This document shows, one piece after another, positions 1 to 20,000 of a stretch of 20,000 bases of DNA; position 1 is the stretch's first letter, and each line of letters opens with the position of its first letter. The stretch lies in IMG/VR virus record IMGVR_UViG_3300042691_022988; one strand, given 5' to 3'. The position numbers were made by a program, and so were the translations under genes. The notes below the pieces were generated by a model. That model made no database searches. It had not been told where the DNA came from and saw only the letters and a list, made by a program, of their open reading frames with translations. The DNA is from an uncultured virus (IMG/VR IMGVR_UViG_3300042691_022988) (lineage: Duplodnaviria; Heunggongvirae; Uroviricota; Caudoviricetes).

Positions 1-844
1 GTGGGAGATGGTTTTTAGAATCGTGAAATTTGGAGAAAAGGTTGCCATTTTCACGCCTGAAGAATTACCAGCAGAGCAGTTTTACCACGACCTGGTCGAA
101 ATTTACTTTGGAAAAGACTGCACACCCAACAACCCCAACCGCCCGTCATACGAAGCGTACATGAAAGTGTATAAAATGATTGGAGAACACATATTTATGG
201 TTTACCCTAAAAGTGTAAGCCCTACTCCTGAATACGTTAAGGAGGTATTCCTTACCCTCATCGTAAAGCATGGAGTAGAGCGAGTTATCATCGACCCGTT
301 CAACCAGATGGCAAATGATTACACGAAGGGAGGAGGACGCAGCGACAAGTACCTGGAGACGTTTCTATCTGACTGCACCCGTTTTGCCAGAAAGAACAAC
401 GTGTACTTCGACATAGTGGTTCACCCACACAAAATGAGGAAGGGAGATGACGGTAACTATCCATGCCCAGAAGTATTTGACCTTGCCGACGGAGCAATGT
501 GGAACAACAAGGCTGACAACATTCTCATATACCACCGTCCGTTCGCTCAGACAGCCCCAGAAAGCCCTATCTGCGAGTTCCATAGTAAGAAGATCCGACG
601 ACAAAAGATCGTGGGTATAAAGGGCTTCTTTGAGTTCCAGTTACAGAGGAACACTCGAAGGTTTACTTTTGATGGAGTGGACTACCTGCAACAAGCGATT
701 GATGGCAAGTATGTACAAGCTACAATGGAAGAACCAAAGCCCTCTGTAATTAAGCCAAACAGAAGTTGGACTGACTCAAAAGAAGCAAAGGAGTGGAATG
801 AAGAAATAGATCACCCGAACGGCTACAAAGAGGCCTGGGAATAA
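1..844 (+). CDS. SF4 (DnaB/T7 gp4/Twinkle-like) replicative helicase, C-terminal part; 5' end outside window
   Basis: Frame is open from the window start (TGG GAG ATG). Motifs: Walker-B-like VIIDPFN, VVHPHK and DLADGAMWNNKADN, as in Twinkle-type primase-helicases. Acidic C-tail; SSB-like gene follows. Confidence 0.8.
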   Translation, partial: WEMVFRIVKFGEKVAIFTPEELPAEQFYHDLVEIYFGKDCTPNNPNRPSYEAYMKVYKMIGEHIFMVYPKSVSPTPEYVKEVFLTLIVKHGVERVIIDPFNQMANDYTKGGGRSDKYLETFLSDCTRFARKNNVYFDIVVHPHKMRKGDDGNYPCPEVFDLADGAMWNNKADNILIYHRPFAQTAPESPICEFHSKKIRRQKIVGIKGFFEFQLQRNTRRFTFDGVDYLQQAIDGKYVQATMEEPKPSVIKPNRSWTDSKEAKEWNEEIDHPNGYKEAWE

Positions 845-860
845 TTTAACATTTTTTTTC

Positions 861-891
861 TTGCATAAAAGAAACATATATGCTACATTTG
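861..891 (+). promoter_or_regulatory. Bacteroidetes sigma-A type promoter
   Basis: TTG (861-863), 20-nt spacer, TACATTTG (884-891, TAnnTTTG), upstream of ATG 925. Confidence 0.75.
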
Positions 892-924
892 CGAATATAA
901 CCAATATAAATTAATCAAAAAGTT

Positions 925-1560
925 ATGGGATTAAATCAAGGTGGTTCATCAAACCGTACTTACCTCAGTATTGCTGGCGGTAAGATTGCCAAGCGCGTTC
1001 CTGAAGGAACAGCTGGCTCAATTAAGTGTATGAGTAAAGACGGTACTAAGATTTGGTACGAAGAGCGTTACACATCACTTTCAGGCTACATCACAGACGT
1101 GTTTAAGCGTGTGTCCGAACAGGGATATGGCGATCAGCTGTGTATTGTATTGAAAGATGGTGATAAGGAATACCAAATCCAAATGCCGTGGAGTTCACGC
1201 TACTCATCCGGATTCTTTTTGTCAATGCCTAACATCGATGCCGGAAAAGAGATTACTCTTACTCCATGGTCTAAGGAGATTGACGGCAAAACCCGTACAA
1301 TGCTTTACCTGCGTCAGGGACAAGAAGACATCAAGTGGGCATGGACTAAAGACAACCCCGGAAATATGCCTGAAATGAAACAAATCAAGGTAAAGGGTCA
1401 AGTTGTATGGGATGACTCAGAGCGTCAAGAATTCTTTGAAAAGCATCTCAACGACATATTCTTGCCACAGGTCAAGGCCGTAAGTTCCGTAAAGAAATTA
1501 GATTCGTATGCTGCCCCAGAGGTAGTTGAGGATCCAGATGACGACGGATTGCCATTTTAA
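925..1560 (+). CDS. Putative single-stranded DNA-binding protein
   Basis: 211 aa, beta-rich core, acidic tail ending EDPDDDGLPF typical of SSBs; adjacent to helicase. Confidence 0.65.
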   Translation: MGLNQGGSSNRTYLSIAGGKIAKRVPEGTAGSIKCMSKDGTKIWYEERYTSLSGYITDVFKRVSEQGYGDQLCIVLKDGDKEYQIQMPWSSRYSSGFFLSMPNIDAGKEITLTPWSKEIDGKTRTMLYLRQGQEDIKWAWTKDNPGNMPEMKQIKVKGQVVWDDSERQEFFEKHLNDIFLPQVKAVSSVKKLDSYAAPEVVEDPDDDGLPF

Positions 1561-1570
1561 TCTTAACCAA

Positions 1571-1613
1571 GAGTCGTGGCGGGGGATAAATGCAAGCAAA
1601 CCCGCCACGGCTT
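1571..1613 (+). other. Intergenic 13-bp stem-loop
   Basis: GAGTCGTGGCGGG (1571-1583) pairs with CCCGCCACGGCTT (1601-1613), using G-U pairs on the + strand. No U-run. Confidence 0.55.
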
Positions 1614-1628
1614 AAACCAAACGAACAA

Positions 1629-2114
1629 ATGAGATACACATTCAAAGACCTAGTAGAAATGGTTCCGTTTGCAAGACGGGCCGAATTCACAAAGATTTAC
1701 GAGTACCTCCACAAGGTAGATAATCCACACGAAAACGACATCTTAGAAAAGGTAAGCAAGCACTTCGAAGTACCAACCGCTGACATTAAAAGCGATAAGA
1801 GATTTGCAGATGTTGTTCTTGCTCGTCAAATGTATGTAACGGCAGTAAAAGTGTGTTCAACGAAAAGCCTAGCAGAAGTTGCTAGAACAGTGAATAAAGA
1901 CCACGCAACTGTATGTCATGCAATGAAAACCATAAAGGGTGATTACAGCTACAATGCGGTACGCCGAAATAAAATTCGTCACTTTATTGCTGACCTTGAT
2001 CCAACTAAACAAGAACTTTTATTAGATTTTTTCAATGAACGGAATCCCGATATCCTTGCCGCCTACTCCGTCGATGTCGACCGAGTTACAGCACCTGCGG
2101 AGCCTAAGGCATGA
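1629..2114 (+). CDS. DnaA domain IV (Bac_DnaA_C)-like helix-turn-helix DNA-binding protein
   Basis: ILEKVSKHFEV..DIKSDKR..VVLARQ..SLAEVARTVNKDHATVCHAMKTI matches the DnaA C-terminal pattern (RQ...SL..IG...RDHTTV.HA..KI). No AAA+ domain. ATG 1629 follows an A/C-rich leader. Confidence 0.75.
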   Translation: MRYTFKDLVEMVPFARRAEFTKIYEYLHKVDNPHENDILEKVSKHFEVPTADIKSDKRFADVVLARQMYVTAVKVCSTKSLAEVARTVNKDHATVCHAMKTIKGDYSYNAVRRNKIRHFIADLDPTKQELLLDFFNERNPDILAAYSVDVDRVTAPAEPKA

Positions 2115-2304
2115 AATGCTTGCTGGTGACAGCCAATACCCCAAGAAAAAAGGTGTATACAAGCCAAAAGACAAATACAGGAGAGATTATTTCTTGATGC
2201 GTCTGATTAACAAGAGATTGTACGAATTAACCGGTAATGATATGTACCTTTGGCTTGGTGGACTTTTCAATGAACTAAAAAAAATAGAAGATGGGCAGAA
2301 TTGA
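2074..2304 (+). CDS. Hypothetical protein (start uncertain: 2035, 2074 or 2116)
   Basis: ORF fills the gap between neighbours and overlaps both. Confidence 0.5.
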   Translation: MSTELQHLRSLRHEMLAGDSQYPKKKGVYKPKDKYRRDYFLMRLINKRLYELTGNDMYLWLGGLFNELKKIEDGQN

Positions 2305-2569
2305 AATAAAAGACGCAAAGCGCACCATTGATGGGAAAAGGGTTAATGCTTACCGCGTTAGAACAATCGGAGAAAATAATGAAATACTCCAGACCTCAGA
2401 AGTTTTAAATTCTCCTGACGCTGTTAAAAAACATATCAAAGCAATGGCGATGGCTTGGGGCAGCGAAGGCGAATGCGAGGTTATTGATTGCACTTACCGT
2501 GGCAAGTTTGACGGCAAGTCAATAGAGCTTGAAAAGTACGACAAGCTAAAGTTTGAAGTTATTTTTTAG
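2291..2569 (+). CDS. Hypothetical protein, weak YegP/DUF1508-like resemblance
   Basis: YRVRTIGENNEILQTSEVLNS..AVKKHI resembles the DUF1508 pattern (F.LKA.NGEII.TSE.Y.S...A..GI). Confidence 0.55.
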   Translation: MGRIEIKDAKRTIDGKRVNAYRVRTIGENNEILQTSEVLNSPDAVKKHIKAMAMAWGSEGECEVIDCTYRGKFDGKSIELEKYDKLKFEVIF

Positions 2570-2849
2570 AAGACTTACCGTTATGCCCATTCCTAGCTCT
2601 ATTGGAAGACTGCTTTTCTCTAACCATTTTACCAGATTTGGTATGAGACATATCCTTTCCGTCGCCATTACCGTAGGTATTTGCCTTGCGGTTGGCGCGG
2701 TTAAGGGATGCTCGGTACTTTTTCCTCTCTTCAGTAGAGTGGTACTTTTTGTCATACTCAGCCTTTTTTTCTTTGGAATCGGGATTTTTTGCATAATGTT
2801 TAGCAGATCTAGATTTTCCCAAAGAACGACCGGCAAGTTTATTTCTCAT
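2559..2849 (-). CDS. Small basic HNH-like phage protein
   Basis: K/R-rich, with GDGKDMSH...SSNRARNG, as in small phage HNH-like proteins. Has its own promoter at 2865-2872 (-). Confidence 0.65.
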   Translation of the reverse strand: MRNKLAGRSLGKSRSAKHYAKNPDSKEKKAEYDKKYHSTEERKKYRASLNRANRKANTYGNGDGKDMSHTKSGKMVREKQSSNRARNGHNGKSSKK

Positions 2850-2864
2850 GGCTATGAATTTGAG

Positions 2865-2872
2865 CAAAGATA
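2865..2872 (-). promoter_or_regulatory. Bacteroidetes -7 promoter element
   Basis: CAAAGATA reads TATCTTTG on the minus strand, 15 nt upstream of ATG 2849. Confidence 0.65.
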
Positions 2873-2933
2873 AATTAAAATTTACCGTATAATGTCAATC
2901 ATTGAATCGCGAATATTTGAGAGGTTTAGTTGG

Positions 2934-2968
2934 TTTGAAAACGGGGAAAATAAAACGATGTATATTTG
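2934..2968 (+). promoter_or_regulatory. Bacteroidetes promoter, divergent from the 2865 promoter
   Basis: TTTG (2934-2937) and TATATTTG (2961-2968). Confidence 0.6.
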
Positions 2969-3055
2969 CGTACCGGCAACGCTGGTGATAATGGGCGAGA
3001 TAAATCAAAAAACACATTTTATATTTTGGAACTAAAGAAATCATTTATCCGATAT

Positions 3056-3265
3056 ATGTTGGAAATACCCAACATAACACTAACCGCATTTTTGATTGCG
3101 TTTGGTATTGCACTAGTCCTTTCTATAATTGAGAAAAACTATCCAAGCGCGATAGGTTGTTTTCTAACCATAGCAACCATATTGCCAATCAAGTATATGG
3201 TCTGGAGAAAACAAGTACAAGTAGAAAATAAAAAGCAAAAAGTCATCGTAATCAAAAGAAAATGA
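3056..3265 (+). CDS. Small two-TM membrane protein
   Basis: MLEIPNITLTAFLIAFGIALVLSII...AIGCFLTIATILPIKYMVW plus a basic tail. Confidence 0.6.
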   Translation: MLEIPNITLTAFLIAFGIALVLSIIEKNYPSAIGCFLTIATILPIKYMVWRKQVQVENKKQKVIVIKRK

Positions 3266-3351
3266 ACAAGCTAAAAAGTTTGTTGATACATTTGCTGAGT
3301 TGCGTTGTTGTGGCGCAAGTTCAGTTTGTTTTAATCATTTCGTTTGTGTGA
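3262..3351 (+). CDS. Possible 29-aa hydrophobic peptide (alternatively an sRNA locus, see findings)
   Basis: ATGA overlap with the upstream stop; MNKLKSLLIHLLSCVVVAQVQFVLIISFV*. Confidence 0.3.
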   Translation: MNKLKSLLIHLLSCVVVAQVQFVLIISFV

Positions 3352-3379
3352 ACCGCTCCTAACAAGGGGCGGTTTTTTT
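3351..3379 (+). terminator. Intrinsic terminator
   Basis: AACCGCTCCT-AACA-AGGGGCGGTT followed by a T-run. Confidence 0.8.
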
Positions 3380-3394
3380 CTCGGTGATGGTGAT

Positions 3395-3402
3395 TATATT
3401 TG
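3395..3402 (+). promoter_or_regulatory. Bacteroidetes -7 promoter element
   Basis: TATATTTG upstream of ATG 3418. Confidence 0.6.
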
Positions 3403-3417
3403 CAATATATCAACCAA

Positions 3418-4440
3418 ATGAAAAATAACGTACAAAACTATCGCAACGTACTCAACGATACTCGCGATATAAGCCAAAACAAAAAACTAGAAGAGGAGTG
3501 GAATAAGGCTGAAACCGGGTCTAATCTACAATCTTTTAAAAGAGGTTTCCTGGCGTGGAAGAAAACAAACTCACACAAGGAGCCGGTGAAAAAAGCACGA
3601 TTTAAACCACAAGCAATTGTAAATGCGTTCGAGGATATCATTAATGAGCTGATTCCCGACAGTAATCCATTGGGTCTCCCAGACTCAAAGGAAAACAAGT
3701 ACAGCCCGTATAAATTTCCAACTAATCATAATGATATCCTATTTCTCACCGACATTCACGTACCATATCACAACATTGCTGCCGTCACAGCTGCACTCAA
3801 GTACGGTCTTGAAAATGAGGTCAACACAATCTACATTAACGGGGACCTCATCGACTTCTACGCAATCAGCCGCTTCCAAAAGGATCCGCGAAAAAGGGAC
3901 CTCGCCTCGGAAATCTACATGGCAAGAGACTTCCTCTACACCCTGCGACGATTGTTCCCTACACAAGCAATATACTTCAAAGCAGGAAACCACGACATCC
4001 GTTGGGACCACTATTTAATCAACAATGCCTCAGATCTTGTGGGGATTGAAGAGTTCTCATTGCAATCCATTCTTCACTTGGATAAACTGAACATCACGTT
4101 TATTCCAGACAAACAACTTGTTAGAATGGGTAAGCTAGTAGCCCTTCATGGGCATGAGTTTGGGTCAAGTATGTTTAGCCCAGTAAACATTGCCCGTGGT
4201 CTTTATCTTCGAGCCAAGGATAACGCTATCTGCGGACACCACCACCAGACGTCGGAGCATACCGAGCCAAACATCAACGGAAAGGTAACCACCTGCTGGT
4301 CGGTAGCTTGCCTTTGTGAGCTGCATCCGGACTATATGCCAATTAACAAATTTACACACGGATTTGCACACGTCAAAGTGTTTGATAATGAAGACTTTGA
4401 GGTGACAAACTACCGTATCGTGGATGGTAAGATTAAGTAG
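3418..4440 (+). CDS. Calcineurin-like metallophosphoesterase
   Basis: All five motifs present: TDIH, GDLIDF, GNHD, HGHE, GHHH. Confidence 0.85.
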   Translation: MKNNVQNYRNVLNDTRDISQNKKLEEEWNKAETGSNLQSFKRGFLAWKKTNSHKEPVKKARFKPQAIVNAFEDIINELIPDSNPLGLPDSKENKYSPYKFPTNHNDILFLTDIHVPYHNIAAVTAALKYGLENEVNTIYINGDLIDFYAISRFQKDPRKRDLASEIYMARDFLYTLRRLFPTQAIYFKAGNHDIRWDHYLINNASDLVGIEEFSLQSILHLDKLNITFIPDKQLVRMGKLVALHGHEFGSSMFSPVNIARGLYLRAKDNAICGHHHQTSEHTEPNINGKVTTCWSVACLCELHPDYMPINKFTHGFAHVKVFDNEDFEVTNYRIVDGKIK

Positions 4441-4519
4441 TCACTCGTAACATTTTTGTGCGTGTTTTTGTTACGAGAGATGTGCGTTTTTTTCTGTATT
4501 TTGCATAACGGGATGTGCA

Positions 4520-4762
4520 ATGGAAAACTTCAGGATCAAATACAGAAAGTTGGGCAGGGAAAAGGCCAGGGGTCTTTACCATGAAGACGGCTTGATTGAA
4601 ATTGATCCTCGCCTTCCAGCCAAAGAACATTTGGAGGTTGCAATTCACGAATATTTACACCACGAATTCAAGCATTGGGATGAACACTATGTTGAAGAGT
4701 ATGGTGTAAAAATATCAGAGTTTCTTTGGGCATTAGGTTATAGAAGAGTAAATTTGGACTAA
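4520..4762 (+). CDS. Small zincin-like HExxH protein
   Basis: GLY...LIEIDPRL...EVAIHEYLHH...E pattern. Confidence 0.65.
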   Translation: MENFRIKYRKLGREKARGLYHEDGLIEIDPRLPAKEHLEVAIHEYLHHEFKHWDEHYVEEYGVKISEFLWALGYRRVNLD

Positions 4763-4763
4763 T

Positions 4764-5018
4764 ATGCTGAGAGTCATATTACCTGTGGTTATTGACACCG
4801 AAGAAAAACGGTTGGCTGATTTGGTTGGTGCTACACCCGAAAAGTATGAGTGTGAGCCAGGCATATTCTATAGTATCGACAATGTTCGCCCATATCAAAA
4901 CTATAAAAATCTTTGTATGGTAAGTTCCGGTGGGGACGACTTCATTATAGGACTTTCTATGGAACAAGTGGATGAAATTATTATGAGCGACGTGAGCTTT
5001 ATGTTTAGCGCAAATTAA
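4764..5018 (+). CDS. Hypothetical protein
   Basis: 84-aa ORF starting immediately after the upstream stop. Confidence 0.7.
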   Translation: MLRVILPVVIDTEEKRLADLVGATPEKYECEPGIFYSIDNVRPYQNYKNLCMVSSGGDDFIIGLSMEQVDEIIMSDVSFMFSAN

Positions 5019-5029
5019 TGTTAAAATGC

Positions 5030-5060
5030 TTGCACCAACTCCACTTGTGTTGTATTTTCG
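5030..5060 (+). promoter_or_regulatory. Variant Bacteroidetes promoter
   Basis: TTG, 20-nt spacer, TATTTTCG (5053-5060), before ATG 5079. Confidence 0.45.
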
Positions 5061-5078
5061 CAACTAATTACAAACGAT

Positions 5079-5552
5079 ATGACAGAACAGGAAAAGAAAA
5101 GACGACTAATTGTTACAGCCTTAGCCGCACAACAGATTTACGCTCAGTGCCACGATGAATGTGTAGAGCTTAAATTCTTCCGACAAGATCTTAAAATGCA
5201 CTCCAAAAACCTGGTTGCAAAGCTGGAAAGAGAGCTGATGCCGCTGTTTGCCGTGTTAGGCAATGTTCAGGGTGGTGAAGCCTACATGAACGCGGTAGAA
5301 TTGATGGAAATCACCCTGCAAAACCTAGCAACCCTACCAGTTGAGTACTGGGCATTAGTTAATCAAGGCGTATCTGACATAAAACGACAAATAGATGAAA
5401 AGAACCAAGCAAGCGCTAAAGGAACACCTGATCCAGAAACTAACGGAGTGGAGGCCGCAGATGGATCAGGACCTGATCACCACGGTGGTGAAGAACAACC
5501 TGCCGGGATTGAAGTCAATGAAGATGGACGAAGTGGAGAATCTACTCATTAA
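5079..5552 (+). CDS. Hypothetical protein (helical N-terminal part, low-complexity overlapping tail)
   Basis: ACAAACGAT-ATG leader; 157-aa ORF. Confidence 0.65.
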   Translation: MTEQEKKRRLIVTALAAQQIYAQCHDECVELKFFRQDLKMHSKNLVAKLERELMPLFAVLGNVQGGEAYMNAVELMEITLQNLATLPVEYWALVNQGVSDIKRQIDEKNQASAKGTPDPETNGVEAADGSGPDHHGGEEQPAGIEVNEDGRSGESTH

Positions 5553-5652
5553 GTGCAAGGATGACCTTTCCCCCTTCACCAATCCCAGTTACGACTCCAC
5601 TTGGAGATGGATACATCCTTTACATAACACCGGGCGGGATGCTAGAGAATGA
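5395..5652 (+). CDS. Possible overlapping hypothetical protein
   Basis: MKRTKQALKEHLIQKLTEW... reads as amphipathic helices but overlaps both neighbours extensively. Confidence 0.4.
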   Translation: MKRTKQALKEHLIQKLTEWRPQMDQDLITTVVKNNLPGLKSMKMDEVENLLIKCKDDLSPFTNPSYDSTWRWIHPLHNTGRDARE

Positions 5653-5752
5653 CGAAATAACGGTCGTTCTCCTTGACGGGGGAAGAATCAAGCACTTTAC
5701 CAGCGACCAAGTCAGAATTTGGAAAAATTCAACCTACGAAATACATGAATAA
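5561..5752 (+). CDS. Hypothetical protein
   Basis: PIPVTTPLGDGYILYI...TVVL..GRIKHF, a beta-rich small phage protein pattern. Confidence 0.65.
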   Translation: MTFPPSPIPVTTPLGDGYILYITPGGMLENDEITVVLLDGGRIKHFTSDQVRIWKNSTYEIHE

Positions 5753-5933
5753 CTACGTAATAACTGTTTGGGACGGCGACAAGCTGGTCCATAACGCAAA
5801 GGCTAAAGCAAAAAGCCCGGAAATGGCTAAAACTAAGGCCCTAAACGACTGCTGGAGACTGGATAAAATGATGGGAACCGAACGAAACTGGCATAAATAC
5901 CGATGGGACATACAAGCGACAATAAGCCGATAA
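5745..5933 (+). CDS. Hypothetical protein
   Basis: MNNYVITVWDGD...; start overlaps the upstream stop. Confidence 0.6.
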   Translation: MNNYVITVWDGDKLVHNAKAKAKSPEMAKTKALNDCWRLDKMMGTERNWHKYRWDIQATISR

Positions 5934-6115
5934 AATACGCCTCGCATTTACTCAACGAGGTAGTTATGGACATGATTATGCGTGAAAAGAAGGGTTTTTC
6001 TCAGTATAATCACACAATGGACCGGGAAGACTTGACAAAGGATGAGTGGATCCAACACGCATACGAGGAGGCGCTTGACCTTGCCCTGTATCTGAAGAAG
6101 ATTATGAAGACGTAG
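5903..6115 (+). CDS. All-alpha NTP pyrophosphohydrolase (MazG-like)-related small protein
   Basis: RE.KG..QY..TMDR.DL...EWIQHAYEEALDLALYL has an EExxD motif typical of this phage family. Confidence 0.55.
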   Translation: MGHTSDNKPIKYASHLLNEVVMDMIMREKKGFSQYNHTMDREDLTKDEWIQHAYEEALDLALYLKKIMKT

Positions 6116-6188
6116 TCACGAATATTTGAAGAATTGTGACACAAACCGGTAACAAATTTTTACCGGATTTGTTACAAAAACAAACGAA

Positions 6189-6311
6189 ATGAACAAAAAG
6201 TACAACTTTTTTAACAGCAGGGAATTTGAAACTCTGATCCCCTACCTGGTCATGATTGCCGTAGGGATTGCAACATTCTACATCATCCAAGTATGTGTAA
6301 ATTTAATGTAA
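6189..6311 (+). CDS. 40-aa single-TM peptide
   Basis: ACAAACGAA-ATG leader; MNKKYNFFNSREFETLIPYLVMIAVGIATFYIIQVCVNLM*. Confidence 0.55.
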   Translation: MNKKYNFFNSREFETLIPYLVMIAVGIATFYIIQVCVNLM

Positions 6312-6316
6312 GAAAG

Positions 6317-6427
6317 ATGATGAGAATGATCTGGTGGGAGTTTAACAAACCGCATTGGATCACAATGGTCATCTACTATCTCGTACTAACAATCCTATAC
6401 TTCCTACTCGTATGGAGCATTACATAA
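6317..6427 (+). CDS. 36-aa single-TM peptide
   Basis: MMRMIWWEFNKPHWITMVIYYLVLTILYFLLVWSIT*. Confidence 0.5.
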   Translation: MMRMIWWEFNKPHWITMVIYYLVLTILYFLLVWSIT

Positions 6428-6504
6428 CCGGATTTATGGCGCTGGCAGCCCTGTACATCTTCGCCTACGGAATCGTCAAGATCGTAGAGAAGTCTGACAA
6501 ATAA
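6412..6504 (+). CDS. 30-aa single-TM peptide
   Basis: MEHYITGFMALAALYIFAYGIVKIVEKSDK*, ending at the terminator. Confidence 0.5.
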   Translation: MEHYITGFMALAALYIFAYGIVKIVEKSDK

Positions 6505-6529
6505 AAAAACCGGGAATGACCCCGGCTTT
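6503..6529 (-). terminator. Terminator between convergent operons (strongest on the minus strand)
   Basis: A7-CCGGG-AATGAC-CCCGG-CTTT. Confidence 0.65.
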
Positions 6530-6569
6530 AATCGTAACTACAACAGTCCCCTGCACGAGACCGTGTTTC

Positions 6570-6833
6570 TTAACAGTCCCACTTGCGAAGAGCCAGCGCC
6601 TTTCTTGTAGGCTTGCCATTAGGCTTTTTCATCGGACCAGGCATACCTCCCATGCGAGCACAGAAGGATTTACGCCTGGACGCTGCTTTGGGAGACTTCT
6701 TGGCTTGTTTGGCAGATACCGGTGGCTTCAACGTGCCTCCAGTCTCGCGTTTATACGCAGCTCGACCCTTGGCATTCAAACCTCCTTCTGGGTTCTTACC
6801 CTCCTTGCGTTGCCATGCTGGTGACTTTGCCAT
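6570..6833 (-). CDS. Basic phage protein, probably DUF6321 family
   Basis: MAKSPAWQRKEGKNPEGGLNAKGRA...RRKSFCARM...KALALRKWDC, recalled as a widespread aquatic-phage family. The Pfam name is from memory. Confidence 0.8.
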   Translation of the reverse strand: MAKSPAWQRKEGKNPEGGLNAKGRAAYKRETGGTLKPPVSAKQAKKSPKAASRRKSFCARMGGMPGPMKKPNGKPTRKALALRKWDC

Positions 6834-7301
6834 TTATCCCTTTTTTAGATTTTTATTAACACGCTTCACGGTCTTTTTTGCAGATGCGTAATCAAGATTA
6901 TTAGCGGTATAAGAATAACCACCAGAAAGGTTTCTTGTATATCCTGTTTTTTGAGATGGTTTCGCCAAACCCTTTAATTTATTTACCAGTCCCTTATCAA
7001 CTACCTTTTCTTTTGTAGCAGTAGTGCTTGTTTGTTTTTTAGGACCATAACGGTAAATATCAGTTGACGAAGAAGAAAGAGATTTTACCTTTCTAGTAGC
7101 GCCATTTGCGAACTTTTGTTTTGCTTTTACTTTTTTCGTAGATAGATCCTGACCCTTTTCAGTAAGAGCCTTGCGATAAACAGAACGACTTTTTGTAACC
7201 GTACCCTGCGCGTCTACGCTTTTAGATTTGGTAATGGTTTTTTGATTACCACTAAAAGGATTAGTGCGAACTATCGTTTTTTCTTTTGGTTTATTAGCCA
7301 T
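6834..7301 (-). CDS. Lys/Thr/Ser-rich basic protein
   Basis: 155 aa; abuts the downstream gene. Confidence 0.75.
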   Translation of the reverse strand: MANKPKEKTIVRTNPFSGNQKTITKSKSVDAQGTVTKSRSVYRKALTEKGQDLSTKKVKAKQKFANGATRKVKSLSSSSTDIYRYGPKKQTSTTATKEKVVDKGLVNKLKGLAKPSQKTGYTRNLSGGYSYTANNLDYASAKKTVKRVNKNLKKG

Positions 7302-7319
7302 TGTATCTAATTTTTAAAA

Positions 7320-7481
7320 TTATTTTACCTTAGTTGTCCTCATCATCAACTGTCTTTTTGGACCAGATGTAGAGACCTTGGTTGTCTTCATCATTAATTG
7401 TTTTTTAGGAGTTGATGAAGAAACTTTTGTGGTCTTCATCATCAACTTTTTCTTTGGGTCTGGTTGATTTTTCTTGATCAT
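7320..7481 (-). CDS. 53-aa basic protein with three internal repeats
   Basis: MIKKNQPD-PKKKLMMKTTKVSSST-PKKQLMMKTTKVSTSG-PKRQLMMRTTKVK*; ATG is 1 nt after the upstream stop. Confidence 0.7.
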   Translation of the reverse strand: MIKKNQPDPKKKLMMKTTKVSSSTPKKQLMMKTTKVSTSGPKRQLMMRTTKVK

Positions 7482-7482
7482 G

Positions 7483-7632
7483 TTATTTCTTTTTAGCTGT
7501 TTTCTTTGACTGTGCAAATGCCTTTGCCGTAGGTGCGCCCTTCGTTCCGGGCTTCCTCATCTTCTCGCCTGATCCAGCAGCAATTCTCTTGCGCTTGGCG
7601 TTGATGTTTGCGTATAGTCCCTGTTTTGCCAT
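7483..7632 (-). CDS. 49-aa basic phage protein (missed by the ORF track)
   Basis: MAKQGLYANINAKRKRIAAGSGEKMRKPGTKGAPTAKAFAQSKKTAKKK*; TAATG coupling; GLYANI.AKRKRI motif recalled from aquatic phages. Confidence 0.8.
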   Translation of the reverse strand: MAKQGLYANINAKRKRIAAGSGEKMRKPGTKGAPTAKAFAQSKKTAKKK

Positions 7633-7751
7633 TATCCCTGTCCTCTTGTTGGTTTAACATTCTTATCCTTGGGAGACTTGCGCTTAAAGGGCTTGCCCTC
7701 CTTTCTTTTGCCAAAGGTAGTCTTTAATCCGCTTCCTAGTGCCTTTGCCAT
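7632..7751 (-). CDS. 39-aa basic peptide ending RGQG (missed by the ORF track)
   Basis: MAKALGSGLKTTFGKRKEGKPFKRKSPKDKNVKPTRGQG*; TAATG overlaps at both ends. Confidence 0.75.
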   Translation of the reverse strand: MAKALGSGLKTTFGKRKEGKPFKRKSPKDKNVKPTRGQG

Positions 7752-8299
7752 TATTTTTTACCTTTTCGTACTTCTTTTTTAAACGCAGCACGTTGAGAAA
7801 TAGGGTTACTCAAAACGTATTTGCGTGTTTCTTGATTCTTTGCAGAGTTAGCCTCAACCTGGTATGATCTTCCTCCCTTAGTTTTTCCCTTACCGGCAGG
7901 GATTCGAAGATTGCGAGTATGGGCAGTAACGGCTGATTTACGAGATGTCATAGTCTTTTCAACACCACGCTTACCCTCTCCAGAGCGAGTCACAGTCTTG
8001 CGACGAACCATTGATGGAGTAGAAACAACCTTTGTCTTCTTATCAGACGCGCTGTCGTAACCAAACTGCTTTTTTGGGTTAGCAACATTTTTCTCCATCT
8101 GCATCTGACGACGAGGAGTATCCTTACTACGCTCAGTCAAAAATGGCTTGCTTTCCCCCTTACGATACTCTTTGTAAGTCTTCTTATTTAAGCGAGGACC
8201 AGAAACCTCCTTTGACTTGTACTCATAGCCGGAACCGCTCTCCCCGCTACTCTTGGTAACAGTGCGACCCAGTAAGTTTTTTCTGATTTTTTCGGGCAT
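7751..8299 (-). CDS. Basic protein, paralog of 8589-9023
   Basis: MPEKIRKNLLGRTVTKSSG N-terminus; TAATG coupling. Confidence 0.8.
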   Translation of the reverse strand: MPEKIRKNLLGRTVTKSSGESGSGYEYKSKEVSGPRLNKKTYKEYRKGESKPFLTERSKDTPRRQMQMEKNVANPKKQFGYDSASDKKTKVVSTPSMVRRKTVTRSGEGKRGVEKTMTSRKSAVTAHTRNLRIPAGKGKTKGGRSYQVEANSAKNQETRKYVLSNPISQRAAFKKEVRKGKK

Positions 8300-8589
8300 T
8301 ACTTTTTCTTGGTTTTTGACTTTCCGGTTTGTCTTCCAGGAGTCATCATGTTTTGAATTCTTACTTTCTTCTTTTCAAGCTGACCAAGTTTACCCTGGGC
8401 CAGACTCGATTCAGAAACCCCAGTAATTCTACTAGCAGCCCTGTTCAAGTATTCCTCCTTGTTCAGCCCAGCCTGATTAGATTTCAACTTCGATATCTTT
8501 GTTTCAACCTTCTTCAGCTTAGCCTCGTTTCTCTGTTTTAGAGTCTTAGGCTTGGGAAAACTTTTTGAACCGTTTGATCGTGATTTCAT
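8299..8589 (-). CDS. Basic protein
   Basis: 27 of 96 residues are K+R; TAATG coupling. Confidence 0.75.
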   Translation of the reverse strand: MKSRSNGSKSFPKPKTLKQRNEAKLKKVETKISKLKSNQAGLNKEEYLNRAASRITGVSESSLAQGKLGQLEKKKVRIQNMMTPGRQTGKSKTKKK

Positions 8590-9023
8590 TATTTGTTCTT
8601 TTTGATTTGACGACGAAATTCAGCAGCCTGACGCAAAGCGCCCATATTGGTCCTCGTAGAAGTCTCGCCAGGCTTTCTTGTTTCAACCGAACGTACTTTA
8701 CCTGATCTCCCTCTTACTGTTTGTTTTTCAGTAGTAACTCCACCAGATAGTCCTGCCTTACCGACCTTTCTTCTCGTTACATCAGATTTACCAGCTGGAT
8801 AATCGTATTTAATTTTTTCCCTTACAGACTTATTGTTTTCGGACCTTTTCAAAGTACGAACAGTACCATCCGATAGTACCGACTTGGTTTTTGCCTTTAA
8901 CTTTATAGACTCGCCCCTAGAATTTTTAACTAACTTTCTTTTAAATTCTACACCGCTAGAGTTTACTCCAGACGTTTTAGTTACGGTGCGACCTAGCAAG
9001 TTCTTTTTAATTTTTTCTGGCAT
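8589..9023 (-). CDS. Basic protein, paralog of 7751-8299
   Basis: MPEKIKKNLLGRTVTKTSG N-terminus. Confidence 0.8.
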   Translation of the reverse strand: MPEKIKKNLLGRTVTKTSGVNSSGVEFKRKLVKNSRGESIKLKAKTKSVLSDGTVRTLKRSENNKSVREKIKYDYPAGKSDVTRRKVGKAGLSGGVTTEKQTVRGRSGKVRSVETRKPGETSTRTNMGALRQAAEFRRQIKKNK

Positions 9024-9033
9024 ATCCTTATTT

Positions 9034-9357
9034 TTAGAATTTTGATCTCGTTGATGGCGAATGCTTCTCCTTCTCCTTGCGACGGAACTCCTCCATCTCC
9101 TCCTTACGCTTGGCTACCTGCTTAGGCGTTAAAACCTTATTCTTCTCGCCGGTAGAAGCAGACGAAGTCTTTACAGTATAACCCTTCGAACCAGCACCAG
9201 ATCCGCCACCCCCAGTGTCATATGCAGCGCACCCATCCTTACTACAACTCATACTGACCTCCTGGTCCTTAGCGTCCTTCTTCTTTTTCTTCTTCAAGAA
9301 CTGACTCACATAACTGGCGCCAAACATATTGTCGCGATAATCTTGAGATGCTTCCAT
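9034..9357 (-). CDS. Low-complexity charged protein, first gene of the basic operon
   Basis: MEASQDYRDNMFG... The start at 9357 lies just downstream of promoter 9372-9379. Contains a K7 run, CSKDGC and a Gly-rich linker. Confidence 0.7.
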   Translation of the reverse strand: MEASQDYRDNMFGASYVSQFLKKKKKKDAKDQEVSMSCSKDGCAAYDTGGGGSGAGSKGYTVKTSSASTGEKNKVLTPKQVAKRKEEMEEFRRKEKEKHSPSTRSKF

Positions 9358-9371
9358 GGAGCTTTTTTTTA

Positions 9372-9402
9372 CAAATATACACGGATGCACATAATAATCA
9401 AA
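9372..9402 (-). promoter_or_regulatory. Bacteroidetes promoter driving the basic-protein operon
   Basis: Minus strand TTTG-19 nt-TATATTTG. Confidence 0.8.
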
Positions 9403-9523
9403 AAAAATCATAATACCAGGATGGTTGGGAAAATCGTTGACCAACTAGGGTTGGGGTCACCCCCCCCGGCAGGCGGTTACGCGACCCGACCCGAAGTCGA
9501 TTTGGCAACAGGGGTGGGGTACT

Positions 9524-9708
9524 TAACACCCTGATTTGCAGCCTGTTATGCCACCAAGGCCAACTGCTTGACCCTCAGGTAGATATAGCACACAGCACAC
9601 AGCCCGATGCGCGGCAACTTGTCTCCGCTCGGTGGAGAAAGTAGACTAACCCATTGATAATCAACCCGTTTGCATAAACGTCACAACGTGTTAAGTATCA
9701 GCACGTTA
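9524..9708. repeat. Three 25-bp quasi-palindromes containing IHF-like sites
   Basis: TAAC-ACC-CTGA-TTT-GCAG-CCT-GTTA (9524-9548), TAAC-CCA-TTGA-TAA-TCAA-CCC-GTTT (9647-9671), CAAC-GTG-TTAA-GTA-TCAG-CAC-GTTA (9684-9708). Each has WATCAR-N4-TTR on one strand. Confidence 0.6.
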
Positions 9709-10242
9709 CACCATGCATGACCATGCCCGCTAGATACTGCAAGCACCCCGCCCGATGCCCTAGAAACCACACGGCCTGAACGCCTGAAAACCCCGCCATT
9801 CCTGAGAACCATGCAAGGCTCGGAAATTCTGCTTGGGGTAACCTAGATTGAGTTGGCCTAATGTGCGGGCGTGCACGAGTGCTTTATGTGCTCTCTCTCC
9901 TGTCTCTTGGTGTGTGTGTGTTATTACATAGGGTGGATTGTGGGTTATTTGCCCGCGCATGGCCTGTCCTTTGCCTGCTGTTTGGCTGTCCTGTTTTACC
10001 CTGTCTGATGTCTCCTGATTGCTCACCTGTAGACCGCTTCCCAGGACGCATACGCTTTTTGTTGATTTTCGCTCTCAAACCCGCGCTGTGCCTGTCCTAG
10101 AGAACATCTGATGCTGTTTTTGGGTTTTGGCCTGTTTCTACCCCTGTTCACCCCCTCCCCTAGCTGTGAGAAACGCCCATTTCTGACTATTTCCCGCCGG
10201 CCTGAATCCCTTGTCCTACGCGGCTTTCAGCACCATTGCTTA

Positions 10243-10273
10243 CAAAGATAGTCAATGTTTTCGCGGCTTCCAA
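10243..10273 (-). promoter_or_regulatory. Leftward Bacteroidetes promoter reading into the non-coding region
   Basis: Minus strand TTG-20 nt-TATCTTTG (10243-10250). Confidence 0.6.
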
Positions 10274-10295
10274 GAAATAACGTAAAAAAGATTAA

Positions 10296-10350
10296 AATTC
10301 GTCGATGATAAATTATAATTCGTCGACACTTTTTGTCAGTTAGGCGAATT
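10296..10350. repeat. Direct repeat AATTCGTCGA x2 (21-bp period) plus an inverted half-site
   Basis: Copies at 10296-10305 and 10317-10326; CGAATT at 10345-10350. Confidence 0.6.
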
Positions 10351-10458
10351 TATTGCCTTTGGCTGTAATTCAGTTATTGGATAGACGTGGCGCGGGTTTC
10401 AAAAAAGCAAATCTCTGAACACCGCATAAACACAGGTCGTTTAGAAGGTCTTTAAAAC

Positions 10459-10491
10459 TTGATTTAGAACTTAGATATCCCCTTATCTTTG
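10459..10491 (+). promoter_or_regulatory. Putative major early promoter
   Basis: TTG (10459-10461) and TATCTTTG (10484-10491); heads the long + strand gene array. Confidence 0.75.
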
Positions 10492-10496
10492 CCACC

Positions 10497-10971
10497 GTTC
10501 AACGGAACAACGGAGTGCTCAAATCACCCGCAATAGTAATACCTCGTGAGACGTGTGAAATTGAAAGATAGCTAGCAGTTCTGATTCCCTCTCTGCAACA
10601 ATCAAAAGAGGGTGAGCGCTTAGGCAACGAAGCGACGGGAGTTCGCCCGCAAATAGCCGACAACATTCGGCAACCTGTCAGTAGCAAGGTTAGGAGCTAC
10701 AGGTTAAACGAACGAGAACCCTGCAAATAGCAGGGGACTACAAAAGCCGAGTCTTGGGACTATACGCGGTGACCCCTAACGGGAGAGCGGATGAGTACAG
10801 CGGTAAACAAGTAGCACAGCTATGCGTATGTGACAACGTATGGCTGTGTGTATCAATACTACAGCGCAACGGCGCAAATTCAATACAACTATAGCAACGA
10901 CGCATGGTGCGGCAAGCCTAGATGACTGAGGTCGCTAGTCTCGCAGGGGGTTCGAGTCCCCCCGTTGTTCT
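10497..10971 (+). ncRNA. Candidate ~470-nt structured non-coding RNA or leader
   Basis: No + strand ORF in the track. Consecutive hairpins at 10587-10612, 10617-10634, 10636-10649, 10656-10671, 10672-10705, 10719-10735 and 10815-10848. 5' GAACAACGG (10505-10513) is complementary to 3' CCGTTGTTC (10962-10970). Confidence 0.6.
10893..10970 (+). ncRNA. tRNA-like structure 1 (non-canonical, no true anticodon arm)
   Basis: Acceptor AGCAACG/CGTTGTT; mini D-arm CGCA-TGG-TGCG; long arm closed by a TGAG loop; T-arm GGGGG-TTCGAGT-CCCCC; no CCA. Confidence 0.7.
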
Positions 10972-10991
10972 AACACTTAAAACACAACATC

Positions 10992-11471
10992 ATGAACATG
11001 ACAAAAGGCACAGCCTTCGAAGTTGAAATCTTCAAGCAAATGAACTTATCACAGGAAGTAATTGAGCAGCACATATACGACTATGCGCCAATCATGAAAC
11101 TGATACCGCTCACAACTGATGAAATCAGGGAACAGGGTAGAGACTACAACCCTAGAGAATGGGACAGGGTCATTGACAGGATGCTCAACTACAACGGTAT
11201 CAAGTGGTTCAAACGTGACAGGAACGAGAGTTCAAACGGCTACGATGAGTACTTCGCGGTATTCAGCAACAGCGCAGGCGTCAAGGTAATCAATCACGTG
11301 TCATACAGCGCGTCCATGACCAACACTCCGTGGGTCGAGGTTGCTATCGACGAGGACAACATCCTGCACTACAACCGCCGCTCAATTCGCTTCAAGCGCA
11401 ACGACGAGGCTAGGGACTACCTAGCAGAGCAAAGCAAGACAAGCGGTCGCATCTACACGACAATCTTCTGA
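10992..11471 (+). CDS. Early hypothetical protein
   Basis: 159 aa with an A/C-rich leader; its stop TGA abuts hammerhead 1. Confidence 0.8.
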   Translation: MNMTKGTAFEVEIFKQMNLSQEVIEQHIYDYAPIMKLIPLTTDEIREQGRDYNPREWDRVIDRMLNYNGIKWFKRDRNESSNGYDEYFAVFSNSAGVKVINHVSYSASMTNTPWVEVAIDEDNILHYNRRSIRFKRNDEARDYLAEQSKTSGRIYTTIF

Positions 11472-11523
11472 GGTTAACTGATGAGACTTCAATAGTCGAA
11501 ACTGCCTACGGGCAGTCTTAACC
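11472..11523 (+). ncRNA. Type I hammerhead ribozyme 1
   Basis: GGTTAA-CTGATGA-GAC-TTCAATA-GTC-GAA-ACTGCC-TACG-GGCAGT-C-TTAACC. Full catalytic core; GUC cleavage after 11517. Confidence 0.93.
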
Positions 11524-11532
11524 AATAGCAAT

Positions 11533-11694
11533 ATGAAAGCAATCCAATCCCTCGCATCATTCGCAATGGTGCTGTTCTTTTTCCTGAGCACGATAGTCGC
11601 GCCAATGGCCGGCATTTGGTTCTTACTGCCGCTGACTATCCTGTGCCTGAACCTGAGCCTGAACCTATTCGTTCAAATTCATAATTCCAAGTAA
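11533..11694 (+). CDS. 53-aa two-TM membrane protein (missed by the ORF track)
   Basis: MKAIQSLASFAMVLFFFLSTIVAPMAGIWFLLPLTILCLNLSLNLFVQIHNSK*; fills the gap up to ATG 11696. Confidence 0.7.
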   Translation: MKAIQSLASFAMVLFFFLSTIVAPMAGIWFLLPLTILCLNLSLNLFVQIHNSK

Positions 11695-11695
11695 C

Positions 11696-11887
11696 ATGAC
11701 TGAGAAATTCTACTTCCGCAAACTAGGCGGTTGGCCGTTCGAAATGGAGGCCACAATCAACGATGGCCGCCACCGAGCAAACTTCCTAGCGGCCATGAAG
11801 CGCAAGCGTTTCATACAGGTCGACGAGGCCGAGTACATCAAGGACAGCAGACTGCGCTCGATGTACGCATCAATGTTCCACAAGTAA
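11696..11887 (+). CDS. Early hypothetical protein
   Basis: 63 aa, coupled to the upstream stop. Confidence 0.7.
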   Translation: MTEKFYFRKLGGWPFEMEATINDGRHRANFLAAMKRKRFIQVDEAEYIKDSRLRSMYASMFHK

Positions 11888-11906
11888 TCAATAAACAGTA
11901 ATCGAT

Positions 11907-12233
11907 ATGACAACACAAGAATTCATTCAGCAAATGGGCAAGATGCCTGTTGCAAACTACAACGACGGCACAATTCACTTCGAGAATGGCCTCGAAATCA
12001 GCCACAGCGTTAAGCTAGCAGAATGGCAAGGCGACTTGCCTCTGCAAATGGTCGTGCGGGTATCTTTCCAAGGCGACTACGTTATGACGTGGGGCGCTGA
12101 GACTGACGAAGACAATCGACAGCTAGTGTATATGTGGCGCACGTTGAAAAGCCGCGCACAGGAGCGTTCAAAGGACATACAGCAGTACAACTCCCGTACA
12201 GGTTACGAACTGCTCATGAAGGGGCTGCAATAG
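11907..12233 (+). CDS. Early hypothetical protein
   Basis: 108 aa; its stop TAG overlaps hammerhead 2. Confidence 0.8.
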   Translation: MTTQEFIQQMGKMPVANYNDGTIHFENGLEISHSVKLAEWQGDLPLQMVVRVSFQGDYVMTWGAETDEDNRQLVYMWRTLKSRAQERSKDIQQYNSRTGYELLMKGLQ

Positions 12234-12291
12234 GTAAACTGATGAGGCTTCAATAGCCGAAACCACGGGGCTTGCCCCTGTGGTCTTTACC
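12233..12291 (+). ncRNA. Type I hammerhead ribozyme 2
   Basis: GGTAAA-CTGATGA-GGC-TTCAATA-GCC-GAA-ACCACGGGG-CTTG-CCCCTGTGGT-C-TTTACC. GUC cleavage after 12285; stems covary with copy 1. Confidence 0.93.
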
Positions 12292-12303
12292 AATACTAAC
12301 GAT

Positions 12304-12588
12304 ATGAAAGCAACAATCGAAATCACGTCGACCTACGGGTTCGACCACTATTGGACACTAGTGTGTTCAACACCTAAGACAACCAAGAGTTTCTACCTAG
12401 GACAGGACTGCAAATTCTGCGAACGAATACTAGGTATGAATACTGCGTGGGTTGCCCGCGAGATTGGCACGAACAGGCTCGACACCGAGGCAGGCCGCGA
12501 GAAACTAGCCAAGTACATCTGCTCTACGCTAGGCATCAACGGACGTACAATGAAACAATATCAATCATGGTCGCTCTGCGCCCAATAA
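12304..12588 (+). CDS. Early hypothetical protein
   Basis: True start is likely ATG 12304 (MKATIEIT...), because the GTG at 12280 lies inside the ribozyme. Confidence 0.8.
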   Translation: MKATIEITSTYGFDHYWTLVCSTPKTTKSFYLGQDCKFCERILGMNTAWVAREIGTNRLDTEAGREKLAKYICSTLGINGRTMKQYQSWSLCAQ

Positions 12589-12600
12589 ACCAACAACACC

Positions 12601-12855
12601 ATGTTACACAACGAGCATCTAAGCAAGGCGGATGAACTATACGAGGTTCGCCACGACAACAACGGCAACGCTATCCATGTATTCATCAAGGACGGCGAGG
12701 CAATCATCTTTCAGAACCTGCATGACTTTGTCATGAGAATCTATTACGGCAAAGAGGTCGAGCGATTCTACCTCAGCGAAGAGGAACTGACCGATATGTA
12801 CAATAGCAACGATTACGAGTATTACGAACTAAAATCAAAATACAGCCATGAGTAA
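12601..12855 (+). CDS. Acidic early protein
   Basis: 84 aa with an A/C-rich leader. Confidence 0.75.
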   Translation: MLHNEHLSKADELYEVRHDNNGNAIHVFIKDGEAIIFQNLHDFVMRIYYGKEVERFYLSEEELTDMYNSNDYEYYELKSKYSHE

Positions 12856-13150
12856 CATTGAAAGATTCGCACGCATATGCAGTGCAACCAACGAGGGCAT
12901 GAATGAGGGCTTCCTGTTCGAAGAGAGCCTCATGTACTTCATCGAGAAGGACGATGCCGAACGCTACGCCATCGAGATTGGCTACGCTGACCTTGACGAG
13001 GCATACGACGACGATGCCTACTGCTACACGGAGTGGGATTGGGAAGACGAGGGTGAGTGGTACGAGAAGCACGACGGAGTATGGTACGAATGTACCAACG
13101 ACAGCAAGGTCGAAGTTAACATGAACAGCAACCTATTTTGGAAACAATAA
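12848..13150 (+). CDS. Highly acidic early protein (DNA-mimic candidate)
   Basis: 27 D/E versus 7 K/R in 100 aa; aromatic-rich. Confidence 0.75.
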   Translation: MSNIERFARICSATNEGMNEGFLFEESLMYFIEKDDAERYAIEIGYADLDEAYDDDAYCYTEWDWEDEGEWYEKHDGVWYECTNDSKVEVNMNSNLFWKQ

Positions 13151-13151
13151 C

Positions 13152-13436
13152 ATGAAGACAAAGCAAATCGTCGACGCGTACGTTAACGCTATCAACTCCG
13201 GAATTTGGGACTATCCCAATGGCCACGAGTTCAACAGCCCTGCTGAAATCTACAAGCTAGTGTGCGAGGGTAAAACAATCTACCACTTCGGACGCGAGGC
13301 CGTGATACACTACGGCTCGATGACGGGTGCGCTGATGGCATTCGGTGGCATCGGGTACACTTCGCAGTCAACTCGCAAGGCAATTAGAACAGCAGTATTG
13401 TATGCTCAGAAAGTAAGTCAAACCAATAACAACTAA
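13152..13436 (+). CDS. Early hypothetical protein
   Basis: 94 aa, coupled. Confidence 0.75.
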   Translation: MKTKQIVDAYVNAINSGIWDYPNGHEFNSPAEIYKLVCEGKTIYHFGREAVIHYGSMTGALMAFGGIGYTSQSTRKAIRTAVLYAQKVSQTNNN

Positions 13437-13441
13437 GCAAT

Positions 13442-13693
13442 ATGGACAACATCAAAATCACAGCAGACGGCTTCGTGTGGCTCATCGTCACGGACGTAGC
13501 AGAGAAACTTTACTACAGCAATGCCATGCAGGTTTACCGCCTGTACGATGACGGCACAGAGGCTCTCATCCTTGACTTCAGAGAACTGCAAGATGCACTA
13601 GCAGCAGGCAACGACATCGGGGTCGAGATTGCCCCGTTATGGAAACTTGTAGATTCACATCATTATCAAGCACTAAACAAATACAATCAATGA
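13442..13693 (+). CDS. Early hypothetical protein
   Basis: 83 aa; DGFVWLIVT...LYDDGTEALI. Confidence 0.75.
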   Translation: MDNIKITADGFVWLIVTDVAEKLYYSNAMQVYRLYDDGTEALILDFRELQDALAAGNDIGVEIAPLWKLVDSHHYQALNKYNQ

Positions 13694-14199
13694 CAACACA
13701 ACAGCAACACATCATCAACTCGCTTGTAGCTGAGTTCGAACGAATCAACAATCCAAGACCAAATGGCTTCGCTCGTATAGGCGAGGCACTTGACAAGTGT
13801 GACGAATGGTCAACACTATTCGCGCAGGTTACAGCATCCAATGCCCGATATACATACCTCCGCGAGCAGATGATTGAAACCGATTACAATCGACTTGTCG
13901 AAGAGTGTAGACTCGCTGGCCTTAATCTTCGCATTACCACAAACGATGACTACATCTATATTGATATGCAAGGCACATATCAGACTGACCATGCGATTAA
14001 AATCCACTATTGGTTTGATACGAAAATGCACATGAGTGCCGCACGACAATCAATTAACGAAGTCAAGTCAATACGCCTTCATTCGTATCAAGCCACATCG
14101 AATTTCAGCGACAGCTTCGCGTCCATCGATAGCTTGTTTCTACATGAAACATTCTTCCGCAATTGGACTAAGCTAATTGAACTCTCACGCAATAATTAA
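13690..14199 (+). CDS. Early hypothetical protein
   Basis: ATGA overlap at 13690-13693 gives the MTTQQQ start. Confidence 0.75.
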   Translation: MTTQQQHIINSLVAEFERINNPRPNGFARIGEALDKCDEWSTLFAQVTASNARYTYLREQMIETDYNRLVEECRLAGLNLRITTNDDYIYIDMQGTYQTDHAIKIHYWFDTKMHMSAARQSINEVKSIRLHSYQATSNFSDSFASIDSLFLHETFFRNWTKLIELSRNN

Positions 14200-14220
14200 A
14201 CACAACACACAACAACGCAA

Positions 14221-14361
14221 ATGAAACACTTCAGTATATACCGAAACATCCCTTTCTTAGACTGCAAGGGATTAGGCTTCCATTACCAACGAATAGGCAA
14301 CAGGTATTGGATAGACGTACCATTCATAAGTATCACATTTAAAATTATAAATAACAAATAA
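14221..14361 (+). CDS. 46-aa hypothetical protein (missed by the ORF track)
   Basis: MKHFSIYRNIPFLDCKGLGFHYQRIGNRYWIDVPFISITFKIINNK* after a CAACAACGCAA leader. Confidence 0.6.
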   Translation: MKHFSIYRNIPFLDCKGLGFHYQRIGNRYWIDVPFISITFKIINNK

Positions 14362-14374
14362 ACACAACAACGAA

Positions 14375-14605
14375 ATGAAAATCTTATTCTTCGCGGCCAT
14401 GATGGTCGCACAGCACTGCGCGGACACGCGCTTCAAAGAAATGCAAGACGACGGCACAATCGTGTACGAAGGGGAGGACGAGGACACAGGCAGAGCGATG
14501 TTCACTATCATTCTTCCTGACACGACCATCCACTACGCTTACGAGGCCGAGGTCAAGCAGTTCATCAAAACCGGAAATTTCACCTATAACGACCAATTAC
14601 AATGA
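14375..14605 (+). CDS. Hypothetical protein with a signal-peptide-like N-terminus
   Basis: MKILFFAAMMVAQHCA... Confidence 0.7.
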   Translation: MKILFFAAMMVAQHCADTRFKEMQDDGTIVYEGEDEDTGRAMFTIILPDTTIHYAYEAEVKQFIKTGNFTYNDQLQ

Positions 14606-14787
14606 AGCACACACTTCGAATTGAGCCACTCCTTTGGCTCGCCTACATCGCTGCAATCATTACAGCAGCCGTACTCATGAGTTCATGCAGTACCTCACGT
14701 CGAAACAACTACCAAGACCATCTCCGATCGACCCCGACTGAAAACTGGGTGCGCCACGATAATGGTGGATGTGGTTGGCACAACTAA
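14602..14787 (+). CDS. Small putative lipoprotein
   Basis: Hydrophobic stretch followed by a lipobox-like LMSSC; ATGA overlap. Confidence 0.65.
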   Translation: MKHTLRIEPLLWLAYIAAIITAAVLMSSCSTSRRNNYQDHLRSTPTENWVRHDNGGCGWHN

Positions 14788-14830
14788 CATGGCTATGGAG
14801 CAAGCAGGGGTTCGAGTCCCCTGCCATGTT
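14787..14830 (+). ncRNA. tRNA-like structure 2 (44-nt acceptor plus T-arm minihelix)
   Basis: ACATGGC/GCCATGT 7-bp acceptor; TATGGAGCAAGC linker; AGGGG-TTCGAGT-CCCCT T-arm; begins at the upstream stop codon. Confidence 0.7.
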
Positions 14831-14862
14831 CTCTGCTCACAGCAGGCTCGTAATGCAACGAG

Positions 14863-14900
14863 AGGAGGGGAGCGGCAACGGCTGCACCCTCCTTATTTTA
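14863..14900 (+). terminator. Possible terminator or structured element
   Basis: AGGAGGG...CCCTCCT followed by TATTTT. Confidence 0.4.
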
Positions 14901-14934
14901 ACATCTCTTAACAAGTGTAATTTAAACTTTAATA

Positions 14935-14942
14935 TACTTTTG
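14935..14942 (+). promoter_or_regulatory. Bacteroidetes -7 element
   Basis: TACTTTTG before ATG 14965. Confidence 0.55.
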
Positions 14943-14964
14943 TACCACTTAAAACAACAGCAAC

Positions 14965-15219
14965 ATGACGCAAGAGCAAATCAAACGCAGGCTTTTATTC
15001 ATCATCGATGACGCGAGCCGTTTACTTCACCACCTAGAGTCAGGCAAGGACATGAGCGAATTCACGGGCTTTGCTGACGATGGGTATACACACCTGTCAA
15101 ACATCCAAATCGCAGCAGACCTAGAGGACACGGAGTCTGACGTGTGGAAGAACGTACACTCCATGGATGCAGAAACCTTAGAACTTGTAACACTTAATTT
15201 TTCAAAAAGCAAAATATGA
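14965..15219 (+). CDS. Hypothetical protein
   Basis: 84 aa with an A/C-rich leader. Confidence 0.75.
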   Translation: MTQEQIKRRLLFIIDDASRLLHHLESGKDMSEFTGFADDGYTHLSNIQIAADLEDTESDVWKNVHSMDAETLELVTLNFSKSKI

Positions 15220-15695
15220 ACTTAGCACAATTTACAACGCAGATTGCGACCACGGGTGGCGCAACCTACAACATCGTAACAGGCGACAGCCCAACATCAG
15301 GCTACGCCGCATCAATGCAGGGACACGAGAAAGTCATCAAACTTCCTGATACATGGGATTCCATGTCGGGCAGCGACCGAGGGATGTACATCAAGCAGCA
15401 CGTCCTTGACTTCATCGTAACCAACGGGACTCAGCTAGAGACCTCATGGGACTACATTGGAGCATGGACTCATGAAGGCAACATCTACCTCGATGTGACC
15501 CGCGTGTTCAATGAACTCTACGATGCTGTCTTATTCGGCATCCTAAACAATCAGAAGGCCATCTACGATTTCAACCGAGATGAGTCAATCGAATTGCCCG
15601 AAGGTCAGACTCACGGCACAATGACTCAGGCCATGGACTACGCTAAGATGACAGCAACAGCAATCTCACATAAAATCCTTACAACAAATGAATAA
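15216..15695 (+). CDS. Conserved phage hypothetical protein
   Basis: GGAT...P.SGY...YIGAW....YLDVT......A...G..N.QKAIYDF, a motif pattern recalled from diverse phages. Confidence 0.8.
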   Translation: MNLAQFTTQIATTGGATYNIVTGDSPTSGYAASMQGHEKVIKLPDTWDSMSGSDRGMYIKQHVLDFIVTNGTQLETSWDYIGAWTHEGNIYLDVTRVFNELYDAVLFGILNNQKAIYDFNRDESIELPEGQTHGTMTQAMDYAKMTATAISHKILTTNE

Positions 15696-15936
15696 CTCAA
15701 GCTACCACAACTTTAGCTTCGGCACGTTCGCCAAGCAAGTATCAAAGGATGCACCCCACTCGAAGGTTACGCTTCGGGTGGAGGCCGACAACGATGACGG
15801 ATTCGTCAGCGTGTATGCATACGACCAATTCGGAGACTACCTCAATGCCTTCTCCTACATGGACAGGTTCGAGGTTGATGACGACATGAACCAAGCAATC
15901 GAAGAGTATCAACTAGACATCGAAACAACTAAGTAA
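15688..15936 (+). CDS. Acidic hypothetical protein
   Basis: 82 aa, coupled. Confidence 0.7.
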   Translation: MNNSSYHNFSFGTFAKQVSKDAPHSKVTLRVEADNDDGFVSVYAYDQFGDYLNAFSYMDRFEVDDDMNQAIEEYQLDIETTK

Positions 15937-15937
15937 T

Positions 15938-16312
15938 ATGAGCAACAATAAAGCAATTGCACACGTGCAAAACCAAATCATGCTTTCATGGAAAGCCGTG
16001 ATGAACTATGAGCAACAACTCCGCGACATCGGCCATGATGAAATCATCGAAGCCTGCATCGAGAATGAGAAGGAGAAGGTGTACATCTACACGACCATTC
16101 TCAATCAGCTAGAGACCTCAGTCAACCAAGCCAAGGCCATCCTCAAGGACGCTGGCTACTACGTTGACAACCTGTGGCACATCGATGACGTGAAGGGTCT
16201 GAAGGACATGAATGATGACGATGCATACGCCATCCTTGACACAATCCTGTCGGGCGACTACATCATAGAAGATATCGCAAATTCAATTAACCAAGCAACT
16301 CAAACGCTATGA
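15938..16312 (+). CDS. Acidic hypothetical protein
   Basis: 124 aa; GYYVDNLWHIDDV motif. Confidence 0.75.
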   Translation: MSNNKAIAHVQNQIMLSWKAVMNYEQQLRDIGHDEIIEACIENEKEKVYIYTTILNQLETSVNQAKAILKDAGYYVDNLWHIDDVKGLKDMNDDDAYAILDTILSGDYIIEDIANSINQATQTL

Positions 16313-16680
16313 CACACTACGCAAACTACGACGCATGGAAGTTGTCCAATCCCGATGACGATGGACACTACACCGAGGATACCAAGGCTCGCATTGAAGA
16401 GCCAATCTATTTCAAGTACCAAATGAAATGGAACAGGAGACACCTTTACGGCATGATTACTACCTCAGGATACGACATCAAGATATGGAATATCGGACGC
16501 ATCAGGACGATAGACATTGACGAAATCGAAACCTATGTCGAGGACGTGTACAGCGAGATTGATAGAATCAAATCTAACTACGAGAACTTCGAGTACATTT
16601 CTATGCAGGAGTTCTACGCAGAGTTCGAGCAGGTTCATAGCAAAACTCTAAAGATTGTACAAGATGCGACGAATAATTGA
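16309..16680 (+). CDS. Hypothetical protein
   Basis: YDAWKLSNP N-terminal motif; ATGA overlap. Confidence 0.75.
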   Translation: MTHYANYDAWKLSNPDDDGHYTEDTKARIEEPIYFKYQMKWNRRHLYGMITTSGYDIKIWNIGRIRTIDIDEIETYVEDVYSEIDRIKSNYENFEYISMQEFYAEFEQVHSKTLKIVQDATNN

Positions 16681-16732
16681 TTACATCGCATTCACACTGA
16701 TGATGTGGTTCTTAAAAGACATTGACAAATGA
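16664..16732 (+). CDS. Possible 22-aa peptide
   Basis: MRRIIDYIAFTLMMWFLKDIDK* bridges two genes, with an ATGA overlap at 16729. Confidence 0.35.
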   Translation: MRRIIDYIAFTLMMWFLKDIDK

Positions 16733-17049
16733 TATTAGACTATCGCACAGGTGACGACATCGTTGCCATTCGAGACCACTCTCAGGGTGTGTTCCTCAAG
16801 GGAGATGTGTTCACAGCTATTGCCATGCAAAGGAACAGCTGTGGATGCATCATCCTTGTGGATATAGGTTTGAATTCTGACAGGCCATTTACCATGTGCC
16901 CTGTATGCGAGATGAAGGATGAGAAGACCGACAAAATATGGTGGGTCGATGCCCGATCATTCCGGAGATTGCTTTCCCGATCGGAAGAGGCAGACCTCGC
17001 AGAAGTTCTAGAACAAGTGTTATCAGAGCCACTAATTAACACTAATTAA
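16729..17049 (+). CDS. Cys-containing (CGC...CPVC) putative Zn-binding protein
   Basis: 106 aa; four cysteines in two pairs. Confidence 0.7.
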   Translation: MILDYRTGDDIVAIRDHSQGVFLKGDVFTAIAMQRNSCGCIILVDIGLNSDRPFTMCPVCEMKDEKTDKIWWVDARSFRRLLSRSEEADLAEVLEQVLSEPLINTN

Positions 17050-17060
17050 TGAGAGATTAG

Positions 17061-17089
17061 TTGAGAATCTAGAAGTTACACTATATTTG
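17061..17089 (+). promoter_or_regulatory. Bacteroidetes promoter
   Basis: TTG (17061-17063) and TATATTTG (17082-17089). Confidence 0.65.
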
Positions 17090-17097
17090 CAATCTAA

Positions 17098-17289
17098 ATG
17101 ACACGGCTGTACAAAACCAAAGATGGCTACGAAATTGTCAAACATTCGCGTGACGTTTATGCAATCACAGGCAAGCACGTCAAGTATGTGGGCAAGGTTT
17201 CATCAAGCTATCAATCGAGCGGGCAACTGCTCAAGAGTATACCAAACGAAATCAAAACAATCTTCTTTAACATCCAACGTAATGACTGA
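17098..17289 (+). CDS. Hypothetical protein
   Basis: 63 aa directly after the promoter. Confidence 0.65.
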   Translation: MTRLYKTKDGYEIVKHSRDVYAITGKHVKYVGKVSSSYQSSGQLLKSIPNEIKTIFFNIQRND

Positions 17290-17500
17290 ACGACCTTATT
17301 GGGTTATCTCGATTAACCCTGACCTGACTGGCAACATCATGACCTTCGGGTCATACCCTGACGCATGGAACTATTGGCGCAACAAGAATCTGAAACCCGA
17401 TGGGATGCTGTACGCACTCATCGAGAATGAAGATGTAGCCAAGGGCTTCTGCGAAGACCACAACTTACAATTTACAAACCATATAACACAACAATCATGA
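17282..17500 (+). CDS. Hypothetical protein
   Basis: MTERPYW start overlapping the upstream stop. Confidence 0.65.
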   Translation: MTERPYWVISINPDLTGNIMTFGSYPDAWNYWRNKNLKPDGMLYALIENEDVAKGFCEDHNLQFTNHITQQS

Positions 17501-18492
17501 ATTGGAATCTCCAACAACTATGGAATGAATGCGTTTATTCCCAGCAACGTGCGCTAGAGCCACGTGACTACTGCTATGCATCTGAAATTGGTCAACCACT
17601 TGTTGACCGCTACCTCAAGATGAAAGCCGTTACGCCAACCAACCCACCCAACATGAGAAGCCTCCGCAAGTTCGAGGCGGGCAACCTCGTCGAGTGGGTA
17701 GTACGCTACGTTCTCGAACGTGCAGGTCTCATCAACAACACCCAAGAACGTGTGATGGTCGAGTACCCCAATATGCTCAAGGTATCGGGTCGCCTCGACT
17801 TCCTAGCAGGTGGCAAGATTGACATCGAACGTGCAAAGCAGGACATCACCTCATCGCACCTGCCCGAATCAATCCAAGCATCCTCCCTGTACATCGCAGA
17901 GAAACTATACGAGAAGTTCGGTGACAAGGAACTTGAGAAGAAAGTCCTAGAGATTAAGTCCTGCTCATCCTTCGTGATGGACATGATGGAGAAGACTGAG
18001 AAGCCTATCAAGCACCACCGCCTGCAACTATTCCACTACATGAAGGGGCTAGGTCTCAACGGTGAACTCGTGTACATCTGCAAGGATGACCTCCGTATGA
18101 TGTGCTTCCAGTACGAACCGTCTGAGGAATTGGAACAGGAGTACCTCGCAGACCTTGCGGCAATCACACACTACTTCACATCCAACACACGACCCCCGCT
18201 TGAGAACCACATCGTGGTCGAGGACGGTAAGTTCAAGAAAAACTTCGGCATCGAGTACAGCAACTACCTCAAGTTCCTCTACGACTTTGACGAACCACGC
18301 GACTACTCAGACTCCGTTAAGTCTCAGGTTGCACGTTGGACTCGCGTAATCGCCCGCTATGCAAAGGGTGAGAACATCACCAAGAAGAACGAGGAAGTAC
18401 GCACTGAGATCGAAACAGCCGGATATAACTTCAATCAGATTGTAGAACAAGCCAAGCGTTATGGCGTAACCGAAGAGGAGGAAGAAGCATGA
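17497..18492 (+). CDS. PD-(D/E)XK exonuclease, Cas4/YqaJ-like
   Basis: YASEIG...FEAGNLVE...GRLDF...VLEIKS...HRLQLFHYM (QxxxY) motifs. Confidence 0.8.
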   Translation: MNWNLQQLWNECVYSQQRALEPRDYCYASEIGQPLVDRYLKMKAVTPTNPPNMRSLRKFEAGNLVEWVVRYVLERAGLINNTQERVMVEYPNMLKVSGRLDFLAGGKIDIERAKQDITSSHLPESIQASSLYIAEKLYEKFGDKELEKKVLEIKSCSSFVMDMMEKTEKPIKHHRLQLFHYMKGLGLNGELVYICKDDLRMMCFQYEPSEELEQEYLADLAAITHYFTSNTRPPLENHIVVEDGKFKKNFGIEYSNYLKFLYDFDEPRDYSDSVKSQVARWTRVIARYAKGENITKKNEEVRTEIETAGYNFNQIVEQAKRYGVTEEEEEA

Positions 18493-18809
18493 AACGAGAC
18501 ACATTCATGAAGTGCTGTGAACGGATGAAGACAGCATCCAACAACATAGACGCAGTATACAAACTCAACATCGACCTCCATGAGTTTATGGATGACGAGC
18601 ATTGGGTGGTTCAACACCTGTGGAGCGTCATCCTGACTCCGGAAGGATACGAATGGTTCTCATGGTTCATGTACGAGAAGGCGTACCTGTACGAATTCAA
18701 GGACGACATGAGAGCATACGACGAGAACAAGAACGAGATATGTCAGACACTGCCTGACCTATACGAATACTTAGTAACTAATAATCATTTTTATACATCA
18801 ACCAAATGA
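18489..18809 (+). CDS. Hypothetical protein
   Basis: EGYEWFSWFMYE motif; ATGA overlaps. Confidence 0.75.
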   Translation: MKRDTFMKCCERMKTASNNIDAVYKLNIDLHEFMDDEHWVVQHLWSVILTPEGYEWFSWFMYEKAYLYEFKDDMRAYDENKNEICQTLPDLYEYLVTNNHFYTSTK

Positions 18810-19018
18810 CAATCGAAGTAACCCACAATCTAGGAGACATCGTGTACTTCCTAAAGAACAACAAAATCGCATCCGGTAACATCTACAAGATAGAGGCTAC
18901 CATTAGCGAAGAAGGTCAAACAGGATTCTTGTTCATCAAGACCGAAGACTACGACTCAGTAGTAATACGACCACACGAAGCATTCAATTCACGCCAACAA
19001 CTAATCGACCAGCTATGA
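18806..19018 (+). CDS. Hypothetical protein
   Basis: HNLGDIVYFLKNNKI; beta-barrel-like; coupled. Confidence 0.7.
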   Translation: MTIEVTHNLGDIVYFLKNNKIASGNIYKIEATISEEGQTGFLFIKTEDYDSVVIRPHEAFNSRQQLIDQL

Positions 19019-19245
19019 AAATCAAAGTAGAAAGCGGATACCCCGCACCAACCCGATCGACAGCCCGTGCTAAGTACCCATTCGCAACTATGGAGGTGGG
19101 CGATAGCTTCTTCATGAAGTCAACATTTCCTGAACATGAACGTGGCCGTGTATCGGCAGCAGCCTGCGCCTATGCCAAGAAGCACGGCGTTAAATTCTCA
19201 ACCAAAGTATTCGATACCGGAGTCAGAACGTGGAGGATAGCATGA
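19015..19245 (+). CDS. Small putative DNA-binding phage protein
   Basis: KYPFATMEVGDSFF...GVRTWR family pattern. Confidence 0.75.
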   Translation: MKIKVESGYPAPTRSTARAKYPFATMEVGDSFFMKSTFPEHERGRVSAAACAYAKKHGVKFSTKVFDTGVRTWRIA

Positions 19246-19676
19246 AGCACAACGGAGTAATCACACCACAGGGGGCATTGCGAATCTACAATCGCCCCCT
19301 ATTCGATGAAGAAGTCAGAGCCATGTCCCGTGAAAAGGACTTGGCTGTGACCATCGAAGTCAAGGTAAAAAGGAATGTACGCTCAGACGTACAAAACGCA
19401 TACTACTGGGGCGTGGTCGTAGCGATGATAGTGGAAAGGCTCAGGGAGCTTGGCCATGACGTTGACCGCGACCTCACGCACGAGTTCTTGAAGGGAAGGT
19501 TTCTTTACTCTGAGCTGACTGACCCGAACACCGGGGAGGTTATGCGTATACCTCGCAAGACATCCGAACTTGCAACGGGTGAGTTTATGGACTACCTTGA
19601 ACACGTTAAGCAGTTCGCTGCTGAAACGTTGGACATATACATACCAGACCCTAACGAACAACCAGAAATAACATGA
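19242..19676 (+). CDS. NinB/Orf-like recombination-associated protein
   Basis: RSDVQNAYYWGVV...TSEL...EFMDYLEHV..FAAE.L.I.IPDP pattern. Confidence 0.65.
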   Translation: MKHNGVITPQGALRIYNRPLFDEEVRAMSREKDLAVTIEVKVKRNVRSDVQNAYYWGVVVAMIVERLRELGHDVDRDLTHEFLKGRFLYSELTDPNTGEVMRIPRKTSELATGEFMDYLEHVKQFAAETLDIYIPDPNEQPEIT

Positions 19677-20000
19677 ATACGATTTGTACGATAATCATTT
19701 GGAGCGGTATGTACTACGCCACGCCCGATTGGATGGACAAACAAATACCTGATTGGATGTGGTCTCGGTACGAGATATTCATCTATCCCTACAGCACACC
19801 ACTAACGATGGACTATGACCCAAAAACTACAGCCCTCATCGGGTTTAGTGCCGGAGGTTTGGATGTTCTCAAGAACTACAGGAAAGACTACGCCTTTGTC
19901 GGACTGATTGACCCTAGCACCCGTGAGAAGTTCACGACCATCGAGTACGGATCAAATACCCATATGCTATACAACCACAATAACTGGGCAGGAAGCAACA
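19673..20000 (+). CDS. Alpha/beta-hydrolase-like protein, 3' end outside window
   Basis: ATGA overlap; open to the window end. ALIGFSAGG (GxSxG, 19841-19855) is followed by VGLIDP. Confidence 0.6.
   Translation, partial: MNTICTIIIWSGMYYATPDWMDKQIPDWMWSRYEIFIYPYSTPLTMDYDPKTTALIGFSAGGLDVLKNYRKDYAFVGLIDPSTREKFTTIEYGSNTHMLYNHNNWAGSN

What the first reader, a model, noticed from the sequence alone, without database searches (positions are those of the whole stretch)
10497..10971. Candidate new ~470-nt structured RNA closed end-to-end and ending in a tRNA-like domain
Seen: there is no credible ORF between the promoter and the first gene, but at least seven back-to-back hairpins, including a 13-bp stem with G-U pairs at 10815-10827/10836-10848 that favours the + strand, and GCAAATAG twice. 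The 3' acceptor strand CCGTTGTTC has two mutually exclusive partners: local AGCAACG (10893-10899) or the extreme 5' GAACAACGG (10505-10513, 9 perfect bp). Inference: either a tmRNA-like architecture in which the whole RNA is closed by an acceptor/T-arm, or a conformational switch between long and short processed forms. It would be the first RNA made on infection, so it could be a decoy, an antitermination element or an anti-defence RNA. I cannot assign it to a known class (GOLLD, ROOL, Y RNA, tmRNA).
Basis: partly seen in the sequence, partly recalled or inferred. Interest (0 to 1): 0.75.

Follow-up and report, generated by a model that had tools for sequence, protein, structure and literature searches.

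The report
Phage early leader RNA with tRNA-like end
An uncultured freshwater phage begins its early genes with a conserved, folded, non-coding RNA of about 480 bases that ends in a self-contained tRNA look-alike, which most likely marks where host tRNA-trimming enzymes cut the leader off the message; it is not one RNA clamped shut end to end.

Summary
Window 10492-10970 (+) has no conserved ORF, is hairpin-dense, contains GCAAATAGC twice, and ends in a perfect T arm. Rfam and ARAGORN find nothing.

I found ten sequence variants in related phage and metagenome contigs. The block is better conserved than its downstream flank in 6 of 6 comparisons and than its upstream flank in 5 of 6.

Covariation supports eight local hairpins in a conserved 5' domain (10492-10740). 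It also supports a locally closed 78-nt cloverleaf-like element (10893-10970), in which an 11-bp arm with a tetraloop replaces the anticodon arm.

The proposed 5'-3' closure (10505-10513 with 10962-10970) shows no covariation and breaks in two lineages. C10511 covaries with G10530 in a local hairpin, and the 3' acceptor strand covaries with the local AGCAACG. The tmRNA-like reading is therefore not supported.

The 5' domain, the middle hairpin cassette and the tRNA-like end recombine independently between phages. Downstream, 43-46-nt tRNA-like minihelices and type I hammerhead ribozymes sit at gene boundaries of the same operon.

Best reading: a modular leader whose tRNA-like end is an RNase P / RNase Z processing signal. 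This step is inferred, not shown. What the released ~400-nt RNA does is unknown.

The parts
10459..10491 (+). Candidate early promoter of Bacteroidota type: TTG (10459-10461), 22-nt spacer, TATCTTTG (10484-10491). Predicted start near 10496-10500.
   Evidence: TA(T/n)nTTTG with an upstream TTG/TTTG is kept in every variant that reaches this far, and it lies exactly at the upstream edge of the conserved block. The same motif precedes other operons. That this is the Bacteroidota consensus is recalled, not tested. No start site was mapped.
10492..10740 (+). Conserved 5' domain of eight local hairpins. P1 10511-10530, P2 10540-10555 (GUGA loop), P3 10587-10612, P4 10617-10634, P5 10636-10649, P6 10656-10671, P7 10673-10704, P8 10719-10735. 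Conserved single-stranded stretch 10556-10586.
   Evidence: RNAalifold on 9 sequences. For the seven counted hairpins (P1, P3-P8; scored as 8 helices because P7 has two segments), 40 pairs, 99.7% of 342 cells paired, 9 pairs changed on both sides, 7 of the 8 scored helices with at least one such pair. 0 of 500 shuffles reach the covariation score, and slid controls give 36-41% paired. P2 was read by hand.
10505..10513 (+). Its last three bases belong to hairpin P1.
   Evidence: C10511:G10530 changes to U:A in G004 and G005. There is no compensation with the 3' end.
10649..10657 (+). First GCAAATAGC. CAAAUA forms the junction between P5 and P6.
   Evidence: The motif is not invariant: GCAAATGGC in L067 and L072, GCAAACAGC in L071.
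10723..10731 (+). Second GCAAATAGC, forming the loop and closing pairs of P8.
   Evidence: The P8 stem shows C-G, G-C, U-A and G-U at one pair and U-A/C-G at another.
10741..10892 (+). Exchangeable hairpin cassette (version V1). Includes the 13-bp hairpin 10815-10848 and the hairpin 10864-10875.
   Evidence: Related phages carry unrelated sequence here: V2 in G003, G005, L067 and L072; V3 in G004 and L028. Within V1, GCGC/GCGC becomes GAGC/GCUC in L039, and the 13-bp stem keeps pairing through U-A/U-G changes.
10893..10970 (+). 78-nt tRNA-like element. Acceptor 10893-10899/10963-10969. D-like hairpin 10901-10911 with loop UGG. 11-bp arm 10915-10941 with bulged A10922 and tetraloop UGAG. T arm 10946-10962. 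Discriminator C10970.
   Evidence: All 7 aligned variants are 78 nt long. 27 pairs, 95.7% of cells paired, 15 pairs changed on both sides, 0 of 500 shuffles, slid controls 35-55%. The minimum-energy fold of the piece alone is this cloverleaf. L071 adds CGUG/CACG in the D hairpin. ARAGORN calls no tRNA.
10971..10991 (+). 21-nt A-rich unstructured leader (UAACACUUAAAACACAACAUC) before the ATG at 10992.
   Evidence: Sequence. CTAA follows the element in all aligned variants.
11472..11523 (+). Type I hammerhead ribozyme directly after the stop codon of ORF 10992-11471. Predicted cut between C11517 and U11518, leaving a 15-nt leader before the ATG at 11533.
   Evidence: Core CUGAUGA...GAAA...GUC and three stems. 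Weak RAGATH-1-hammerhead match, 23 bits against a gathering score of 56.3. Stems covary among 4 copies.
12234..12290 (+). Second type I hammerhead, after the stop codon of ORF 11907-12233. Predicted cut between C12285 and U12286, leaving an 18-nt leader before the ATG at 12304.
   Evidence: (31.1 bits against 56.3).
14786..14831 (+). tRNA-like minihelix: acceptor AACAUGG/CCAUGUU, linker CUAUGGAGCAAG, 6-bp T stem, discriminator C. It overlaps the stop codon of ORF 14602-14787 and is followed by two hairpins, a terminator-like hairpin and a new TAnnTTTG promoter (14935-14942).
   Evidence: T stems of 7 minihelices are 100% paired, and 3 of 6 pairs changed on both sides.

Best explanation
Window 10492-10970 is the non-coding 5' leader of the rightward early operon of an uncultured freshwater phage, probably of a Bacteroidota host. 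It is built from three independently exchangeable RNA modules:
- a conserved 5' domain of eight local hairpins (about 250 nt);
- a lineage-specific hairpin cassette (about 150 nt);
- a locally closed 78-nt tRNA-like element that has acceptor stem, D-like hairpin with a GG loop, and T arm, but an 11-bp tetraloop-capped arm in place of the anticodon arm.

Inferred mechanism. Host RNase P cuts 5' of A10893 and RNase Z cuts 3' of C10970. This releases an RNA of about 395 nt rich in hairpins, a 78-nt tRNA-like RNA, and an early mRNA that starts with a 21-nt unstructured A-rich leader.

Further downstream, 43-46-nt tRNA-like minihelices and self-cleaving type I hammerheads would do the same job at gene boundaries, leaving 15-21-nt leaders.

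Shown: non-coding status, + strand RNA structure, local closure, modularity, and recurrence of both element types. Inferred: the start site, the cleavages, and any role of the released leader.
For: 1. Conservation. Identity of the block to the window is 99.0, 94.9, 86.0, 70.9, 65.3 and 61.9% in six homologs. The upstream 300 nt give 67.5, 94.7, 61.8, 58.8, 49.8 and 50.3%. The downstream 300 nt give 40.9, 80.0, 40.0, 37.6, 40.6 and 40.8%.

2. Covariation. 5' domain: 9 of 40 pairs changed on both sides, 99.7% of cells paired. tRNA-like element: 15 of 27 pairs, 95.7%. Wobble pairs (G-U at 2:71 of the acceptor, U-G in the long arm, P8 and the 13-bp stem) fit only the + strand.

3. Local closure. 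The acceptor pairs change G-U to G-C, A-U to G-C and G-C to A-U together with the local 5' strand.

4. Family of elements. Seven further minihelices in the early operons of the window and of G002-G005 share the plan: 7-bp acceptor starting AA, a UGG-containing linker ending GCAAG, T arm, discriminator C, then U.

5. Hammerheads. Type I hammerheads stand at other gene boundaries in the window (2), G002 (1), G003 (1) and L025 (1).

6. Base before the acceptor. It is U in 14 of 17 elements read, as bacterial RNase P prefers (recalled). Many of these elements are related by descent.

7. Modules recombine. L067 joins a window-like 5' domain and window-like first gene to cassette V2. G005 joins the G004-type 5' domain to V2.

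8. Precedent. Perreault et al. 2011 (PMC3088659; passages read) proposed that hammerheads flanking prophage genes process long transcripts.

9. Weak expression hint. One contig in each of two metatranscriptome libraries from two studies covers 10536-10713 and 10518-10709 of a relative. DNA carry-over is not excluded.
Against: - No cleavage, transcript end or start site has been observed. The RNA-library contigs cannot show ends or strand.
- A1-U72 (or A-G in G004 and G005) and discriminator C are unusual for bacterial tRNAs. The D hairpin has only a 3-nt loop, so recognition by RNase P or RNase Z is assumed.
- The strong conservation of loops and single-stranded stretches in the 5' domain is not explained by a mere spacer that is cut off.
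- In the window's own sequence, the computed minimum-energy fold prefers the long-range 5'-3' pairing.
- Host assignment rests on a recalled promoter consensus and one protein whose best cultured-phage match is a Chryseobacterium phage at 51% identity. TAnnTTTG is not significantly enriched overall: 23 found against 15.0 +/- 4.1 expected, and 13 of 200 shuffles do as well.
- Only about ten variants were found, several closely related.
Confidence: 0.6

Rival explanations
1. First reader's main reading. One RNA of about 470 nt is closed end to end by an acceptor stem made of its extreme 5' (10505-10513) and 3' (10962-10970) ends, tmRNA-like.
For: There are nine perfect Watson-Crick pairs in the window. 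RNAfold's minimum-energy and centroid structures use them. The pairing (8-9 bp) is retained in the window-type, G003, L039, L067 and L072 variants. A 9-mer complement within about 470 nt is unlikely by chance (my estimate, about 0.002).
Against: - 0 of 9 pairs show compensatory change, and 7 of 63 cells are unpaired, all in G004 and G005 where the 3' strand changed.
- The local 5' strand does follow those changes.
- C10511 covaries with G10530 instead.
- The G005 full-length fold closes the tRNA-like element locally.
- Modules recombine independently.
- ARAGORN finds no tmRNA or tag peptide, and Rfam tmRNA matches only the T arm at 14.1 of 47 bits.
- Position 3:70 is C-G, not G-U.
Confidence: 0.05
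2. Conformational switch. In the window's lineage the 3' acceptor strand alternates between the local partner (processable tRNA-like form) and the 5' end (closed form that hides the processing signal), which times release of the early mRNA.
For: The two partners are mutually exclusive, and the long-range one is thermodynamically better in this sequence. Both strands are invariant in 8 of 10 variants.
Against: The switch cannot form in G005 (at most 3 contiguous pairs, read) and is weakened in G004. The 5' strand's invariance is explained by P1 and the conserved 5' end. Co-transcriptional folding would form P1 long before the 3' end exists (inference).
Confidence: 0.08
3. The leader acts in cis on transcription, either as a put-like processive antiterminator or as a heavily folded untranslated leader that keeps Rho off. 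The tRNA-like end is incidental.
For: It sits immediately downstream of the early promoter in a divergent, operator-rich control region. About 470 nt of untranslated RNA would otherwise be exposed to Rho (inference).
Against: The consensus scan finds no convincing intrinsic terminator inside the early operon 10992-14786. The leader bears no resemblance to known put, nut or EAR RNAs in Rfam. This reading explains neither the exchangeable middle cassette nor the minihelices at later gene boundaries.
Confidence: 0.12
4. The tRNA-like elements are not cut on both sides. Instead they stay on as protective 3' ends of the upstream RNA, perhaps with CCA added, or as 5' translational enhancers.
For: One minihelix (14786-14831) stands at the operon's end just before a terminator-like hairpin. 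tRNA-like 3' ends stabilise RNAs in other systems (recalled).
Against: The elements occupy the same kind of position as self-cleaving hammerheads. They are followed by short unstructured leaders of similar length: 21 nt against 15 and 18 nt.
Confidence: 0.1
5. The T arm plus 3' acceptor is a fragment of a host tRNA gene (attP core), or the whole region works as DNA (origin, iterons).
For: Phage attP sites often carry tRNA 3' ends (recalled). Two related contigs end inside the region.
Against: Each copy has its own covarying 5' acceptor strand and D-like hairpin. Several copies lie in one operon. G-U wobble substitutions are strand-specific. No integrase was found among the 35 ORFs scanned. G002's 127-nt terminal repeat has the length of an assembly overlap (my reading). 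The invariant 5' motif is absent from 185,579 species genomes.
Confidence: 0.03

Closest known systems
MALAT1/mascRNA and MEN-beta tRNA-like 3' modules; t-elements of plant mitochondria (tRNA-like processing signals)
   Same: A tRNA look-alike without decoding capacity sits at the 3' end of a long non-coding RNA or between RNA segments. It offers an acceptor/T-arm stack to RNase P and RNase Z. Rfam's mascRNA model is the best whole-element weak match (16.4-24.7 bits).
   Different: This one is in a bacteriophage. The scores are far below gathering (42.5). The anticodon arm is replaced by an 11-bp arm with a bulged A and a YGAG tetraloop. Cleavage is not shown here. These comparisons are recalled; no paper on them was read.
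Hammerhead ribozymes flanking genes in prophage and phage operons (Perreault et al. 2011, PMC3088659; passages read)
   Same: Same genomic logic: small RNA-cutting elements at gene boundaries of long phage transcripts. The two hammerheads in this window are such elements.
   Different: The finding itself is not a ribozyme. Here tRNA-like elements take the equivalent positions, and the first of them closes a conserved leader of about 400 nt.
tmRNA
   Same: T arm with GGUUCGAnUCC; a long structured body upstream of the T arm; no anticodon.
   Different: The acceptor is closed locally, not by the RNA's two ends. There is no G3-U70, no tag reading frame and no ARAGORN or Rfam call.
Bacterial and phage Y RNAs (YrlA) that mimic tRNA (Chen et al. 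2014, PMC4201824; search listing and abstract only)
   Same: A non-coding RNA with a tRNA-like module (T arm, D-like arm) and no anticodon.
   Different: No Rfam Y-RNA family is among the matches listed up to E = 10. No Ro60-type (TROVE) domain was found among the 35 ORFs scanned. No terminal Ro-binding helix is supported.
HK022 put / lambda nut leader RNAs
   Same: Structured RNA directly downstream of an early phage promoter.
   Different: Size (about 480 nt against about 70 nt), no sequence or structure likeness, and no internal terminators seen. The comparison is recalled, not tested.

Membership tests
tmRNA | Acceptor stem formed by the 5' and 3' termini of the RNA | tested here: not met
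   The long-range helix has 0 compensatory pairs and 7 of 63 cells unpaired. The local acceptor covaries.
tmRNA | Detected by ARAGORN or the Rfam tmRNA models; tag-peptide reading frame | tested here: not met
   ARAGORN finds 0 genes. RF00023 matches only the T arm, 14.1 bits against 47.
tmRNA | G3-U70 alanine identity pair (recalled criterion) | tested here: not met
   3:70 is C-G in 7 of 7 variants (pair 3-76).
Canonical tRNA | Cloverleaf with a 5-bp anticodon stem and a 7-nt anticodon loop | tested here: not met
   An 11-bp arm with a 4-nt loop YGAG in 7 of 7 variants. ARAGORN calls none.
tRNA-like processing element (mascRNA / t-element kind) | Coaxial acceptor plus T stem of about 12 bp with a T loop of tRNA consensus | tested here: met
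   7 + 5 bp with UUCGA(G/A/C)U loop. Both helices covary. Minihelices have 12-13 bp.
tRNA-like processing element (mascRNA / t-element kind) | Sits at a boundary between RNA segments | tested here: met
   It lies between the leader and the first ORF. Minihelices lie at stop codons or intergenic gaps.
tRNA-like processing element (mascRNA / t-element kind) | Cleaved by RNase P at the 5' side and RNase Z at the 3' side | not testable with these tools
   Only contigs of RNA libraries were available; they show no ends.
Y RNA / YrlA | Rfam match; Ro60 (rsr) gene nearby; terminal Ro-binding helix | tested here: not met
   No Y-RNA family is among the four Rfam matches listed up to E = 10. No TROVE domain among 35 ORFs. 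The terminal helix is unsupported.
Type I hammerhead ribozyme (neighbouring elements 11472-11523, 12234-12290) | Conserved core CUGAUGA / GAAA / cleavage triplet GUC, and three stems with stem I open | tested here: met
   Sequence. Stems I, II and III covary among 4 copies.
Type I hammerhead ribozyme (neighbouring elements 11472-11523, 12234-12290) | Reaches an Rfam gathering score | tested here: not met
   RAGATH-1-hammerhead 31.1 and 23.0 bits against 56.3. L025's copy scores 26.5 on Hammerhead_1 against 34.
Any Rfam 15 family (for the 5' domain) | cmscan match | tested here: not met
   No match in the window at gathering scores. In 10250-11050 at E up to 10, only weak matches inside the tRNA-like element (10903-10969) and none in the 5' domain. 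None over the leader in five homolog loci at E up to 1.

The most novel reading that the evidence does not exclude
The RNA of about 395 nt upstream of the tRNA-like element is a new class of phage-encoded structured non-coding RNA. It would mature by a MALAT1/mascRNA-like route: RNase P cutting at a 3' tRNA-like module. It would then act in trans early in infection. The conserved 5' domain would be a host-factor-binding scaffold, and the exchangeable middle cassette a host- or defence-specific payload (decoy or anti-defence RNA).
Probability: 0.25. Interest if true: 0.75.

Novelty: new variant of a known kind. Interest (0 to 1): 0.55.

Why it matters
If the processing model is right, these phages use three interchangeable devices to cut one early transcript into a free non-coding RNA and single-gene messages with short leaders. 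The devices are full tRNA mimics, minihelix tRNA mimics and hammerhead ribozymes. That would extend the 'tRNA punctuation' principle of mitochondria, and the MALAT1-mascRNA way of making a long non-coding RNA, to bacteriophages.

The conserved 250-nt domain is an uncatalogued structured RNA. Its covariation support is good for the small sample. Its sequence-conserved loops (CAAAUAGC, UUGAAAGAUAGC) call for a binding partner.

The predicted cleavage sites are exact (U10892|A10893 and C10970|U10971). The idea can therefore be tested in vitro with synthetic RNA, although neither phage nor host is cultured.

Tried and rejected
- **Cultured phages.** blastn of 10250-11050 against 50,697 phage records found no match. 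tblastn of the Cas4-like exonuclease found no match.
- **Own genome.** Not held.
- **Prophage copies.** The invariant 5' 25-mer is absent from the genome-contig collection.
- **Small ORF in the 5' domain.** A stop-free frame of about 50 codons looks conserved at the amino-acid level. It has no ATG, GTG or TTG start, is shifted by a 2-nt indel in G004 and G005, and is stopped early in G003. Rejected.
- **Minus-strand ORFs.** Open stretches of up to 116 codons occur in G003, but frames and stops differ between homologs. Rejected.
- **Sigma-70 promoter hits** (for example 10292-10319) lie in sequence not conserved in G002.
- **TAnnTTTG enrichment** is not significant overall: 23 against 15.0 +/- 4.1.
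- **Two-motif pattern scan.** It returned 29 loci. One was a new homolog (L039). Most of the rest were one unrelated repeated 87-nt match (17 loci) or low-complexity repeats.
- **Gene-plus-hammerhead duplication.** ORF 10992-11471 and ORF 11907-12233 as a duplicated cassette: the proteins are unrelated.
- **Minihelix acceptor count.** No formal pair count, because MAFFT put the two subtypes one column out of register. Only the T stems were counted.
- **RNA libraries.** Contigs of relatives cover only 10518-10713. The parts without cover say nothing, because flanks differ between relatives and DNA carry-over is possible.
- **Terminator scan.** It gave no support for an antitermination role.
- **G004 full-length fold** is no more stable than shuffles (z = 0.19).
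- **Earlier notes of this scan** by place and by sequence returned nothing.
Full report
**Context.** The window is phage-like. It encodes a primase/helicase fragment, a DnaA-C-type HTH protein, a metallophosphoesterase, a Cas4-like exonuclease, NinB, and many small ORFs without family. Genes 6834-10026 run leftward and genes from 10992 run rightward, so 10100-10990 is a divergent control region. The same DNA is held by many freshwater metagenome runs. No cultured phage matches the region. The metallophosphoesterase's best cultured-phage match is a Chryseobacterium phage at 51% identity.

**Checking the observation.**
- The + strand folds better than shuffles (z = -4.0, 0 of 100 shuffles as good). 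The - strand does so less clearly (z = -1.9, 3 of 100).
- ARAGORN finds no tRNA or tmRNA in the window.
- Rfam finds nothing at gathering scores. At E up to 10 it touches only the tRNA-like element, with weak scores for tmRNA, mascRNA and two unrelated families.

**Relatives.** Exact and degenerate DNA patterns taken from the region recovered homologs in five further IMG/VR records (G002-G005, L039). They also recovered three more (L067, L071, L072) and eight metagenome loci, several of them duplicates. This gives about ten distinct variants.

The block from the promoter to the CTAA behind the tRNA-like element is 99.0 to 61.9% identical to the window. In all six comparisons it is better conserved than the 300 nt downstream. 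In five of six it is better conserved than the 300 nt upstream; L025 is a tie. In G002 the first gene behind the block is a different gene altogether.

**Not coding.** No ORF is shared. A stop-free frame in the 5' domain looks conserved only because the nucleotides are. It has no start codon, is shifted by an indel in G004 and G005, and is stopped in G003. Minus-strand frames are inconsistent.

**The 5' domain (10492-10740).** RNAalifold on nine sequences predicts local hairpins.
- On that structure, 99.7% of 342 cells pair.
- 9 of 40 pairs change on both sides.
- 7 of the 8 scored helices (P1 and P3-P8, with P7 counted as two segments) carry at least one such pair.
- 0 of 500 column shuffles reach the covariation score.
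- Sliding the partners by 1-3 columns drops pairing to 36-41%, with 0-1 compensatory pairs.

The structure was derived from these same sequences, so the percentage paired is flattered; the compensatory counts are not. A further hairpin, P2 (10540-10555, GUGA loop), was read by hand: UAC-C-UC/GA-C-GUG becomes UAG-C-CC/GG-C-CUG or CUA. Long single-stranded stretches (10556-10586) and the CAAAUAGC motifs are conserved in sequence. The first CAAAUAGC varies in three variants.

**The tRNA-like element (10893-10970).** All seven aligned variants are exactly 78 nt. Its parts are:
- a 7-bp acceptor;
- a 4-bp D-like hairpin with loop UGG or AGG;
- an 11-bp arm with one bulged base and a YGAG tetraloop;
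- a 5-bp T stem with loop UUCGAGU;
- discriminator C.

On this structure 95.7% of 188 cells pair, 15 of 27 pairs change on both sides, and 0 of 500 shuffles do as well. Slid controls give 35-55%. The minimum-energy fold of the piece alone is the same cloverleaf. With a tetraloop in place of an anticodon loop it cannot decode.

L039 changes C10901:G10911 to U:A, and L071 turns the D stem into CGUG/CACG.

**End-to-end closure tested.** All seven unpaired cells lie in G004 and G005, the two lineages whose 3' acceptor strand changed to CGUUGCG and UGCUGCG. In those lineages the local 5' strand did change with it (AGCAACG, AGCAGCA).

The only variable base of the 5' strand, C10511, becomes U in G004 and G005. 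It is compensated by G10530 becoming A, in the local hairpin P1. The G005 full-length fold has a locally closed cloverleaf, and the G004 fold shows no such closure either.

In fairness, the window's own minimum-energy fold does use the long-range pairing. Eight of ten variants keep 8-9 complementary bases. A lineage-restricted switch is therefore not excluded.

**Modularity.** The stretch between the 5' domain and the tRNA-like element exists in three unrelated versions (V1-V3). These are combined differently with two types of 5' domain, several tRNA-like variants and different first genes. Within V1 the hairpins also covary or keep pairing through U-A/U-G exchanges that work only on the + strand. 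Independent reassortment argues for a string of autonomous modules, not one global fold.

**The wider pattern.** The same early operons carry 43-46-nt tRNA-like minihelices. Each has a 7-bp acceptor beginning AA, a 11-13-nt linker with UGG and GCAAG, a 5-6-bp T stem, discriminator C, then U.
- There is one in the window (14786-14831), two more in G002, three in G003, and one each in G004 and G005.
- Their T stems are 100% paired, with 3 of 6 pairs changed on both sides.
- Their acceptors differ and stay complementary: AACAUGG/CCAUGUU, AAACAGG/CCUGUUU, AACAGGA/UCCUGUU.

Two type I hammerheads stand directly behind stop codons in the window (11472-11523, 12234-12290). Others are in G002, G003 and L025. 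Their three stems covary, although all score below Rfam gathering thresholds.

After the predicted cuts, the next ORFs would have leaders of 21, 15 and 18 nt. The base before the acceptor is U in 14 of 17 elements, many of them related by descent.

**Promoter.** TA(T/n)nTTTG, with TTG or TTTG about 22 nt upstream, is kept in every variant that reaches this far. It lies exactly where conservation begins. A mirror copy (10243-10250, minus strand) faces the leftward operon, and the motif precedes other operons. I recall this as the Bacteroidota housekeeping promoter consensus. It is not significantly enriched in the window as a whole, and no start site is mapped.

**Expression.** One contig in each of two metatranscriptome libraries from two studies covers 10536-10713 and 10518-10709 of a relative. 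In one case the contig continues into a V2/V3-type cassette. Contigs show neither strand nor ends, and DNA carry-over is possible, so this is only a hint.

**Interpretation.** The region is a modular non-coding leader. Its tRNA-like end is best explained as a signal for host RNase P and RNase Z, equivalent to the minihelices and hammerheads downstream. Hammerheads flanking prophage genes were proposed to process long transcripts by Perreault et al. 2011 (PMC3088659; passages read). Earlier notes of this scan report similar operons in other phages; these are leads, not evidence.

Processing alone does not explain why the 5' domain is so well conserved, loops included. A trans-acting role for the released RNA of about 395 nt is the most interesting reading still open.

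My four literature searches for a phage description of such tRNA-like punctuation or leader returned none. The library lacks most subscription journals, so this is not proof of absence.

Noticed in passing
window 11472-11523 and 12234-12290: Two complete type I hammerhead ribozymes stand directly after stop codons, below all Rfam gathering scores. Relatives have copies with covarying stems, and an invariant ACCAAUA follows stem I.
   Followed up: partly
window 14786-14965: A conserved end-of-operon module: tRNA-like minihelix, two small hairpins (CUGCUCACAGCAG, CUCGUAAUGCAACGAG), a GC-rich hairpin with a U-tract, then a TACTTTTG promoter. It is kept in G002 to G005. The stretch 14865-14965 gives a weak Rfam RT-9 match (26.8 bits against 46.1).
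   Followed up: partly
window 10077-10097, 10219-10229, 10262-10272, 10379-10401: A repeated CGCGG(G/C)TTTCA motif, three direct copies plus an inverted pair, lies between the divergent promoters. GTGGCGCGGGTTTCA is conserved in six of seven homologs aligned (GCGTGGGTTTCA in L039). It is probably an operator for a phage regulator.
   Followed up: no
window 10100-10275 (minus strand): A leftward TATCTTTG promoter (10243-10250, minus) is followed by about 200 nt that are highly conserved with G002 before the first leftward ORF. This may be a second non-coding leader.
   Followed up: no
window 10587-10596; G001:C1:1 and the G002 contig ends: Two related assemblies break inside the 5' domain. G001 ends at window 10587, and G002's 127-nt terminal repeat equals window 10594-10720. 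This is probably strain mosaicism around a conserved block breaking the assembly graph, not a genome end.
   Followed up: partly
loci L037, L040, L044 and others: An unrelated sequence, highly conserved in many small viral contigs, carries GCAAATAGCC and GCAAATAGC with the whole match spanning 87 nt. It is probably coding and is not related to this leader.
   Followed up: no

Follow-up and report, generated by a model that had tools for sequence, protein, structure and literature searches.

Clustered hammerhead ribozymes that flank short gene blocks in phages, with a role in mRNA processing, are an already known kind of element, published in 2011 (PMC3088659). Multiple copies flank genes in prophages; they cleave in vitro and, in E. 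coli, also in vivo. In the clusters of Perreault et al. 2011, neighbouring hammerheads with consensus cores flank genes or short blocks of varying identity, as they do at the locus described here, and their suggested role was to divide long phage transcripts into mRNAs of gene length. The copies tested there were mostly of type II or mixed and came from Agrobacterium, Azorhizobium and Clostridium prophages, whereas ours are of type I and belong to an uncultured freshwater phage that is seemingly Shine-Dalgarno-poor. A 2019 review calls the processing of polycistronic transcripts by bacterial and phage hammerheads “suggested” and states that their purpose needs more work (PMC6765202); the open-access literature yielded no dedicated recent study of phage hammerhead function.

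Two other systems are close in position. In the haloviruses HF1 and HF2, a 5′ end was mapped at a hammerhead 13 nt before the start codon of an early polycistronic transcript, against 15 and 18 nt here, but that ribozyme (HHphage) is a core-variant, high-Mg2+ form of an archaeal virus that stands at the transcript head and not between genes (PMC3088659). Type I hammerheads in the 5′ UTRs of RNA mycoviruses also lie just upstream of an ORF, where cleavage promotes translation initiation; that system is eukaryotic and serves the cap-independent translation of RNA virus genomes (PMC13725137).

The window, that is, the whole 20,000-nt stretch analysed here (IMG/VR record IMGVR_UViG_3300042691_022988), carries two such ribozymes on the coding strand of a phage operon, 761 nt apart and flanking a short block of three genes. 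The ribozymes and the elements around them, all on the plus strand, are as follows.

10292-10319, plus strand: sigma-70-like promoter match TTAAAA-16-TATAAT (consensus match only)
10896-10969, plus strand: tRNA-like element of 74 nt, 22 nt upstream of the operon's first gene
10992-11471, plus strand: gene upstream of hammerhead A (159 aa, from the ORF list), its TGA stop at 11469-11471 adjoining stem I
11472-11523, plus strand: hammerhead A (HH-A), type I, from sequence, fold, structure model R1 and family covariation; stem I 11472-11477/11518-11523, core 11478-11484, stem II with loop 11485-11497, GAAA 11498-11501, stem III 11502-11515, U16.1 11516, C17 11517; predicted cut between 11517 and 11518 (after C11517)
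11533-11694, plus strand: gene A (53 aa, hydrophobic), first of the three-gene block between the ribozymes, with homologues that lack a ribozyme in relatives L247 and L248
11696-11887, plus strand: second block gene (63 aa, from the ORF list), with a homologue in L247
11907-12233, plus strand: third block gene (108 aa, from the ORF list), whose TAG stop ends in the G that opens stem I of hammerhead B
12233-12291, plus strand: hammerhead B (HH-B), type I, from sequence, fold, R1 and homologues in relatives; stem I 12233-12238/12286-12291, core 12239-12245, stem II with loop 12246-12258, GAAA 12259-12262, stem III 12263-12283, U16.1 12284, C17 12285; predicted cut between 12285 and 12286 (after C12285)
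12304-12588, plus strand: gene B (94 aa), downstream of HH-B, with a homologue in L247
14787-14829, plus strand: tRNA-like minihelix (acceptor stem and T arm), followed by a terminator-like hairpin

Both ribozyme sequences are as first described from the DNA letters, and the original prediction of genuine type I hammerheads whose stem changes compensate each other is borne out by their cores, folds, family covariation and R1 scores. In each, the 5′ strand of stem I is followed by the core, the hairpin of stem II, GAAA, the hairpin of stem III, UC and the 3′ strand of stem I, with stem I open and loops closing stems II and III, as in type I topology. The C3-U4-G5-A6-N7-G8-A9 core reads CTGATGA in both copies (11478-11484 and 12239-12245). 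G12-A13-A14, the A15.1-U16.1 pair and an H17 other than G at the cut site are all present (T-C at 11516-11517 and 12284-12285), and every core nucleotide equals the hammerhead consensus. Next to the core, stem II is closed by G-C and stem I by A-U in both copies (the standard pairs 10.1-11.1 and 1.1-2.1). HH-A consists of stem I GGTTAA/TTAACC, core CTGATGA, stem II GAC(T)-TCAAT-(A)GTC, GAAA, stem III CTGCC-TACG-GGCAG and T-C; HH-B has GGTAAA/TTTACC in stem I, GGC(T)-TCAAT-(A)GCC in stem II, which in both is really 4 bp with a pentaloop UCAAU, and CCACGGGGC-TT(G)-GCCCCTGTGG in stem III. Minimum-energy folds are three-way junctions with z-scores of -3.4 (HH-A) and -3.1 (HH-B). We conclude from the sequences that HH-A and HH-B are genuine type I hammerheads, for which self-cleavage is predicted.

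The bare core pattern is not significant against chance, with two matches in the window and at least two in 22 of 200 shuffles. Unlike the bare core, the full structure of both copies is significant. Under R1, a structure model built from 53 phage relatives, HH-A, which was in the training alignment, scores 75.0 bits (E 3.5e-18) and HH-B, which was not, 63.8 bits (E 3.8e-15); the next-best match in the window reaches 8.8 bits. Rfam returned no match for the window hammerheads at gathering threshold. The sole ribozyme match below threshold was RF03152 (RAGATH-1-hammerhead), which scored 31.1 and 26.9 bits where 56.3 is required, and RF00163 (Hammerhead_1) gave no match to either copy at E<=10. 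Both families are of the same ribozyme class, RF00163 also with type I topology, but the window copies fall below either threshold. None of 20 family members reached any Rfam 15 gathering score (best RF00163 31.7 against 34), and this abundant subfamily of phage type I hammerheads will therefore escape routine annotation. Searches of the window for further ribozymes (Rfam in E-value mode) gave only chance-level matches, and for further hammerheads (R1 with filters off) nothing above 8.8 bits. A match at 10100-10152 was rejected as a hammerhead, the GAAA core being absent.

The family comprises at least 181 distinct copies, the number of pattern matches out of 207 that parse as complete type I hammerheads, and the exact stem II-loop word is present in 119 viral loci. 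In 53 members of equal length, 99.6% of cells are paired and both sides change in 12 of 16 pairs; no shuffle of 500 reached the observed score, and slid controls gave 30-37%. Since parsing demanded pairing in stems I and III, these pair counts are partly circular, and the parse success of 181/207 is the less biased family figure. The length of stem I is constant at 6 bp; only 8 of 181 copies could form a seventh pair, and the median duplex energy is -4.1 kcal/mol.

A conserved tertiary contact had been proposed from the identity of loop II and the 3′ flank in the two copies. Conservation of both parts carries over to the family, except for the ATA after CCA, which the family as a whole does not share (only 38-39% of members have A at positions 3-4 after stem I). 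In the set of 179 members, which is biased by the search pattern and uncorrected for relatedness, loop position L1 is U in 176 and L3 is A in 167, with the U at L5 also conserved. The same biased set shows a conserved C-A-A in the 3′ flank (flank A 92%), and conservation of A(-1) at 98% and of the distal G-C pair at about 90%. L5 also covaries with the first flank base, its candidate tertiary partner in what may be an extended (fast) hammerhead (n=179: U-A 149, A-U 9, G-A 11, A-A 4, others 6; again pattern-biased and uncorrected for relatedness). These patterns point to loop II and 3′-flank conservation as a real family feature. Pairing of loop II with the start-codon region in a Watson-Crick pseudoknot (UUCA/UGAA) was considered and dropped, because family members show no conservation of the start region.

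Hammerhead position is constrained relative to both the upstream stop and the downstream ATG. Of 67 hammerhead sites, 62 have an upstream open frame that ends within -12 to +10 of stem I and 54 have an ORF-opening ATG at most 45 nt from the cut; among 1212 random sites the corresponding counts are 303 and 510. The median distance from cut to ATG in the family is 25 nt. Both window copies occupy intercistronic slots of a co-directional operon, with genes for primase/helicase, Cas4-like exonuclease and NinB in the surroundings. For the six genes around the ribozymes, Pfam and PHROGs gave no family. The start codons at 11533 and 12304 do lie 15 and 18 nt after the cuts of HH-A and HH-B, behind leaders that are unstructured by fold prediction. 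The genes they open are indeed unrelated, their proteins giving no BLASTP alignment, although ATATGAAAGCAA occurs twice without mismatch in the window, at the starts of genes A and B only.

The match at 10292-10319 could be the promoter of this operon; promoter-like sites in the region number 8, no higher than in shuffles (mean 7.1). The element at 10896-10969 has a 7-bp acceptor stem, a small arm, a long arm and a T arm, and recurs in five related loci with T-stem covariation; ARAGORN called no tRNA there. Searching the phage GenBank collection by blastn with 10900-13200 gave no match, and the nearest record (G001) has none to 11400-12400.

Five related records carry zero or one hammerhead (one in a 100%-complete relative, none in a 95%-complete relative), and the element is thus dispensable. 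In L245 and L246, where the gene upstream of HH-A has homologues 82-83% identical, DNA similarity to the window breaks off exactly at 11469, and the HH-A slot holds a tRNA-like minihelix (3485-3528 in L245) that starts in the stop codon of that same gene and stands about 15 nt before the next ATG. The minihelix at 14787-14829 is of the same family, and one run contig has the same kind of tRNA-like element in front of gene A. This minihelix in place of HH-A, directly after the same gene's stop in two relatives, is what is new here. Two unrelated kinds of RNA-processing signal would therefore fill one slot, which speaks for “cut the transcript here” as the function under selection and suggests that selection in the HH-A slot acts on the cut itself. 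Plant mitochondrial t-elements, tRNA-like signals that form mRNA ends (Forner et al. 2007, PMC1920247), are an analogue, but they belong to an organelle and not a phage, and cutting by RNase P or RNase Z is putative here. We found no tRNA-like processing signals in phage mRNAs in the open-access literature. The minihelix is presumably cut by host enzymes. Host enzymes cutting a tRNA-like hairpin would leave a 5′-phosphate, not a 5′-OH, and an element able to fill the same slot in this way weakens the case for downstream protection by a 5′-OH end.

We propose that the two active-looking type I hammerheads are probably intercistronic cutting sites in a long early or middle phage transcript. Each ribozyme would fold during transcription, from the preceding gene's stop codon onward, and cleave itself after C17. 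The upstream RNA would end in a compact ribozyme with a 2′,3′-cyclic phosphate and the downstream RNA would begin with a 5′-OH, followed by an unstructured leader of only 15 or 18 nt; the products should separate because stem I has only 6 weak base pairs. The three-gene block at 11533-12233 would be freed as its own mRNA, so that adjacent cistrons could differ in stability and translation, and the selected property would be the cut and not a particular downstream start sequence. An intercistronic cut that yields a clean 5′ leader and a structured upstream 3′ end is familiar from the RNase III sites of T7 early genes and from RiboJ insulators. The T7 sites need a host enzyme and RiboJ is engineered, whereas the cut predicted here is natural and made by RNA. 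Cleavage of HH-A and HH-B in vivo, with an effect on expression, is what we infer beyond the observed motif, structure, family, position and optional presence. An RNA-library contig (X19, 12207-12464) bridges the HH-B cut site and neither supports nor opposes cleavage; X19 and X20 are one contig each, X17 and X18 are probably DNA, and in these contig-level data no pile-up of molecule starts or ends was seen.

A wider reading, which we offer tentatively and hold with more doubt than confidence, is that in this phage lineage the gaps between small early genes may act as punctuation slots, filled interchangeably by a hammerhead, by a minihelix of about 44 nt (presumably cut by RNase P/RNase Z) or by nothing. 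The window operon alone contains two hammerheads and two tRNA-like elements.

Other explanations would place selection elsewhere. The conserved words of 25-32 nt could be portable patches of DNA homology for the exchange, insertion or deletion of gene cassettes between co-infecting phages, RNA cleavage being secondary. Besides the homology break at 11469, similarity to the window stops exactly at 12295 in L246, L247 and L105, and run contigs join two different upstream sequences at 11470/11471. One relative (L049) has a ribozyme made of stems I and II of HH-B and the 14-nt stem III of HH-A, and another locus (L009) equals L011 plus one unit of leader, gene and hammerhead. Colinear matches end 1-4 nt from the ribozyme edge in 19 of 26 one-sided pairs, but this signal weakened once non-adjacent matches were allowed, and BLAST runs through any two alike hammerheads and thereby pushes apparent breakpoints to their edges. 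In 32 of 45 related pairs, the two members still have both flanks in common within 1 kb. Mosaic joints in phages fall at gene boundaries anyway, and the survey covered ribozyme-bearing boundaries only. The perfect catalytic core and stem covariation show selection on RNA, and we consider this explanation unlikely. The earlier suggestion of a recombination point is accordingly half sustained: breaks at hammerhead edges and one A/B chimera agree with it, but general gene-boundary mosaicism looks similar.

The original prediction saw ribozyme, leader and start codon as one reusable, portable module whose 5′-OH end resists 5′-monophosphate-dependent decay and whose leader is freed by the cut. Its attractions are ATATGAAAGCAA after both hammerheads, the short unstructured leaders and a host that is seemingly poor in Shine-Dalgarno sites (an SD-like word at 5 of 35 genes), in which leader structure could matter. 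In RNA mycoviruses, translation initiation requires the type I hammerhead of the 5′ UTR to cleave itself (PMC13725137). That system is arguably the nearest published parallel to such a module. To our knowledge, bacteria have yielded no demonstrated counterpart. The start words are a property of the genes: in L247, gene B begins with the same ATGAAAGCAACAATCGAAATCAC directly behind another gene and, in L248, gene A, 100% identical in protein, begins with TAATATGAAAGCAATCC, both with the ribozyme absent. ATGAAAGCA occurs in only 3 of 170 family members, two of them the window's own. HH-B homologues sit behind the same upstream 108-aa gene in L247, L105 and L246 (with a core change, U4-to-C, in the L246 copy); HH-B and that gene move as a unit in these three relatives while the downstream gene changes. 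Look-alikes of HH-B, judged by the ribozyme sequence alone, also occur in the short loci L155 and L156. On a small sample no linkage between ribozyme and downstream sequence appeared, and a minihelix in the slot would not give the 5′-OH. The module and its linkage to a start sequence are thus not supported by these comparisons, and we regard the idea as quite unlikely.

Cutting might instead be conditional and report translation of the upstream gene, in that a ribosome terminating at a stop adjoining or inside the ribozyme would prevent stem I and the core from folding. Upstream stops do end at offset 0 (30), +1 (33), +4 (6), +6 (14) or +10 (33) in 116 of 179 members, +10 being the core's own UGA and the window copies lying at 0 and +1. 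The dense arrangement of phage genes accounts for this pattern too, however, and the allowed offsets are simply those at which a stop codon fits the ribozyme consensus. With no alternative fold standing out (extended folds have z-scores of only -1.4), such control seems very unlikely.

That the motifs have lost their activity or resemble hammerheads only by chance, as the lack of an Rfam family at threshold, the optional presence and the core change in one relative might suggest, is highly improbable given perfect cores, compensatory changes between the copies and across 53 relatives, model E-values of 1e-15 to 1e-18 and an Rfam miss that is family-wide (0/20).

By themselves, the two copies in the window add little to the question of what phage hammerheads are for. 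More useful, perhaps, is the occurrence of a hammerhead, a minihelix or nothing in the same slot of close relatives, which differ only in that occupant and so provide matched natural constructs for asking whether a cut alters stability or translation of the neighbouring genes. If the reading of these gaps as interchangeable slots is true, the relatives represent a natural swap experiment, phage hammerheads would be selected for the cut and not for end chemistry or downstream sequence, and the slot elements would double as boundaries for gene-cassette exchange.

The sequence is that of a phage, carrying primase/helicase, metallophosphoesterase, Cas4-like exonuclease and NinB, and freshwater metagenomes contain the same DNA. 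Two hammerhead motifs lie on the coding strand, between small co-directional genes:

11472-11523, plus strand: HH-A, predicted cut after C11517
12233-12291, plus strand: HH-B, predicted cut after C12285

Both read stem I 5' strand, CTGATGA, stem II hairpin, GAAA, stem III hairpin, T-C and stem I 3' strand, by sequence the element order of a type I hammerhead. Stem I and stem II each differ between the copies by a single compensated pair change, and the stem III sequences are unrelated with pairing kept in both. The next start codons, of genes A and B, stand at 11533 and 12304, 15 and 18 nt downstream of the respective cuts. In order, compensated changes and start distances, the motifs are as the original prediction had described them. 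RNA folding gave a three-way junction as the minimum-energy structure of both copies (z-scores -3.4 and -3.1), with a 4-bp stem II closing the pentaloop UCAAU. In a 20-kb sequence the core pattern by itself carries no significance (at least two matches in 22 of 200 shuffles), but the full hammerhead structure does. A covariance model built on 53 phage relatives, with HH-B outside the building set, scored the two copies at 75.0 and 63.8 bits (next match, 8.8). Rfam 15 at its thresholds matched neither copy; the nearest sub-threshold family was RAGATH-1-hammerhead (31.1 and 26.9 bits vs a cut-off of 56.3), and the Rfam gathering score was reached by 0 of the 20 hammerhead family members tried.

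The exact word CTGATGAG-N-CTTCAATAG-N-CGAAAC occurs at 119 viral-contig loci (86 distinct copies), and freeing the 7 loop letters added at least 125 further loci. Of the 207 distinct pattern matches listed, the window's two among them, 181 show the full type I architecture and a stem I of 6 bp. The remaining 26 fail this parse and represent other topologies or chance matches. In 53 equal-length members, 99.6% of cells are paired and both sides have changed in 12 of 16 pairs, with shuffles and slid controls all far below; as pairing was a requirement of the parse, 181/207 is a fairer number than the pairing percentages. Family members listed share an A before stem I (98%), a distal G-C pair in stem I (~90%), A (92%) and again A (70%) as the two bases after stem I, C17 (164/181), and, in the loop, L1 U (176/179), L3 A (167/179) and L5 U (150/179). 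TTCAATA is the most frequent of 67 loop words (16 of the 131 matches listed with loop letters free). The original prediction had taken the identity of loop II and 3' flank in the two copies as suggesting a conserved tertiary contact. This identity reflects conservation across the family. The last base of loop II covaries with the base immediately following stem I (U-A 149, A-U 9, G-A 11, A-A 4 and others 6 times; n=179 listed), which hints at a tertiary pair in a sample skewed by the search patterns and counted regardless of relatedness.

The subfamily is mainly phage-borne, since its exact word occurs just 3 times in the genomes of 185,579 species. One occurrence is in Mucilaginibacter gynuensis (contig L260, 130508-130772), the sole isolate genome holding the exact stem II-loop word. 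This points tentatively to Bacteroidota hosts, and the scarcity of Shine-Dalgarno words (5 of the window's 35 genes) agrees with it. Loci with two or three hammerheads inside 1-2 kb are numerous among the matching loci L001-L244 (e.g. L019, L137, L009).

These ribozymes sit at gene boundaries. HH-A directly follows the 159-aa gene, whose TGA stop has its last base at 11471, and the first base of HH-B is the G of the 108-aa gene's TAG stop. An open upstream frame ends between -12 and +10 of stem I at 62 of 67 hammerhead sites vs 303 of 1212 random sites in the same loci, and an ORF-opening ATG lies within 45 nt of the cut at 54/67 vs 510/1212. Against a family median of 25 nt between cut and ATG, the window's leaders are comparatively short. 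Stem I is fixed at 6 bp, a seventh pair being possible in just 8 of 181 family members listed, and its duplex is weak (-4.1 kcal/mol), which would fit product release following cleavage. An open upstream frame enters the ribozyme and stops at the core's own UGA in 33 of the 179 family members listed (L001-L244); in a further 14 it terminates within the final three bases of stem I.

The original prediction further proposed that ribozyme, leader and start form a portable module. Relatives of the phage refute this. In L247, part of a 66-kb relative that is 100% complete, the homologues of genes A and B each stand right behind another gene, without ribozyme, and the latter starts with the same ATGAAAGCAACAATCGAAATCAC as in the window. 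In L248, the gene A protein matches that of the window at 100% identity; its gene starts TAATATGAAAGCAATCC, again without ribozyme. Of the 170 family members listed, 3 have ATGAAAGCA behind the ribozyme, two of these being the window's own. From these sequences, the common 12-mer is a property of genes A and B rather than of the ribozyme.

The slot holding HH-A is filled differently in two other relatives, L245 and L246. Their 159-aa gene homologues are 82-83% identical to the window's, DNA homology stops at 11469, and a ~44-nt tRNA-like minihelix begins in the stop codon, ending ~15 nt before the next ATG; by sequence position this is exactly the HH-A slot. A script seeking a T arm and a 7-bp acceptor stem found 14 distinct elements of this type in 284 kb and 0 in 5 shuffles. 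They comprise the acceptor stem (four covarying forms, all fully complementary), a conserved linker YAUGGWGCAAG and the T arm, and lie ~15-30 nt ahead of start codons. The second L245 minihelix places one gene between two, much as hammerheads flank the three-gene block of the window. One run contig has half of such an element, the 3' one, joined at 11529, right before gene A. A larger, 74-nt tRNA-like element lies 22 nt ahead of the operon's first gene:

10896-10969, plus strand: 74-nt element; in relatives, L245 2903-2976, L246 1528-1601, L247 303-376, L248 668-741, L049 1021-1094
14787-14829, plus strand: minihelix, then a terminator-like hairpin (~14858-14895)
L245 3485-3528 and 4021-4064, L246 2109-2152, L247 814-857 and 4126-4168, L049 2221-2262: minihelices in relatives
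L250-L256: minihelices in matching loci

The 74-nt element combines a 7-bp acceptor stem (AACGACG/CGTTGTT), a small arm, a long arm and a T arm whose stem covaries (GGGGG/CCCCC, CGGGG/CCCCG, GGAGG/CCTCC); ARAGORN called no tRNA and Rfam gave no family at E<=5. Non-coding 10594-10999 is 97.8% identical to L247:1-408, vs 67-90% for neighbouring genes, and may be a conserved leader RNA with this element at its end. Between divergent gene blocks, ~1.5 kb without convincing ORF (9445-10990) looks like a control region, and facing sigma-70-like promoter matches (10292-10319, plus; 10339-10312, minus) surround a repeated TTCGTCGA word. Three tandem 48-nt repeats (77% and 67% identity to the first copy) lie among minus-strand genes at 7327-7470.

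In L247, L105 and L246, an HH-B homologue follows the 108-aa gene homologue and precedes a different gene, homology to the window stopping at 12295. The L246 copy (4391-4454) has CCGATGA for CTGATGA (U4-to-C in the core), its stem III contains a G-U pair, and it may be weakened or decaying. Across five related records, of which two are 100% and 95% complete, the covariance model counted 1, 0, 1, 1 and 1 hammerheads. Given this linkage, the L246 core change and these counts, we conclude that the ribozymes are optional, gained and lost among close relatives. The original prediction also saw them as possible recombination points, which is plausible, as a side effect more than a function: homology breaks coincide with ribozyme edges, the L049 ribozyme is chimeric, and loci L009 and L011 differ by an indel of one gene-plus-hammerhead unit. 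However, both flanks are common to 32 of 45 related pairs when non-adjacent matches count (ribozyme-bearing sites only), and the likeness of any two hammerheads lets BLAST extend through them.

In the best reading, HH-A and HH-B would self-cleave constitutively at gene boundaries within a long transcript, and the two cuts would release block 11533-12233 as a separate mRNA. By analogy with RNase P model substrates, we infer that the minihelices would be cut by host enzymes. Self-cleavage at gene boundaries was already proposed for phage hammerheads in 2011 (PMC3088659), and a 2019 review still considered the role unproven (PMC6765202). Putative RNA-processing signals of two kinds appear to punctuate the operon. 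This case contributes a refutation of the cassette idea, together with the apparent equivalence of hammerhead and minihelix in one slot.

Follow-up and report, generated by a model that had tools for sequence, protein, structure and literature searches.

Two hammerhead ribozymes of type I within the early region of this phage genome probably act as punctuation, by which an early polycistronic transcript of a Bacteroidota-type phage would be divided into separate linear mRNAs. The 768-nt RNA with three small genes that lies between the two predicted cut sites would be merely the middle piece of this transcript. The initial annotation had proposed that double cleavage releases this RNA and that the RNA can circularise. 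The release is well founded, while the proposed circularisation fared poorly: the three-gene unit is not conserved, and contigs that are mainly DNA hold no circle junction.

The window (the whole stretch of 20,000 nucleotides that was analysed) belongs to a DNA phage genome, as indicated by domain and profile matches to phage-type genes (a primase/helicase, a single metallophosphoesterase, a Cas4-like exonuclease and a NinB-like protein). A rightward run of small ORFs without assigned function starts at about 10500, behind a copy of TAnnTTTG at 10484; further copies lie at 14935 and 17082, and the window holds 13 + strand matches in total. We take TAnnTTTG to be the −7 promoter element of Bacteroidota. 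Since this motif occurs together with A-rich leaders, a Bacteroidota-type host is suggested as a candidate. A hammerhead of the same family is also present in a Mucilaginibacter genome, and a sigma-70 promoter scan gave matches at chance level. The features concerned are the following.

10484..10491, + strand: TAnnTTTG, a candidate −7 promoter element of Bacteroidota type at the head of the early block that runs rightward (function suggested by position)
10896..10970, + strand: tRNA-like element 1, a 7-bp acceptor-like stem stacked on a T-arm; the first start codon follows after 22 nt; candidate site of RNase P/Z processing (stem search)
10992..11471, + strand: ORF a, 159 aa, the upstream gene; its stop codon abuts hammerhead 1 (ORF list)
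11472..11523, + strand: hammerhead 1 (HH1), type I with a stem I of 6 bp; would cut after 11517, 15 nt 5' of the next ATG (structural scan, fold)
11518..12285, + strand: predicted double-cleavage product, 768 nt, with a 5'-OH and a 2',3'-cyclic phosphate, and with a 3' end that retains stems II and III of hammerhead 2 (expected from hammerhead chemistry)
11533..11694, + strand: ORF b, 53 aa, hydrophobic (ORF list)
11696..11887, + strand: ORF c, 63 aa (ORF list)
11907..12233, + strand: ORF d, 108 aa; its stop codon overlaps the first base of stem I of hammerhead 2 (ORF list)
12233..12291, + strand: hammerhead 2 (HH2), type I with a stem I of 6 bp; would cut after 12285, 18 nt 5' of the next ATG (structural scan, fold)
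12304..12588, + strand: ORF e, 94 aa from its ATG, first gene of the downstream piece (ORF list)
14787..14829, + strand: tRNA-like element with a minimal acceptor stem and T-arm, ending the small-gene block ahead of hairpins and of TAnnTTTG at 14935 (stem search)

Both motifs have the CUGANGA core, GAAA, an NUH triplet and three stems with stem I open, as type I requires, and neither core deviates. In HH1, stem I pairs 11472-11477 with 11518-11523 and encloses the core CUGAUGA at 11478, a 4-bp stem II, GAAA, stem III and GUC at 11515-11517. In HH2, stem I pairs 12233-12238 with 12286-12291, the core starts at 12239 and GUC lies at 12283-12285. The hammerhead is the minimum-energy fold of each isolated motif (−17.5 kcal/mol for HH1 and −24.2 kcal/mol for HH2). 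Six core-like matches came out of a permissive scan of the window on both strands, and all three stems close in just two of them, HH1 and HH2; the scans of both strands found no minus-strand hammerhead in the window. Each hammerhead begins at the stop codon of the preceding gene. The two are 91% identical over 32 nt, and this 32-nt core is the sole repeat at the borders of the unit. Judged from sequence, HH1 and HH2 are genuine self-cutting hammerheads with predicted cleavage. The annotation was thus accurate in placing two same-strand, type I hammerheads with perfect cores around 11518-12285 and three complete ORFs between them, and the 5'-OH and 2',3'-cyclic phosphate ends that it assigned to the released RNA are well supported by analogy with hammerhead chemistry.

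Neither motif is detected at the Rfam gathering thresholds. The match to RAGATH-1-hammerhead (RF03152) is weak, with E values of 0.055 and 3.4 and scores of 31.1 and 23 bits, below the gathering score of 56.3. The type I topology, the core and the sequence around stem II resemble this model, whereas stem II is a complete 4-bp helix with a 5-nt loop in the present motifs and minimal in the model. Among the points against punctuation are two from this locus. In wider sequence context, the outer pairs of stem I form with P 0.15-0.36 in HH1, which has competing folds, and with P 0.6-0.9 in HH2, in a fold model that has no tertiary contacts. The one metatranscriptome contig over HH2 (run X5, 12207-12464) passes uncut through the cut site; it is either DNA or uncut RNA.

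The family to which HH1 and HH2 belong is widespread. A shared-core pattern search of viral contigs gave 110 stretches, and a structural scan of these and of the window gave 198 matches. We kept 196, of which 124 are distinct, and dropped one that was cut by the contig end (L003) and one spurious match (L067). Stem I is exactly 6 bp long in 118 of the 124 distinct hammerheads, and its pairs 2-5 each show three to six pair types, so the stems are backed by covariation. Among 142 cores chosen blind to stem I (after exclusion of 8 cores without a downstream stem III), 134 pair at all six positions, one fails at pair 6 alone, and the remaining seven either close wrongly or are not of type I. The final loop II base and position 1.7, which is the seventh base 3' of the cut, form U-A in 104, A-U in 17 and G-A in 3 of the 124; counted by distinct types, without correction for kinship, these are 46, 9 and 3 of 58. 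Since stem I pair types vary and loop II covaries with position 1.7, the family motifs are, on sequence evidence, under selection as active ribozymes. In an activity-raising tertiary contact described for hammerheads, a U at position 1.7 pairs with an A of loop II (PMC9217987); the U-A form here would be the reverse of that contact, if the two are equivalent. U-U and A-A do not occur at these positions among the 124 family hammerheads (L001-L110). In a contig labelled as an archaeal MAG, the core pattern occurs without a closing stem I near tRNA-like arms (L119:2533).

The placement of these hammerheads indicates where the constraint falls. In 108 of the 124 distinct hammerheads, an ORF of at least 35 aa starts 10-35 nt 3' of the cut, compared with 17% of random positions, so the constraint falls on the 5' end of the downstream RNA. 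Many family members have no partner nearby: 31 of 53 non-redundant loci contain one type I motif, and the other 22 contain 2-10. Fifteen single motifs have at least 3 kb on both sides, and 14 of them remain single after a scan for types II and III, with three type III motifs added in L065; a weak type III match in L022 was judged spurious and would lower the count to 13 of 15. No other ribozyme was found at Rfam gathering in 13 of the 15 single-hammerhead loci, and an E-value scan of seven loci of the clade gave nothing beyond weak RAGATH-1 matches on known motifs; both scans are insensitive because Rfam misses the family with the 6-bp stem I. Neighbouring hammerheads are 175 to 2566 nt apart, and none of 80 loci has type I motifs on both strands. 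The type I arrays (10 motifs in L031, 8 in L143, 7 in L026 and 5 in L018) stand nearly all directly before start codons, and types I and III are mixed in L010, L014, L031 and L065.

A second kind of element occupies similar positions in this clade. The tRNA-like elements, which consist of a 7-bp acceptor-like stem and a T-arm without CCA, lie mostly 21-25 nt before start codons, with up to four per relative (L111:3953, L123:832, L126:747, L137:490 and 767, L144:1511 and 1760). In L111-L113, one stands immediately before the ORF d homologue, and the element at 14787-14829 is conserved in L122-L127 and L142. ARAGORN did not detect these elements. Their stems vary across relatives in a compensatory way; pairing of the T-stem was a condition of the search, and thus just the variety of pairs counts. 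The downstream RNAs predicted from these elements start much like hammerhead products. Early RNase III sites of T7 are intergenic structures that define mRNA ends and are cut by a host enzyme. In plant mitochondria, t-elements are likewise described as structures between the genes of a polycistronic transcript that set mRNA ends (PMC1920247). Those are cut by host enzymes, whereas hammerheads are self-cleaving; the present tRNA-like elements are similar to t-elements and may, by analogy, be cut by RNase Z or P (PMC1920247).

In the reading we favour, host polymerase would start near 10498, and the tRNA-like element and the two hammerheads would be the sites at which the early transcript is cut. 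Each hammerhead would cut once during transcription, after which its short, AU-rich 6-bp stem I would separate. The outcome would be separate linear mRNAs (piece a, piece b-c-d, and a piece from e onward) with short, defined 5'-OH leaders, and each hammerhead-cut piece would end 3' in two hairpins and a cyclic phosphate. Such processing would presumably tune the stability and translation of early genes, the gene content of the 768-nt piece being an accident of gene shuffling. A 5'-OH lacks the monophosphate that speeds RNase E (PMC3997798), and the 768-nt piece may therefore be stabilised without ligation by this end together with its 3' hairpins and cyclic phosphate. The protection is not general, as RNase J1 degrades the glmS ribozyme product (PMC3997798). 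The repeats probably double as recombination points for gene swaps, for which PeSL cassettes offer a precedent (PMC2839356). We favour linear punctuation because of the start-codon spacing, the 6-bp stem I and the loop II covariation, and because no partner is needed, given the many single loci and the well-flanked singles that stay single. The tRNA-like elements at a similar distance before start codons, the arrays that mix types I and III, and the lack of the unit in complete genomes of the clade argue in the same direction, as does the report of cluster cleavage without detected circles by Perreault et al. in 2011 (PMC3088659).

The relatives speak against a conserved three-gene unit. Ten were counted as independent: the G002 type (L111-L113), G003 (L114, L123, L141), G004 (L046, L122), L124, L126, L127, L137, L142, L144 and L145. 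Five records that are 99.9-100% identical to the window (L130, L131, L146, L147, L121) were not counted as independent; L125, in which the early block is not covered, and the distant L128 and L129 were left out. The nearest record, G001, stops at window position 10587. In none of the ten independent relatives do hammerheads bracket b, c and d. Three have no hammerhead (the complete genome G002, L126 and the fragment L124), five have one (among them the complete genome G003 and the short contigs L144 and L145), and two have two hammerheads around other genes. Relatives retain homologues of ORFs b, c and d as open frames, at 92%, 42-56% and 48-96% identity, respectively, whereas ORF a is swapped for other genes. 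In G003, with its single hammerhead, b, c and d are dispersed over 2.2 kb with other genes between them, and its ORF b homologue (92% identical, in L114) has no hammerhead upstream. The ORF c homologue lies directly 3' of a hammerhead in L144, and the hammerhead keeps its place after ORF d in L114 and L145. A contig of run X2 contains 11471-12300 whole, with 38 differences and 16 gaps, attached to a different upstream gene, and the block is therefore stable at strain level. On this sequence comparison, the unit is not conserved among relatives and the flanked genes differ between phages. ORFs b, c and d have no match in Pfam or PHROGs, and ORF d has no usable Atlas match.

The layout has been known in phages since 2011, and this locus is one more example of it. 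Perreault et al. described hammerhead clusters that flank prophage genes and cleave in vitro and in E. coli, and proposed shorter mRNAs as the result (PMC3088659). As in the present phages, several same-strand hammerheads there border individual genes or short blocks whose identity is not constant, and one haloviral hammerhead cuts 13 nt before a start codon (PMC3088659). The present case differs in the new phage, in a compact type I family whose 6-bp stem I falls below Rfam thresholds, and, apparently, in the alternation with tRNA-like elements; Dataset S1 of that study may already include the family. The purpose of hammerheads in phage genomes was described as still undefined in a 2019 review (PMC6765202), and a 2026 paper reports that ribozyme cleavage aids translation in fungal and plant RNA viruses (PMC13725137).

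A circular fate of the RNA was weighed at two levels. It is improbable that the 768-nt piece is sealed by host RtcB into a stable circular mRNA useful to the phage, with the A-A mismatch shielding the junction from re-cleavage. The broader version is equally doubtful: that some hammerhead-bounded early messages, the 768-nt one included, are sealed by RtcB into persistent, translated, circular polycistronic mRNAs, with stem I matching kept for end-finding. Low-level circles as by-products are conceivable, if rather unlikely, and would not by themselves make the functional-circle model true. If that model were true, this would be a natural circular mRNA with a function, made by a DNA phage in a bacterial cell. 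The hammerhead end chemistry is right for RtcB, whereas RNase Z/P-type ends would not be RtcB substrates. The suggested search for rtcB found the gene in a Bacteroides control genome but in none of six related phage records, and a PF09414 ligase is absent from five. RtcB circularises 30-80% of retrozyme monomers in vitro, and self-ligation of retrozyme RNAs amounts to 1-3% (PMC7229834).

The two ends can indeed pair as a hybrid stem I with five of six pairs and an A-A mismatch at pair 3. The claim that this stem juxtaposes the ends is plausible for its outer part: in the linear fragment, the outer three pairs form with P 0.6-0.7 and an interrupted extension with P 0.5-0.6, above 11 of 12 interior-shuffled controls. 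In the X1/X2 strain, the sequence that carries the extension is different. The two core-proximal pairs form with P of just 0.05-0.07, and joining by reverse hammerhead chemistry is therefore unlikely. The notion that the mismatch slows re-cleavage fails as a rule, because in 19 of 48 adjacent pairs the junction would again be a fully competent hammerhead and re-cut; a lone mismatch at pair 3 occurs in none of the 142 blind cores.

Matching between neighbours is nevertheless higher than between loci. Adjacent hammerheads give five or six hybrid pairs in 36 of 48 cases, with a mean of 5.02 versus 3.75 between loci, and beat shuffled order (p 0.032). Likeness at stem I positions 2-5 is 0.76 within and 0.40 between genomes, compared with 0.42 and 0.30 for stem III and 0.49 and 0.40 for the leader. 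However, the circle type scores no better than non-adjacent pairs (5.16) or a splice-type hybrid (5.17), and the adjacency signal, which stem II (p 0.017) and loop II (p 0.006) show just as strongly, is lost without L031 (p 0.13) or L014 (p 0.11). A signal that extends to stem II and loop II and hangs on two loci indicates local duplication. In 14 pairs of related single-hammerhead phages, stem I is kept at 0.82 and stem III at 0.69, so slow change explains part of the within-genome likeness, which the punctuation reading accounts for just indirectly. The 3' strand of HH1 forms at least five pairs with 39 of 122 hammerheads of other loci (32%), and the 5' strand of HH2 with 66 of 122 (54%). 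We therefore rejected the hybrid stem I as a sign of selection: five of six pairs are common by chance within the family, and stem II and loop II show the adjacency effect too.

The back-junction that joins 12285 to 11518 had 0 matches in metagenome contigs and 0 in viral contigs, both assembled and mainly DNA. Contigs of four of the six runs listed (X1, X2, X5 and X6) contain one joint elsewhere (10709-10861) and none at this junction. X1 and X2 are probably DNA; X5 and X6 cover 5% of the words, with a single short contig apiece, a coverage so small that they give no evidence on expression or habitat. The retention of the whole block in the X2 contig with another upstream gene would suit a functional circle; the bracketing of the three genes in none of the ten independent relatives and the many family members without a nearby partner do not. 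An exonuclease-resistant circular mRNA, as the annotation had envisaged, thus lacks a junction in the contig collections (mainly DNA) and in the contigs of four runs, an RtcB in six related phage records and a conserved unit. Circles have been raised before for clustered phage hammerheads, with spliced or circular products reported as not detected, data not shown (PMC3088659). The main text of a survey of viroid-like circles does not contain the word "phage" (10.1101/2022.07.19.500677). The literature searched, which excluded most subscription papers, contained no case of a natural circular mRNA that a phage makes by means of ribozymes. For a circle, rolling translation was also rejected, since 768 is divisible by 3 yet stops close all three frames.

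Retrozymes likewise have two same-orientation hammerheads and RtcB-compatible ends, and 768 nt lies within the 600-800 nt of plant circles (PMC7229834). Unlike the non-coding repeats of retrozymes, the present unit is protein-coding and single-copy, has no tandem repeats or LTRs and belongs to a bacterial host; HH1 and HH2 differ in stem I, the fold is modestly stable (z −1.9), and five related records have no reverse transcriptase, by which retro-mobility was rejected. It also differs from viroid-like circular replicons in its location inside a DNA phage operon, the lack of a minus-strand hammerhead and the same modest fold.

It is also unlikely that the hammerhead-plus-leader repeats persist mainly as DNA recombination cassettes that shuffle early genes, possibly through DNA mini-circles, with RNA cleavage secondary. 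PeSL cassettes of T4-type phages are a close precedent, since they recur between genes as expression cassettes of a hypervariable early region, at gene-swap borders; they are promoter-terminator units and form DNA circles, whereas the cassette here is a ribozyme with a leader (PMC2839356). The genes around the elements come in scrambled order in relatives, and loose ends of related contigs fall at element borders (10973, 11470-11471, 12231 and 12264); clade genes are, on the other hand, also shuffled at element-free gaps. The single hammerhead L046:6041 (= L122:5821) joins an HH2-like stem I/II to an HH1-like stem III, as recombination between two copies would give, and HH1 and HH2 are 91% identical over 32 nt, but many phages hold one copy. 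The compensatory changes in stem I and the covariation of loop II with position 1.7 point to selection on the RNA fold rather than on DNA identity, and hybrid-junction DNA was not found in metagenome or viral contigs. A DNA-cassette role is compatible with linear punctuation as a side effect.

Least likely is a decay timer or translation-coupled switch, in which cleavage would open the downstream RNA to a 5' exonuclease as for glmS and a ribosome at the abutting stop may gate folding: RNase J1 degrades a 5'-OH ribozyme product (PMC3997798), both hammerheads begin at a stop codon and HH1 has competing folds, but a fixed leader of 10-35 nt and arrays of up to 10 before successive genes fit translatable pieces better than destruction.

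Linear punctuation can be pursued well in this clade: as the number of hammerheads varies from zero to two among close relatives, with tRNA-like elements at equivalent positions, the clade is a handy test bed in which the two kinds of end are comparable gene for gene. Several further observations concern the surroundings of the operon. The 478-nt non-coding leader at 10498-10975, which ends in the tRNA-like element, folds better than 100 of 100 shuffles (z −3.4) and is 98% identical in L114 and 74% in L046; it is a candidate structured RNA with no Rfam match. After the last tRNA-like element, 14830-14965 contains conserved hairpins (weak RT-9 match, E 0.69) and the TAnnTTTG copy at 14935, and is likely a terminator-promoter border. 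The metallophosphoesterase at 3400-4440 is calcineurin-like, and an action on cyclic phosphate RNA ends would be speculation. On the minus strand, 6570-9444 holds a run of small, very lysine-/arginine-rich ORFs with common N-terminal words (e.g., 7751-8299 and 8589-9023).
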